Shown here: positions 1 through 64,000 of the stretch, piece after piece
How positions within the stretch are numbered: the stretch's first letter is position 1
Layout of the letters: each line of letters begins with the position of its first letter
Origin: an uncultured Chloroflexia bacterium
GTDB taxonomy: Bacteria; Chloroflexota; Anaerolineae; JAAEKA01
Length of the DNA: 64,000 nt
NCBI GenBank assembly: GCA_963707275.1
Contig: CAVPPH010000009.1
Location: forward strand, 31,432-95,431
Direction: 5' to 3'
Notes under the pieces: model-generated
What the model was told of the DNA's origin: nothing
The model's input: only the letters and a program-made list of their open reading frames with translations
The model's database searches: none
Made by a program: the position numbers and the translations under genes

Positions 1-38
1 ACGCCCGCTCCGTAAAACCAGGTGAGGTAGCGGGGTGA

Positions 39-290
39 TCAGGCTTTCGCCCCGTGTGAAGCCAGGAAATTGACGGCTTCTCCGACAGTCGTGATCTTCT
101 GTGCCTCTTCGTCGGAGATTTCTCCGCCGAACTCTTCCTCGAAGGCCATGATCAGTTCGACGAGGTCGAGCGAGTTGGCGTCGAGGTCATCGCGAAAGCT
201 GGCATCCATGGTCACCTTGTCTTCGTCACAGCCAAGCTGCTCGACAATGATTCCTTTTACCTTCTCGAAAATAGCGTCTTGATTCGACAT
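39..290 (-). CDS. acpP: acyl carrier protein
   Basis: 83-aa acidic protein with [21 protein letters not shown] (phosphopantetheine Ser motif, normally DSL) and a C-terminal ITTVGEAV. Confidence 0.95.
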
Positions 291-331
291 GGGTGTTGTA
301 TTCCTCTCTTTGTTGGTTGAACGTTCGGGAT

Positions 332-360
332 ATTCTAGCAGGGCTGCTGTACTCTGTCAA
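332..360 (-). promoter_or_regulatory. sigma70-type promoter for acpP
   Basis: Minus strand TTGACA-17 nt-TAGAAT about 40 nt upstream of the acpP start. Confidence 0.75.
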
Positions 361-410
361 TTTGGCCCGGTCAGCGATTGCCGGCTTGGCGCAGTGAAAC
401 CATCAACCAT

Positions 411-439
411 TTGACAACGCCAATTCACACTGGTACACT
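411..439 (+). promoter_or_regulatory. sigma70-type promoter for the fni-polyprenyl synthase unit
   Basis: TTGACA-17 nt-TACACT, divergent from the acpP promoter. Confidence 0.7.
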
Positions 440-506
440 GCCTGCGGCTGCTAGCGATCCGGTGTTTTGAACACCGGCAGACGATCAAAGTTACGGAGAA
501 GCACGG

Positions 507-1535
507 GTGGATCACAAAGCCCGCAAAGCCGACCACATTCGCATCAACCTCGAAGAGAACGTCCAGTTTCCGCGCCTGTCAACCGGGCTGGAACGGTTTC
601 GCTTTGTCCACGAGGCGCTGCCCGAACTGGACATGACGCGGATCGATCTGTCGGTCGAGCTGTTCGGCCACGCCGTGCGTGCGCCGCTGCTCATTTCTTC
701 CATGACCGGCGGCACCGAGGCGGCTGAGCGCATCAACCGCAACCTGGCCATCGGTGCGCAGGCGCGCGGCATCGCGATGGGCGTCGGGTCGCAGCGCACC
801 GGCCTGGAAGTCGGCGAGACGGCCTACTCGTTCCGAGTGCGCCAGGAAGCGCCCGACATCCTGCTCTTCGCCAATCTCGGCGCGGCGCAGCTCAACAAGG
901 GCTACACCGTGGACCATTGCCGCCGCGCGGTCGAGATGATCGAGGCCGACGCGCTGATTCTGCATCTCAACCCGTTGCAGGAAGCGGTGCAGGCCGACGG
1001 CGACTGGAACTGGGCTGGCTTGCTGGGCAAGATCGGGCAGGTCTGCGCGTCGGTTGGGGTTCCCGTGGTCGCCAAGGAGGTGGGCTGGGGCATCAACGGC
1101 CGGCTGGCGCGCCGGCTGGCTGATGTCGGCGTCGCGGCCATCGACGTCGCCGGGTCGGGCGGCACCAGTTGGACCGAGGTCGAGTATCACCGTGCGCCCA
1201 GCGAGAGGCTGCGGCGCATCGCCCGCACCTTCGCCGACTGGGGCATTCCTACCGCCGACAGCTTGATCCAGGTCCGCCAGGCCGCGCCCGAACTGCCCGC
1301 CATCGCCAGCGGCGGCATCCGCGACGGCATCGACGTCGCGAAGTGCGTCGCGCTGGGCGCGATGCTGGTCGGCCTGGCATCGCCCTTCCTGCGCGCCGCC
1401 ACCGTCTCCGACGAAGCCGTGGTGGACGCCATCGACCTTCTGGCCGACGAATTGCGCATCGCCATGTTCTGCACCGGCGCGGGCGACGTGACTGCGCTGC
1501 GCGAGCCGGGGAGGCTGGTAATCAGTGACCAGTGA
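507..1535 (+). CDS. fni: type 2 isopentenyl-diphosphate delta-isomerase (FMN-dependent)
   Basis: RKADHI N-terminus, [37 protein letters not shown] and ASGGIRDG motifs. Confidence 0.95.
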
Positions 1536-1564
1536 CCAGTGATCGCTAAACGGTGATCGGTTTT
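1516..1564. repeat. heptamer tandem repeat tract (STRR-like)
   Basis: tggtaat cagtgac cagtgac cagtgat cgctaaa cggtgat cggtttt, overlapping the fni stop. Confidence 0.7.
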
Positions 1565-1589
1565 CGGGAACCTGTTTCCGGTGATCCCA

Positions 1590-1636
1590 ACCTCCCGCCC
1601 GTTTTCCCTGCTTTCCCTTCTTTCCCTTCCCATTCC
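1590..1636. repeat. 9-mer polypyrimidine repeat (NNTTTCCCT)
   Basis: gttttccct gctttccct tctttccct; same unit as the hemW insertion at 3561-3688. Confidence 0.6.
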
Positions 1637-2669
1637 ATGATCAACGACATCTTCGCCCGTCTTCTCCCCCTGATCGACGCCGAAATGCGCCGGGTGCTCG
1701 GCAACGACGACCCGATCTACGCCGGACACTACGGCATGTTGCGCTACCACATGGGCTGGGTGGACGAGCTGTTCCAGCCCGCGGTGGTCAACAGCGGCAA
1801 GCGTATCCGTCCCGTGCTGTGCCTGCTGGCCTGCCAGGCCGCCGGCGCGCCGGTTGGAGCGGGCACTGCCCGCCGCGGCCGCGCTGGAACTGCTGCACAA
1901 CTTCTCGCTGATCCACGACGACATCGAGGACGACAGCCCGACCCGACGCCACCGACCCACCGTCTGGGCGCTGTGGGGCCGTCCGCAGGCCATCAACGCC
2001 GGCGACGCCATGTTCAGCCTGGCGCGCAGCGCGCTTTACCGACTGGCGGAGCAGGGCGTCTCGGCCCAGCGCAGTCTGGACGCGTTGCGCATCTTCGACG
2101 AAACCTGTGTGCGGCTGACCGAGGGGCAGTATCTCGACATGTCGTTCGAGGGGCGGCTGGATGTCAGCGTGGACGAGTACCTGACCATGATCGGCGGCAA
2201 GACGGCCGCGCTGATCGGCGCCAGCCTGGAGATGGGCGCGCTGGTGGGCGGCGCGAGTCCTGAGGCGCGCGCCGCGCTGGCCGAGTTTGGCCGCAACCTG
2301 GGGCTGGCCTTCCAGATCCAGGACGACATCCTGGGCATCTGGGGCGACGAGGCGGTCACCGGCAAGTCGGCCGCCAGCGACATCCTGACGCGCAAGAAGT
2401 CGCTGCCGGTGGTCTACGCGCTGGCTGATGCACGTGTCGGCGAGGCGCTACAGGCGATCTACGCCCAGCCCATCGACGCGGGCGGTGTTCCCGCCGTGCT
2501 CGATCTGCTGGCCGACGCCGGCGCGCAGCCATACGCTGGCGCCGCTGCCCAGTCAGCCCATCAACACGCGCTGGAAGCCCTCGACGCCAGCGGCGTGCTC
2601 GAAAACGGCAACCAGGCAGGCCAGGCGCTCTTCGATCTTTCCCAATCCCTTCTCAATCGCAGCAACTGA
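1637..2669 (+). CDS. polyprenyl diphosphate synthase (GGPP synthase-like); one frameshift near 1855
   Basis: GKRIRP in the first frame; [14 protein letters not shown] (FARM), GQYLD, KTAAL and FQIQDDILG (SARM) in the second frame. Confidence 0.9.
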
Positions 2670-2845
2670 TTGGGGCACCAGTAGCGCGTGGCATTCGCAT
2701 CCATTGCAAAGCACGCGGCAACAGATAGATATGCTGCTGCGGCCGGTCGCCCGACAGTGCCGCTTTCCTGCAGATGCGCCGTCGCGTACGGAAGCCGTTC
2801 GCACTTGAGACGACCATGTTCGGTACGCACAACCATGGATGAAAA

Positions 2846-3063
2846 TGTCACTGCGAGGCGGCGGCCGCCGAAGCAGTCTCTCCGGCTTGGCAGAGAGATT
2901 GCTTGGCTGCCACGGCTGCCTAGAAACTCTCCCGGAATGATCCTTCGCAGACGGTTCGAGATTGTGTCGGTCGTGTGCTCGATCCGCTCAGGTTGACAGC
3001 GACGGTGACGGAGTTTCTCGCCAGACGCATGCCGCTGCGCGGCATCGGAAACTCGCAATGACG
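2846..3063. repeat. GTCACTGCGAG...CTCGCAATGAC REP/MITE-like element with nested insert
   Basis: Terminal IR tgtcactgcgag/ctcgcaatgacg with internal gaagcagtctct...gagagattgctt. A related copy lies at 48095-48213. Confidence 0.65.
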
Positions 3064-3110
3064 GGCTATTTTGGGGTCAGATGTGAACTCCGCGAAGCGC
3101 TGGTACATTG

Positions 3111-4410
3111 TCACGGCAAGAAGCGGGCGAAAACCTGGTCGCCCAGCAGGCGGGCACGCCTGGTCAGGCGGACGCGGTCGGGCAGGCGCTCCAGCAGGCC
3201 GAGGCGTTCCAGGTCGGCGATCTCGTCGCCGAACACGTCCAGCATTGACTGCTCGTGGCGCTGCTGGAAACGCTGGAAGGTCACCCCTTCCACCACCAGC
3301 CGCAGCCCCAGCATCATCGTCTCGCCCATGGACAGCCGCTCGTCGATCTGCTCCACGAAATCGGTCCATGGTGTGGTGTGGCTCGGTCTGAGACCGGCCA
3401 CAGCAGTGGAAGGATCGGCCACAGCGGTTGTCACCCGCTCAATGTAGGTCGGCACCGGCTTGATGCCCGCCCAGCGCCGCCCAGCCTGTGACGAATGCGC
3501 CCCCGGCCCGAACCCCAGGTACGCCTCGTTGCGCCAGTAGGTGAGGTTGTGGCGGCAGGCAGAAGAGGGGGGAGAGGGAAAGGAGGGAAAAAAAGGAAAA
3601 GAAGGAAACTGTGAGCCTTCATTTCCCGTTTTTCCTTTCTTTCCCTGCTTTCCCTCATTTTCCTTGTTTCCCTCCTTTTCCTTCCCCCAATTACTGATCT
3701 CATACTGCACATACCCCGCGTCTTCCAGAACCTCGTCCGCCGCCTCGTACATGTCGGCGGCCAGGTCGGGGTCGGGGGTGCCGATGCGGCCGGCGGCGGC
3801 CCAGTCGGCGAAGGGGGTGCCCTCCTCGATGGTCAGCGAGTAGAGGGAGATGTGTTCGGGAGCCAGGCTGACGGCGCGCTGCAAGCGTGCGCCGCCATGT
3901 CTCGACCGGCTGGTCTGGCAGGCCGTAGATCAGGTCGAGGTTGATGTTGTCGAAACCGGCCTGGCGCGCTGCTGCGACCGCGATCTCGACGTCGGCCGCG
4001 CCATGGATGCGGCCCAGAAACTGCAATTCGGTCTCGTCGAAGCTCTGCACGCCCATGCTCAGCCGGTTGACGCCCAGCGCACGCAGCGCGGCGAAGCGCG
4101 TCACGTCCACGGTGCCCGGGTTGGCCTCGCTGGTGATCTCGGCGTCGGGGAGGACGTCGAACGCGGCGCGGCAGGCTGCCATGATCTGGCTCAGCAGGTC
4201 CGCGGGCAGCACGGTCGGCGTGCCGCCGCCCAGAAAGATGGTCCTGACGGGTGGATGCCCGTTGACTTCGCCCGCCAGCTCGATCTCCTTGACCAGCGCG
4301 GCGGTGAACGGCTCAAACAGCCGGTTCAGCCCCGCGTAGGTGTTGAAATCGCAATACGGGCATTTGCGCTGGCAGAAGGGGATGTGGATGTAGAGGGAAA
4401 TGGGGGGCAT
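3111..4410 (-). CDS. hemW: radical SAM heme chaperone HemW (HemN-like); frameshift near 3890; two repeat-derived in-frame insertions
   Basis: LYIHIPFCQRKCPYCDFN (CxxxCxxC), IFLGGGTPT, TSEANPG, NRLSMGVQS, HISLYSLTIEEGT, YEISNW...CRHNLTYW, GFGPGAHS. Confidence 0.92.
3561..3688. repeat. purine/pyrimidine 9-mer imperfect palindrome inserted in-frame in hemW
   Basis: A purine arm followed by atttcccgt ttttccttt ctttccctg ctttccctc...; it encodes KEKEGNKENEGKQGKKGK...FPSFPFFPSFPS. Confidence 0.75.
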
Positions 4411-4418
4411 GGTGTGTT

Positions 4419-4492
4419 GTAGGGGCATGAATGACGGCGACAGGAGGGCTGCGTATGATGTGCGGCCACTTCGCCGTCATTCATGCCCCTAC
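4419..4492. repeat. GTAG-type REP element, perfect 22-bp inverted repeat
   Basis: gtaggggcatgaatgacggcga (4419-4440) and tcgccgtcattcatgcccctac (4471-4492). Confidence 0.85.
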
Positions 4493-4497
4493 GGTGG

Positions 4498-5163
4498 TCA
4501 CGGCCCCGGCGCGTTTTCGAAGCGGAAGCCGTGCCCGCGGACGGTGATGATGTACTGATGCAGCGGGTCGCTCTCGGCTAACCGCTCGCGCAGGCGGCGC
4601 ACCAGCGCGTCGATGGCCTGCTCGCTGACGCCCTCTTCCACTGCTTCGGGCCAGACCTGGCGCACGATCTCGTCGCGGCTGACCACGCCGCCCTGCGCGC
4701 CTTTCAGCAGCGCCAGCAGGCGATACTGCGCGGGCGACAGCGGCGGGTCCAGCACCTGTCCCGACACCACCACCTGGCGCGTCTCGTCGTCGATCTGGAG
4801 CCGCTCTGCCACCATAGGCAGGTCGAAGATCAGCGGCGCGGTCTCGCCGGCGTCCACAAAGGCCAGTTTGAAGCGCAGCGCGATCTGGATTTCGTCGCCG
4901 TCGTTGAGCGGGAGCGCCTCAGCCAATTCCTGGCCGTTGAGGTAGGTGCCGTTCTTGCTGAGCAGGTCCTCCACCAGATAGGCGCCGGCCTCGCCGTTCC
5001 AGACGACCTGCGCGTGGTGGCGTGACACCAGCCGGTCGGGCAGGATGATGTCGCAGTCGATGTCCCGGCCGACCACAATGCGGCCGCGGCCCAGCGACCA
5101 TCGACGGCCCGGCTCGTTGCCGCTGGCCTGGAGAATCAACATCGCTTGTTCAGTTTGTGACAT
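4498..5163 (-). CDS. FHA domain plus OmpR-type winged-helix transcriptional regulator
   Basis: FHA motifs [24 protein letters not shown]; C-terminal LSPAQYRLL...[10 protein letters not shown]...[12 protein letters not shown]...ITVRGHGFR. Confidence 0.9.
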
Positions 5164-5182
5164 GCCAGAACTTCCACGTTGT

Positions 5183-5211
5183 TTGACAGGTGACGGGTCG
5201 TAAGCCATAAT
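5183..5211 (+). promoter_or_regulatory. sigma70-type promoter for the Ser/Thr kinase
   Basis: TTGACA-17 nt-CATAAT, ending 9 nt before the ATG at 5221. Confidence 0.7.
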
Positions 5212-5220
5212 GGACGCGCA

Positions 5221-6282
5221 ATGCCACTGCCTTTTCAACCAGGAACGGTGCTCCGTTCCCGCTACCGTGTTCTCGAACTGATCGGCCAGGGCGGCATGGG
5301 TGCCGTGTACAAGGCGGAAGACCTGCGCCTGACCGGCCGGTTGTGCGCCGTCAAGGAGATCTTGCCCGATATGGGCGGCCAGCCGGCTGACATCGCCCAG
5401 ATGCAGGATCAATTCTACCGCGAGGCGTCAATTCTGGCCCGGCTGGATCATCCCAGCCTGCCGAAAGTCTCGGACTATTTTACCGAGAATGGGCGCGAAT
5501 TGCTAGTCATGGACTACGTGCCGGGGCGGGATCTCAAGGAACTGGTGGACGAGGCGCGCCGCGATGCTACCTTTCTTGCGGAAGCCGACGTGTTGAACTG
5601 GGCCGGTCAGCTTTGCGACGCGCTGGAGTATCTTCACTCCCAGGACCCGACGGTGTTGCACCGCGACATCAAGCCGTCCAACATCAAGCTGACGCCGCGC
5701 GGGACAATCAAACTGGTCGACTTTGGTCTGGTCAAGGTGGTGGCGGCCGACGAAAGCCGCACCGTCACCGTCGTGCAGGGCCGCGGCACGGTGCAGTACA
5801 CGCCGCTGGAGCAGTACGGCGGCGACACCGGCCACACCGACGCCCGCACCGACATCTACGCGCTGGGCGCGACGCTCTACCACCTGCTGACCGGCGCCTC
5901 GCCGGCTGACGCCAAGCAACGTTTCCTCAAGCCGGGCGCACTAGTACCCATTCGCCAGATCAATCCCGCTGTCTCGCAGCGCACCGAGCGGGCCGTCCTG
6001 CGTGCGATGGCGATGCATCCCGACGAGCGACCGGCCAATGTGGTCGAGGTGCGCAACTCATTGATTGGTACCCGTCCATCGGATGCTTCGGGCGCCGGTA
6101 CGTCTGCCACACCTTACGAACGTTGGATCGAGGCGCTGCGTTCCAACCGCGTCCTGGCCGGCGCTGCGGTGGGACTGATCGTGTTGGCGTTGCTCATCAG
6201 CCTGCTCTCGCCGCGCTTGCCTGCTCAGCCCGGCGAGCTGGGCGCCGCCACTCCAGCCGTCACCTCGCAAACACAGGACTGA
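5221..6282 (+). CDS. Hanks-type Ser/Thr protein kinase with C-terminal TM helix
   Basis: [40 protein letters not shown] motifs; hydrophobic [19 protein letters not shown]. Confidence 0.95.
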
Positions 6283-9216
6283 TCACTCGTGCTCGCGGCT
6301 GTCGGCGTACTGTTTGGCCCACAGCGCCAGCAGGGCCAGCCCGCTGCCCACCAGCGTGATTATCGCCGCGCCCCAGGGACGCAGTTCCCGCTGTAGAATA
6401 TCCGCCCCCGGCACCAGACCCAACGCATACAACAGATAGGCGACCAGCCCGCCGATGGCAACGGACAGCACGACCTGCATCGATGTGCTTGGCGCCGAGA
6501 CGCTGGCGCGGTAGAGCAGCAGGCCGATAGCGGCCGCCAGGATGATGGCCAGCAGCGACACGCTGAACGCGCCGCCATCGACCCGGCGCGGCGGCAGGGG
6601 CGGAACGGGCGTCGGCTCCGGCGTCGGCTCCGGCGTGACCTGCGGCGTGGCCGAGGGCGACGGCGTAAAGGTAGGCGTGGGCGTTTCGGTGGGCAGGGGC
6701 GAGGCTGTGGCGGTCGGCGTCGCGACGGCTACCTGCGCTTCACCGCCGGCCAGGTCGACGATGTTGAGCAGCAGGCTGAGCGAGCCCTGTGCCTGTCCGC
6801 TCTGCACCTGCACCTCATAGTCGCCCGGCCGCTCCAGCGTCACCAGCGACTCGGCGAACCCGTCTGTTGTGCCTGCCTCGCCCAGCGGCAGCTCGAATGG
6901 GTCGTTGCGCTGCTTCAGCTTGAAGCTGGCCATGGTACCGTCGGGCACGATGCGTCCGTTGCCGTCGTAGATCGGCCCGGCCACCACCCGCAGCGTGTCA
7001 CCGACCTTGGCCGTGAAGGTGTTGCTGCCCATCTCGACGCGCACGTCCGGCACGCGGATCTCGATGGATTGGTTGGCCGCCGGCCGCAGCTTGTCAGCTA
7101 GCGAATAGTTGATGCCGGTCACGTTGACGGGCGGCGCGCCCGGCGGGGTGAACTCGCGGAACAGCGCACGCGTGGCAGCCTCGAGAAACGGCTCCGTCTT
7201 GCCGTAGACGCCAAAGAACGCTGTCAGCTTGGCAATGTCGGTCGCGTCCAGGAAATAGGGCGCGTTGAAGGCAAAGGCGACGATCCGTTTGCGCTCGCGG
7301 CCCGCCGGCCGCTCGGTGAGATACTCGCGCAGCGCGTTGGCGCCCGGCACGGTCGGGTCGTTGTCCAGCGTGGCGAAGACCATCCAGTTGGCCTCGTCGA
7401 TCAGGCGGTCGATCTCCTCGCCTGCTACGCCTGTCGGCTGGCCCGCCAGGTGCGCGCTGAGTTCCTGCGTCGACAGGCTGGCGATGTTATCGGGCGAGAT
7501 CTGGCCGGTCGCGCCCGGCCCGTAGAGCCGCAGGATGCTCTGCTCGAGGGCTGTCGGGTCGATCAGTGGAAACGAGGGGCAGTCCTCCGCGTTGCATTCC
7601 CGTCCCAGCCGCGCGTCGGTGACCAGCAACACCTTGTCATCCAGACCGGGCCCCGTGGGCATCCGCTGGCCCAGCTCGGCCGGGCTGGGGCTGAGGAGGG
7701 TCAGCCCGTCGCGCGCGATCTGGGCAACCACCGCTTGTTGGTCGCCGATCTCGTCGGCTACTGCGTCGCCCTGCACCAGGGTGTTGACCAGGTCGAGCTC
7801 CGGGTTCAACCGTGCTTTCAATGTCAGGATGCGCAGCACGGCTGCGTCGACTCGGCGGCGGAAGTCGGCATCTGCCCCATATTTCTCGCGGAAGAAGAGC
7901 ACCGTGTCTTTGATGTTGGCCAACTCGGTGTCCGGGTTGTCGTCCAGGCTGAAGCGCGACAACCAGAGCAGATCGTTGCCGGCCAGCAGCGCCTCCTGAG
8001 CGATGCGCTTGGACGGGAAGCTTTGCAGGGTCGGATCGTAGTAGCGGCGAATGGCAGGTGCACCGAGTTCGTCGCTCATCACCAGCCCCTGCATGGCGCG
8101 CCATTCGGCGAAAGCCGGGCCGTTGAGCAGGTCCTCGCCCAGTTGCGGCGCCAGGCTGATGGGCGGCACTCCCTCGCCGCTGCCTTGCAGCCCTGCGTAG
8201 CGGACGTGCGTGCTCAGCAGTGCGTCGGTGACCGCGGATGCCTGCGCGTCGGTGACCGCGGCTGTGCTGATCAGGTCGCCCAGCGTGCCGGGTCGGGCAG
8301 CGGCGGCAAAGGGTTGGAGATCGACCAACCGCAGCTCCTCGGCGGTCTTCTGGATGGTCGGGACCTCGGTTTCAGGGATGCGGTCGGCGCTGCCCTGGCC
8401 GGGGAAGTGGCGAGCGACGACCGTCACCTGGCCGTCGGAACCGGCGTGGACGCCGCCGATGAACGCCTTGCCCAGCCGGCCTACCCAGTACGGACTGCCG
8501 CCGAAGGAACGCACGCCGAGGCTGGTCTGCGGGTCGGGCCGCGGCGCATCCAGCACGTCCAGCGCCGGTCCCAGTAGCATGTTGACGCCGCTCAACGCCA
8601 GTTCAGCGCCGACAATGCGGCCGGCCGCGGCGGCATCGACCGGGTTCCAGGTTGCGCCCAGCGCCATGTTGCTGGGCAGGGGGGTGTAGCCGCTGCGCAG
8701 CGCGCTGTTGGGAAAGCCGTCGCCCTCCTGTTGCACGCCGATCAGCAGTGGCAGAGTGACGCTGCGTCCGTTTGGCAGCGGCAGCGGGCGGATGTCAGTG
8801 GTGGCCGGGTTGAGCGCCGCTGCGGCCGGCAGGCTGCCGTCAAAGGCCAGCGCTTGCAGGCGGTTGGTCATGCTGATGACTTGTTGAGGGGTGTTGGCCG
8901 GCGATCCGTCGGCGTTCAGGTTGCGGAAGTTCCCGTTCGCGCTGTCCAGCACCACGCCGCCGATGCGGTAGTCGCGGATCAGCTCGGCAATCGCGGAGTC
9001 GGATGCAGGATCGTTGCCGTTGAAGGATACGACGAAAAGCTGGCCGACGCGATCGGCGACCGACATCGCGTCAAAGACCGCCTGGACATCGACGGTGTCT
9101 TCCTGGGCGTAACTGCCGGCTGGCAGAAACGTTGTGAGCAGCACTGCCAGCAAGGAAACCAGAAGCAGCGCTTGTTTACGTACTGTGGAGGGCGAAGGCT
9201 TTCGATGCTGCGTCAT
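6283..9216 (-). CDS. secreted, C-terminally membrane-anchored glycoside hydrolase family 3 (NagZ-like) protein
   Basis: Signal peptide, VGQLFVV, IGGVVL, GVQQEG, GVNMLLGPALDV, RSFG, RHFPGQG, MSDEL; then an Ig-like region, a PT linker and about 3 TM helices. Confidence 0.88.
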   Translation of the reverse strand: MTQHRKPSPSTVRKQALLLVSLLAVLLTTFLPAGSYAQEDTVDVQAVFDAMSVADRVGQLFVVSFNGNDPASDSAIAELIRDYRIGGVVLDSANGNFRNLNADGSPANTPQQVISMTNRLQALAFDGSLPAAAALNPATTDIRPLPLPNGRSVTLPLLIGVQQEGDGFPNSALRSGYTPLPSNMALGATWNPVDAAAAGRIVGAELALSGVNMLLGPALDVLDAPRPDPQTSLGVRSFGGSPYWVGRLGKAFIGGVHAGSDGQVTVVARHFPGQGSADRIPETEVPTIQKTAEELRLVDLQPFAAAARPGTLGDLISTAAVTDAQASAVTDALLSTHVRYAGLQGSGEGVPPISLAPQLGEDLLNGPAFAEWRAMQGLVMSDELGAPAIRRYYDPTLQSFPSKRIAQEALLAGNDLLWLSRFSLDDNPDTELANIKDTVLFFREKYGADADFRRRVDAAVLRILTLKARLNPELDLVNTLVQGDAVADEIGDQQAVVAQIARDGLTLLSPSPAELGQRMPTGPGLDDKVLLVTDARLGRECNAEDCPSFPLIDPTALEQSILRLYGPGATGQISPDNIASLSTQELSAHLAGQPTGVAGEEIDRLIDEANWMVFATLDNDPTVPGANALREYLTERPAGRERKRIVAFAFNAPYFLDATDIAKLTAFFGVYGKTEPFLEAATRALFREFTPPGAPPVNVTGINYSLADKLRPAANQSIEIRVPDVRVEMGSNTFTAKVGDTLRVVAGPIYDGNGRIVPDGTMASFKLKQRNDPFELPLGEAGTTDGFAESLVTLERPGDYEVQVQSGQAQGSLSLLLNIVDLAGGEAQVAVATPTATASPLPTETPTPTFTPSPSATPQVTPEPTPEPTPVPPLPPRRVDGGAFSVSLLAIILAAAIGLLLYRASVSAPSTSMQVVLSVAIGGLVAYLLYALGLVPGADILQRELRPWGAAIITLVGSGLALLALWAKQYADSREHE

Positions 9217-9296
9217 TGGTGAGGAAGTATACCGTCCTGACCGCCGACGCGTCAAGGCTAGCGGGCGATTGGCCGGGTTTCTCACCAGAGCGACTA

Positions 9297-9325
9297 TTGG
9301 CGTGGTCTTGCCTGTGGCGTATAAT
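9297..9325 (+). promoter_or_regulatory. possible sigma70 promoter for the 9433 lipoprotein
   Basis: TTGGCG-17 nt-TATAAT. Confidence 0.5.
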
Positions 9326-9432
9326 GTCGTGCCGGAGCCATATCGGTGGCGTTAACCTCTGGCAATCATTCACTTTACAGGCCGAAGCTCCGCGCAATCA
9401 GTTGGTGCGGATGGGCTTGAGGAGACTTTGCA

Positions 9433-10612
9433 ATGAGCAATTCAAGAGTTGTCGTTCGACTGCGCGTTGGGTGGTTGGTGCTGCTGTTAGCAGTACTTCT
9501 GTTGGCAGGCTGTGGCGGTGATGTGTCCGCGCCCGTTGATGACCAGCAGGCTTATGTGGAGCAGTTCGCGGACGACCAGGCTGATGAGCAGCAATACTGT
9601 GGACGACGAGTCTGACTGGTATTACGCCGAGACACCTGAGGACTGCCTCGAGGGCGAGGAGTTTGACCCGGTGGATGAGCTCTGCTATCTGGTGGTGGAC
9701 TGCGAAGCGGAAGGCGACTGTGGTGACGAAAGCTCAGGATTTGGGCAGGAGGTCTTCGGTTTTCTGGACGAGATCGCCTGGGGCGGGTCGGGCGACGGGT
9801 TTGAAGACGCCGAGGAGTTGCAGGAGAACACCCTCGTCACCTACCGCGTGGACGGCAACCAGATCGTGGATCCCGAACTGGCAGAAGTGACCGACGACCT
9901 GCTGGACTACCAGGATGACAGCGAGACACAGCAACGGTTGTGGGGCTACTTCTCCCAGTTGATCCCGCCCGACCAACGCGCTCTCCTGACCCAGTACGTG
10001 GTCTTCACCGACGGGCCGGACGAGACGCTGGCCTTCGTCACGCCCGACACGGAGGATCCCACCCAGTGGATTCTGGCCGTGGACATTGCCGACGGCGGCA
10101 ATCTGCAGGATCTGACCTTTACGCTGGTGCACGAGTTTGCCCATTTGCTCACGCTGAACAACCAGCAGGTGCCGGCTGACTATGAACTGGCCGCCGATCC
10201 TGAAAATCAAGACCTGTACGACGAGGCCGTGGCCGCCTGTCCCACCTACTTTCCCGGCGAAGGATGTAGCAATCCAAACTCCTACATCAACGCGTTCTTC
10301 GAGCAATTCTGGGCTGACATCGACGCGGAGTGGCAGGAAATCGACCTCCTGCAGTACGAGGACCAGGAGCAGTATACGGCGGCCCTCGATCAGTTCTACG
10401 TCGATCACCAGGACGAGTTTGTGTCCGACTACGCGGCGACCAACCCCGGGGAGGATATCGCCAAGTCCTTTGCTACCTTCGTGTTGAAACCCGCGCCATC
10501 GGGCGACACCATCGCTGACCAAAAGGTTGCGTTCTTCTACGACTACCCTGAACTGGTCAAGTTGCGCGCCGAGATCAGCGGGCGGTTGGTTTCGCGGCTG
10601 CGCCGCCAGTAG
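9433..10612 (+). CDS. acidic lipoprotein, putative zinc metallopeptidase (HEXXH); frameshift near 9595
   Basis: Lipobox LAGC at the N-terminus; TLVHEFAHLL; YAATNPGEDIA(K/E)SF downstream motif. Confidence 0.7.
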
Positions 10613-10620
10613 GCTGCTTC

Positions 10621-10766
10621 CCAGATCGCAATGGTTTACGCGATCTGGACTACTGCGTAGCGAAGAACGCGAAGCACGAGCGACGAGGCCACCTGGAACA
10701 ACAGCCTTTTGGCTTCGCGATCTTCCCGTTTCGTGACTTTCGCTCGCCTTCGTGGTTTCGTGGTCC
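10621..10766. repeat. hairpin plus imperfect CACGAA/TTCGTG 9-mer palindromic repeat
   Basis: ccagatcgc...gcgatctgg stem, then cgaagaacgcgaagcacgag ... tttcgtgac tttcgctcg ccttcgtgg tttcgtggt. Confidence 0.55.
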
Positions 10767-10794
10767 AAACTCTGGCTGATTTCCAACCCACCGT

Positions 10795-10823
10795 TGGACA
10801 AAAGACCGGTCAGCGACTATAAT
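10795..10823 (+). promoter_or_regulatory. sigma70-type promoter for uvrB
   Basis: TGGACA-17 nt-TATAAT. Confidence 0.7.
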
Positions 10824-10829
10824 GTCATA

Positions 10830-10843
10830 CGAACCGATGTTCT
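10830..10843. promoter_or_regulatory. LexA SOS box (GAAC-N4-GTTC)
   Basis: cGAACcgatGTTCt over the predicted uvrB transcription start. Confidence 0.75.
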
Positions 10844-10880
10844 GAAATCGACCGGCGCAACTCAGGGAACCAGACATTCT

Positions 10881-12991
<2,111 letters not shown>

Positions 12992-13004
12992 AATCGACCA
13001 TAAC

Positions 13005-14496
13005 ATGTGGCCCAATAACCCCGTACTCTACGAAATCAACACCTGGGTCTGGCTGGACTGAACTGAGCCGGCGGACAGGTGAACGCGTGACCCTGGCCAA
13101 CGTGCCGGAGGATGAACTGGACCGGCTGGCCAGCTACGGCTTCGACGGCTTGTGGCTGATGGGCGTCTGGCAGCGCAGTCCCGGCGGACGGCAGGTGGCG
13201 CGTCGACCATCCCGGCTTGCAGGGCGAGTATCGCAAGGCGCTGCCCGATTTCACCCCGACTGGATGTGGTCGGATCGCCCTACTCGGTCTACGACTACCG
13301 CGTCGATGAAGCGCTGGGCGGCGATGAGGGACTGATGGCATTCCGCCACCGTATGCGCGAGCGTGGCCTGCGACTGATGCTCGATTTCGTGCCCAACCAT
13401 CTGGCTATCGACCATCCGCTGGCGAGCTGAACACCCCGAGCGGCTGCTGCAAGGCAGCTCGGAGAGCCTCATTCGCCAGCCGGCCAACTATTTTGAGACG
13501 ACCGAGAACGGCCAGTGGCGAGTGTTTGCGCACGGCCGCGACCCCTCCTTCGGCGGCTGGACCGATACTGTGCAGGTTGATTACCGCACGCCCAAGCGCG
13601 CGCCGCGCGATGGCCGACATTCTGCTGGACATCGCTGGCCGCTGCGACGGCGTGCGCTGCGACATGGCGATGCTGGTGACGCAGGACACGTTCCTGCAGA
13701 CCTGGGGCGGCGTCAGTTCGATCCGCCGCGGGCCGAGTTCTGGCCCGCGGCAATCACCGACCTGCGGGCCAGCGTCATCCCGACTTCATCACCCTGGCTG
13801 AGGTCTACTGGGATCTGGAGTGGGACTTGCAGCAGCAGGGATTTGACTACACGTATGACAAGCGACTCTACGACCGGCTGGAGGAGGGAGACGCCTTGCA
13901 GGTCCGCTGGCATTTGACCGCGGACGTGGCGTATCAGCAGCATCTGGCGCGCTTCATCGAGAATCACGACGAGCGCCGCGCCGCCGAGGTGTTGGGCGTC
14001 GAACGCAGCAAGGCGGCGGCGGTGGTCGCTCTGACTTTGCCTGGACTGCGCCTGATTCACGAGGGCCAGCCGCAGGGTTGCAAGGTCAAGCTGCCGGTGC
14101 AATTGGGGCGGCGGCCAGAGGAGCCGGCTGTCGCTGGCCTGGAGGACTTCTACCGCGCCCTGCTGGCCGAGCTGCGCCATCCGATCTACCACGACGGCCG
14201 GTGGCAACTGCTGGAGGCGCGCATCAAGGATGACGCGCCGGATCTGCACCGTGGTCTGGCAGCGCATCAGTGGCGACTGGGCAGCGAATTTCGGGTAGTC
14301 GTCAGCAACCTGACAGGGCAGCGAACGCAGGGATTCGTGTCAATGGCGCTGCCGCTGGCCGGCGCCGCCTGGCAGTTGACCGAAATCTTCAGCGGCGCGG
14401 TCGTACGAACGCGATGGCGACGACATGACCGACCGCGGGCTGTTCGTCGACCTGCCAGCGTATGGCAGTCAGATTTTTAGTTTCGCACGGGCCTAA
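13005..14496 (+). CDS. GH13 alpha-amylase family protein; several frameshifts
   Basis: LYEINTWVWL, GSPYSVYDY, LMLDFVPNHLA, DGVRCDMAML, RFIENHDERRA. Confidence 0.85.
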
Positions 14497-14497
14497 C

Positions 14498-15498
14498 ATG
14501 CGGGCAATGGTGTTAAATGCCGTCGGACCGGCGGTCGAGAGCCAGTTGACAATGCAGCAGGTGTCCGCGCCGGAGGCAGGCGCTGGCGAGGTACGCTTGC
14601 GCGTCCATGCCTGCGGCGTCTGCCACACCGATCTGCACATCGTCGAGGGTGACCTGGCGCTGCCGCGGCTGCCGCTGGTTCCTGGCCACCAGATCGTCGG
14701 CGTCGTGGATCAGTTGGGCGCGGGCGTGACACGTTTTCGTGTCGGCGACCGGGCGGGGCTGCCGTGGCTGCGCAGCGCGTGTGGACGGTGCCGGTTCTGC
14801 CTGGCCGGCCAGGAGAACCTGTGCGAGTTCATCGAGTTCAACGGCTACCATGCTGACGGCGGTTTTGCCGAGTATGTCGTGGCGCCGGCCGAGTTTACCT
14901 ATCACCTGCCTGACGGTTTCGACGACCTGTGCAGGCTGCGCCGCTGCTCTGCGCAGGTGTGATCGGCTACCGTGCGCTGCGGCTCAGCGACATCGAGCCC
15001 GGCGGCCGGCTGGGGCTGTATGGGTTCGGCGCGTCGGCGCACGTCAGCATTCAGGTGGCGCGCCACTGGGACTGCGAGGTGTACGTGTTCACCCGGAGCG
15101 AGGAACACCGGCACCATGCCCGGGCGCTGGGCGCAGCCTGGGCCGGTGACGCCCGCGACAGCGCGCCAGAATTGCTCGACAGCGCGGTGATCTTTGCGCC
15201 GGCCGGCTGGATCGTGCCGGAAGCGTTGCGGGCGCTGCGACCGGGCGGCACAGTGGCCTGCGCCGGTATCCACATGAGCGACATCCCGCAGATGCCCTAC
15301 GACCTGCTGTACGGCGAGCGGACGCTGCGCAGCGTGGCCAACAGCACCCGTCAGGATGTCGAGGAACTACTGCAACTGGCGGCTGAGATACCGATCCACA
15401 GCGATGTCGAGACCTATCCGCTGGAGGCCGCCAATGAGGCGCTGGCGCGCGTCAAGCGCAGCGAAGTGCGCGGCGCGGCGGTGTTGCAGGTAGCATGA
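14498..15498 (+). CDS. zinc-dependent alcohol dehydrogenase family protein; frameshift near 14930
   Basis: ACGVCHTDLH, PGHQIVG, CGRCRFC...ENLC, APLLCAGVIGY, GLYGFGASA. Confidence 0.92.
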
Positions 15499-15548
15499 AT
15501 GTGGCGTGTCGCTCATCCAACAGGTGACAGTCACTTCGCACGTAGCCG

Positions 15549-16304
15549 GTGCGTCAGATAGGCGCTGACCAAGTGACTGTCACCTTCGCGTTTTCGTTGC
15601 TTGTTCTGTTGCTGCTCGCCTGGGCCGCACTGCTGATCGGCGGCTGGCTGATCGATTTCGGCGGGCGGACGGCGCGCAACCGGATTCCGCTGGCGGCACG
15701 TATGGCCATGTCGGCGCTTCTGGTTCTGGCTGCCCTGGTCTGGTGGCGAACCGGCACCAGTGGCACGTCGCTGGCCGGTTACGGCCTGTTGATCTTTGTT
15801 GGCATGACCTTCGGCCTGGTCGGCGATCTGGTGATGGCCAAGGTGATTCGCACGCCGAACCGGGTGATTTTCGGAATGCTTGCGTTTGGCGTCGGGCATC
15901 TGTGCTACATTGCGGCGTTCATTGGTCTGGGCCGTGAGCTTGGTGGCGGGTCGATCGCGACACTGGCCGCGAGCTTGCTGGTCTACAGCGGTGTCAGCGC
16001 GCTCCTGTGGTATACTTTGATCCGCCAGCCGGCCAAAGGCCGGGCGCTGAACGTCGGCACACTGATCTACGCGCTGCTGCTGGCGACCATGGGCGCGGCT
16101 GCGATGGCGCTGGCGCTGCAGGACGCACGGTTGGTGCCGCTCGCGCTAGGCGGCCTGCTGTTTATTGCGTCGGATATGTTCGTGGGCAGTGAGTTGATGC
16201 GCGGCACGTCATTTCGTTCCATCGGCGATGTGATCTGGACCACGTACACGGTGGCGCAAATGCTGATCGTTTACTCGATGGTCATCGTTCTTCAGATCGT
16301 TTAG
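15549..16304 (+). CDS. YhhN/lysoplasmalogenase family membrane protein
   Basis: Multi-TM protein with GLVGDLVM, FGMLAFGVGHLCY, GGLLFIASD and WTTYTVAQ. Confidence 0.8.
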   Translation: MRQIGADQVTVTFAFSLLVLLLLAWAALLIGGWLIDFGGRTARNRIPLAARMAMSALLVLAALVWWRTGTSGTSLAGYGLLIFVGMTFGLVGDLVMAKVIRTPNRVIFGMLAFGVGHLCYIAAFIGLGRELGGGSIATLAASLLVYSGVSALLWYTLIRQPAKGRALNVGTLIYALLLATMGAAAMALALQDARLVPLALGGLLFIASDMFVGSELMRGTSFRSIGDVIWTTYTVAQMLIVYSMVIVLQIV

Positions 16305-16346
16305 CCTGCGTGCCGGCTCGAATAAGCTGTTCAAGGGTGTTACAAA

Positions 16347-17352
16347 ATGCCTGAGATACGTCAAAACATGGCGACCAAGCAATGGGTGATCATCTCCACG
16401 GAGCGAGCGCGCCGGCCAGAGGAGTTCATCGACCGGTCGCATCGCCCAGTCCACGAGAGCCTGCCAGCGTACGACCTGGACTGCCCGTTCTGTCCCGGCA
16501 ACGAAGAAGGCCCGGACATGGAGGTGCTGCGGTTGCCGCAGGGCGCGGATGACTGGCAGGTGCGAGTCGTCAAGAATCGGTATCCGGCTTTAACGCAGGA
16601 AGGGGAGCGGGTGCGTCAGTTCGATGGCGTCAACCGCTCCATTTCGGGCGTCGGCTATCACGAGGTGGTCGTCGAGGCGCCGCCGCACAACACGACGCCT
16701 GCCCTGCTGGACGCGGAGCAACTCAGCCGCGTGCTGATGGCATTCCAGACCCGCGGCGTGGTGATGTCTCTGGACGACCGCATCGAGCACGTGATCTACT
16801 TCAAGAACCATGGGCCGCGTGCCGGCACGTCGCTACTGCACCCCCACAGCCAGATCATCGGCCTGCCGGTGGTGCCGTACAACGTGCGGGCGCGTGACGA
16901 AGAAGCACGCCGGTTCTTCGACGACACCGGGTCCTGCGTCGTACTGCGCTATGCTGTCCGACGAACTGCAAGAGCGCACCCGCGTGATCAGCGAGAACGA
17001 CGACTTCGTGGCTTTCCAGCCTTATGCCGCGCTTTCGCCGTTCCACACCTGGATCATGCCGCGTGAGCATCATCCCAGTTTTCTGATGGTGTCGCCGGTA
17101 TCGATCCGGCGGCTGGCAGAGAGCTGCCGCGACATTCTGCGCCGGATCCATTTCGGCCTCAACGACCCGGACTACAACATCGTGTTGCGCTCCGCACCCG
17201 TCAAGGCGTGGTACGCTGATCACCTGCACTGGTACGTCTCGGTGATCCCGCGTGTCACCCAGACGGCCGGCTTTGAGCTGGGCAGCGGGATGTACATCAA
17301 CACAGCGTTGCCGGAACACAGCGCAGCGTTCCTGCGCTCGATACAGGTTTAG
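16347..17352 (+). CDS. galT: galactose-1-phosphate uridylyltransferase family; frameshift near 16945
   Basis: WVIISTERARRP, CPFCPGNE, GYHEVVVE, FKNHGPRAGTSLLHPHSQ, HWYVSVIPR, GFELGSG. Confidence 0.88.
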
Positions 17353-17421
17353 CAAATGGACTCCCAATCGCAGGTTCCGGCTCTTCGACGACGACATCGA
17401 TCCCTGCCGGAACGGAGGTAG

Positions 17422-20313
<2,892 letters not shown>

Positions 20314-20320
20314 CCGCCAG

Positions 20321-20504
20321 AAGTTCGACTTCACGGAAAAAGTACAACTTCCCGAGGCGCGTAGACGCTCGACTTTGCCGAAAAAGTCGAGCGTCTTGAT
20401 TCTAGACAGAACTGCGAGTACGAGTAAGAGTAGGAGTACGAGTGTAGGCGGTTGAGTCTCGACAAAAAAAGAGACGTTCGACTTTGCGGAAAAAGTCGAA
20501 CGTC
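20321..20504. repeat. three REP-like hairpins (TCGACTTT...AAAAAGTCGA) plus a GAGTAC hexamer tract
   Basis: Copies at 20321-20350, 20363-20396 and 20473-20504; gagtac gagtaa gagtag gagtac between copies 2 and 3. Confidence 0.75.
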
Positions 20505-20510
20505 ATGGTG

Positions 20511-20592
20511 TAGGGCGGGTGGGATTCGAACCCACACGGGTGTTACCCTTCGGTTTTTAAGACCGATGCGTCTGCCATTCCGCCACCGCCCC
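20511..20592 (-). tRNA. tRNA-Leu(TAA)
   Basis: GGGGCGG/CCGCCCT acceptor stem, GGCGGAATGGCAGACGC D-arm, anticodon loop CTTAAAA, long variable arm, GGTTCGAATCC. Confidence 0.95.
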
Positions 20593-20625
20593 GGGTGGCC
20601 TGTCACCAACTTGCCTGATAAACAG

Positions 20626-20655
20626 ATGGCCTATAGCTCGCAAGCTATAGGCCAT
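20626..20655. other. perfect 13-bp hairpin in the tRNA spacer
   Basis: atggcctatagct-cgca-agctataggccat. Confidence 0.6.
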
Positions 20656-20663
20656 TCGTTCAG

Positions 20664-20735
20664 AGGCGACGGCCGGATTCGAACCGGCGATCAGGGTTTT
20701 GCAGACCCTTGCCTTAGCCACTTGGCCACGTCGCC
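20664..20735 (-). tRNA. tRNA-Cys(GCA)
   Basis: GGCGACG/CGTCGCC acceptor stem with U discriminator, anticodon loop CTGCAAA, GGTTCGAATCC. Confidence 0.96.
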
Positions 20736-20747
20736 CTGACACTGTGC

Positions 20748-20776
20748 ATTGTATCCAGCCGAACCGGACTTGTCAA
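20748..20776 (-). promoter_or_regulatory. sigma70 promoter for the tRNA-Cys/tRNA-Leu operon
   Basis: TTGACA-17 nt-TACAAT just upstream of tRNA-Cys. Confidence 0.8.
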
Positions 20777-20946
20777 AGTCGTTCCCTGGGCGTCCCGTGC
20801 TGGCGGCGTCGCCAGAGCCGCCGTGGTAACATTGCGATCCTGGCGACGCCGCAGCAGTGACACCTGGGACGCGTCTATCAATTGGTTGCCGCCTTGGCCG
20901 GGCTCCTGACCCAGCCAACACCGGCAGCATGTTTCCAGCCGCATTC

Positions 20947-22743
20947 TTACTGCGCCAGGCTGGCGATGTTGACGATACCGTTGCCGAGATACTCGTCCGG
21001 GTTGGGCGGTGGATTGACGCCTGCCCGTAGGGTCGATAGCACGTTGGCTGGCGCCATGCCGCTGTCCAGCATGACTGCTGCCGTGCCGCTGACCAGCGGC
21101 GCAGCGAACGACGTGCCGACCCAGTAGACATACTGGAAGCCGGGTTTGCCAGTCTCCTCGTCCAGACCGTAGGCAAAACCGATCAGGCAATCCTGCTCGT
21201 TGCCGGACTCACACCAGTAGATGTCGCCCGAATCGAGCAGTCCGGGCACCACACAGGTCGCCACGTCTCCAGCCTCGGTGGACAGGCTCTTGCCCGCTTC
21301 CATGGTCCGCGTGGTAAGGTTGACGCCGTTGCCGCCGGGCGCAGCGACGATGCCCTGGTTGGAGTAGCAGCCGCGCGTCTGTTCGTAGGTGCTGCCCACC
21401 ACACTGAGGACCGATGGATCGCTGGCGGGGATTTCGGCGTCTCTGGGCGCCTCGGCAGGCACGTTCACGTCCCACGAGTCGTTGCCCGCCGCTGCTACGA
21501 CCACGGCGCCCTGGCCGTTGAGCTTCTGCACCATGGCTTGCAGCGACGTAACTGACTTGGGCAGCGCAAGTGTACACTCTGGCTCATCTCCCGGACAAAG
21601 GTTCTCCGGACGGTGGACTCCCAGGCTGAGGTTCACGACCGTACCGGCCAGCGACTCCTCGAACGGCGCGTCTGAGTTGCTCAGCTCGCGGCTGGTCGTG
21701 TCCAGACCGCGCAGAATGGTCATCAGATCGCCGCAGCCGTCGTTTTCCAGCACGCGCATCAGGTGAATCTTGCTCTGTGGTGCGACCGCGTGCGCCAGGC
21801 TGGCTACGAAAAGCCCGTGGCTGCTGATATCCTGGATGATCGGATCACCCGTGTAGCGATCCAGCCCGGGGCAGGCGTCATAGTCCTGCACGGGAATGTC
21901 AGTTATAGTCATGTCAGGCGATCCGACGCCAGCTCCGCGCGTCGGATTGCCCATACGCCGCTCCAGCGCCAGATCGCCGGCGGGCAGGGGAGACGTGTCG
22001 AGAATGACAATCTGCGCGCTCTTCCCCAGGTTCTCCCGGACCTGCCGCTGACCGTCTTGTATCAGGCTGATGCCGGCTTCGCCCAACGCCCACTGTTTCA
22101 TGAACGCGGTCGAGTCGCCGGCGAGGCCCAGCCCGCCGCCGGGCAGGTTGCGCGCCCAGCGTCCGTTCTGCGTCCACGGGCTGCCGCCCCCGCGCCAGCC
22201 GGCCGGCGTGAAGAAATAGTTCGGGTCAGCGGCCGCGTCCAGCTCCGGGTGAGCAGCGGCGAACTGGTTGAACAGGCAGCTCACATCCTCGACCGAACGT
22301 CCGTCCAGAATGAACGCCAGTTGGATCGCTCTGCCCTCGCCCAACGATATCGCATCTTCGTCGTTGATGCGCAGCTTGAGGTCGAAAGCCTGGCTGATCT
22401 CCCGGAGTTGGTCCGGCTGTCCGGTCAGCACCACCTGGCTGTCGACGTAGATCAGCCCCTCGAAGGGTGAGACGACCATCTGCGCCTGTTTTTCACCGGA
22501 TTGCATCGCGTTGGGTTCAGGTATCTCAGCTTGCTTGTCTTTGCCGCGCTGGCTGTATTCCTGGCAGTAGGCTGCGATCTCCTCCACATCGCCGGATGGC
22601 GGCGTTACTTCAGTAGGCTGGGGGGTAGCAGTTGCGCCGGCCGGCGGTGGTGTCGGCGTGACGACCTGGCAGGATGTTGCCAGTCCGGCCATCAGCAGAA
22701 TGACCAGAATCAGGAATGCGGGACGGGCGTGTGAGTGTTTCAT
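20947..22743 (-). CDS. S8 (subtilisin-family) serine peptidase, predicted lipoprotein
   Basis: Lipobox LATSC; triad IVILDTS, SSHGLFVASL, GTSFAAPLVSG; oxyanion VAAAGND; RBS AGGAG. Confidence 0.9.
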   Translation of the reverse strand: MKHSHARPAFLILVILLMAGLATSCQVVTPTPPPAGATATPQPTEVTPPSGDVEEIAAYCQEYSQRGKDKQAEIPEPNAMQSGEKQAQMVVSPFEGLIYVDSQVVLTGQPDQLREISQAFDLKLRINDEDAISLGEGRAIQLAFILDGRSVEDVSCLFNQFAAAHPELDAAADPNYFFTPAGWRGGGSPWTQNGRWARNLPGGGLGLAGDSTAFMKQWALGEAGISLIQDGQRQVRENLGKSAQIVILDTSPLPAGDLALERRMGNPTRGAGVGSPDMTITDIPVQDYDACPGLDRYTGDPIIQDISSHGLFVASLAHAVAPQSKIHLMRVLENDGCGDLMTILRGLDTTSRELSNSDAPFEESLAGTVVNLSLGVHRPENLCPGDEPECTLALPKSVTSLQAMVQKLNGQGAVVVAAAGNDSWDVNVPAEAPRDAEIPASDPSVLSVVGSTYEQTRGCYSNQGIVAAPGGNGVNLTTRTMEAGKSLSTEAGDVATCVVPGLLDSGDIYWCESGNEQDCLIGFAYGLDEETGKPGFQYVYWVGTSFAAPLVSGTAAVMLDSGMAPANVLSTLRAGVNPPPNPDEYLGNGIVNIASLAQ

Positions 22744-22762
22744 TTCTTCTCCTAATAGTTTC

Positions 22763-25675
22763 TCAGATCGGTCCGCCGTCGCCGACAAGGAAGAACGGCG
22801 CCCAGAAGTAGGGGTGTGTGTAGGCGTCCGCCGGCAGCTCCGGCGCAATATGGCCGTTGATGAACTGCAACTGCGCCTGGCGCAGGGCGTCACCTTTAGT
22901 TGCGCCGCGCACCAGATGGCCGTAGAACGCGGTCATCAGCGCTGCGGTTGAGCGGTCCTCCACAGCCCACTGGCTGAGCACTAACGAAGACGTGCCGGCG
23001 GCGAAAAAGGCGCGCATCAGGCCCAGCAGCTCGTCGCCGCCGCCCACCACGTGCTGCCCCGTCTGGCAGGCGCTCAACGTCACCAGCGATGCGTTCAGTC
23101 GCAGGTTGAAGATGTCCAGCGTTGTCAGCCAACCCTTGGCCAGCGCCAGGCCGGAGAAGAGCGGATTGTCGGGGCGGAAGTCGCCATGCACCGCCATGTG
23201 CAGCACGCGCTTGCTGCCCGCGTCGGCCCGCAGCGCGTCGGACGTGGCGTCTTCCTCCAGATAGAGGTCGCCGTGGCAGAGATCGGCCACCAGTTGCGCC
23301 TCGTCCAGCGCGTGCGGCAGCCGGCCGCCAAAGGAATTGCCCAGTGCCAGCACACCCGCGCCGCTGCGCGGCTGGTCGCAGCAGAAGCGCAACAGGCTGG
23401 CCACTGGCAGCCGCGCCAGCTCGAATTGCTCCACCAGATAGCGCTCCCCATCGAACAGCGCCTGGAAGGGCAGGTAGTGCAACGCGCCGTGCGGCACGGC
23501 AATCAGCCGCCGGAAGCCTGCCAGTTGTGGTGCGACCGGTGCGACGAGCTGGTCATATAGTTGGCGCAGCACGCCGCGCGCGTTGCCGGTCAGGCCGGGA
23601 AGCTGGGCAAGCTGGCTGCCGGGCACAGTGGCGAAGTTGAGTTGCAGCCGCCGCAGACTGCGCCGCACGCTGTTCTCGGTCAGGTTCAGGCGGGTCGCCG
23701 TTACCGTCCGGTTGGTGACCACGAACGCCACAATGTCGGTGTCGGTCGCGAAGTATTCCAGCACGGCGGTCTCGTCGTCCAGCGCCGACTGGAACGGCTC
23801 CGTGTGCACCTGCCAAAGGGTCACGTCGCGGGCGTAGTCGGCGTTGCGCACCAGAAGCTTGTGCCAGAGCTGCGTCATCCGCCCCTCCAGCGCCACGACA
23901 TCGCTGCTCAGTGTCTGCGGTTCGTCGGTTTCTGTCCAGGCGTTGCGGGTCAGATCCGCGCTGCCCTGCCAGCGGCGATAGAGACGATCACGTTGCTCAC
24001 GCAACTGCTCCAGCTCGGCCACGATGCCCGCGTCGCCCGGCTTGCGGGCGGTCAATCCCAGATCCAGCTTGAAGGCCAGCATGTCCACCAGCGCGCGCGA
24101 TTTGGCCCGTTCGGCGTACTCCAACCCGCGCGCCGGGTCGTTCAGCTCCAGGCTGAGACGCAGTGCGTGCTGATACAGCGACTGCTTATCCTCCAGGAAG
24201 CCGGCCCGGTGCTCAACCATGGCGCGGCCGCGCAGTTGCTCCAGCGCCTGGATGGCAAGTTCGTAATGCTGGCGCGCTTCCTGGCGGTTTTCTTGCGCCT
24301 CGGCGTCCGCGGCCAGAATAGCGTGTGACTGGTGGGCCAGCTCCGCCAGCTTATGATGGTCGGCCGTCGCCAGTGCCTGGCGTGCCAGCGTGCGCGCCAG
24401 CGCGTGCTGGTTGAGCGTCAGCGCGGCGCGGGCGGCTACCAGCGCGGCCTGTGCCTGATGCACCGGCAGGTCGCGCTGTTCGAAGGCTTCGGCGCATTGC
24501 ATAGCCAACGCCAGGCTTTCGGCAGGCTGACCCTGTACCTCCAGCAGTGCAGCGCGCTCGATGTCCACCCGGTTCATCCAGACGAGGTTGCCTTCCGCCT
24601 GGAAGAAGGCGCGGGCATCGCTCAGAGCCTGAAACGCCAGGTCGATGCGTCGCAGTCCGATTTGTGCGACGGCTTCGTTGAGCAGCGCTTCGGCCACCTC
24701 GCGCTGGCGGCCCACCTGTGTGCAGAACCGGCGCACGTCGCGGCATTTGTCCAGCGCGTCGTCGAAGCGCCGCAGTTGCAGCAGGCAGTAGCTGGTGACC
24801 AGATCCGCCTCGATCGCGTCCACCGGACGTCCATCGGCCAGGAAGGTGTCGCGCGCCTGGTCGAGCAGCGAAAGCGCCTCGTTGAAGCGACCCAGCATGA
24901 CGTAGGTCGCGGCCAGGTTCTGCTGGACATGGCCGATCTCGGCCTTCTGGTTGGTGCGCTCCAGCAGCCGCAGGGCGTTTTCGTTGGCGGTGATGGATGC
25001 CTGAAACCGGCCAAGATTGCGCAGGACGGTGGCGCGGTCCTGTTCGACCAGCGGCAGCAGGCGTTCGCCGTCCGCGCCGAGGCGCAGGCAGAGATCGCGC
25101 GTTTGGTCGAACTCAGCCAGCGCGCGTGAGTCATCCCGTCGCCGCCCGTGGACCACCGCCAGATTCATCGAGAGGCTGGCCAGCGCGCGCCACTGCCCGT
25201 GCGTTTCGAGAATCGGTCGCGCCAGGTTGCCCGTTTCCAGCGCCTCTTCGTACTGGCCCAGCATGGCCAGGGCGAACACCTTGCCGACTGCCGAGCCGGC
25301 CTGCTCAGCCGTGCGCCCGTTCCGGTCATACAGAGCAGCCGCCTGGTCGTAAACGTCCACCGCGCGCGCATACTGGCCCAGCCCGCCGAGAGCCAGCGCG
25401 TTGGCTTCCGCCAGCAGCCCCAGCGCCCGGTCGCATTCGTCGTGGCGCAGCAGGCCAAGATGCTGCAACAGGTACGCCATGTCCAGCGAGCGCTGCACAT
25501 CGTCGCGCAGAAGCCGGTCAGCCTGTTGCTTGAGCTGGCTGGCGACGTCGTCACCCAGCGCCGGCAGGCTGGCCTCCAGCAGGGTTTTCTGAGTGTCGAG
25601 GTCTGGCAGCGTCCGCAGGCTCTCGATCAACTCCTGGGAAGTCATCGATCTGCTCAGGATGCGACCCCCAGTCAA
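22763..25675 (-). CDS. TPR repeat plus CHAT (caspase-like) domain protease
   Basis: About 500 aa of TPR-like helices, then LEYAERAKSRAL, LIAVPHGALHYLPF, LHMAVHG (His), LVTLSACQTG (Cys), SQWAVED and HPYFWAPF. Confidence 0.93.
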   Translation of the reverse strand: MTGGRILSRSMTSQELIESLRTLPDLDTQKTLLEASLPALGDDVASQLKQQADRLLRDDVQRSLDMAYLLQHLGLLRHDECDRALGLLAEANALALGGLGQYARAVDVYDQAAALYDRNGRTAEQAGSAVGKVFALAMLGQYEEALETGNLARPILETHGQWRALASLSMNLAVVHGRRRDDSRALAEFDQTRDLCLRLGADGERLLPLVEQDRATVLRNLGRFQASITANENALRLLERTNQKAEIGHVQQNLAATYVMLGRFNEALSLLDQARDTFLADGRPVDAIEADLVTSYCLLQLRRFDDALDKCRDVRRFCTQVGRQREVAEALLNEAVAQIGLRRIDLAFQALSDARAFFQAEGNLVWMNRVDIERAALLEVQGQPAESLALAMQCAEAFEQRDLPVHQAQAALVAARAALTLNQHALARTLARQALATADHHKLAELAHQSHAILAADAEAQENRQEARQHYELAIQALEQLRGRAMVEHRAGFLEDKQSLYQHALRLSLELNDPARGLEYAERAKSRALVDMLAFKLDLGLTARKPGDAGIVAELEQLREQRDRLYRRWQGSADLTRNAWTETDEPQTLSSDVVALEGRMTQLWHKLLVRNADYARDVTLWQVHTEPFQSALDDETAVLEYFATDTDIVAFVVTNRTVTATRLNLTENSVRRSLRRLQLNFATVPGSQLAQLPGLTGNARGVLRQLYDQLVAPVAPQLAGFRRLIAVPHGALHYLPFQALFDGERYLVEQFELARLPVASLLRFCCDQPRSGAGVLALGNSFGGRLPHALDEAQLVADLCHGDLYLEEDATSDALRADAGSKRVLHMAVHGDFRPDNPLFSGLALAKGWLTTLDIFNLRLNASLVTLSACQTGQHVVGGGDELLGLMRAFFAAGTSSLVLSQWAVEDRSTAALMTAFYGHLVRGATKGDALRQAQLQFINGHIAPELPADAYTHPYFWAPFFLVGDGGPI

Positions 25676-26404
25676 CTGACAGAAAGCGACTGAATGTGAA
25701 TCTCGACGTCCGATCCTGTCAGGATGAGCTCGTAGTCCCCCGGCTCAAGGCGGAGTAGCTCGAAGTTGCCGTACGCGTCGACTGCGGTGGTGGCGAGCCG
25801 TTCTCCGCCGCGCCATAGCTCCACCGACACGCCGTCCACTGCAGGCCCGATCAATAGCCCGGTGAGGGCAAATCGGTCGGGTCGGTCCAGGTCGCCGTCG
25901 ATCTCGACGACTGCACGGTACTCGCCGGCTTCAAAGGTTAACGGGCCGTCCGCGCTGCCGCGTAGTGCGGCAAAGGCGGGCATCATCGCCGGCTGACCGA
26001 GGCTGTTGAGGCTGCTGGCCAGCCGCAGCGATCAACACCTGGACGCGTTGGCCGAGCGGTTGAGGGCGCGACAATTCGACCACTAGATCGGGCTGCGCCA
26101 TGTACGCGTCGAGTTGGCGCAGCTCCACCGAGCAGTGCGGACACGCTGTGAGATGAGTTTCGATCTGGGCGGTTTCGTGGGCGGTTAGCAGGCCGATGCT
26201 ATATTCACCGAGTTGCAGAGAAGGAGGACAGGCGGACCGGAAGAGCGAGCCAAGCAGAGCAGAAGTGGTCTGGCGAAGCTGCTGGACGCTGGCAGTGCAG
26301 TCAACGCACTGGTCGATATGCCGGGTGGTCATGGCGTCAGTCTCGCCATCCAGATACATCAGTAAAGCGCCGTCGGGAAGTTGGGTAAGGGTGTCGCATG
26401 CCAT
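25672..26404 (-). CDS. soluble zinc-finger anti-sigma factor-like protein with C-terminal beta-sandwich; frameshift near 26030
   Basis: LLMYLDGE...HIDQCVDC and HLTACPHC motifs; C-terminal VELWRG...DAYGNFELLRLEPGDYEL; no TM segment; directly downstream of the sigma gene. Confidence 0.75.
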
Positions 26405-26452
26405 GAATATGTGTACTCCTTCTGTCACTATAAACGTTCTCAACGCCACATT

Positions 26453-27157
26453 TCAGGCAGCGACCACTAGCAAACTGACCAAGTCCTGATCGCGCCGCAA
26501 CCGTTCCAGCACGTTTTGCTTGGTCCGGTACACGTCTTTGATATCTTCGAACATCTGCGGCTGCGCTTCCATCAGTTCGGCCGGTTTCATGCCCAGTACG
26601 AAGGAAGCGTAGATGACGGCTTGCTCCTTCTCGCTGTTCAGCCGTTCCTCGATGAGATGCCAAAAGTGGCTGCGGTCGACGCGGGCAATGGTGTCTGCTT
26701 CGATGTCACCCGGCGCGGGCGCGACTCGCATCTCCTCGGAGTCGGAGCCTTCTTCGATCACTGCCAGCTCGCGGCCGCGGTTGAAATCGACGATGGCGCT
26801 GTTGCTGCACATCTTGAGGTATCGCAGCAGTGATTTGAGGTCGCCAAAGCGCGCGAACTTGGCCGGTGTGATCGCGTGCCAGAGCTTCTCGAAGGCCCGG
26901 TTGACGAAGTACTGCGCATCCTCGCCGGTGGTCGGGTAGGCGGGGTGCCGCTCGACCCAGCCTGCTACCAGTGGCACGTACTGGTTGAACAGGCAGGTGT
27001 GCGCCTCCTGGTTTGCGTCGACGATGGCTCGCCGGAACAACTCATAGCAATAGCGCGGATCGTATTCCAGACGCTTGAAGAACCGGTGGGTCTCTTCGCT
27101 ACAGCGATGGGCGATGCCTGCCAGCGTCAGAGACGAGATTTCTACGGAGTCAGTCAT
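26453..27157 (-). CDS. divergent ECF-type sigma-70 family factor
   Basis: Region 2-like EDAQYFVNRAFEKLW...LLRYLKMCSNSAIVDFNR; region 4-like EKEQAVIYASFVLGMKPAEL...VYRTKQNVLERLRR. Confidence 0.78.
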   Translation of the reverse strand: MTDSVEISSLTLAGIAHRCSEETHRFFKRLEYDPRYCYELFRRAIVDANQEAHTCLFNQYVPLVAGWVERHPAYPTTGEDAQYFVNRAFEKLWHAITPAKFARFGDLKSLLRYLKMCSNSAIVDFNRGRELAVIEEGSDSEEMRVAPAPGDIEADTIARVDRSHFWHLIEERLNSEKEQAVIYASFVLGMKPAELMEAQPQMFEDIKDVYRTKQNVLERLRRDQDLVSLLVVAA

Positions 27158-27205
27158 GAAGAATGCTGTGCGCTCGGGTTGGAAGGGAATTGGGTTGACA
27201 GCGCC

Positions 27206-27234
27206 ATTATACAACTTCCAGTCGAAGATGCAAG
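27206..27234 (-). promoter_or_regulatory. possible sigma70 promoter for the sigma/CHAT operon
   Basis: Minus strand CTTGCA-17 nt-TATAAT, about 50 nt upstream of the ATG at 27157. Confidence 0.45.
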
Positions 27235-27414
27235 GAAGCTGCCATTTCCGGTTGCTTAAGGCTCCCTTAAGGTCGAATTCATACTGGCTTGAGAAATGCC
27301 TGCTATGCTTCGGTTTGATGCAGGTGCGTGGTGTAGAGGGCGGAGTTCTGCCCCCTCCGCGGCACGGTAGACCGCATCGATGTATTGGACAGATATTGTT
27401 GGAGGTATGAGGCT

Positions 27415-28611
27415 ATGCGTGTTTCCTTTCGTATGATCGTATTGTTGGTTCTGGCCGGGGTAATGGTCGGAGCAGCGTTTGCCACGGTGTTCGGTGACAA
27501 TCCGGCAACGGCGCCGGTTCAGGGTGTGCAGGCGAGCACTGCCACCTCCAGCGCGGTCCAGCCCTCCAGCGCGCCGGCGTCGGTAGCTTTGCCGTCGGCG
27601 CAGCCATCGAGTTCGTCCTCGTTGTCGTCAGCAGACGCATTGCAGGCGGTAACAGCCGAAGAGCAGGTTCTGGGCAGTATCTATCAGCAGGTGCTGCCTT
27701 CGGTGGTGCACATTCAGGTGGCTCAGGGCCAGGGGTCAGGTTTTGTCTGGGACAACGACGGCCATATCGTCACAAACAACCACGTGGTCGACGGCGCGAC
27801 ACAGGTTATCGTCAGCTTTGCCGACGGTGACCGCGCGACTGGCACGGTGCTGGGCACCGATCCCGAGTCTGATCTGGCGGTGGTGCAGGTTGATGTGTCG
27901 GCCGCCAGCCTCACGCCGGTGACGCTGGGCGACAGCGACGCGCTGAGTGTCGGCCAACTGGCTGTGGCGCTGGGCAATCCCTTTGGTCTGGATAATACCA
28001 TGACCGCCGGTATTATCAGCGCGCTGGGTCGCAACATCAACAGCGGTAGCAGCCAGTTTTCGATCCCGCGGGTCATCCAGACCGATGCGCCTATCAATCC
28101 CGGCAATTCGGGCGGCCCGTTGCTCAACCGCGCCGGCGAGGTCATCGGCATCAACACGCAGATCGTCAGCAACAGCGGCAGCAACTCAGGCATCGGCTTT
28201 TCCGTGCCGATCAACATCGCCAAGCGGGTCATTCCTGCGCTGATCGAAGATGGCAACTTCTCGTATTCGTGGCTGGGCGTTGCCGGCCAGACGGTGATAC
28301 CGGATCTGGTGGATGTGCTCAAGCTGCCGGCGGGAACGCACGGGGTATTGATCAGTTCGATCGCAGACAGCGGTCCGGCCGCGCTGGCCGGCCTGCGCGG
28401 CGGAACACGCGTCACGCAGGTTGAGGGGCTGTCGGTGCCGGTCGGCGGCGACGTCGTCATCAGTATCGACGACACAGCCATCGGCAGCATGGATGACCTG
28501 ATGGCCTATCTCACCGTCAAAACCAGCCCCGGCGACACCGTCACGTTGGACGTCATTCGCAGCAACGGGCGCAAGTCACAGGTCGATGTCACGCTGCAAG
28601 CGCGACCGTAG
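27415..28611 (+). CDS. htrA: HtrA/DegP family serine protease with PDZ domain
   Basis: N-terminal signal/TM, GSGFV, TNNHVV, SDLAV, IQTDAPINPGNSGGPL, GIGFSVP, PDZ; RBS GGAGG. Confidence 0.93.
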   Translation: MRVSFRMIVLLVLAGVMVGAAFATVFGDNPATAPVQGVQASTATSSAVQPSSAPASVALPSAQPSSSSSLSSADALQAVTAEEQVLGSIYQQVLPSVVHIQVAQGQGSGFVWDNDGHIVTNNHVVDGATQVIVSFADGDRATGTVLGTDPESDLAVVQVDVSAASLTPVTLGDSDALSVGQLAVALGNPFGLDNTMTAGIISALGRNINSGSSQFSIPRVIQTDAPINPGNSGGPLLNRAGEVIGINTQIVSNSGSNSGIGFSVPINIAKRVIPALIEDGNFSYSWLGVAGQTVIPDLVDVLKLPAGTHGVLISSIADSGPAALAGLRGGTRVTQVEGLSVPVGGDVVISIDDTAIGSMDDLMAYLTVKTSPGDTVTLDVIRSNGRKSQVDVTLQARP

Positions 28612-28616
28612 GTGGA

Positions 28617-28714
28617 GGGTGATCGGTAATCAGTAATCAGTAAACAGTCGGAGGTCAGAGGCCAGTGATCAGCAGTCCGGACACTGAACACTGATCACCG
28701 ACTGCTGTTCACCG
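28617..28714. repeat. heptamer repeat tract forming an imperfect hairpin (STRR-like)
   Basis: cggtaat cagtaat cagtaaa ... tgatcag ... gacactg aacactg atcaccg actgctg. Confidence 0.7.
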
Positions 28715-28815
28715 TCGCCCGGGCGTGCTTTGACAGAAGCGGAGCAAGGCGTATACTGACGTGGCTGTGGAGCATCTGGCTCGCAGCCACGTATTTTATT
28801 GAAAGGCGCACCGCC

Positions 28816-29628
28816 ATGCTTGATAACCTGACGCAGCTTTGGCAAGCTGTCCTGTTGGGTATTGTTGAGGGCCTCACCGAGTTCCTTCCGATCTCATCTA
28901 CCGGTCACCTGATCGTTTTTTCCGACCTGCTCAACTTTCAGGGCAGCCTGGGCGGCACATTCGAGATCTTCATCCAACTCGGCGCGGTGCTGGCAGTGGT
29001 CTTCTACTACCGCAGCGATCTGTGGCAGCAGGTCCGCACCGTGCCACACAACCCGACGGTCCAGCGCTTCTGGCTGAACATCCTGATTGCCTTTGTTCCC
29101 GCCGCGCTGATCGGCCTCCTGTTCCATGATTGGATCAAGGAGGTATTGTTTTCGCCAGGTGTCGTGGCGGCAGCTTTGATCGTAGGCGGCGTGATCATTC
29201 TGCTGGTAGAGCGTCAGGATCACTCGGTCGGTACGTCCTCGGTCTATTCAGTCTCGCCGCGCCAAGCGCTGGGCGTCGGGCTGGCGCAGATCGTGTCGCT
29301 CATCCCGGGCGCGTCGAGGGCGGCGTCCACGATCATTGGCGGGCTGCTGGTCGGTCTGGACCGGCCTACGGCGACCAGTTTCTCCTTCTATCTGGCGATT
29401 CCCACCCTGGGAGCGGCGACAGTATACGATCTGGCGACCAATCTCGATCAGGTGCACAGCAACGATGCGCTCAACCTGCTGGTCGGCACGGTGGTGTCGT
29501 TTCTGGTCTCGCTGCTGGTGATTCGCTGGCTGCTGCGCTATATCTCCAACCACGACTTCAAGATCTTCGGCTTCTACCGGGTTGTGGTCGGTCTGGTCGT
29601 GATCGCTTGGTTCTATCTGTCCTTTTGA
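28816..29628 (+). CDS. uppP: undecaprenyl-diphosphate phosphatase
   Basis: GIVEGLTEFLPISSTGHL, IQLGAVLAV, PGASRAAST, FSFYLAIP. Confidence 0.95.
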   Translation: MLDNLTQLWQAVLLGIVEGLTEFLPISSTGHLIVFSDLLNFQGSLGGTFEIFIQLGAVLAVVFYYRSDLWQQVRTVPHNPTVQRFWLNILIAFVPAALIGLLFHDWIKEVLFSPGVVAAALIVGGVIILLVERQDHSVGTSSVYSVSPRQALGVGLAQIVSLIPGASRAASTIIGGLLVGLDRPTATSFSFYLAIPTLGAATVYDLATNLDQVHSNDALNLLVGTVVSFLVSLLVIRWLLRYISNHDFKIFGFYRVVVGLVVIAWFYLSF

Positions 29629-29680
29629 CGCTTCTGGCAGCCACTGCAGCTCAACCATGCGGCTTGCTCCCGGCTGGGCT

Positions 29681-29828
29681 GCCTCGCTCTGGCCGGTCTC
29701 CGACCGAGCCAGCTGGCGTAACGTCTCGCTACCGGCACGGTCGGAGACCGGCCGGAGCAAGTATCAGGACCTGGCGTAACATCTCGAAACCGGCACAGTC
29801 GGAGACCGGCCGGAGCAAGTACCAGGAC
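29681..29828. repeat. cluster of GGTCGGAGACCGGCC elements: one inverted copy plus two 58-bp tandem copies
   Basis: 29713-29770 and 29771-29828 are near-identical; inverted copy at 29681-29713; related copies at 3378 and 58991. Confidence 0.8.
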
Positions 29829-29839
29829 TAAGGCGCACG

Positions 29840-30592
29840 CTAGAGCCGTAGCGTCTCGACCAGTTGCGGCAGCACGCTGCCGATGTCGCCGCGGACCGTG
29901 ATCTCGGCCAGCGAGTTGGCGACGGTCGGCTGGCGGTTGATGATCACGATGCGGCTGCCGCGCCGGCGGGCCAGGTGTGGCAGGTCGCTGGCAGGCTCAA
30001 CTTCCAGCGAGGTGCCGATGGCCAGCATCAGATCGCAGCGCAGTGAGGCTTCCTGCGCCCGCCGCAGGCTTTCATAAGGTAGCGGCTCGCCGAACAGAAT
30101 GGCGTTTGGCTTAAGCAAATTGCCACAGCCTTCGCAGCGCAACACTTCTCCCCGTTCCACCCTTGCCCAGAGAGGCTCGCTGGGCGTTTCTGCAGCACAA
30201 CCAAGACAGCGCGCCGAGCGAACGTCGCCGTGCAACTCAACCACTGCGCTGGAACCGGCTTGCTGGTGCAGCCCGTCGATGTTCTGGGTGATCAGCAGAT
30301 CCAATTTGCCGATCCGCTCCAGCGCGACCAGAGCGTGATGGGCTGCGTTCGGGCGGGCGCTGCGGATGGCGCGCGCCACCGGCGTGAACCAGCGGTAAAA
30401 CCGTTCGGGATTGTCGTGAAAGCCCCAGATCGACGCCACCTCCATGGGGTTGAAGGTGTTCCAGAGGCCGGAGATGGGGCTGCGAAAATCGGGAATGCCG
30501 GAGGGCGTGCTGACGCCAGCCCCTGTCAGGACGACGATCGAGCCTGCGGAGCGAATGAGATCTGCAACTCTGCGGATGGATGGTTCAACCAT
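29840..30592 (-). CDS. cobB: NAD-dependent protein deacylase (Sir2 family)
   Basis: GAGVSTPSGIPDFR, ITQNIDGLH, ELHG, CxxC...CxxC, ILFGE, GTSLEVEPA, IIN. Confidence 0.93.
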   Translation of the reverse strand: MVEPSIRRVADLIRSAGSIVVLTGAGVSTPSGIPDFRSPISGLWNTFNPMEVASIWGFHDNPERFYRWFTPVARAIRSARPNAAHHALVALERIGKLDLLITQNIDGLHQQAGSSAVVELHGDVRSARCLGCAAETPSEPLWARVERGEVLRCEGCGNLLKPNAILFGEPLPYESLRRAQEASLRCDLMLAIGTSLEVEPASDLPHLARRRGSRIVIINRQPTVANSLAEITVRGDIGSVLPQLVETLRL

Positions 30593-30764
30593 GGCGTGCG
30601 TAGCCGATACAGCGCAATAAGTGTGATCACTGTACCACAAGGACAGGCCAGCAGCAAGAATCAAGCGAGATAAGTCAAGTAAAGTCTCCGGCACTGCGCG
30701 AAGAGCGTTGCGGGGATGGAGATGTCAATGCTCGCTCGCGTATGAGGCATCGGGACCGCCCCGA

Positions 30765-30793
30765 TTGACATGGCAGGTTGAAGGGAGTATCAT
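30765..30793 (+). promoter_or_regulatory. possible sigma70 promoter
   Basis: TTGACA-17 nt-TATCAT upstream of 30868. Confidence 0.55.
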
Positions 30794-30867
30794 ACTGCCA
30801 GCGTCGTAACGGGTGCCGTTATCGTTGCCGGTTTTTATCCCCCTGATTCTGGAAAGGCGACCCTGAC

Positions 30868-31507
30868 ATGCTTACAGCCTGGCTACGAAAGACCTTTCGC
30901 GGTGTGCTGGAGGCAGTAGCCCGCTTCTTCAATCGGCTGGGCGTCACGCCCAACCAATTAACTCTTATCGGTCTGTTGTTGCAGGGAATTGTGGCGGTGG
31001 TGATCGCTGCAGGCTACTTGCAGCTCGCGGGAATCCTCCTGATTTTCTTCTCTATTTTCGATGCGTTCGACGGGACGCTGGCGCGCATGACCGGCCAGGT
31101 CAGCCGGTTTGGCGCATTCTTCGACGCCACCATCGATCGCTACGCCGAATCAATTGTGCTCTTCGGTCTGCTGGTGTACTACTCCGGCCAACCCGATTCG
31201 ACCACGCAGACGCTGCTGATCTACGTTGCGATTGTCGGATCGTTGCTGGTCAGCTACACCCGCGCCAAGGCTGAGAGTCTGGGAATTCCCTGCAAAGATG
31301 GGATTCTGACGCCGCGCCGAGCGAGTCGTGCTGTTGGTCATCGGCCTGCTGCTCGGCACCTGGCAGCCGATTGCCGCTCTCCCCGATGCGCTGACAGTGG
31401 TGCTCTGGCTGCTGGCGATCCTGAGCAATGTGACAGCGATCCAGCGGGTCCTGGCGGTTCGCAAGACCGTACGCGAACAGGATGCGGCCTCTGGCCAGCC
31501 TGGCTGA
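30868..31507 (+). CDS. CDP-alcohol phosphatidyltransferase; frameshift near 31315
   Basis: TPNQLT and DAFDGTLAR...GAFFDATIDR signature; second frame ERVVLL...TAIQRV. Confidence 0.9.
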
Positions 31508-31627
31508 GGACGGCCAGAGCAGAGTCCGGTGCACATATCTCGTGGGATGCAAGCTGCGGGACACCAATTGTGGGGCAATCTTGAATACAACCGTTACTTT
31601 GAGCAAATACCAGCGTCATAGAGGGTA

Positions 31628-32191
31628 ATGAGGGTGTCAAACTGGACAACCGAGTCGGAGAACCATATTCTCCAACTTGCTAAAGCCTACGACGTCACTG
31701 CACTAGCTGCGATTTACGACAACTACGAAGCAAAGATCTACAGCTACATCTACCATCGAGTAGGCAATCAGTTTGTGGCTCAAGATCTGACGTCGCAGGT
31801 TTTTCTCCGCGTCCTCGAATCCATCCAGCTCGATCGTGCCTGGGAGACGTCGTTTTCTGGATGGTTGTATCGCATCGCTCACAACCTGGTCATTGACTAC
31901 TATCGCCGCAGGGGACGCACCACCCAGGTTTCTTTGGATGACATGTCAGAACTGCACTCGAAAGGTGAGAGCCCGGAGAGCGCGGCCGAGCGGGCAGTGG
32001 CTACCGAACGGCTGCGTGTTGCGATCAACCGCCTGACTGAAGAACAGGCGCAGGTCGTCACTCTTCGCTTTCTCGAAGGAATGAGCATTATCGAAGTCGC
32101 CGACAGCATGGGCAAGACCGAAGGCGCCATCAAGGCGTTGCAATACCGCGCTGTCTCGTCGCTTCGGCGCATTATGGAGGCTCAGGCGTAG
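31628..32191 (+). CDS. ECF sigma-70 factor (SigW/RpoE-like)
   Basis: AQDLTSQVF, FSGWLYRIAHNLVIDYYR, LTEEQAQVVTLRFLEGMSIIEVA...GAIKALQYRA. Confidence 0.93.
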   Translation: MRVSNWTTESENHILQLAKAYDVTALAAIYDNYEAKIYSYIYHRVGNQFVAQDLTSQVFLRVLESIQLDRAWETSFSGWLYRIAHNLVIDYYRRRGRTTQVSLDDMSELHSKGESPESAAERAVATERLRVAINRLTEEQAQVVTLRFLEGMSIIEVADSMGKTEGAIKALQYRAVSSLRRIMEAQA

Positions 32192-32193
32192 TC

Positions 32194-34401
32194 ATGGCAG
32201 AGATCGAAGCCATCTTCGACGCCTGTCTCCTGAAGCTGGAGACGGGCGCAACAATCGAAGAGAGCTTGCACGGGCACGCGGCCGAGCAGGCGGAGATTGC
32301 TCCGCTCCTGCAGGTTGTGGCTGCCCTGCGATCTTTGGCCGATCCGGCCCCGGTGCGCGCTGAGCAGTCGCTGTGGGCGACGCGCTCGGCTTTCCTGGCC
32401 GCAGCAGGCGCGGTTCGCGACGCCGTGCCGGTTCCGGGCGAGGATGCCTTCGAGGAAAGTCTGGCTATGTTGGCCGCCGGCGCGACGACCGATGACTGTG
32501 CCGCTGTCTTTCCGAAACAAGCGACGGAACTTCGTTCGTCGCTTGACGTTGTGCAGGCATTGCAACTGGCGTCCGAGCCTGCTCCGCAGCGGGACGCAGC
32601 GCAGATCGCCAGCCAGCGGCAGGCGTTCCTGGCGGCTGCCCGTGAACAGGCGCGCCAGCAGCGCGAGCCAGGCGGATTGGCCGCAGCTCTGGCTGGCTTG
32701 TCGGCGCTGTTCCGGCAGCCTGCCTGGCGCGCCGTAGCGGTCATCTTTCTGCTGGTGGTGACCTTCTTCGGGGTTGGCGGCGCCACGCTGACGCTGGCGT
32801 CCGATGCGCTGCCGGGCGATCCGCTCTACCCGGTGAAACTGGCGGCCGAGCGAGCACAGGTGGCGATCACGCTGGACGATGGCGCGCGAGTGCAGTTGCT
32901 GGAGACGCTTGACCAGCGCCGCAGGCAGGAGGTTGACGCGGTGGTGGGCGCCGGTCGCCAGATCGAGGTCCAGTTCCCGGGAACCATCGAGTCGATGCTG
33001 GACGGCGTCTGGACAATCAGCGGGATGGCTGTGCCGATCTTCGTGCCTGGCGACGCCGAGGTGATCGGGATGCCGGCCGCTGGACGACAGGTCCTGGTGA
33101 CCGGCTACTCAGATGGTCAAGGAAGGCTGATCGTGCGCCGGGTGATCGTCTTTGGCGGCGATGGCGATGGTGCGCCGCCGCCAACGGCCACCGCGACCAA
33201 CACTGCAACCCCGGCGCGCGCGATCGTGGTTCCCGTGCGCCCGCCTGACACGCCGACTGCCAAGCCGCGCCCGACCGACACAAATGTTGGGCGGGCGACC
33301 GTCACTGCGACTGCAGCCCTGACGTCCACGCCAACTCTCACGGCGACCTTGACGTTGACGCCGTCGCTGACTGCCACGCCAACCACGACGCCGTCGGGAA
33401 CTTCCACGGTGGTTTCGCCTACGCCTACGCCGACCCTCGGAGCATATCCTGGGACCCGTTCTGGACTGATCGAAGAGATACACCAAGATTGGTGGCTGGT
33501 GAACGGCTTCCGCGTTCTCGTCAGCCCCGCCACGATAATCGACGACTCGTTGGGACCGGCTGAAGTAGGATCCGAGGTTGTGATCGAGGGTATCGCGCTG
33601 CCAGATCCGCCGGCATTTCAGGCTGTGCTGATTACTGTCACGCGGTCCAATCTGGAGTCAAAGGACTGGACTGGTGTTATCTACTCGAAGAGCGGCGCCA
33701 TCTGGCAGATTGGTGATACGACCGTCGATGTTTCTGGTGCACGTATCACCGGTACGCCGCTGATCGGAGCTACGGCCTCAGTCATTGCCAAGCGACGTGC
33801 GAACGAGATGTGGCGTGCTACCAACGTTGATGTCGAGAATGTCGACTACGTGCCTGTTTTCGGCACTATTGACTCAATATCTGGAAGTATCTGGGTTGTA
33901 GATGGCACCACGGTCAATGTCTCGGGCGCGGATTTTACCGGCCTGCCTCCTGCGGTTGGGTTATATGCAAGCATCGATGCCATTCAGAGTGGTGGACAGT
34001 TGTTTGCCGTCACCGTAAACGTCGTTGCTCAGACTGTAACGCCGACGTTCACTGTTACAACCGGAGCGCCGACTGCAACGCCAACTGGCACGCCGGGAGC
34101 GCCGACTGCAACGCCGACCGATACGCCGGGAGTGCCGACTTCGACACCCACCGGCACACCGGGAGCGCCGACACCAACGCCTACGCCCGCGCCACCGACG
34201 TCAACTCCTACGGTGGAGCCGCCAATTCCGACCAACACGCCGTCGAATCCAACGGCTACGTCAACACCGATCCCTCCAACGCCCCCTATTCCGACGTCGA
34301 CTCCAGTGCAGCCGCCTCCCACAGCGACGTTCACACCGTTCCCCACACTGCCTTTCACACCGCCGCCGCCGCCAACTTTCGAAGCGCCTGTATCTGGCTG
34401 A
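32194..34401 (+). CDS. membrane anti-sigma-like protein with DUF5667 and DUF5666 repeats and Pro/Thr-rich linkers
   Basis: Starts 2 nt after the sigma stop; TM, LPGDPLYPVK (DUF5667), repeated G-x-I-x-x-x...W-x-V-x-G units, PT tracts. Confidence 0.78.
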   Translation: MAEIEAIFDACLLKLETGATIEESLHGHAAEQAEIAPLLQVVAALRSLADPAPVRAEQSLWATRSAFLAAAGAVRDAVPVPGEDAFEESLAMLAAGATTDDCAAVFPKQATELRSSLDVVQALQLASEPAPQRDAAQIASQRQAFLAAAREQARQQREPGGLAAALAGLSALFRQPAWRAVAVIFLLVVTFFGVGGATLTLASDALPGDPLYPVKLAAERAQVAITLDDGARVQLLETLDQRRRQEVDAVVGAGRQIEVQFPGTIESMLDGVWTISGMAVPIFVPGDAEVIGMPAAGRQVLVTGYSDGQGRLIVRRVIVFGGDGDGAPPPTATATNTATPARAIVVPVRPPDTPTAKPRPTDTNVGRATVTATAALTSTPTLTATLTLTPSLTATPTTTPSGTSTVVSPTPTPTLGAYPGTRSGLIEEIHQDWWLVNGFRVLVSPATIIDDSLGPAEVGSEVVIEGIALPDPPAFQAVLITVTRSNLESKDWTGVIYSKSGAIWQIGDTTVDVSGARITGTPLIGATASVIAKRRANEMWRATNVDVENVDYVPVFGTIDSISGSIWVVDGTTVNVSGADFTGLPPAVGLYASIDAIQSGGQLFAVTVNVVAQTVTPTFTVTTGAPTATPTGTPGAPTATPTDTPGVPTSTPTGTPGAPTPTPTPAPPTSTPTVEPPIPTNTPSNPTATSTPIPPTPPIPTSTPVQPPPTATFTPFPTLPFTPPPPPTFEAPVSG
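34060..34190 (+). repeat. 33-bp coding tandem repeat (GAPTATPTGTP)
   Basis: GAPTATPTGTP GAPTATPTDTP GVPTSTPTGTP GAPTPTPTP. Confidence 0.7.
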
Positions 34402-34550
34402 TTCTAGTAGTGCGCCGGGTTGCACGCCGCTTCATGCCGGCTCGCTCGGCCTCTCTGGGAAGCGTCTTTCGCTTCTCCAGCACCGGGCTAACACCGGATA
34501 ATTGCCTGTAGACGCGTCCTGAGAAATGGATGCATCCCTGACTCGCGACT

Positions 34551-35967
34551 ATGAAACTTCTCAGCCTGATCGCCCTGCTTCTGTTCCAGTTGTTTGCAGC
34601 ACCTGGCAGGTTGCCCGCGCCACCTGACGGCGTCGTCATGGCTGAACCGCTGGGCGCGACGGTGCGTTTTTCCGGCCAGATCAGCGACGCAGGCCCGATG
34701 CGCTGGGTTGTGGCTGGCCGGCCAGTGGTCGTAGACGGTTACACCAAGATCGTCACACCGGACGGAGCGCCTGCGGCCGGGATGGCTGCCAGCGTCACGG
34801 CGCAGTGGCGGCCCGGTGAGGAATTGCGGGCGACGCTGGTCGAAGCGCGGCTGGCGCCTTATCCTCTGCAAAGCGGTTCTCGCTTTGTCAGCGGGTACGT
34901 TGATCAGATATTGCCGGACCACTGGCTGATCGGCGGCCAGCCGGTTGCTATTGATCGGGGCACTCTGGTGATCGGTGAGCCGTTGGTGGGTGCGTTTGCC
35001 GTCGCCCGGATCGCGGAGGAACCGGCTGCGCGCGTCATCGTGGTTGCGCCGGCTGGCGAGCTGCCGCTGTTCGTGAGCGGTGAGATTCTGTCGCTGGTTG
35101 CCGGCGGCTGGCTGATGCAGATCAGCGGCGGTCCGCGGTTCGTGCAGGTGCCCGACAGCGCCTACGTCGAAGGGCGACCGGTCGTGGGCGCACATGTCGA
35201 TCTGATGGCGCTGGAGGGGCAGAACGGCGCGGTGCAGGCGCTCTACGGGGTGGTGACCGCGCCTGTGGCCGGGACGGTCGTGTTGAGCGGCCGGCTGCTG
35301 GCAAAGGTCGATGGAACGCAGCCGGAGCAATGGCTGGTGCTGCTGGATGGCAACGATGATGAGCTGGCCGCGGAGACCATCGTGGTCGATCGCCAGGTCA
35401 CCCTCATCGACGAGCGTTACGGTCCGGCGCAGGAGGGCGTGTGGCTGGAAGTGACTGCGACGTCGCAGCCGCTGGCGTCTCGCTGCCTGGTTTGCCCAAA
35501 GCGTTCGGGTCGCTGCCGGCCCGCTGGACATCGTCGAGGGTGAGATCGAACGTGTCGATGGATTGCTTGACGGCGGTGTGGTGCGTGTGGCTGGGCAAGA
35601 CGTAATCCTGGACGCCGGATCGCAGCTCGACGGCCGGCTGCGTGTGGGCCGTTATGCGTTGGTGCATGGGTCGCGCCATGCCTCCACCATCCTCTGGGCA
35701 GCGCAGATGGATGTGCGCTATCGCTTCAGTGGCACGCTGATCGAACGGGTTCACCATGAGAACATGGAAACGTGGGTGATTTCAGTTCAAATCACCGAAG
35801 CAGGCATTGACACATCCCCACAGGCTCGGGTATACTTGCTGGTAGATCATTCAACTCAGGTAGATCCGACATTGCAGAACGCATCCGCAGGAGTTCCAGT
35901 TTCTATACAGGCCCGCGCCGCTGATGGCGGCTGGGTTGGTGACTGGATCGAGGATATGCGGATGTGA
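34551..35967 (+). CDS. secreted DUF5666-repeat protein; frameshift near 35495
   Basis: Signal peptide; repeated G-x-V...W-x-I/V-x-G units; continues into 35563-35967. Confidence 0.7.
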
Positions 35968-37445
35968 CGGCAGCGTCGGATACCACAACGCCAGAAGCTT
36001 CGCCGGCAGTGAAACAACAGATAACGGTCCGGATCGCCACCAACACTATCGCTGCGCCGGAATCGCGACAGCCGCTTCTCCTCAGCGGACTGTTGTTGTG
36101 CGCGGCCGCGCTGGTTGGCTTGATCAGTGGACTCGTCCTTGGCGGCATCAGACCTGCCGGTCTTGATCTGGCATTTCCCCAAGTCCCTCGACTCTCACTT
36201 GATTTCGTACATCATTTGGTTACTGCCAGCCTGCCGGAAGCTGCTGGCCATCCCGTCCTCGCGCCAGACACGACAAGCGCCTGGTCCATCGTCGCACCCA
36301 CCGCCGCAGGGAGAAAATTCCGCATGTCTGAACTCGTCCCAACTGATCCCAGTACCGAGCAGCCGATGTTGGTACCAGGCTGGTCGCAGCCGCGCAATCT
36401 GTCCAATTCCCCGGCCCGAGTGGTAAACCCGGTGCTGCTAGCCGGTTCTGGTGGTCAGGTGCACGCGCTTTGGGAGGAGAACAACCGCATCTACCATTCG
36501 TTCCGACGGAATGGCGTCTGGTCCAATCCCAGTTCCATGGTGACCGGGTTCCAGCCCGCGGCGGGTTTGGCCGCGGATGGCAGCGTGCATCTTGTCTTCA
36601 GCAGCCAGTTCTTTGGCCGCTACCGGGTGTTTCACGCGATCTGGAACGGTGACTACTGGTCGCTGCCCAAACTGGTCTCCAAGACCAGCGGCAACTCGAC
36701 CTCGCCGGCGGTGGCTATCGACCGGTCGGGGCTGGTGCATGCCAGTTGGGCTGACACCGCGCCCGGCTTCTCGATCATCTACCATGGCTGGCTGGAGTCG
36801 ACCTGGCTCAACGAGCCGATCCAGAACGCGCGCGGCGATATCCCCGCGTTGGCGGCGGACAGCAAGCAGGACAAACTCTATCTGGCCTATCAGTCGCCGA
36901 GCCTGGCAACCGGGAAGCGCGAGATCTACTTCGCACAGGGCCATGTCTACAGTTGGCCCGCGCCAGAAAATGTCTCGCTGACGCCCGATACGGAGTCGAT
37001 GAACGCGGCGCTGGCCAGCGACGGCGAGAGCAAGGTGCATCTGGTGTGGCAGGAAGTGGTCGGCAACAAATCCCGAGTTCGTTATCGGTCGGGACTCCAA
37101 TCTAACTGGTCTGCAAGCCAGGACATCTCCGATCCAGCGCAGGACGCGCATTATGCCGCGATCGCTGTGACACAATCCAGTCAGGTCAGTGTAGTCTGGC
37201 AGCAAGGGACGAGTCTCATCTACCGTAAGCGATTCACGGGCGCCGAGGCGTGGGATACCGCGAAGGTGCTTGTGAGCAACAGCAGCGGCCTTGGCGACCC
37301 GGTGCTGGCGGGCGCGCCCAACGGCGAGATCAACCTGGCCTGGACGGGCTGGCTCAACAGCAGTGAGCGCGACCTGTTCCTTAGCCAGCACGAGGCGCTG
37401 TTGCGTCCCAAGATGTTCATTCCGAGTGTCGTAACGGGGCGTTAG
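35964..37445 (+). CDS. membrane/secreted protein with beta-propeller-like repeats
   Basis: N-terminal TM, then repeated WSxPxNLS...P...A...DG-VHLVW units. Confidence 0.7.
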   Translation: MTAASDTTTPEASPAVKQQITVRIATNTIAAPESRQPLLLSGLLLCAAALVGLISGLVLGGIRPAGLDLAFPQVPRLSLDFVHHLVTASLPEAAGHPVLAPDTTSAWSIVAPTAAGRKFRMSELVPTDPSTEQPMLVPGWSQPRNLSNSPARVVNPVLLAGSGGQVHALWEENNRIYHSFRRNGVWSNPSSMVTGFQPAAGLAADGSVHLVFSSQFFGRYRVFHAIWNGDYWSLPKLVSKTSGNSTSPAVAIDRSGLVHASWADTAPGFSIIYHGWLESTWLNEPIQNARGDIPALAADSKQDKLYLAYQSPSLATGKREIYFAQGHVYSWPAPENVSLTPDTESMNAALASDGESKVHLVWQEVVGNKSRVRYRSGLQSNWSASQDISDPAQDAHYAAIAVTQSSQVSVVWQQGTSLIYRKRFTGAEAWDTAKVLVSNSSGLGDPVLAGAPNGEINLAWTGWLNSSERDLFLSQHEALLRPKMFIPSVVTGR

Positions 37446-37699
37446 AAACTGTGGTAAATAGCTTGGCGGGGTGACACGGTCGGCCTCTCCGGGGTGCAAG
37501 CAAAGACCGGCCAGAACGTGAAGTTAATGCTGGACAGTTGCTTAGCAGACAACAGGGGGCTGCGGCGGTGCGGTCTTATCGACCTGCCTGCGCGCGCAGA
37601 TTAACCGCAAGCGGTGGGTCGCTAAGATCGTCGCTGCGCAGGTGTTCTTCGGGGACATCAAGATCGCCGTGGGCAGGGTCGCGCGCGATGACCGGGCGA

Positions 37700-37999
37700 T
37701 CAGGTGCTGACGACCGAGTTGTCGCTGTCATAGACGTTGGGAACATAATCATCGGCGTGCCAGTCGTTGTGCCAGGTCACGCCGTCCACGAGGTAGCGAA
37801 ACTGGTAGTCGCGCCCGCGTTCCAGTTCCAATTGGTGCATCCACAGGCCGCGGCGCTTGTCCAACGTCATCGGCGTGTCAGTTTCGCTCCAGTCGTTGAA
37901 GTCGCCCACCAGATGCACGGTTTTGGCGCGCACGGCCGCAGCGTATTCGAATGTTACCTGTGTTTTGTCCGCGGACGGGACGATTTCTTTCTTGATCAT
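37700..37999 (-). CDS. isoamylase early-set / CBM48-like carbohydrate-binding protein
   Basis: VTF...VHLVGDFNDW...W...LELERGRDYQFRYLVDG..WHND..AD.YVPN. Confidence 0.85.
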   Translation of the reverse strand: MIKKEIVPSADKTQVTFEYAAAVRAKTVHLVGDFNDWSETDTPMTLDKRRGLWMHQLELERGRDYQFRYLVDGVTWHNDWHADDYVPNVYDSDNSVVST

Positions 38000-38058
38000 C
38001 GCTGCGCTACTGTAGCATATTCGCCTGCACCTGACAAAACCAGCATCGGCTCCCTTAC

Positions 38059-38087
38059 TTGACGAAAGCCCTCCGACAACGTAGAAT
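38059..38087 (+). promoter_or_regulatory. sigma70 promoter for ffh
   Basis: TTGACG-17 nt-TAGAAT. Confidence 0.7.
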
Positions 38088-38127
38088 GAACCCGTCCTAC
38101 ATTGCCTTCTGAACGAGGAAAACCCCG

Positions 38128-39469
38128 ATGTTTGAAACGCTTACTGATAAGTTGCAGCGCGCCTTCGATGGGCTGGCAAGCCGCGGCCGGCTGACCGAAG
38201 CCGACGTGGATGTCGCCATGCGAGAGGTGCGCCTGGCGTTGCTGGAAGCCGACGTCAACTACAAGGTCGTCAAGGATTTCGTGGCGCGTGTCAAGGCGCG
38301 GGCTATCGGCGCCGAGGTGATGAAAAGCCTGACGCCGGCCCAGCAGGTCGTCAAGATTGTCAACGAGGAACTGATCCAGGTGCTGGGCGAGCCGGCCAAG
38401 CTGGACCTGTCCGGCCCGACGCCGCACGTCATCATGATGGTTGGTCTGCAAGGTTCCGGCAAGACCACCACATCAGCCAAGCTGGCGTTGACGTTGCGCA
38501 AGGGCAACCAGCGGCCGCTGCTGGTCGCGGCGGACACCTATCGCCCGGCCGCCATTCACCAGCTTGAGGTCCTCGGTAAGTCGCTGGACATTCCAGTCCA
38601 CAGCGAGGGCGACAAAGTTGCTCCACCCGTGATTTGCAGCAATGCAGTCAAGCGCGCCCGCGAAATCGGCCTACACGGTGGTCATCCTGGATACGGCCGG
38701 CCGCTTGCAGATCAACGAAGAGATGATGGCCGAGCTGGACGAGATCAAGGCGCGCACTAAGCCGCAGGAGATCCTGCTGGTGGCCAACTCCATGACCGGC
38801 CAGCAGGCTGTTAACGTGGCTCAGACCTTCAACGACCGGCTGGGCGTCACCGGCCTGATCCTGACCAAGGTGGACGGCGACGCGCGCGGCGGCGCAGCCA
38901 TTTCCATGCGCGAGGTGACCGGCGTTCCGATCAAGTATCTGGGCGTCGGCGAGAAGACCGACGCGCTGGAGGTGTTTCACCCTGACCGCATGGCCAGCCG
39001 CATTCTGGGCATGGGTGACATGCTCAGTCTCATCGAGCGTGCCCAGTCGACGATGGACCAGGAGAAGTCCATGTCGGCGGCCAAGCGCATGATGAAGGGC
39101 GAGTTCGACCTGGATGATTTCATGCAGCAGATGCAACAGGTGCGCAAGATGGGGCCGCTGAGTCAGATCATGGACATGATTCCCGGCTTCCGCGGCGTGA
39201 CAAAAGACCTGTCTCCGGACGTGACCGACACGCAGATGCGACGCATCGAGGCCATCATCAGTTCCATGACGCTGGACGAGCGCCGCCACCCCGAGACCAT
39301 GAACGCGAGCCGCAAGCGACGTGTGGCGCGTGGCTCTGGCACTGAGGTGCAGGACATCAACGAGCTGCTGTCGCAGTTCAAACAGATCAAGCGCATGATG
39401 AAGCAGATGTCTGAGACAGGCGGCAAGCGACGCGGCAAGTTCCCCGGGTTTCCAGGGATGATGGGTTGA
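38128..39469 (+). CDS. ffh: signal recognition particle protein; frameshift near 38655
   Basis: REVRLALLEADV, GLQGSGKTT, DTYRPAA, DTAGRL, TKVDGDARGG, RMASRILGMGD, Met-rich M domain with SRKRRVARGSG. Confidence 0.96.
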
Positions 39470-39470
39470 G

Positions 39471-39911
39471 ATGAGTACAATTCCGACATCGATATTCAGC
39501 AAGTTGTACGAACAGGATAGTCTGCGCAATACAGATGACGGCTTTGAAGTGCGATTCCGTAACCGCCTGGCTCCGACCACGCTGATCGGCGTCGGACCGT
39601 TGAGCATCGACGACGAGCAATATTCTGGTGAACAGTTGATCGTCCAGCTTGAACGGCCACGAGAGGGCTATTCCCGGCCGCCGACGCCCATCGTGCGCAC
39701 GGGTAAGGAGATCAGCGAGGAGAGGCCGGTTTCCTTTGGCGTCAACACAATTGCGCGTCTCGCTGTCAGTGGTTGGCAACTAAGCCCCGGTTCCTATCGC
39801 GTGGCGCTGGCCATGTCTACCAAGGAGGTCGGTGACATCACAGTGACGGCGGATGACGAGATTGCGGGTGACGATGCGGCGACGACGCCACCGAATGAAT
39901 TCGGTGTCTGA
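39471..39911 (+). CDS. hypothetical protein, probably co-transcribed with ffh
   Basis: Starts 1 nt after the ffh stop; plausible globular sequence KLYEQDSLRNTDDGFEVRFRNRLAP. Confidence 0.7.
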   Translation: MSTIPTSIFSKLYEQDSLRNTDDGFEVRFRNRLAPTTLIGVGPLSIDDEQYSGEQLIVQLERPREGYSRPPTPIVRTGKEISEERPVSFGVNTIARLAVSGWQLSPGSYRVALAMSTKEVGDITVTADDEIAGDDAATTPPNEFGV

Positions 39912-40027
39912 CACGACAAAAGTATGCTGAAGCATACTGCTGCACAAGCGGTGGTCCGCTCGCCGGGCCACCGAATGAATTCGGTGTCTGATACAGCCAA
40001 AGTATGCTGAAGCATACTGCTGCACAA
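39888..40027. repeat. two 60-bp direct repeats (80-bp period), each holding two hairpins
   Basis: caccgaat-ga-attcggtg and agtatgct-ga-agcatact in both units (39888-39947 and 39968-40027). Confidence 0.85.
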
Positions 40028-40049
40028 TTCTTCCGAAAGGCGAATATCC

Positions 40050-41162
40050 ATGGCAGATCAGTTGCGCCGCACGGCGCTCTACGACGAACATGTGAAACTC
40101 AGCGGGCGCATCGTGCCTTTTGCCGGCTGGGAACTGCCGGTGCAGTACGACAACCTGGGACCGACCGTGGAACACAACGCAGTTCGCTCGGCGGCCGGGC
40201 TGTTCGACATCGACCACATGGGCCAGGTCGACGTGCAGGGGCCGGACGCACTGGCTTTCTTGCAGCACGTCCAGGTCGGCGATATGAGTGACCTGCCGGT
40301 GCAGGGCGCGCGCTACAGCCTGATGTGCTATGCCGACGGCGGCGTGGTGGACGACATCTTCGTCTACCGGCTGGCGGAGGAGCGCTGGTGGGTGGTGATC
40401 AACGCCTCCAACCGCGCCAAGGACGTGGCATGGATGCAGGCGCACGCCACTGGTTTTGACATAACGTTGGATGACATCTCCGACGCGACCTACATGCTGG
40501 CATTGCAAGGCCCCAACGCGCAGGCCATCCTGCAGCGCCTGACGCCGGCTGATCTGGACGCCATGCCGTTCCACTCCTGCCTAGAGACCGAGGTGGCGGG
40601 CATCCCGACGCTGTTGGGCGCGACTGGCTACACGGGGGAATATGGCTACGAGCTTTTCTTCCCGGTGGAGCAGGCGGTTGCCATGTGGAACACACTGCTG
40701 GCGGAGGGCAATGCGGATGGCCTGCTGCCCTGCGGTCTGGCGGCGCGCAATTCGCTGCGCTTCGAGCCATGCCTGCCGCTCTACGGTCACGAAATCGAGC
40801 AGGACATCGACCCGGTCAGCGCGCGGTTGAGCTGGGCCATCAGTTTCAGCAAGGGCGATTTCGTGGGACGGGACGCGTTGCTCAAGCTCAAGCTGGAGGG
40901 GACCAGCCATCTGCTGGTCGGCTTCGAAATGGTCGACAAGGCGGTGCCGCGTGGCGGCTACGCGGTCGCGGTGGACGGGGTGCCGGTGGGTGAGGTGACG
41001 ACCGGCATGAAGTCGCCCACCACGGGTCGTTTCGTCGGGCTGGCCTACGTGCCGGCCGCCCGTGCCAAGTTGGGCAGCGAGATTGACATCGTGATCCGCG
41101 ACCAGCCCAAGCGGGCTGTGGTGGTCAGGCGGCCGTTTTACCTGGCGGCCTATCGCCGTTGA
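40050..41162 (+). CDS. gcvT: glycine cleavage system aminomethyltransferase T
   Basis: LRRTALY, PFAGWELPVQY, LFDIDHMG, GYTGEYGYE, GLAAR(N)SLRFE..LPLYG. Confidence 0.95.
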   Translation: MADQLRRTALYDEHVKLSGRIVPFAGWELPVQYDNLGPTVEHNAVRSAAGLFDIDHMGQVDVQGPDALAFLQHVQVGDMSDLPVQGARYSLMCYADGGVVDDIFVYRLAEERWWVVINASNRAKDVAWMQAHATGFDITLDDISDATYMLALQGPNAQAILQRLTPADLDAMPFHSCLETEVAGIPTLLGATGYTGEYGYELFFPVEQAVAMWNTLLAEGNADGLLPCGLAARNSLRFEPCLPLYGHEIEQDIDPVSARLSWAISFSKGDFVGRDALLKLKLEGTSHLLVGFEMVDKAVPRGGYAVAVDGVPVGEVTTGMKSPTTGRFVGLAYVPAARAKLGSEIDIVIRDQPKRAVVVRRPFYLAAYRR

Positions 41163-41173
41163 GCATACGAAAA

Positions 41174-41207
41174 AAGACTGGCAGTCCTTCCGAGGACTGC
41201 CAGTCTT
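41174..41207. terminator. intrinsic terminator between convergent gcvT and K+ channel genes
   Basis: 15-bp stem aagactggcagtcct-tccg-aggactgccagtctt preceded by an A run. Confidence 0.75.
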
Positions 41208-41335
41208 GGTGGCAACTGAAGCCGGTCTGGTGTGCGCCAGGCCGGTGTTTTTTTTTGTTGTTTCCCAAACTGGTTGAGCGAGATCTCAGGACCACGGTTG
41301 GTTCTTGAAGCAGTCAGTAGAGCGTACGAAACGAG

Positions 41336-42199
41336 TTAGCTCGTTTCGTACGCGCCATTCTCTTGTTCAAGCAGGCCGTCGAATTCATCTAACTTGGCCT
41401 TTAAGTCGGCGGTCGCCTTTTCCTGCGCCTCGATCAGTCGCTTGAGTTCAGCAATCTTGGCCTTCGGGTCGTTGCTGTCTGCCGCAACAGCCTCTTCTTT
41501 TGCTTCCTCCGCCGTGGACGGAGCGAGAAACAAATTGGCCAGAAAACCGCTCAATGTACCGAACAGGCCCACGCCGGCGGTCATCACGAAGATGCCAACG
41601 ATTCGGCCGGTGTTGGAGACGGGATACTGGTCGCCGTAGCCCACCGTGGTAATCGTTACATAGGCCCACCAGATGGCATCGGAGGCTGAGGTGATGTTGG
41701 CGTCGGGCGCGCCGCTTTCTGCGGCCAGGACGGCCAGCGAGCCGAACTCCAGCACGCACAGCACCAGGAAGAAGACCGTGTAGAGGGCGTTTTCAGCGCG
41801 ATGGGTGATGAACTCGCGCCACAGATTGCCTGCCCCAAACTCGATGATGAGTCGCAGAACCCGCCAGAGTCGAAAGACACGGAATATCTTGACGTTGGGG
41901 AATGGCAGGCTGGACAGCAGGTCAGCCCAGCCAAATTTGCGAAAGAAATAAGTAGACTTGCTTTCAGTCGTAAAGAAGCGGTAGAAGAAGTCAAACAGGA
42001 AGATTGGAAGCAGGATGACGTTGATGATCCCCACAACGTACGCCAGATTCTGGTCGCTCTGCAGAATAATGAGCAATATCAGATTGACGATTGAGAGCAG
42101 GGACAGTGCGCCGAGAAACAGCTCGTAGCCAACGGGCTTGAGTTCGCGATGTTTTGGGGTTGCTGATGGTGCTGATGTCGTTGCTGCTTGTGCGGTCAT
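41336..42199 (-). CDS. 6-TM potassium channel / ion transporter
   Basis: S4 KIFRVFRLWRVLRL, pore DAIWWAYVTITTVGYGD, C-terminal coiled coil. Confidence 0.92.
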   Translation of the reverse strand: MTAQAATTSAPSATPKHRELKPVGYELFLGALSLLSIVNLILLIILQSDQNLAYVVGIINVILLPIFLFDFFYRFFTTESKSTYFFRKFGWADLLSSLPFPNVKIFRVFRLWRVLRLIIEFGAGNLWREFITHRAENALYTVFFLVLCVLEFGSLAVLAAESGAPDANITSASDAIWWAYVTITTVGYGDQYPVSNTGRIVGIFVMTAGVGLFGTLSGFLANLFLAPSTAEEAKEEAVAADSNDPKAKIAELKRLIEAQEKATADLKAKLDEFDGLLEQENGAYETS

Positions 42200-42235
42200 G
42201 GATACATGCCTCCAGGATCAGGCTGAATCGATGGA

Positions 42236-43719
42236 TTATTTCGCGCCAGTGCGCTTGGCCGCTGGCCTGCGGTCGTATGCATACGTGCCCCTGCGCAGCC
42301 GCGTCCTGTCGTCGTACAGCGGGAACGTATAGGCTGAGCCGGGCTGGAAGGGGCGCGCCAGCACATAGCCGATCGCGGCCGCCAGGAACAGCGGCAAGAG
42401 AATACGATAATCGTTGACCATTTCGTAGATCATCATAGCGCCGAACAGCGGGGCGTGGAACGTGCCGGCCAGCATGGCCGCCGTACATATCATGGCAAAG
42501 GTGGTCGGCGACAGTCCCAGATCAGGGAACACCATGATTACGAGTTGGCCGTAGACCGCGCCCAGAGTCGAGCCGATCAGCAGCGCTGGCCCGATGGTGC
42601 CGCCTACGAAACCGGCTCCGAGGCTCTGTGGCGTCAGCACGATGGTTATGTTATCATGCCCAGTGCCGCCAGCAACCCGACCGGGAAGCGCGCACCGGCG
42701 AAAATCACCTGCATCTGGGTCAGCCCCGTGCCGGTGACTCCTGGCAGCCAGATCGCGACGACGCCGATTATCAGCCCCATGCAGGCTGTCTTGGCCCAGA
42801 ACGGCAACGGTACACGTTCCCAGAGGACCACGGATTTTGGCAACAGGTTGACGTAGGCGATCGCTGCCAGCGCGGCCACCACAGCGACGGTCGCATAGAG
42901 CAGCAGGGTGGCGTCGGGACGCAGGTCGCCGAGGGGGACGTTGTATTGCGGCGGAGCGCCGCCCAGGAACTGGATGGTCAGTGATGACGTTGCCACCGCG
43001 ATCAAGGTTGGCACGATGAAGACCGCGCCGCCGAAACCGCCCAGCACCACTTCCAGCGCAAAGAACACAGCCGCGAGCTGGGCAAAGTAGGTAGTTGCGA
43101 TGCCGGCGCCAACGCCGGCGACCACCAGTGAACGGACGATCAATCCCGGTTGGTTGAAGCGACTGCCGAGCCAGGATGCCAGGTGGGCGCCGATCATGGC
43201 GGTTGGCGCATCGGCGCCCACCGGCACGCCGATGCCGATGCTCAAGGCTGCGGCGGCCACAAACGCCAATCCGGTGTGTTTCTCAAGCTGGCCGTCGTAT
43301 TCGACTACGCCGTCGATGATGTGCGCGACACCTGGCACGCGGGTCGGTCGGTGGAAGAAGTGCATGATCAGTGCGACGAGGATGCCGCCCACTGCCAGCG
43401 TCAGCGGGATCATCCAGACGCCCGCGGGTTGCAGGCTTATGGTCACTGCCCTTACTGCGCTGATGGCCTGGTTGAACAGCCACACTGCCAAAGCTATCAC
43501 CGGGCCAAGCACCGCCGCTGTCAGGTATAGAAATAGGTGTTCCCGGCCTCGCAATTGAGTCTCGCCGCCTGATCCGGCAGCCTCGTTCGTCTGTTCCACC
43601 TGGTCCGTTTTGCTGGTCAAGTCGGTTTGATTCAAGGGACGGCTCATGACTTTGGCGATAGACGCCACGGCAATTCCTGTGACTCCGGCCATTCTAACAC
43701 TGGTATCTATGGTTGCCAA
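42236..43719 (-). CDS. ClC-family chloride channel protein; frameshift near 42645
   Basis: Multi-TM; GADAP (GREGP position), AGIATTYFAQLAAVFFALE, GGTIGPALLIG, AGTFHAPL..MMIYEM. Confidence 0.85.
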
Positions 43720-43820
43720 ACGGATTGCCGCAACTGTCTCAGCGGAGAAACAAACCGGCGCTCCTCATGGTACGAAGACCTTGAGAAGCGCCGGTGGACG
43801 GTTAAGCGGCTGGTGCGATG

Positions 43821-44693
43821 CTACTGCACAACCGGCGACCCGGCCGGGCAGGCGCCGTAGTAGAACCAGCCCGCGGCTGTCTTGGAGCAGGTCGCCTGCA
43901 CCGGCTCCTGGTTACAGGCAAGCTGCATACACTGTAGCTGGCCCGGCGTGCAGGCGCCCCACACCGCGATCTGCGGTTCAGACTGGATCGAACCGGTATT
44001 GGGCGCGTTCCACTGCCCGTCAGAGACGTAGCAGTTGGCCTGTTGCAGGTCTTGCTCGATACAGGGCGTGTAGTCGCCGTATTCGGTGGTCAGGCTGGTG
44101 ACCGAAGTCGGGCAGGCGCACTCCCACCAGGGATCGCAGGCCGGGGTCGGCGTCGGTCCCGGCGTCGAAGCAATCGGCGTGCCGGCCGGCATTGGCGTTG
44201 GCAGTGGCGTGTAGACATAGCCGCCGCCCGGCTGGGCGTAGGCCCAGTTGAGATAGACGTAAGCAGTGCCCGTGTACTGGCGGTACTGGACCACCAGGTT
44301 GTGGGTGCCCTGCGCAATGTTGACCGAGACCTTTGCCGTCTTGCCTGACTGGCCTGCACCCATGGTGTTGAGGTAGGTGATGCCGTCGATCTGCAGGGAG
44401 ATCTCGTCGTCGGCCAGCGCCTGGAAGACGTAGGTGCCGGTGTAGTAGAAGTTGACTGAGCTGCTCATGGTCGCGGTCCAGTTGGTGGACGGCATGCCGG
44501 GTCCGGGCGGAACCGTGCCCCAGTTGAAGTCGATGTACGGGTTGACCATCCCCAGCGCCGGTGTGCCGGACCAACTGGTGTTGGCATAATACGAAACGTT
44601 CCAGGTGTTGCCGTTCTGCGCCATCAGCGGCTGGCCGGTCACGACCAGAAGAGCGATGACAACGACCGCCAAAATCAGAGTCTTGTGTTTCAT
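43821..44693 (-). CDS. secreted PA14-domain protein with Cys-rich C-terminus
   Basis: Signal peptide, YYANTSWSGTP...IDFNWG...FQALADD...VQYRQYTG; PT linker; about 8 Cys at the C-terminus. Confidence 0.8.
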   Translation of the reverse strand: MKHKTLILAVVVIALLVVTGQPLMAQNGNTWNVSYYANTSWSGTPALGMVNPYIDFNWGTVPPGPGMPSTNWTATMSSSVNFYYTGTYVFQALADDEISLQIDGITYLNTMGAGQSGKTAKVSVNIAQGTHNLVVQYRQYTGTAYVYLNWAYAQPGGGYVYTPLPTPMPAGTPIASTPGPTPTPACDPWWECACPTSVTSLTTEYGDYTPCIEQDLQQANCYVSDGQWNAPNTGSIQSEPQIAVWGACTPGQLQCMQLACNQEPVQATCSKTAAGWFYYGACPAGSPVVQ

Positions 44694-44715
44694 CGTTGGT
44701 GTCTCCTTGTCGTAA

Positions 44716-45804
44716 CTAGGGCTGCAGCGATTCAGGCTGGGCATCGGCGGCTTCGGTGATGGTCAGGGTGCTGGCGACGTCCTTGTCCGGGTTCAACCTG
44801 CCGACCCAAACCAGATAGCGACCCTCAGCCGGTTGCTCGATGGTGACCAGCGGGTTGAGGTTGTCTGCATTGCCGGAGTCGTCGCTGCAGAGGACGCTCT
44901 TGTCGGGCGTGACCACCAACAGCGTCGTGTCCGCTGCTGCCTCCACATACAGGTTGAGCGCGTCGGTCTCGCCTGTCCAGTCGAAGACGTAGTCAGGAAC
45001 CAGCGACACCAGGCCGTTGCACAGCGTGTCGCCAGTTTGCAGCTCCGGCGCCGGCAGGTTGCCGTCCGCGGTGATCTCTGCGGTAACATCGTCGCCGCCT
45101 GCCTCCAGCGCATCTGGTGATTTCACGGCTGCCAGGGCATCCATGAGTCGCTGGGAGGCGTTAATCACCCGCTCGCGCATCAGCGGCACTTCCGGCACGG
45201 CCGGGCGTTGTACCAGATTGGCCAGCGCCAGCGTGCCCGCGTTCACGTTCTCGTGGCTGGTGAAGACCAGGAAGCCGGCCGCCAGCCCCTTCTCCTCGCT
45301 TTTGCCAACCCAGACACTGTAGGGGCCCTGGACAGGCTCTGTGATTGCGATAGTCGGGTCCAGGAGCAACTTGCTGGTGTTGTCGTTGCAGAGGTAGTCG
45401 CCGTCTGGCGTCTGCACGACCAGCGTTGTGTCGCTGTCGCTGTAGAAGAAGACCTTCAGCAGGTCAGCCTCGCCCTGATAGTCGGCGGTTACCACTGGCG
45501 CCTCGGAGACGTAGCCCAGGCAACCCTCAGAAACGGTGCTGGCAGTGACGGGGCCGCCGGCCTGCACGCTGACCAGGAATGGGTCCAGCGGGAAGCCAGC
45601 TTCAGGGTTGATAGTGATGAAGGCGCTGCCAACCGCGTTGTCCGGGGACGCATCCGCGGAGTCAGTCGCAGCGGGTGTCGCCTGGGCGTTTTGCCGGGCG
45701 GCGATCTGGCTGGCCGTCGTGACGGTGACGGCCGACAGAATCAGCAGCGCCGCCAGCGCCAGCGCTAGCAGAAGCGCACGGCGGGTGGAGTTTGGTTGTT
45801 TCAT
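44716..45804 (-). CDS. secreted protein with two tandem copies of a PPC-like beta domain
   Basis: Signal peptide; DTTLVVQTPDGDYLCNDN...YSVWVG and DTTLLVVTPDKSVLCSDD...YLVWVG. Confidence 0.75.
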   Translation of the reverse strand: MKQPNSTRRALLLALALAALLILSAVTVTTASQIAARQNAQATPAATDSADASPDNAVGSAFITINPEAGFPLDPFLVSVQAGGPVTASTVSEGCLGYVSEAPVVTADYQGEADLLKVFFYSDSDTTLVVQTPDGDYLCNDNTSKLLLDPTIAITEPVQGPYSVWVGKSEEKGLAAGFLVFTSHENVNAGTLALANLVQRPAVPEVPLMRERVINASQRLMDALAAVKSPDALEAGGDDVTAEITADGNLPAPELQTGDTLCNGLVSLVPDYVFDWTGETDALNLYVEAAADTTLLVVTPDKSVLCSDDSGNADNLNPLVTIEQPAEGRYLVWVGRLNPDKDVASTLTITEAADAQPESLQP

Positions 45805-45954
45805 AGTCGTCGATCCTTTCTGACTGCAAGGCCGGTGGGTGTAGGTCCGGCTTCATATAACTTGAATTGTAAAGAGATCGGGCTACTGGCCTGATCAGCG
45901 AATGGCATTTCGAACAACGGATTACAGTTCAGGATAAGTTCTGCCGGCGACTGG

Positions 45955-46572
45955 CTACAGGCTGGGAAGCTGCTCGACTTCGTGCTTCGCCAGCTTCAGA
46001 TACACAGCTACCTCGCCGATGCGATCGACATGCTCGACCGGCACAGCGATTTCCTTCTTGCCGAACAGATGCCCTTCCTTCAGCACGACGTGGGTGATCT
46101 GCCCTGAGTTTGGCGTGATGACTAGCTCGTCGAGCTGGCCTACCTGGTGGTCAGTCGCATAGACGGGGATGCCGTGCCGCGTCGCCAGCTCGTTGTCAGA
46201 GATCGCTTCCACGTCGACATAGGCCGGACCGCCGCTGGTCATGCCGAAGTCGGTGGCCGACAGCCCGCTCTGGAATTCAGCATATGCCAGCCCTTGGGCG
46301 TTAGGCAGCCCGCCGCCCTGATCCTCGACAAGCTGTGTCTCCAGAAACGGCGCAAGATGGGCCAGGTCGTCCTTGGCACATTTCAGCGAGATCCCGTGAG
46401 CAGTGCCGTCGGCGATCAAACCCAGCGGCGCCAGGTACTCCCGGTGGCCGTGGCCCTTGATGTCGATCACGAGGTGAGACAGGGTCAACCGCACCGGGTC
46501 AAGGACCGCTGCCACGGCCTGCCCGCCTGCGCCATCGGTGCACTGCACGTCTCCGTTCAGGGGAATGTTCAT
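45955..46572 (-). CDS. PRC-barrel domain protein
   Basis: V.CTDG..G....VLDP...LSHLV and VYATDHQVGQLDELV...THVVLKEGHLFGKKEIAVP. Confidence 0.8.
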   Translation of the reverse strand: MNIPLNGDVQCTDGAGGQAVAAVLDPVRLTLSHLVIDIKGHGHREYLAPLGLIADGTAHGISLKCAKDDLAHLAPFLETQLVEDQGGGLPNAQGLAYAEFQSGLSATDFGMTSGGPAYVDVEAISDNELATRHGIPVYATDHQVGQLDELVITPNSGQITHVVLKEGHLFGKKEIAVPVEHVDRIGEVAVYLKLAKHEVEQLPSL

Positions 46573-46686
46573 AGGTCGATGCTCCTTGAAGTGTTACACT
46601 TGTTTCAAACTTTGGAAGTCTCGTGACACCTGTTCAGCTCCCGAAAGTATTCTCGATGATGGGCTGACCAGTGGAATCCTTGATCT

Positions 46687-47373
46687 TCAGCTTGCTGCCT
46701 CTGATGTAGCGTCCTTGCTCTCAGGTCGCGTGCGGTTGGCCAGCAGGATGTGAGTGCTGATCAACAGCACCCAGAGCGGGAACACCAGCGGTGACCAGTA
46801 AAACAATCCGAGGCTGAACAGCAGAAACACCGCCAGCACCAGGCCGAGAATCGACATCCAGCGCGGCAGGATACCTGTCCGGAGGGCGAGTGTAGAAGTT
46901 GAGACCATGAAGACCCCTGCCATCTTCATGGCGTAGACATTCATGATTTCATATGTGACGGTGCGTCCGAAAGTGAACAGGCCGTTCGCCAGCAGCAAGT
47001 TTGGTGCGGATCCGTACATCTGTATGATGCCGCCGGCAACTGCCGCAGAGGCGAACAGCATGGCAAGGAACAGCAGGCCGCTGCCGAGAAAAACTGTCGC
47101 AAAGAAGCGATCCTCGCGATCGCCGATGCGATCACGTATCACGCCGATGAACCAGAGAAACGCAATGCCAGAAAACGGCAGCAGTTGAAGCGCCAATTCG
47201 ACCCGCTTCCAACCAGTGGCAAGCCAATCTCCGCTGGCTGTCGGGTCTTCCGGAACGGTGATTCGGATCAGCACAAGCACCGTAATGAGCAGCAGCGAGA
47301 ACACGATGCCGGCAACGGCTGCCGAGCGCGGCGTGGTGATGGCGGATTTAGCCCGAGACATTTCCTGGTTCAT
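46687..47373 (-). CDS. conserved hypothetical membrane protein
   Basis: TTPRSAAVAGI, PFSGIAFLWFIGV.R.RIGDREDRFFATVFLGSGLLF; about 5 TM. Confidence 0.75.
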   Translation of the reverse strand: MNQEMSRAKSAITTPRSAAVAGIVFSLLLITVLVLIRITVPEDPTASGDWLATGWKRVELALQLLPFSGIAFLWFIGVIRDRIGDREDRFFATVFLGSGLLFLAMLFASAAVAGGIIQMYGSAPNLLLANGLFTFGRTVTYEIMNVYAMKMAGVFMVSTSTLALRTGILPRWMSILGLVLAVFLLFSLGLFYWSPLVFPLWVLLISTHILLANRTRPESKDATSEAAS

Positions 47374-47374
47374 G

Positions 47375-48061
47375 TTAACTGGCTCCTGCAAGCATGTTGA
47401 TCGCGCTGCCTGCGATTCCAGTTAACGTAACGAGCGAAACTGTCGATTGCAGCATCATCGCGATTTTTGCACGGCGTGTCAGAGGCAGTGTGTCTGTCGG
47501 GCTAAAGGCAAAGCTTGTCGTGAAGGCCAGGAAAAGGTAATCTGAATAGCTGGGCAGCCATGTTTCATAGTAAGGCAATTCGCCTGCTCGCTGGGGGAAA
47601 AGGAAATCCCAGGCTGCGTTCTCGCGCGGATTCTCTTCCACGCCGGGCGGGTCGATGATCCAGTACCAGATCGAGAAGATCAGGATGTTCGAGATCGCCA
47701 TCAAGACCACGTCCAGCAGCAACACCCTGACTACCTGCGGCGTCAGGCCGAACAGCACGGTGATCAACGCGGCCAGGTTCATGAACAAGCCAAGGGTCAG
47801 CAAACCGTTGACGACTACAATGACCTTGAAAAGCGCGTGCTTGCGGTTCAGTAGCCACAGCGTCACAATCAACAGGGCCAGCAGCGCCCGCAGTATCAGT
47901 CCGCCTTCAGGCAGGCCGGTCGAGTCCAGTCCCTCGACAAAACTGGCCAGCGCGCCGTACGTCGTGCTGTAGGAAATCGTGCTTTGCACCAGCAGGATGC
48001 CAAGCATGACCAGCACGACCACGGAAAGGGACAGCGTACGTTTACGGAAGAACTGTTTCAT
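47375..48061 (-). CDS. DUF1345-like membrane protein
   Basis: DFLFPQ...W.PSYSDYLFLAFTTSFAFSPTDTLPLTRRAK..M.LQS. Confidence 0.72.
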   Translation of the reverse strand: MKQFFRKRTLSLSVVVLVMLGILLVQSTISYSTTYGALASFVEGLDSTGLPEGGLILRALLALLIVTLWLLNRKHALFKVIVVVNGLLTLGLFMNLAALITVLFGLTPQVVRVLLLDVVLMAISNILIFSIWYWIIDPPGVEENPRENAAWDFLFPQRAGELPYYETWLPSYSDYLFLAFTTSFAFSPTDTLPLTRRAKIAMMLQSTVSLVTLTGIAGSAINMLAGAS

Positions 48062-48094
48062 TCATCCCTGCCTGTTTTGAAAATAGCGCCTTAC

Positions 48095-48213
48095 CGTCAT
48101 TGCGAGCCGTCTGCGGCGAAGCAATCTCTCGGCCTTACCGGAGAGACTGCTCACCTGCACCTCGCCTGCGGCTCGCAAGCGCAGGTGTCGGCGGCCGCCA
48201 CCTCGCAGTGACA
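48095..48213. repeat. GTCATTGCGAG...CTCGCAGTGAC element with nested CACCTGC...GCAGGTG hairpin
   Basis: Reverse-orientation relative of 2846-3063; different inner insert at 48152-48187. Confidence 0.7.
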
Positions 48214-48428
48214 CCATGGCAGGTGAGCCGTCGGTGTTCCGCTCTTTTCACCCATCGGAGTGCCGGCCGGCTAGCTTGGCGGCTGGCTAGTATCAGGTGA
48301 TTTTGGATTAACTACTTGTCGGAACAAGGCTCTCTCCCTCACCCGCCGCTCGATTGTTGAGCGTTGTGACAGGTGAGGGAGAGTTAGCGATTTAAGTGAA
48401 CGGCGCAGCTGCCTTCAGTTGCTGTTGA

Positions 48429-51333
48429 TCAACCTGCGACACCGGCTGCCACGGCCTGGACGGCGCTGTGCTGGTGCAAGGCGGACTCCACTTCATGGTG
48501 CGACGGTTTGAGATCAAAGACGACCTTCTTCACTGTGCCGGTAAAGGCGTACGGCGCCTTGTCCTCGTAGTCGAGATCGACCACACCACCGTTGTCACGA
48601 CCGATGTCCATGCCGGCATAGGAGGTGAAGGCGACGGGCACCGTCTTGTCGAGACGGCCTTCGCCGATCTGCTTGTCGTTGGCCCAAAGCGTCACCTTGC
48701 CGCCTGACCCGGGCATGGGCACGTCCGCCTCGAACAACATCTTGACCGCGACATCGCCGGTCGGCAGTCGGCTCGCTGGAGACCTGGCGATAGATCTCGA
48801 CGCCCAGCAGCGAGTAGGTGTGGCGTAGCCGGCCCTCTGCGTCGACCCACAGCGAGTAGCCGCCGGTGAAGTCGGAGTTGGCCACGATGACGCCCTCGGC
48901 GCCGCCTTCCGGTACGTTGAGATCAGCTTCGATGGCGTACGACCGGCCCTGAACATGCGGGGTCATGCCACGCTGGATGTTCTGCACGTCGCCCATGAAA
49001 CTGAAGCGGGTCACCGTCGGCAGCGGCGGCAGGATGCCGTACATGACCGACACACCGGCCATCAGCGGCAGCACGCGGTTGCGCTCGGCCTCTTTCCACC
49101 ACAGCTCTTGCAGCTCCTGGACCTTGTCCGGGTGCTGGGCTGCGACGTTGTGCGCCTGGGAGAAGTCCTTGGTCAGGTCGTACAGTTCCCAGCCCACATC
49201 CCGGTCCGGGTCCCAGTCCGCTTCGGGGCCGAACTGGGCCAGCGTCTTGGGCGACAGGTCCCAGGGGATGCGGTCCGGGCGGGAAGCCGCCCACCAGCCG
49301 TCCTTGTACATGGCACGGCAGCCGAACATCTCGAAGTACTGCACCGTGTGACGTTCCGGCGCGGCCGCGTCGTCGAAAGAGAACAGGAAGCTGGTGCCAT
49401 CCATCGGCTCCTGTGCGATCCCGTCCACAGTCTTCGGTTCGGGGATGCCGGCCGCTTCCAGAATCGTCGGGCCGACGTCGATGACGTGTGTGAACTGGGC
49501 GCGCGGCGTTGTGTCCGGCTTGATGCGGCTGGGCCAGGCGATCGCCATCGGGTTGCGGGTGCCGCCCAGGTGGCTGGCGGTCTGCTTGCCCCACTGGAAG
49601 GGGGTGTTCATGGCGTGCGCCCAGGCTGCCGCGAAGTGCGGCGCGGTGTGTTCGCTGCCCAGGGCCTCGATGCCGCCATATTGCTCGATCAGCGCCAACT
49701 GCTGATCGGCGTCCAGCACGATGCCGTTGAGGAAGGTCATCTCGTTGAACGAGCCGGTCGTGGTGCCTTCCATGCTGGAGCCGTTGTCGCCCCAGATGTA
49801 GATGATCAGCGTGTTGTCCAGGTCGCCCAGACTCGTCGATGGAGTCGAGCAGGCGTCCGACGTTCCAGTCGGCGTTCTCGGAGTAACCGGCGAAGACCTC
49901 CATCTGGCGGGCGTAGAGCTTCTTCTGGGTGTCGGTGAGCGTGTCCCAGGCCGGGAAGAGGTCAGGCCGCGCGGTGAGTTCGGTATCCTGCGGGATGATC
50001 CCAAGCTTCTTCTGGCGTGCGATGATTTCTTCGCGCAGCTTGTCCCAGCCCTGGTCGAATTTGCCCTTGTACTTGTCGGCCCATTCTTTGGCGACGTGGT
50101 GCGGCGCGTGGCTGCAGCCGGTCGAGTAGAACATCATCCACGGCTTGGTCGGCATCCTGCGCTCGCACCCGTGCAGCCATTCGACGGCCTTGTCGGTGAT
50201 GTCGTCGGGGAAGTAGTAGTGCTCGCCGTCCTTGCCTTCAGGCACACCCAGCGCCCAGTCGTCCTGGGTGATGATCGGGTCGTACTGGCCGGCGGCGCCG
50301 CTCAGGAAGCCCCACCAGTGGTCGAAGCCCCACGACTTCGGCCAGTGGTCGAACGGGCCGGCCGCGCCCTGCACGTTGTCCGGGGTGAGGTGCCACTTGC
50401 CGAACCCGCCGGTGACGTAGCCGTTTTCCTTGAGGATGCGCGGAAACGGCGCGCAGACTCGGGGCATGGCGGCGGTGTAGCCGGGGAAGGGGCCGGGATA
50501 TTCGGCGATCGAGCCGAAGCCGACCCGGTGCTGGTTGCGCCCGGTCAGCAGCGCGGCGCGCGTCGGCGAGCAGACGGCCGTCACGTGAAAGCCGGTTGTA
50601 GGTCAGGCCCATCTCCTGCACGCGTGTGAAGGCTGGGCGTGTTGATCGGGCCGCCAAAGGAACTGGGACCGCCGAAGCCGGCGTCGTCGATCAGGACGAG
50701 GAGAACGTTAGGCGCGCCTTCCGGCGCCTTCGGCCCGGGGATCATCATCCAGTCGGCGACTGAGTCGCGCAGGGTGCGCCCGGCCACGCCGCCGAAGGTG
50801 CGGTCAGGGATCGGCAGCACGCGTGCGGTCCGGATTGAACTTGCCGGCCGCTTCGGCCAGCGCGCCTTTGAGGCCCTTCGTCGATGGTGGCGACCGACTT
50901 GGCCGGCGAGCCGGCCAGCGCCCGCTCGGCTGCCAGGCGATCCTCGTTCGCGCACGGTGGCCAGAATGGCGGCGGTGCCCGGCTTGAGCTTCTCGCCCAG
51001 CCCGCTCTCGATGCCGCTCTCCACCTTGTGCTTGGCGAACTTGCCGACCACGGCGCCGGCGGCAGCGCCGACGGCCACCGCGGCCAACATCGGCGGCGCG
51101 GCCAGACCGACGAGCACGCCGACGCCGCCGCCCCAGCCCGCGCCCTTGCGCCCGGCATGGTCGCCGGTCTCGTTGATGGTGACCTTGCCGTCCTTGTCCT
51201 TCTGGACGAGGATCATGCCGTCGGTCTTGATCTTCTTATCCTTGACCAGCTGCACCAGCGGGTCGAAGTCTCTGGTAGCCGGCTCGACGGACTGGTAGCC
51301 GGCGATGATGACGATATTTTGTTCCTTGCTCAC
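48429..51333 (-). CDS. arylsulfatase with N-terminal DUF1269-like domain; several frameshifts
   Basis: GAGWGGGVGVLVG glycine-zipper domain, then PNVLLVLIDDAGFG, CSPTRAALLTGRN, FGKWH, IWGDNGSS, HVIDVGPT, YFEMFG. Confidence 0.88.
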
Positions 51334-51365
51334 TATCGGGACTCTTGTGTGCGTGTACCGTTGGG

Positions 51366-51843
51366 TTATTGGGCCGGTGCGGCGCCGCCGTTTACAAACG
51401 ACATGCGCTGCTCGCCGCCGGCAGTTTCCAATGCGAGGCCACCGGAACCGTCGGGGCCGCCCGCGGCTACCGATCCAAGCAGCTGCAAATAGTCGTTATC
51501 CAGTGACGCTTCGCCGCAAAACGCCATGGTCGCCGCGCCGATTGCAATGGAGAAGCCGAATTCCTGGGAATAGGTGCCGGTGAATTCGTTGCAGTCGGCC
51601 TTGCCGCTCAGGGTGCCGTCGTCGCGGAAGACGATGGTGTAGTCCTGCGGGTTGGGGACGGCTGTAGTCTCGCTAGTTGGTCTTGTTGGAGACGTTGGTC
51701 CACTGCCAGACGATGTTGGTGATCGAGTTGGGATCTGTCGCGGCCGGCGGCACAGGCGTCGCCGGCGGGAAGCAGGCTGCACTGACAATGAGCACGAGGC
51801 TCAGCACTGTCAGCAGAAGGAAGGTGGAAGTTCGCTTGTTCAT
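51366..51843 (-). CDS. META-domain (HslJ-like) lipoprotein; frameshift near 51675
   Basis: Lipobox VSAAC; YTIVFRDDGTLSGKADCNEFTGTY...ATMAFC. Confidence 0.78.
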
Positions 51844-51907
51844 TGGTTACCTTTCGTTGGGTCAGGAGCGCCGGCCGGCGCAGACGGCCGGGCACTTCTT
51901 TCAAAGT

Positions 51908-54280
51908 CTACTGGCGGGCCATGGCGACGCGGAGCCGTTCTTCAGGGTCGATGAAGTGGTCGTGATCGTCCGTGCCTACGTCGAGCTGCACCCAGTGAAT
52001 CTTGCCGGTGAACTTGCTGCCGCTGTGGTATAGTCAGGGCTGACGGTCGTGCCGCTCTCATAGCCGATATCGGTCGTCTCATCGGCTGAGAAGACCAGGG
52101 GCTGTGTCGCAGCGACACGACCATTGCCTACCTGCTTGCCGTCGTAGTAGAGCGTGACATCCCCGCCCTTGGCGAGGCCGCCGCCATCATAGGCGAACTC
52201 CATGCGCACCTGGTGCTTGCCTTGTGGGATCGGCTCCGTAGCTTCGGTCGGAAATTCGTGAATGCCCAGTACGTTATAGGTGAACTTGAGCTTGCCATCT
52301 CTGGCATAGACGCTCCAGCCACCGAACCTGCCGCCCTGGGCGATGATCACGCCGTTCGCGGGCTTGCTGCCGATTTCAACTTCGGCGGTTACAGAGAAGG
52401 ACTTGTTCTTGATGCTGACCACGCTGTTCTCCGACAGGCGCCCCATGCCAGGGAAGAACAGTTGCGAATTGCCCTGGATCAGCGTCGGACGTCCGGCGAT
52501 TTCAGGCACCAGGCGTTCGGCCTGGCGATCATCCAGCGGGAGGACATTGTACTTGGTCGCCTCGATCAGGAATAGGCGTTGCAGCTTATGCAGCATATCG
52601 GGCATCTCTTTTGACAGGTCATGCGCCTGCGACCAGTCCTTACTGCCGTCGTACAACTCCCAGATATCATCGTCGAAGGCCAGCATCTTCTGCCCGACCA
52701 TTACCCACGGTGTACGATGCTTGGTGACAGCGCTCCAACCTTTGTAGTAAATGCCGCGATTGCCGAACATTTCGAAATATTGCAAATCGTGACGATCGGG
52801 CGCCGCCCCATCGTTGAAGCTGTAAAGCATGCTCGTGCCTTCCATAGGCGACTGCTGGACGCCATTGACAAAGGTGGGTTCGGGCAGCCCAGCCGCTTCC
52901 AGGATGGTCGGGGCCACGTCGATGACATGGCTGAACTGTGTGCGCAGTCCGCCCTTTTCCTGGATGCCCTTGGGCCAATGCACAATTGTGCCGTTGCGGG
53001 TGCCGCCCCAGTGTGAGGCGATTTGCTTTGTCCATTGGTACGGTGTGTCCATGGCCCACGCCCAGCCCACCGCATAATGGTTGTAGGACTCAGGCGAGCC
53101 GAACTCATCCATCTTGGACAACATGAACTCCGGCGTCTCCAGCGCGGCCATGCCGTTGAAGTTGGCCATTTCATTGAACGCGCCGTTCAAGGTGCCTTCG
53201 GCGCACGCACCGTTGTCGCCGATGATGCAGAAGATCAACGTGTCGTCCAGGATGCCAAGTCTTCGATGGCCGCGATCACCCGGCCCGCGTGATAGTCGGT
53301 ATGCTCCAGGAACCCGGCATATACTTCCATTTCACGTTCCAGCACGGGCTTGAGCTCGGCAGGCATGTCATCCCAGGCGGGAATTTCGGCGTGGCCGGGT
53401 CAGCTCGGCGTCTTGCGGGATGACGCCTAGTTCCTTTTGCTTGGCAAAGGTGATCTCACGCTGCTTGTCCCATCCGTGGCCAAATTGGCCTTTATACTTG
53501 TCGGCCCACTCCTTGGGCACATGATGTGGGGCATGGGTCGCGCCGGGGGAAAAATACACAAAGAACGGCTTGTCCGGCATCAATGCTTTCTGCTGGCGAA
53601 TCCAGTTCACTGCATGGTCAGCCAGGTCTTCGGTCAGGTGATACCCCTCCTCCGGGGTCGCCGGAGGCTCGACCGGGGTCAAACCCTCGTACAGCGCGGG
53701 GTCCCATTGGTTGTTCTCGCCGCCGATGAAAGCCGTAGAAGTATTCGAAGCCACCACCTCCCGCCGGCCAGTGTTCGAAACGGGACCCATCGGACTCGAC
53801 TCCCAGACGGGCACTTCATGGCATTTTCCAAACATGGCGGTGGAATAACCATTCAGTTTCAGGGTGAGTGCTATCGGCGCCTTGGTATTGGGCCGTAAGG
53901 AGTTTTGGCCAGGAGCCGATGTTGCTGTTTCAGTGATGTTACCCATGCCCACGGAGTGGTGGTTGCGGCCGGTCATCAGCGCTTGGCGCGTGAGGCGCAC
54001 ACAACGCTGTGGTGTGAAACCGGTTGTACTTCAGCCCGCCGCTGGCCAGTTTCTCGAAGTTGGGCGTGTAGCACGGACCGCCAAAGGCACTAGACGCCCC
54101 AAAGCCAACATCGTCCAGCAGGATGATCAAGACGTTGGGTGCGCCTTCTGGCGGTCGCAGGGGTTCGATGGGCGGAAACTTCGTATCCGGATCCTTGGCA
54201 TCGTACGTCGTCAACCCCGGTTTGGATACGTCGGGGATAGGCAAGTAGGCACGTAAATGTTTATCGGGTTGGTTTGGCAT
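51908..54280 (-). CDS. arylsulfatase; several frameshifts
   Basis: [23 protein letters not shown](T)[51 protein letters not shown]. Confidence 0.9.
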
Positions 54281-54409
54281 GTTCAAAATCTAGTCTCCTG
54301 TAGTCAATTGGTTGTGCTCGGCGGCCTGCATTTGCTGGCCAGCCGAAGTTGCTCCGCCGTTGACCAAGCGTATGGCCAACGTCGCTGGCTGTCGGGTCGT
54401 GTCCTCGCT

Positions 54410-55281
54410 TCATGCTGTCTTGCCAGCCGGTTTGGCGGTCTCGCTGCGCCTGCTCAGCAGCCTGGCGGTCGGCAGCAGAACCAACAGCAGGAGCAGGGCC
54501 GCCACCAGCACGAAGGGCAGTGTGTTGCCGCCCGGGAAATTCTGCACGCTCACCAGGATCACGGCCGAGACGTTGCGTTGCGCCGTACCCAGCCCCAGCG
54601 TGCTGCGTATCCCCGGGTCGCGGCCCCCCAGCAGCAGGCCGATTACCAGACAGGCGACGATGAAAATCAGCAGCGCCAGCAGTCCGTTGGAACCGATCAG
54701 GCTCAGAATGTTGGAGACGTTCAGGCCCAGCCCAACTACCAGCAGCAGCAGCATTGCCACCCCGGAGATCTTGTTCATCAGCGGCCCCAGTGAGCTGCGT
54801 CTTTTGCCGAATGCGATCGCACCAGCAGACCGATGGCCAGCGGGATCAGCATCAGCACGATCAGCGATTTGGCGATATCCCAGCCGCTGATCGAGGCGTC
54901 AGGCACCAGCAGCGGCAGGACGATGGGCAGGTAGATGATGGTCATCACCATCAGCAGCACCATCAGCCCGACGCCGAACGCGATATTGCCCTTCGCGCCC
55001 TGCACCAGCTTGGGCAGGAACGGCGCGCCGGCTGAGACGGCCAGAACGAGCAGCCCGATCTGCAGATCCTGTTCCAGCGGGATCACCAGGATGATCACGT
55101 AGGCGACCAGCGGCACCAGCACGAAGTTGGCCAGCAGTGCCAGCGCCACCAGCCGCACGTTTTTCAGCGGCTCGATGATCTGTGGCATGGTCAGGCTCAT
55201 GCCCATCGCCAGCATGCTGGTGACGATGAACAGCAGGCCCGATAGGCCACCGATAGCCTGGAAGAATTCTGTAGTGGTCAT
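54410..55281 (-). CDS. bile acid:Na+ symporter family transporter; frameshift near 54810
   Basis: MLAMGMSLT, LANFVLVP, AGAPFLPKL, GTAQRNVSA. Confidence 0.85.
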
Positions 55282-55303
55282 GGGTAACTTTCCAGCCGGA
55301 CAG

Positions 55304-56776
55304 CTAGATGCCGGTCTCGGCTTTGATCCTGCCGGACTTCGTCGCAGTCAATGAGCGCCTGGTAATCTCGCTCGTTTTGGTCAGCATAGGTCGCCGCGAA
55401 ATCGGCCAGAGCCTGGTCGAAAAGATCGGAGTCGCCAAGATAGGCCGTGATAGCGATGCTGTCGCCGGACTGGGCATCCGCGCGCGCCAGTGTCCAGCCG
55501 CACATCTTGCCGTACAGGTCAAGCTCGTTCGGCGTCATGACCTCCGTATTCAAAGAAAGCTTCCAATCCATCAGTTGCCGGATGTAGAAATCGCGCGCAA
55601 CATGATCGATCGTGTCCGGCACGTGATCCCAGCCCAGAAAAATGTCGCTGACAGCCTGCAAGAGCCGCTGGCCTTCCACGACCCGCCGGCCATGATCCTT
55701 GTACACGCTCTTGCCAAGGTGAGCCTCAAGCACCGAGGCCTGCGCTTCTTTGGCTTGCAAGAAGAGCGTGTCCTGCTCATCTCGCCCGACAAAGAGCATG
55801 ATCCAGCAAGACGCGAGCCGACGCTGCCGACGCCTACGACCTTGCGCGCTATGTCGACAACTTCGTATCTCTCCATCAAATGGCGCCGGTCACCCTGCAG
55901 GGTTTGGCGAAAATTGCGAATTAGGGTCCGAAACTCACGATCGAAGCCCGCCAGCTCAGTTTGCGCCAGAACTTCCGAGACTGGCACTACCAACGGCGGG
56001 CTACTCACTATTCCTAGCTTTCCATCCACTCGCCTCGCCAGTTTCTCGAAAGCGCGCGCGTTGTCGCGCTGATGCGCCATCGCAAAGTCCCGCGAGAACG
56101 CCTTGATTGTCTTTGGCTTGGCGGTTGCGCCCCAGCGCGCAACCATCCTGGCTTCATCCAGCAACGAATACCAGACCTCAAGGTTGCCCATGGCGGCAAA
56201 CTCTGCCATCGCACGCCGGTATTCCGCCACCGCAGTCAGGACAATCGAACGGCGTTCCTTTTTCTTGAACCCACGTTCTCGCCCGGCAACTTCGAAGCTG
56301 GCTGCCAGGCGCTTTACATCCCATTCCCACGGCCCGGGGAGAGTCTCGTCGAAATCGTTGATGTCAAACACCAGATCGCGCTCTGGCGAAGCAAAGCCGC
56401 CAAAGTTTGCCAGATGCGCATCACCACACAACTGCACGCGCAGTCCCGTATTGGGAGTCTGGGCGAGGTCGTTGGCCATGATGGCGGCTGCCCCACGGTA
56501 GAAAGCAAAGGCTGAAGCCAGCATGCGACCGTAGCGGATTGGCACGAGTTGCGGCACTCGGGTTTTGTCCTGGTCTTCGAGCAAGGCTACCGGGTCCGGT
56601 CGATCGGCAGGGGCATCCCAGACGGCCTGGTTGAGGCGCGGCGTATTCTTGCGCGCCGCTTTTCCTGTGGCGGCCCGCTCTTGCGGTGACAGGTAGCGGA
56701 CCTTGATGGGTTCCGAAACCGGGCTGTCCGAACTGCTCAGTGGCTGATCGGATATTTGCGTTGCGTTTTTGGTCAT
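55304..56776 (-). CDS. DUF2252 family protein; frameshifts near 55760 and 55350
   Basis: IRYGRMLASAFAFYRGAA, CGDAHLANFG, FDINDFDE...PWEWDVKRL, KVVGVGSVG, SDIFLGW, YIRQL.DWK. Confidence 0.9.
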
Positions 56777-56862
56777 AATGATTGGTTTGATTGGCGGTGG
56801 ACACGACGTCGACGCCGTATCCACCGCCAATCGCAGCGCGGCTGGACTGGTATCTTCAGCCG

Positions 56863-58569
56863 CTACTTGTCTGGATACGCCTTGCGGTAAGCAGCTACAA
56901 CATCCTCAAGGGTCTCAAAGATCGCATCCTTGCCGACGAGCTCAGTTACCTCAGAGCGATCCAGTTCCGCACGCACAAGGCTATCAATTTCTGCCAGCAC
57001 CAGCTTGACGTTTCGCTCCTTCAGCAATTTCACCATCTCCGTCAGCGTCGCCGCCGCCGAGAAGTCCACTTCGTCGATTGCAATGCCATCGAGGCACAGC
57101 CAGGCGAGCGGTGGATCAGCCTGAGTTGTCAGGTCGAGTACTTCCTGCGTGAAAAACTCTGCATTGGCGTAGTACATGCTGTGAGTGAAGCGGTATACCA
57201 CCAGGCCTGGGAGGATCTCAGCATGGCTGCTCACAGGCGCCGCTTTCAGCCGGCCAGCTTGATCGATTGCCAGGACTGAGTTCTTCGGCTTGTAGCCATG
57301 GCGGGTATGGACCAGAACTGAGAGAAGCATCGCCAGCAGGATGCCCTGCTCGACGCCGATAAAGACCACCACGGCGGCCGTGACCATAGCTACCCAGAAC
57401 TCCGCCGGACGCTGGGCAAGGATCTTGCGCATGCCCTTGACATCGACGAGCTCGATGCCGATCAAGAACACGACCGACGCCAACACCGCGTTCGGCATAT
57501 AGGCCAGTGGCTTGGTCAGGAACAACAGCACGATAAGAACGACCCCTGCCATGGTAAGCGTGGAGAGCTGGCTGTGCCCACCGGCGCTGTCAACCATTTG
57601 TGTCTTCGTGGGGCTGCCGTTGACCACAAATGTCCCTGACAACCCCGCGCCGATGTTCGCCAGGCCCAGACCAACCAGGTCAACGTTCTCGCTGAAGCTC
57701 TCGCTGTAGCGCGTGGCGTAGGCGCGTGAGGTGGCGGCACTCTGGGCCAGGATAACGATAAACATCGAAAAGGCTGTCCCTGCAAGCTGCCAAAGAATAG
57801 ACGGACTGAGCGTCTCCCCAGTGGGGAAACCGAGCTTCGGCAGGCCACCGGGTACTGTGCCCAGCACCGATACACCCTCCGCGGCAAAATCGAAGTAATA
57901 GCTGGCAGCTATCGCTCCGATCACGGCGATCAACGGTCCTGGGATTTTCTTGGAGATCATGCGGCTGCCGACAATGATCACCAGGACGGCAATCGAGATG
58001 CCAAGCGTCCAGACGTTTATCTGATCGATCTGTTGCAAGTCGGTAGCGAGCTTTTGGATCGGACCAGCCCCGCCACCGGGGATGCCGAGCATCCCGGAGA
58101 TTTGGCCGATCGCCACCTGGATACCGACGCCCGTCAGGAAGCCGATCAGCACCGTCCGTGATAGAAAATCCGCCAGGAAACCCAGCTTGATCAGGCGGGC
58201 AACAATCAGGAAGACAGCCGCCAGCAGCGCCAGGATGCCGGCGTAAGCGACGTATTCGGGCGACGCGGTCGCTGCCAATCCCACCAACCCCGCGGCCATG
58301 ATGGCTGCCGTCGCCAAATCCGCACCCACTACCAGGTGACGGGAAGAGCCGAACAGCGCAAAGAGGGCTGTGGGGATCAGGATCGTGTATAGGCCAGTTA
58401 CCACCGGCATGCCGGCGATCTTGGTGTAGCCCATCACTTCCGGGATGGCCAGGGCTGCCAGCGTGATGCCGGCGATGATATCGATAGGGATACGCGCGCT
58501 ATCAAGCGGCAGGATGCCCTGAAGAACCGGCAGGCGACGCTGCTTCACTGCAGGTTTTGCTACGGCCAT
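56863..58569 (-). CDS. SulP-family anion transporter with STAS domain
   Basis: AGITLAALAIPEVMGY, FLSRTVLIGFLTG, VNGSPTKT, C-terminal YRFTHSMYYANA STAS domain. Confidence 0.93.
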   Translation of the reverse strand: MAVAKPAVKQRRLPVLQGILPLDSARIPIDIIAGITLAALAIPEVMGYTKIAGMPVVTGLYTILIPTALFALFGSSRHLVVGADLATAAIMAAGLVGLAATASPEYVAYAGILALLAAVFLIVARLIKLGFLADFLSRTVLIGFLTGVGIQVAIGQISGMLGIPGGGAGPIQKLATDLQQIDQINVWTLGISIAVLVIIVGSRMISKKIPGPLIAVIGAIAASYYFDFAAEGVSVLGTVPGGLPKLGFPTGETLSPSILWQLAGTAFSMFIVILAQSAATSRAYATRYSESFSENVDLVGLGLANIGAGLSGTFVVNGSPTKTQMVDSAGGHSQLSTLTMAGVVLIVLLFLTKPLAYMPNAVLASVVFLIGIELVDVKGMRKILAQRPAEFWVAMVTAAVVVFIGVEQGILLAMLLSVLVHTRHGYKPKNSVLAIDQAGRLKAAPVSSHAEILPGLVVYRFTHSMYYANAEFFTQEVLDLTTQADPPLAWLCLDGIAIDEVDFSAAATLTEMVKLLKERNVKLVLAEIDSLVRAELDRSEVTELVGKDAIFETLEDVVAAYRKAYPDK

Positions 58570-58653
58570 TTGTTACTCCTTCCTCGCTGGAACTGCTCGC
58601 CGCTGCTGGTCTGCTTGAAGATGCCGCGGTCTGCTTGTTTGGACGCCTATACG

Positions 58654-58938
58654 CTAGGCGTCTGGATGGGTTTGGCCCGTTGTGTCGGACTTGATACTCA
58701 GGCACTCGACGGACAGCAGCGGCAAGCCCAGATCATACAACGTGTTCAGGACGCCAGAAACGGCAGCTTGATCCTGAAATTCGCCTGTCAGCTCTGTTAT
58801 CGACGTCTTGTCGGGCATGCTCTTCACGCTGATGGCAACTCCGTTCATGCGATCAGACCAGGTCGCGTCCAGATAGCCCTGGACACGAATCCTGTAGGCG
58901 GCCGCCGAGTCGATTGTCAGATTTCGACTAGCTGGCAT
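58654..58938 (-). CDS. small conserved hypothetical protein adjacent to the MalT-like regulator
   Basis: YRIRVQGYLDATWSD...TELTG...DQAAVSGVLNTLYDLGLPLLSV. Confidence 0.75.
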   Translation of the reverse strand: MPASRNLTIDSAAAYRIRVQGYLDATWSDRMNGVAISVKSMPDKTSITELTGEFQDQAAVSGVLNTLYDLGLPLLSVECLSIKSDTTGQTHPDA

Positions 58939-58990
58939 TGATAACCTCAATTCTCAGTGGCTCATGTCTAGAACAAGTGCGTCGGTCGGT

Positions 58991-59018
58991 GCTGGCACGG
59001 TCGGAGACCGGCTCGAGC
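58991..59018. repeat. GGTCGGAGACCGG element copy
   Basis: gctggcacggtcggagaccggctcgagc. Confidence 0.65.
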
Positions 59019-59313
59019 ACGTGTACTGAACATGAGCCTTCTCAGTGTGCAGGGCTTGGAATCGCGCTGCATGCATCTTGCGCCCAGCGGACAGCAACTC
59101 CTTCCTGCTGTTTTAACTAATCGCGAGAATATCACAGGAAGTGGGAGGTGCACAGGCCAAATAGTATGCAAAAAGGTTGCATGGCGCAAGAGGCCGCCAG
59201 GATCTTGTGCCATTTGAACCGATTCTCGTCACCTTCAATCTGCCGATCTAGCGCAGAGCGAGCCGTGAGACAGCGCGGGTTGTCTTGTCAGCAAACAACT
59301 GGCTGAACCGAGG

Positions 59314-62097
59314 TTACAAGTGTCCCCGAGGGAGGGGGTCGGGGAGGATGCCAAGAAGGGCGGCTGATGCGACGGCCTGCTGGCGGCTGTTGACGCCCAG
59401 CTTCTGGTAGATGTTGGCGGTGTGACGCTTGACCGTCCGCTCGGAGATGAACAGGCTGCTGCCAATCTCTTTGGCTGTCAACCGTTGCGCCAGCATCTCG
59501 AGGACTTCCATCTCGCGGTTGGTCAGCGGTTCGATGAGCGCCACCTGGTTGGCGACCACCGGAGATGTTGTAGATCAGATTGATCGCCTTGGATGTCGGC
59601 AGGGGGGAATGCCTGCAGTATCTTTGCGATGAAATCGGATGCGCCGCTTTGCCTGCTCAGCAGGCGTCAGTCAGATCGGCCATTTGTGGGCCAAGGTCCA
59701 CAAAGACGCGCAGGACGCCGCCTGGTTCTGCCAGACTCCAGCGCCTGCTGAAGAGCGACAGCGCTTCGGTCCTGCTGCCTTTTGCGTCTTCCAGCATGGC
59801 CCGCAATGCCCGTCACTTCGACGGCCCAGCGTATGTTGTTGGATCTGTCGGCGTAACTCCATAGACGATCAAGCAGTTCGTCTGCTTCGCGCAGGCTTTG
59901 CTGCGTATCTCTGGCTCACAAGGATCTTGCGCCAACACCAGTTCCTTGGCATGAAAGACCACCAAGGGCGCCATGATCGCGTTGCGATCGACCGCGCGGC
60001 CCATCGGTTCGCCTCAGCATGGCGCCCCTGTTTCAGACGCCAGCCACGCGCGGAAAGCGTCCGCGTCCCAGGCCACGCGCAGGTTGTTTACTTCGAGTGC
60101 ATACACTGCCAATGAATCGACAATCTCGCGCGCCTGATCGAAGTCGCCGCGCGCCGCATAGACCTTGACGCCAGCCCGAAAACGCTTTGGGAATATGGCG
60201 CCATGTGGGAGACGTAGGGCTGGCTGGTCACGCGCAGTAAAGTCACGCTCCGCGGTCGTCAGATCATTGGCTTGATAGGCGGCAAATCCGCGGAAGGCGC
60301 GCGCCCACCCGATGCTTTCGGTCAGGCCGCGTTCGGTTGGAAACATCGATCATATGCGTGGCAACCTGGCGAAGTTCGCGCAGATCGGCGCTCATCCAGT
60401 TGAGTACACACAGGCCGATCAACACGCGCCCGGGGAAGGAGTTGCCGTGCAAAGCATCTTCTTTCAAGCCTTCGTAGAGGATATCGCGGCTGCGGCTGGT
60501 CTCGCCTTTCGCCAGGAAACCGCCCGCATAGTACATCCAGGCCAGCGAGCGCGCACTGGAAGCCTCAATTGGTAACACGTCGAGGGCCTGTTTGGCCAGG
60601 GCGCGAGATCGTGTCGCCGCTCTTGAGCGTGTAGAAACTCAGCATGCTGCGCAAAGCGTCGGTTTCGCCGCGCAGGAAGCGCGCATCGCTCACCGCTGTG
60701 TTCGAGTTCGATAAGGGCGTCGATGCGTTCGAGAAGTGCCGGTAAGTCAGAGAAGCGCCACAGACGTTGCAATTTCCATACTTCCAGCAACAGGAGTTCA
60801 GGCTGTTCGTCGATCAGTCGCCGTGGCAACATACGCAGCCAGCGGTCGATCTGCTGCCACTGCTCCCGGTTCATTGCGTCGTAACGATGGGTCGCGACAA
60901 CTCGCATGGCTGCCAACTCATCGCCTGCTGCCAGTGCATGGACGATGCTTTCATCGACGAGGTTGTTCTCGGCGTACCAGGCGCTGGCTCGCCGGTGAAG
61001 ATCGGCTATTTGCTCCTTGTCATATTGGCGTTGCAGCCGGTTTTGTAGCAGCATTTGGAACAGGTGATGGTAGCGGTACCACTCCTGCTGGCTGTCAAGC
61101 GCGATCACAAACAAGTTGCTTCGCTCGAGCCATTCCAGGTGGGCGCGTCCGTCGCACACCTGGTCGCCCAGCAGGGTAACGGCATCGCACAACGGGCCGC
61201 TCAACTGATCAAGCACCGATGTTTTGACCAGAAACTCCTGAACCTCTGCAGACTGCTGCGAGAGCACCTCGTCCATCAGATAGTCCATGATGTTGCGGTC
61301 ACTGGCCGCAAAGCTTGACACAAACTCTTCTGAATCCACTGCCGCCCGCAGGTTGAGGACGGCCAGGTGCAGGCCGGTGATCCACCCTTCGGTCTTGTCT
61401 GCCAGCGAGGTCACCACATCGTTGCTGATGGGCTGGCTGGTGGCGCGTTCCAGGTATTCCTTGGTTTCCTCCGCGGAAAAGCGCAGATCGTGGCGGCGAA
61501 TCTCTGATCATCTTGCCGCGGGCACGCAGATTGGCCAGTGGCAGTGCGGGGGCGCTGCGAGTTGCCAACACCAGCCGCATTGTCTGGGACGGATGGCGCA
61601 GAAGCTCGATCAACAGCGTATTGACTTCCTGGCCCGCGATCAGGTGATAGTCGTCCAGCACCAGCACGAAGCTCTTCTCAGAAGCCAAAACCGGATCGCC
61701 CCGTAATGCTTCGATATCGTTGATCAACGTGCCGACCAGGATTTGTTTTGGCGGCAGTTCGAGCGGCCCGAAGCACGGCCAGAGTCTGTTCACAGGCGTC
61801 GGGAACAATGGTGCGAATGGCGGCGATGAAGTAAGTCAGGAAGGTGCCAAGGTCGCTGTCGCCCTTGTCCAGCGAGATCCATGCGTTGGGACAGGGGCAT
61901 GAGTCCAGCCAGTCAGCCAGGAGCGTGGTCTTGCCTGAGCCGGCGGGAGCCATGACAAGGGTCAACGGCAGATTACGCCCCTGGTTAAGCAGATCGGTCA
62001 GGCGCTGGCGTCTGACCACCGTGCGGGTAACAGCGGGTCGATATAGCTTCGTTTGTATGAGATTGGGGGGAGCTTGAGTGGTTTTGGTTGTGGCCAC
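59314..62097 (-). CDS. MalT-like ATP-dependent LuxR-family regulator; several frameshifts
   Basis: [45 protein letters not shown]-like [11 protein letters not shown] region, LTNREMEVL...[13 protein letters not shown]. Confidence 0.9.
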
Positions 62098-62500
62098 CGT
62101 CGATCAATGCTCGTCTTGGGCTGTACAACTCATCACATTTCGGAGGAAATACTCGCCATGTCTACCAGAATGGAACGGATACATTATAGTCCAACATAGT
62201 CCAGTGCGTGAATTGGGACAGGCAGTGTTCGCGGATGACGCAAAATCTACTCAGGGCGTGACTCTTGCGGGTTCCAATAGCACAGTCTGTCGACAACGAG
62301 GCAATCAACGCGAAAAGTATGTCTGCATCCTTTTTGCATCCTTTTGTACCTGTCAGATTTTGCGCATTCTGCATACTATAGAAACAGTAATCGCGCTGTG
62401 GGTTAACTGTTTTATCGCGTGCTCGGCTCGCCTAGCATGGTAATTCGGTTTTGTCCGCACGAAAATCAAATCACCAACCTCAAACTAAGGAGAAATTTCC

Positions 62501-63028
62501 ATGAGTAAAAAGACCCCCGCAAGCATCGTAGTAGCAGTTTTCGACAACGAACCAGCAGCAAAGGCGGCCCTGGGCCAGGTTAAGGCTGCGAAGAAGGAAC
62601 TTGGCTTGCGCGACGCGGCGATTGTTTACCGCGATGGCGACAAGATCAAGGTCAAGGAGACCAAGGACATGGGCGGCGGCGAGGGCGCAGTCATCGGCGG
62701 CGTCATTGCAGGCATCGCCACCGGCGGTCTGTCCATTCTAGGCGGCGCGTTGATCGGCGGCCTGATTGCCAAGGGCCACGATGCCCACCTGCCTGACAAG
62801 GAAATGAAGGCGCTGCTCGCGGCTCTGCCCGAGGGTTCCAACGCCGTTCTGGCTATCGTCGATGAGGCCTCCAGCAAGGCAGCGACTGACATGCTTAGCA
62901 GCGCTGGCGCTACCGCCACCACCCTCAGCCTGGATGCTGATACTGCCGCTCGTTTGGGCGCCGTCGCTGTGGCAGCCGACGCTCCTGCAGCCGACGCTCC
63001 CGCAGCCGACGCTCCTGCAGCGGCATAA
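62501..63028 (+). CDS. DUF1269-family protein with ADAPA tail repeats
   Basis: VVAVFDNE..A, GGGEGAVIGGVIAG glycine zipper, LPEGSNAVL; three copies of gccgacgctcc(t/c)gca; RBS AAGGAG. Confidence 0.8.
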   Translation: MSKKTPASIVVAVFDNEPAAKAALGQVKAAKKELGLRDAAIVYRDGDKIKVKETKDMGGGEGAVIGGVIAGIATGGLSILGGALIGGLIAKGHDAHLPDKEMKALLAALPEGSNAVLAIVDEASSKAATDMLSSAGATATTLSLDADTAARLGAVAVAADAPAADAPAADAPAAA

Positions 63029-63220
63029 CAGCTTGGCAAGAACCGGGTAAATGGGCGACAAAGCGCCCATCCGGGAATTACATCTATATCTGCAATGGTA
63101 TGCAAGCGACATGGGTGCCGAAGCATTGGCCTTCGACGCCCATGTCGTGTATAATAACATAAGTCGCTGTTCAATGGGGCAGCAGCAAACGAAATACACC
63201 TATGAGAGGAGTACGTCACA

Positions 63221-64000
63221 ATGGCAGGAAAATCCAAGAGGGTTTCCGTGAGCAAGAACAAGTTGGCCGATAACGCGGCCGAGGTTGAAATCGCCGGTTT
63301 CGATACTGAGCTCGAAGGCGACATGGATGTCGAAGAAGGGCTTGAGGAACTGGAATTGGCAAGCGACGTCGCGCAAGTTGGCGTTGGCGCGGCCATGGCT
63401 GGCGCCAGCAATCTGACGCGCGCTGAGGACCTGATGCTCGTGGCTGAGCGTATGGAGCGCCTGAGCGGTGTGGTGGCTGCTGCTGGTGCGCTCGACTTCG
63501 TTCAGGGCGCTGACATCCTGGCAGCTTCCCAAGACATCGAGGTTCAGGGCGACCTGGTCGCCATGCTGGGCGAGGAGGACCTGGAATTCGGTATGGGTAT
63601 CGGCGCGATCGGCGGCCAGTTGAGTGTGGCTGCCGAGATCGCCGCCATGCGCGATATGCCAGTGATGGCCGACTTCCTGTATGACAAGAGCAGCGAACTG
63701 CGCGACATGGCGGTCGATGCAATCATGAAGTTTGCTGCGACACGTGCGCTGGCCCGGTCCATCGCTGCCACAGGCGCCCAGGTCGGCGGTTTTGGCGCGG
63801 ATGAGATGATCGAGGGCCTCACCCGCATGGCCGTGGCAGATGCCGTCGCCGAGCGCAGCGATGATCTGGCTATGGCCGGCGTTGGCTACGCGGTTGCCGG
63901 TATCGTCGATCTGGAAATCGCCGAAGAGGCCGGTGAGGTCGCCCGCGAGCTGGTAGCCGAAGGCGTGGCCAATGTGGCCGTTGGTTCCATGGAAATCGGC
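63221..64000 (+). CDS. hypothetical acidic Ala/Gly-rich helical protein, truncated by the window end
   Basis: ATG at 63221 after a GAGGAG RBS; the frame stays open to 64000 (MAGKSKRVSVSKNKLADNAAEVEIAG...); not in the ORF track. Confidence 0.8.
   Translation, partial: MAGKSKRVSVSKNKLADNAAEVEIAGFDTELEGDMDVEEGLEELELASDVAQVGVGAAMAGASNLTRAEDLMLVAERMERLSGVVAAAGALDFVQGADILAASQDIEVQGDLVAMLGEEDLEFGMGIGAIGGQLSVAAEIAAMRDMPVMADFLYDKSSELRDMAVDAIMKFAATRALARSIAATGAQVGGFGADEMIEGLTRMAVADAVAERSDDLAMAGVGYAVAGIVDLEIAEEAGEVARELVAEGVANVAVGSMEIG

Follow-up and report, generated by a model that had tools for sequence, protein, structure and literature searches.

A conserved sigma factor, zinc anti-sigma factor, TPR-CHAT protease and S8 protease cassette in Chloroflexota, proposed as a protease-gated sigma-factor switch

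Four genes encoding a divergent sigma factor, a predicted zinc-type anti-sigma factor, a TPR-CHAT protease and a predicted exported S8 protease make up a self-contained operon on the chromosome of Anaerolineae-type Chloroflexota, and comparison of related loci shows that they are inherited as a unit. We propose that this operon is a protease-gated sigma-factor switch, the likeliest of the readings, to which we give an even chance, and which would be a variant of the theme represented by the ECF54 sigma factors, DdvA and Craspase. The features on which the argument depends are given below, with positions counted within the window, i.e. the whole stretch of 64,000 nucleotides that was analyzed.

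20947-22743, minus strand: S8 lipoprotein gene, 598 aa
22099-22230, minus strand: junction of the S8 prodomain and catalytic domain, with conserved ADPNY followed by the heptad SPWTQNG and degenerate Trp-containing flanking units, ending before FMKQWAL
22162-22182, minus strand: canonical heptad SPWTQNG, the sole such copy in the window
22763-25645, minus strand: TPR-CHAT gene, 960 aa with the ATG at 25645 as start
23066-23188, minus strand: CHAT catalytic dyad in 960-aa numbering, His820 at 23186-23188 and Cys860 at 23066-23068
25672-26404, minus strand: predicted anti-sigma gene, 244 aa once the extra base at 26027 is ignored
25957-25968, minus strand: A-L-R-G motif closing the disordered loop, candidate cleavage site, from alignments in which Arg-Gly is nearly invariant
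26027, minus strand: extra single base (T on the minus strand), from alignments with L063, L065, L143, L144 and L146
26453-27157, minus strand: sigma gene, 234 aa
27206-27233, minus strand: operon promoter of housekeeping type (TTGCAT, 16 nt, TG-TATAAT, extended -10), read from the sequence

The gene quartet is co-directional on the minus strand and has the boundaries that an initial annotation of this sequence had claimed, as well as the spacings, with 48 nt between the sigma stop (26453) and the anti-sigma ATG (26404), and 19 nt between the CHAT stop (22763) and the S8 ATG (22743). The TTGA overlap described between the second and third genes is present in the sequence, where the anti-sigma stop shares bases with a TTG at 25675, but as the start of the CHAT gene this TTG is less likely than the ATG at 25645, which is probably the real one, since alignments of CHAT homologs start only at residue 8-11 and the CHAT gene of the near-identical locus L144 begins 26 nt past its anti-sigma stop. 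The anti-sigma gene had also been described as one open frame from 25672 to 26404, which does not hold for this assembly: these 733 nt are split into ORFs 25931-26449 and 25672-25986. The frameshift at 26027 was judged from near-identical Logan contigs and from how intact gyrA and uvrB are elsewhere in the window. The anti-sigma factor is a single ORF at 58 of 59 loci, gyrA (17.4-20.3 kb) falls into seven or more frame segments, and uvrB is likewise split; given these intact relatives and broken neighbors, the extra base is most likely an assembly error. The broken anti-sigma frame in this assembly was counted against the switch reading.

The gene arrangement is conserved far beyond chance. 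Co-occurrence in other genomes, which had been named beforehand as a check, turned out to be strong: among 80 related Chloroflexota loci, approximately 60 keep the order on the same strand. In a narrow sigma scan the best 80 genome loci are all from Chloroflexota, and almost all of those with sufficient downstream sequence carry the cassette; species-representative genomes yielded 327 loci, the cassette occurs in 11 of 20 diverse genomes from the phylum, and it is also present at L001-L003, where sigma identity is 59-82%. Across 71 loci, sigma, anti-sigma, CHAT and S8 are the only conserved families, with variable flanks and no fifth conserved gene. The absence of CRISPR components reported earlier was borne out, with no genetic association with Cas7-11 (gRAMP), no array in the window and no Csx29 match above cut-off in the genome; the unit is stand-alone. 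The sigma paralog C6 (25% identity) of this genome has no adjoining CHAT or S8 gene, and the sigma factor had no match in a plasmid collection. Paralogous loci have an APH(6)-like kinase gene behind the sigma/anti-sigma pair, in the place of CHAT and S8, which fits the notion of the third gene as an exchangeable input module.

Upstream of the sigma gene, the promoter at 27206-27233, which a consensus scan missed because of its weak -35 element, is kept in L063, L064 and L065, and many other loci carry TTGAC-N17/18-TAnAAT or TGnTAnAAT 5' of the sigma gene. Dyad enumeration and inspection gave only housekeeping-type promoters 5' of the sigma genes, and none of the ECF-type autoregulatory kind. 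With a promoter of this type all operon products are probably constitutive, so that the switch would be kept ready. A 45-nt block at 27255-27300 is conserved in L063 and L065; a regulon search with this block returned only itself and a single match with three mismatches, and no sigma-dependent promoter or regulon was found by this search or by inspection of upstream regions. The intergenic region had no match in Rfam. The flanking genes are housekeeping genes (gyrA, tRNAs, htrA, uppP, SIR2, and a phospholipid synthase), with synteny of htrA, uppP and SIR2 in close relatives only.

The first gene product had been called an ECF sigma factor, a label which stands with regard to fold and architecture but not with regard to family models: there was no Pfam family at E ≤ 0.1, the sigma-70 region 2 and region 4 models did not reach their curated thresholds, TIGR02937 scored 22.8 bits (E 5.8e-5) against a cut-off of 42.9 bits, and the family profile matched ECF sigma2 domains in the PDB at E 0.03-0.08 only. 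The AF2 model (pLDDT 83) has sigma2- and sigma4-like helical domains and a disordered linker (131-153), and among the Foldseek matches listed, nearly all were sigma factors (SigL, SigK, SigH, SigE, SigW, AlgU). From this modeled two-domain sigma2/sigma4 fold, with the gene of a predicted ZAS anti-sigma factor 48 nt downstream, we assign the product of 26453-27157 to the sigma-70 family, as a divergent member with ECF-like two-domain architecture. Its homologs (n = 534) are nearly all 234 aa in length, and Cys19, Cys37 and Cys117 show little or no variation.

The second gene (25672-26404) is predicted to encode a soluble zinc-type (ZAS) anti-sigma factor that would inhibit this sigma factor. 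The prediction draws on matches to NF052375 (E 7e-15) and zf-HC2 (PF13490; 22.3 bits, cut-off 22.2), on profile matches to RslA (E 4.8e-4), ChrR, DdvA-Nt and RsiW, and on two tandem C-x25-H-x3-C-x2-C units (C3/H29/C33/C36 and C59/H84/C88/C91), in which the upstream Cys lies approximately 25 residues before H-x3-C-x2-C, as in the ZAS motif; the first motif is degenerate in some members, e.g. L100. Solubility, as claimed earlier, agrees with the lack of a hydrophobic segment across 79 homologs. After the ZAS units come a strand (VLIARL) and a disordered loop, and the C-terminus forms an Ig-like beta-sandwich, for which only generic Ig-like fold matches were obtained; the C-terminal part also has a weak CarboxypepD_reg (PF13620) match. 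In the AF2 model of the L144 protein, from a near-identical strain (pLDDT 86), loop residues 134-150 have pLDDT < 50. An exposed loop between the ZAS part and the Ig-like domain is a plausible cleavage site, in parallel with Csx30. The Arg-Gly at its end is retained in two of three kinase-type paralogous loci without CHAT, and may be structural instead of a cleavage site. Loss of Arg-Gly was considered as a marker of CHAT absence and proved non-discriminating, with L111 the only one to lose the pair, which L099, L110, L120, L121 and L131 retain.

The third gene product, a caspase-like protease by its domains, matches the CHAT domain (PF12770, E 6.3e-65) and TPR_12 (E 1e-17). Its His/Cys dyad, read from HMAVHG (His820) and LSACQTG (Cys860) in the initial annotation, is intact and invariant in 61 full-length homologs, 59 of which lack a hydrophobic N-terminal segment, and the protein is predicted to be cytoplasmic with no export signal. 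A PDB sequence search matched Csx29 CHAT domains only (E approximately 7e-6), and the Csx29 model (NF041237) scored 40.3 bits, in the CHAT domain only, against a cut-off of 300 bits.

The last gene of the cassette is always S8. Its product (PF00082, 60.3 bits, E 2.4e-16, cut-off 21.8 bits) is predicted to be an exported subtilase, with the triad intact as previously noted (D249, H309 and S545, together with the oxyanion N421, conserved in ≥ 93% of 45 homologs). A signal peptide with a lipobox (LATSC, Cys25) leads into a Pro/Thr-rich linker and a prodomain, and the junction peptide cassette then precedes the catalytic domain; a hydrophobic N-terminal segment is found in 38 of 52 S8 homologs, many of them with a lipobox. 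At the prodomain/catalytic junction, 31 of the 52 homologs carry two to six identical lineage-specific heptads (SP[WFY]xxxG); between copies, a mean of 2.97 of the 7 codons differ, always synonymously, a pattern that points to purifying selection on the multi-copy heptads. This heptapeptide cassette is a new observation; the initial annotation contained neither the cassette nor the CHAT-S8 covariation described below. In divergent cassettes the S8 protein is cytoplasmic, in contrast to the exported form of this clade, and no single S8 role easily fits both.

An ECF54 group was reportedly treated by Huang et al. 2015. In its Actinobacterial members, the classification and context of which have been catalogued (Casas-Pastor et al. 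2021, PMC7826278), the sigma gene adjoins genes for CHAT, subtilase and carboxypeptidase(-regulatory)-like proteins, and proteolytic control has been proposed, with no experiments (PMC8999054). The operon described here resembles ECF54, by the published description (PMC8999054), in that the three products downstream of sigma carry PF12770, PF00082 and a weak PF13620 match. ECF54 is however Actinobacterial and said to be without an anti-sigma factor, whereas here, in Chloroflexota, the carboxypeptidase-like domain is the C-terminus of the ZAS anti-sigma factor, and S8 is exported and has a heptapeptide cassette. The DdvS/DdvA pair of Myxococcus xanthus (PMC6061681, PMC11506125) shares the ECF-type sigma factor, the CHCC zinc (ZAS) anti-sigma factor and the TPR-CHAT His/Cys dyad, with CHAT cleavage proposed as the means of release. 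DdvA, however, is a single protein that carries ZAS, one transmembrane helix and, in the periplasm, TPR-CHAT; its release step depends on RseP, and a CBASS/CRISPR island forms the regulon. Here the genes are separate, CHAT is predicted to be cytoplasmic, the soluble anti-sigma factor combines two ZAS units with an Ig-like domain, S8 belongs to the unit, and there is no defense island. These precedents for context and for the link between ZAS and TPR-CHAT (PMC8999054, PMC7826278, PMC11506125) make the term candidate new system, as the initial annotation had it, an overstatement.

Craspase (Csx29, Csx30, Csx31, CASP-sigma) offers a further parallel, with a cytoplasmic TPR-CHAT protease bearing the dyad, an ECF-like sigma factor, and a two-part inhibitor of which the N-terminal part binds sigma and the C-terminal part is cut; Csx29 cleaves Csx30 in this C-terminal part, leaving an unstable N-fragment (PMC10028731). 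What activates Csx29 is the binding of target RNA by Cas7-11, whereas this locus comes with neither cas genes nor an array, its inhibitor is a ZAS protein, not Csx30, and an S8 protease is part of the operon. In the type III-B SAVED-CHAT system (bioRxiv 10.1101/2023.06.23.546230), a CHAT protease likewise reportedly starts a proteolytic cascade, in response to cyclic oligoadenylate via a SAVED domain and in linkage with CRISPR, in place of which the protein described here has a TPR sensor region and no CRISPR.

In the switch that we propose, the ZAS part of the anti-sigma factor would keep the sigma factor inactive until signal binding at the TPR region activated the CHAT protease. CHAT would then cleave the anti-sigma factor in its exposed loop, probably at the Arg-Gly just ahead of the Ig-like domain; the N-terminal fragment left over would be destabilized and degraded, as with Csx30, and the freed sigma factor would direct RNA polymerase to its regulon, with S8 being the main output of this circuit or else the origin of its signal. 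Covariation among the parts, calculated as partial correlations of pairwise distances over 32 loci, i.e. mirror-tree statistics that are confounded by shared history, forms a chain that runs from sigma and anti-sigma, which co-evolve tightly (0.56), through anti-sigma and CHAT (a modest 0.27, p approximately 0.004) to CHAT and S8 (0.45). Over all calculations partial r spans 0.56-0.66 for sigma with anti-sigma and 0.45-0.73 for CHAT with S8. CHAT covaries more with the Ig domain of the anti-sigma factor than with its ZAS domain. The co-evolution of CHAT and S8 suggests that S8 is functionally tied to CHAT; that the strongest signal for CHAT lies with S8, not with the anti-sigma factor, is a point against CHAT cutting the latter.

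An extension of this mechanism, which we consider possible but rather unlikely, gives S8 two roles, as processing enzyme and as precursor of a peptide signal that would activate CHAT and so free the sigma factor. The heptapeptides would be let go outside the cell as S8 matures, be re-imported, and bind to the TPR region of CHAT in the cytoplasm; in this heptapeptide-bound state CHAT would cleave the anti-sigma factor and leave the sigma factor free. The cytoplasmic TPR receptors of the RRNPP family (Rap, NprR, PlcR, PrgX) bind short peptides that are exported and re-imported, and the yeast alpha-factor precursor contains several identical peptide copies that are released by the S8 protease Kex2. 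Multi-copy identical heptads in an exported protein and a cytoplasmic TPR protein are both present here, although the likeness is one of resemblance only: the heptads lie inside the protease itself, the putative receptor is a protease whereas RRNPP receptors are a transcription factor or a phosphatase, and no permease is linked. Covariation between heptad and TPR region was not significant (partial Mantel, r 0.12, p 0.06).

An explanation that we think unlikely, but which draws on several features of the locus, is that the zinc anti-sigma factor itself senses thiol oxidation or zinc loss, as RsrA-type ZAS proteins do, with the proteases as co-transcribed effectors or outputs rather than regulators of sigma, serving e.g. 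extracellular protein degradation or protein quality control. The two complete C-H-C-C zinc motifs, the three conserved sigma cysteines, the position of the exported S8 as invariably the last gene, and the persistence of Arg-Gly at loci without CHAT would all be compatible with such a sensor. Degeneration of the first ZAS motif in some members (L100) speaks against it, and a 960-aa TPR-CHAT protein with an invariant dyad would be an unusual passive cargo, one moreover that covaries with the anti-sigma Ig domain. The housekeeping-type promoter means that the proteases are not obviously sigma-controlled outputs, and in the ECF54, DdvA and Craspase pairings the protease is the regulator (PMC8999054, PMC11506125, PMC10028731).

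We judge it improbable that the substrate or partner of CHAT is S8 or the sigma factor, with the anti-sigma factor under separate control, in which case CHAT might dock at the heptad junction of the S8 precursor, or process it there, before export, or might degrade sigma. CHAT-S8 is the strongest non-trivial covariation, but it may merely mirror joint transfer of the two as one module; CHAT type and S8 localization shift together across cassette types, and the heptad cassette sits exactly at the S8 processing junction, yet with its Sec-type lipoprotein signal S8 would meet cytoplasmic CHAT only transiently, and the peptide-TPR covariation fell short of significance. Least credible is an anti-phage or programmed-cell-death module in which, as in Craspase or DdvA, the TPRs sense a phage product and CHAT triggers defensive or suicidal transcription: the known TPR-CHAT/sigma links are all defense related (Craspase, PMC10028731; DdvA, PMC11506125; type III-B SAVED-CHAT, bioRxiv 10.1101/2023.06.23.546230) and the host genome has many CHAT genes (16 matches), but the housekeeping flanks with synteny conserved in close relatives, the housekeeping-type promoter, the absence of cas genes, an array and adjoining mobile-element genes, the single copy in this genome of a cassette that is widespread in the lineage, and a PADLOC search that returned nothing beyond a generic subtilase match speak against the defense or cell-death role that had been suggested.

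If the switch reading is right, a whole bacterial lineage uses TPR-CHAT proteases as free-standing chromosomal signaling devices that govern sigma factors, and such control is not confined to CRISPR add-ons or to one myxobacterial anti-sigma factor; the ECF54-type context would also gain a testable model, with a recognizable anti-sigma factor and a candidate cleavage loop. To our knowledge, little cell-cell communication has been described in filamentous Chloroflexota, where the heptapeptide cassette hints at peptide signaling; should the peptide mechanism be true, it would constitute a cell-cell or autocrine circuit with a caspase-like protease as pheromone receptor, and its logic may extend to related cassettes of other phyla. 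The heptapeptide cassette is in addition a specific handle on the partner subtilase. The sigma family is sharply delimited, at about 2,500 cluster representatives (2478 by family profile among 1.84 billion). The two Streptomyces CHAT loci that were inspected are unrelated, one belonging to a CATRA conflict system and the other neighboring a RES-family gene.

The four genes of the cassette lie on the minus strand of a contig from an assembly of 5.7 Mb (15 contigs, 85% complete), with Caldilineales and Anaerolineae MAGs as its named relatives. When re-measured, the gaps of 48 nt and 19 nt reported between these genes had the same values.

Genes of the cassette (window coordinates, strand, product)
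26453-27157, minus, sigma-like protein of 234 aa; no Pfam match, TIGR02937 at 22.8 bits, under the cut-off
25672-26404, minus, zinc anti-sigma (ZAS)-type protein; zf-HC2 and NF052375, C-terminal part weakly CarboxypepD_reg-like
22763-25645 or 25675, minus, TPR-CHAT protein; CHAT E 6e-65
20947-22743, minus, S8 subtilase; Peptidase_S8 E 2e-16

Two details of the initial annotation needed amendment. The anti-sigma gene is present where it had been placed, but its frame is not open: a single additional base at 26027 leaves two ORFs that overlap. This base is absent from five close relatives (L063, L065 and the near-identical strains L143, L144 and L146), and the two halves are a single ORF in 58 of 59 loci. 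The extra base is likely a consensus indel error of the assembly, given the intact gene in relatives and the state of two other genes of the window: the essential gyrA (17422-20292, plus strand) falls into at least seven segments that alternate in frame, and uvrB (10752-13335, plus strand) is divided into several overlapping ORFs. The breaks in gyrA and uvrB suggest that the assembly often has single-base indel errors, or else that the sequence here is unusually heterogeneous. Similarly, a TTG does overlap the anti-sigma stop, but it is improbable as the CHAT start: since alignments with homologs start only at residues 8-11 and the L144 CHAT gene begins 26 nt past the anti-sigma stop, translation probably starts at the ATG at 25645.

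The four genes form a unit. Their co-occurrence in other genomes, whose absence had been named beforehand as a refutation, was found repeatedly and with the order kept, including in three homolog neighbourhoods with 59-82% sigma identity. A sigma homolog is present in 75 of 401 sampled genomes of the phylum, and among 20 diverse phylum genomes inspected, a full-length TPR-CHAT homolog adjoins sigma and anti-sigma in 11, seven of which also carry the S8 gene. A scan of species-representative genomes returned 327 loci, the best 80 of which were all from Chloroflexota (Anaerolineae, Caldilineales, Ardenticatenales, Promineifilaceae, Thermoflexales), with sigma, anti-sigma, CHAT and S8 on one strand in nearly all of those 80 that had sufficient downstream sequence. 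Clustering of all ORFs from 71 loci gave exactly four conserved families, synteny with htrA, uppP and SIR2 was limited to close relatives, and no terminator-like site was found on the operon strand within the cassette; the kept element is the four genes, not their surroundings.

The sigma family is sharply bounded, its profile finding 2478 cluster representatives among 1.84 billion. An AF2 model (pLDDT 83) has two helical domains with a disordered linker between them, and nearly all of the Foldseek matches listed were sigma factors, including ECF sigmas complexed with anti-sigmas. Three cysteines, Cys19 (27101-27103), Cys37 (27047-27049) and Cys117 (26807-26809), are invariant or nearly so; two of them sit in an N-terminal extension, and they could give the sigma its own metal or redox site. 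The sigma C-terminus (26453-26470) reads LLVVAA, or LLAGAA or LLAAAA in close relatives, and resembles an ssrA-like ClpXP degradation tag that is not kept in more distant homologs. With the extra base discounted, the anti-sigma is 244 aa long and contains two tandem C-x25-H-x3-C-x2-C units, the second of which matches RslA, ChrR, DdvA-Nt and RsiW, followed by a conserved strand VLIARL, a loop (pLDDT < 50) that closes with a nearly invariant Arg-Gly, and a C-terminal Ig-like sandwich domain. No membrane segment was found, in agreement with its earlier description as soluble.

Both proteases retain the catalytic residues reported for them. In the TPR-CHAT protein, which lacks an export signal, His820 and Cys860 are invariant across 61 homologs, and the solved relatives recovered by sequence were Csx29 CHAT domains only (E about 7e-6). 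The S8 triad is conserved among homologs; the protein begins with a signal peptide and lipobox, then a Pro/Thr linker, and its prodomain closes with a conserved ADPNY before a catalytic domain that starts near FxxQWAF. The interval between these two motifs holds a feature that the initial annotation missed, namely two to six identical, in-register heptads of the form SP[WFY]xxxG in 31 of 52 homologs (e.g. PWGPEGS x6, PWSVEAS x4, PFEVGGS x3, PNSTGGS x4). The heptad varies by lineage, even among close ones (PWDPTGS, PWEPTGS, PWVATGS), and copies within one protein have the same amino acids while an average of 2.97 of the 7 codons differ, in every case synonymously (114 pairs). These purely synonymous differences indicate selection for several identical peptide units, not slippage in the recent past. 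In the window and its closest relatives just one conserved heptad is present, SPWTQNG (22162-22182), flanked by degenerate units that contain Trp. A second cassette type (L103, L123, L130, L132, L134, L135, L136 and reoriented copies of L047, L050-L052 and L055) has an S8 without signal peptide and a more divergent CHAT (about 31% identity); heptad repeats are absent from most of these cassettes, which instead have SPNWL...GGPGGRP as a conserved junction, and from one cassette type to the other the CHAT type changes in step with S8 localisation.

The initial annotation interpreted the locus as a proteolytic cascade, which is reasonable but unproven; we consider protease-gated release of sigma, through CHAT cutting the anti-sigma, about evenly balanced between right and wrong. 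The ZAS part would hold sigma until a signal at the TPRs activates CHAT, which would cut in the exposed loop of the anti-sigma; the N-terminal fragment would then be degraded and sigma set free. A parallel to this proposed fate is offered by Csx30, whose C-terminal cleavage leaves an unstable N-fragment (PMC10028731). In a bolder and unlikely reading, the signal would be the S8 heptads themselves, released as a peptide and sensed by the TPRs; when heptads and TPRs were compared directly, they did not covary significantly (r 0.12, p 0.06).

Partial correlations of pairwise protein distances across 32 loci with an exported S8, which are confounded by shared history, were 0.56 for sigma and anti-sigma, 0.45 for CHAT and S8, 0.27 for anti-sigma and CHAT (p about 0.004), 0.26 for sigma and S8, 0.17 for sigma and CHAT, and 0.07 for anti-sigma and S8. 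With sigma distance controlled, CHAT gave 0.34-0.38 with the Ig domain of the anti-sigma and 0.19-0.23 with its ZAS part. These values fit, as weak evidence, a chain S8 - CHAT - anti-sigma - sigma. In three paralogous loci an APH(6)-like kinase takes the place of CHAT-S8 behind the sigma/anti-sigma pair (L099:11544-12416, L110:11436-12395, L111:11497-12402), and this replacement suggests that the third gene is an exchangeable input module. The Arg-Gly motif is retained in two of the three, and its persistence without CHAT weakens the idea of it solely as a CHAT site. An alternative that we judge unlikely is that the ZAS protein itself senses redox state or zinc, with the proteases as cargo. 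That CHAT acts on S8 or on sigma appears less likely still.

A role in defence or cell death, suggested initially, is very improbable. The flanks comprise gyrA, two tRNA genes, htrA, uppP, a SIR2 deacetylase, a CDP-alcohol phosphatidyltransferase and a second canonical ECF module; the window has no CRISPR array, as had been noted, no true Csx29 was found in the genome, and PADLOC returned nothing beyond a generic subtilase match. The sigma gene has a promoter in front of it, TTGCAT-16-TGTATAAT (27206-27233), and in many lineages the operon starts behind a comparable promoter of the housekeeping type, frequently with an extended -10, with no ECF-type autoregulatory motif found upstream of the sigma genes. 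Flanks, PADLOC and CRISPR searches and promoter type do not fit a mobile defence island; the pattern fits what may be a constitutively made, post-translationally controlled device.

To call the cassette a new system, as was done initially, is too strong, since its domain context is already catalogued as ECF54. In Actinobacteria, CHAT, a subtilase and a carboxypeptidase-like protein occur beside an ECF sigma (PMC8999054, PMC7826278), and proteolytic control was proposed with no anti-sigma recognised (PMC8999054); here, in contrast, a ZAS anti-sigma has the 'carboxypeptidase-like' domain as its C-terminal part. DdvA/DdvS differs in that DdvA combines ZAS, a membrane helix and a periplasmic TPR-CHAT in one protein (PMC11506125), and Craspase in that Csx29, Csx30 and CASP-sigma are under CRISPR control (PMC10028731). 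Our literature searches found no report on the cassette in Chloroflexota and none combining TPR-CHAT with subtilisin, and for CHAT, subtilase and sigma together the ECF54 review alone. The initial observation is thus real, with the frameshift caveat, and the cassette represents a new and clearly delimited version of a known but still hypothetical theme; its concrete new handles are an anti-sigma that can be recognised as such, a loop that is a candidate for cleavage, and the heptapeptide cassette.

Several further features were noted. The genome has 16 CHAT-domain matches, clustered on contig C4 (355-387 kb, 510-525 kb) and also on C1, C2, C15 and C6, some split or with a stop; only the window's CHAT is linked to the cassette sigma. 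Directly downstream of S8 are the two tRNA genes (20511-20592 and 20664-20735, minus strand), with their own near-consensus promoter TTGACA-17-TACAAT (20748-20776) and a terminator-like hairpin (20626-20655). The second, canonical ECF module (31628-34401, plus strand) has a sigma (Sigma70_r2/r4) and, 2 nt behind it, a DUF5667/DUF5666 protein of 735 aa; close relatives keep this module in synteny with the cassette. Between uppP and SIR2, a 58-bp tandem repeat (29713-29828; two copies, 91% match) overlaps a sub-threshold mraW RNA match (29678-29770). In the interval from htrA to the sigma promoter, a block of ~45 nt (GCATTTCTCAAGCCnnTATGAATTCGACCTTAAGGGAG; 27255-27300) recurs in L063 and L065; it occurs once in the genome, matches nothing in Rfam, and may be the promoter of htrA or an operator. 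In L066 and L067, a long 5' leader between promoter and sigma start (~40-120 nt upstream of the sigma genes) contains a conserved GC-rich hairpin (GAGGAGTTCGCACGC...GCGAACC...CTCCTC), which may add post-transcriptional control in that subclade.
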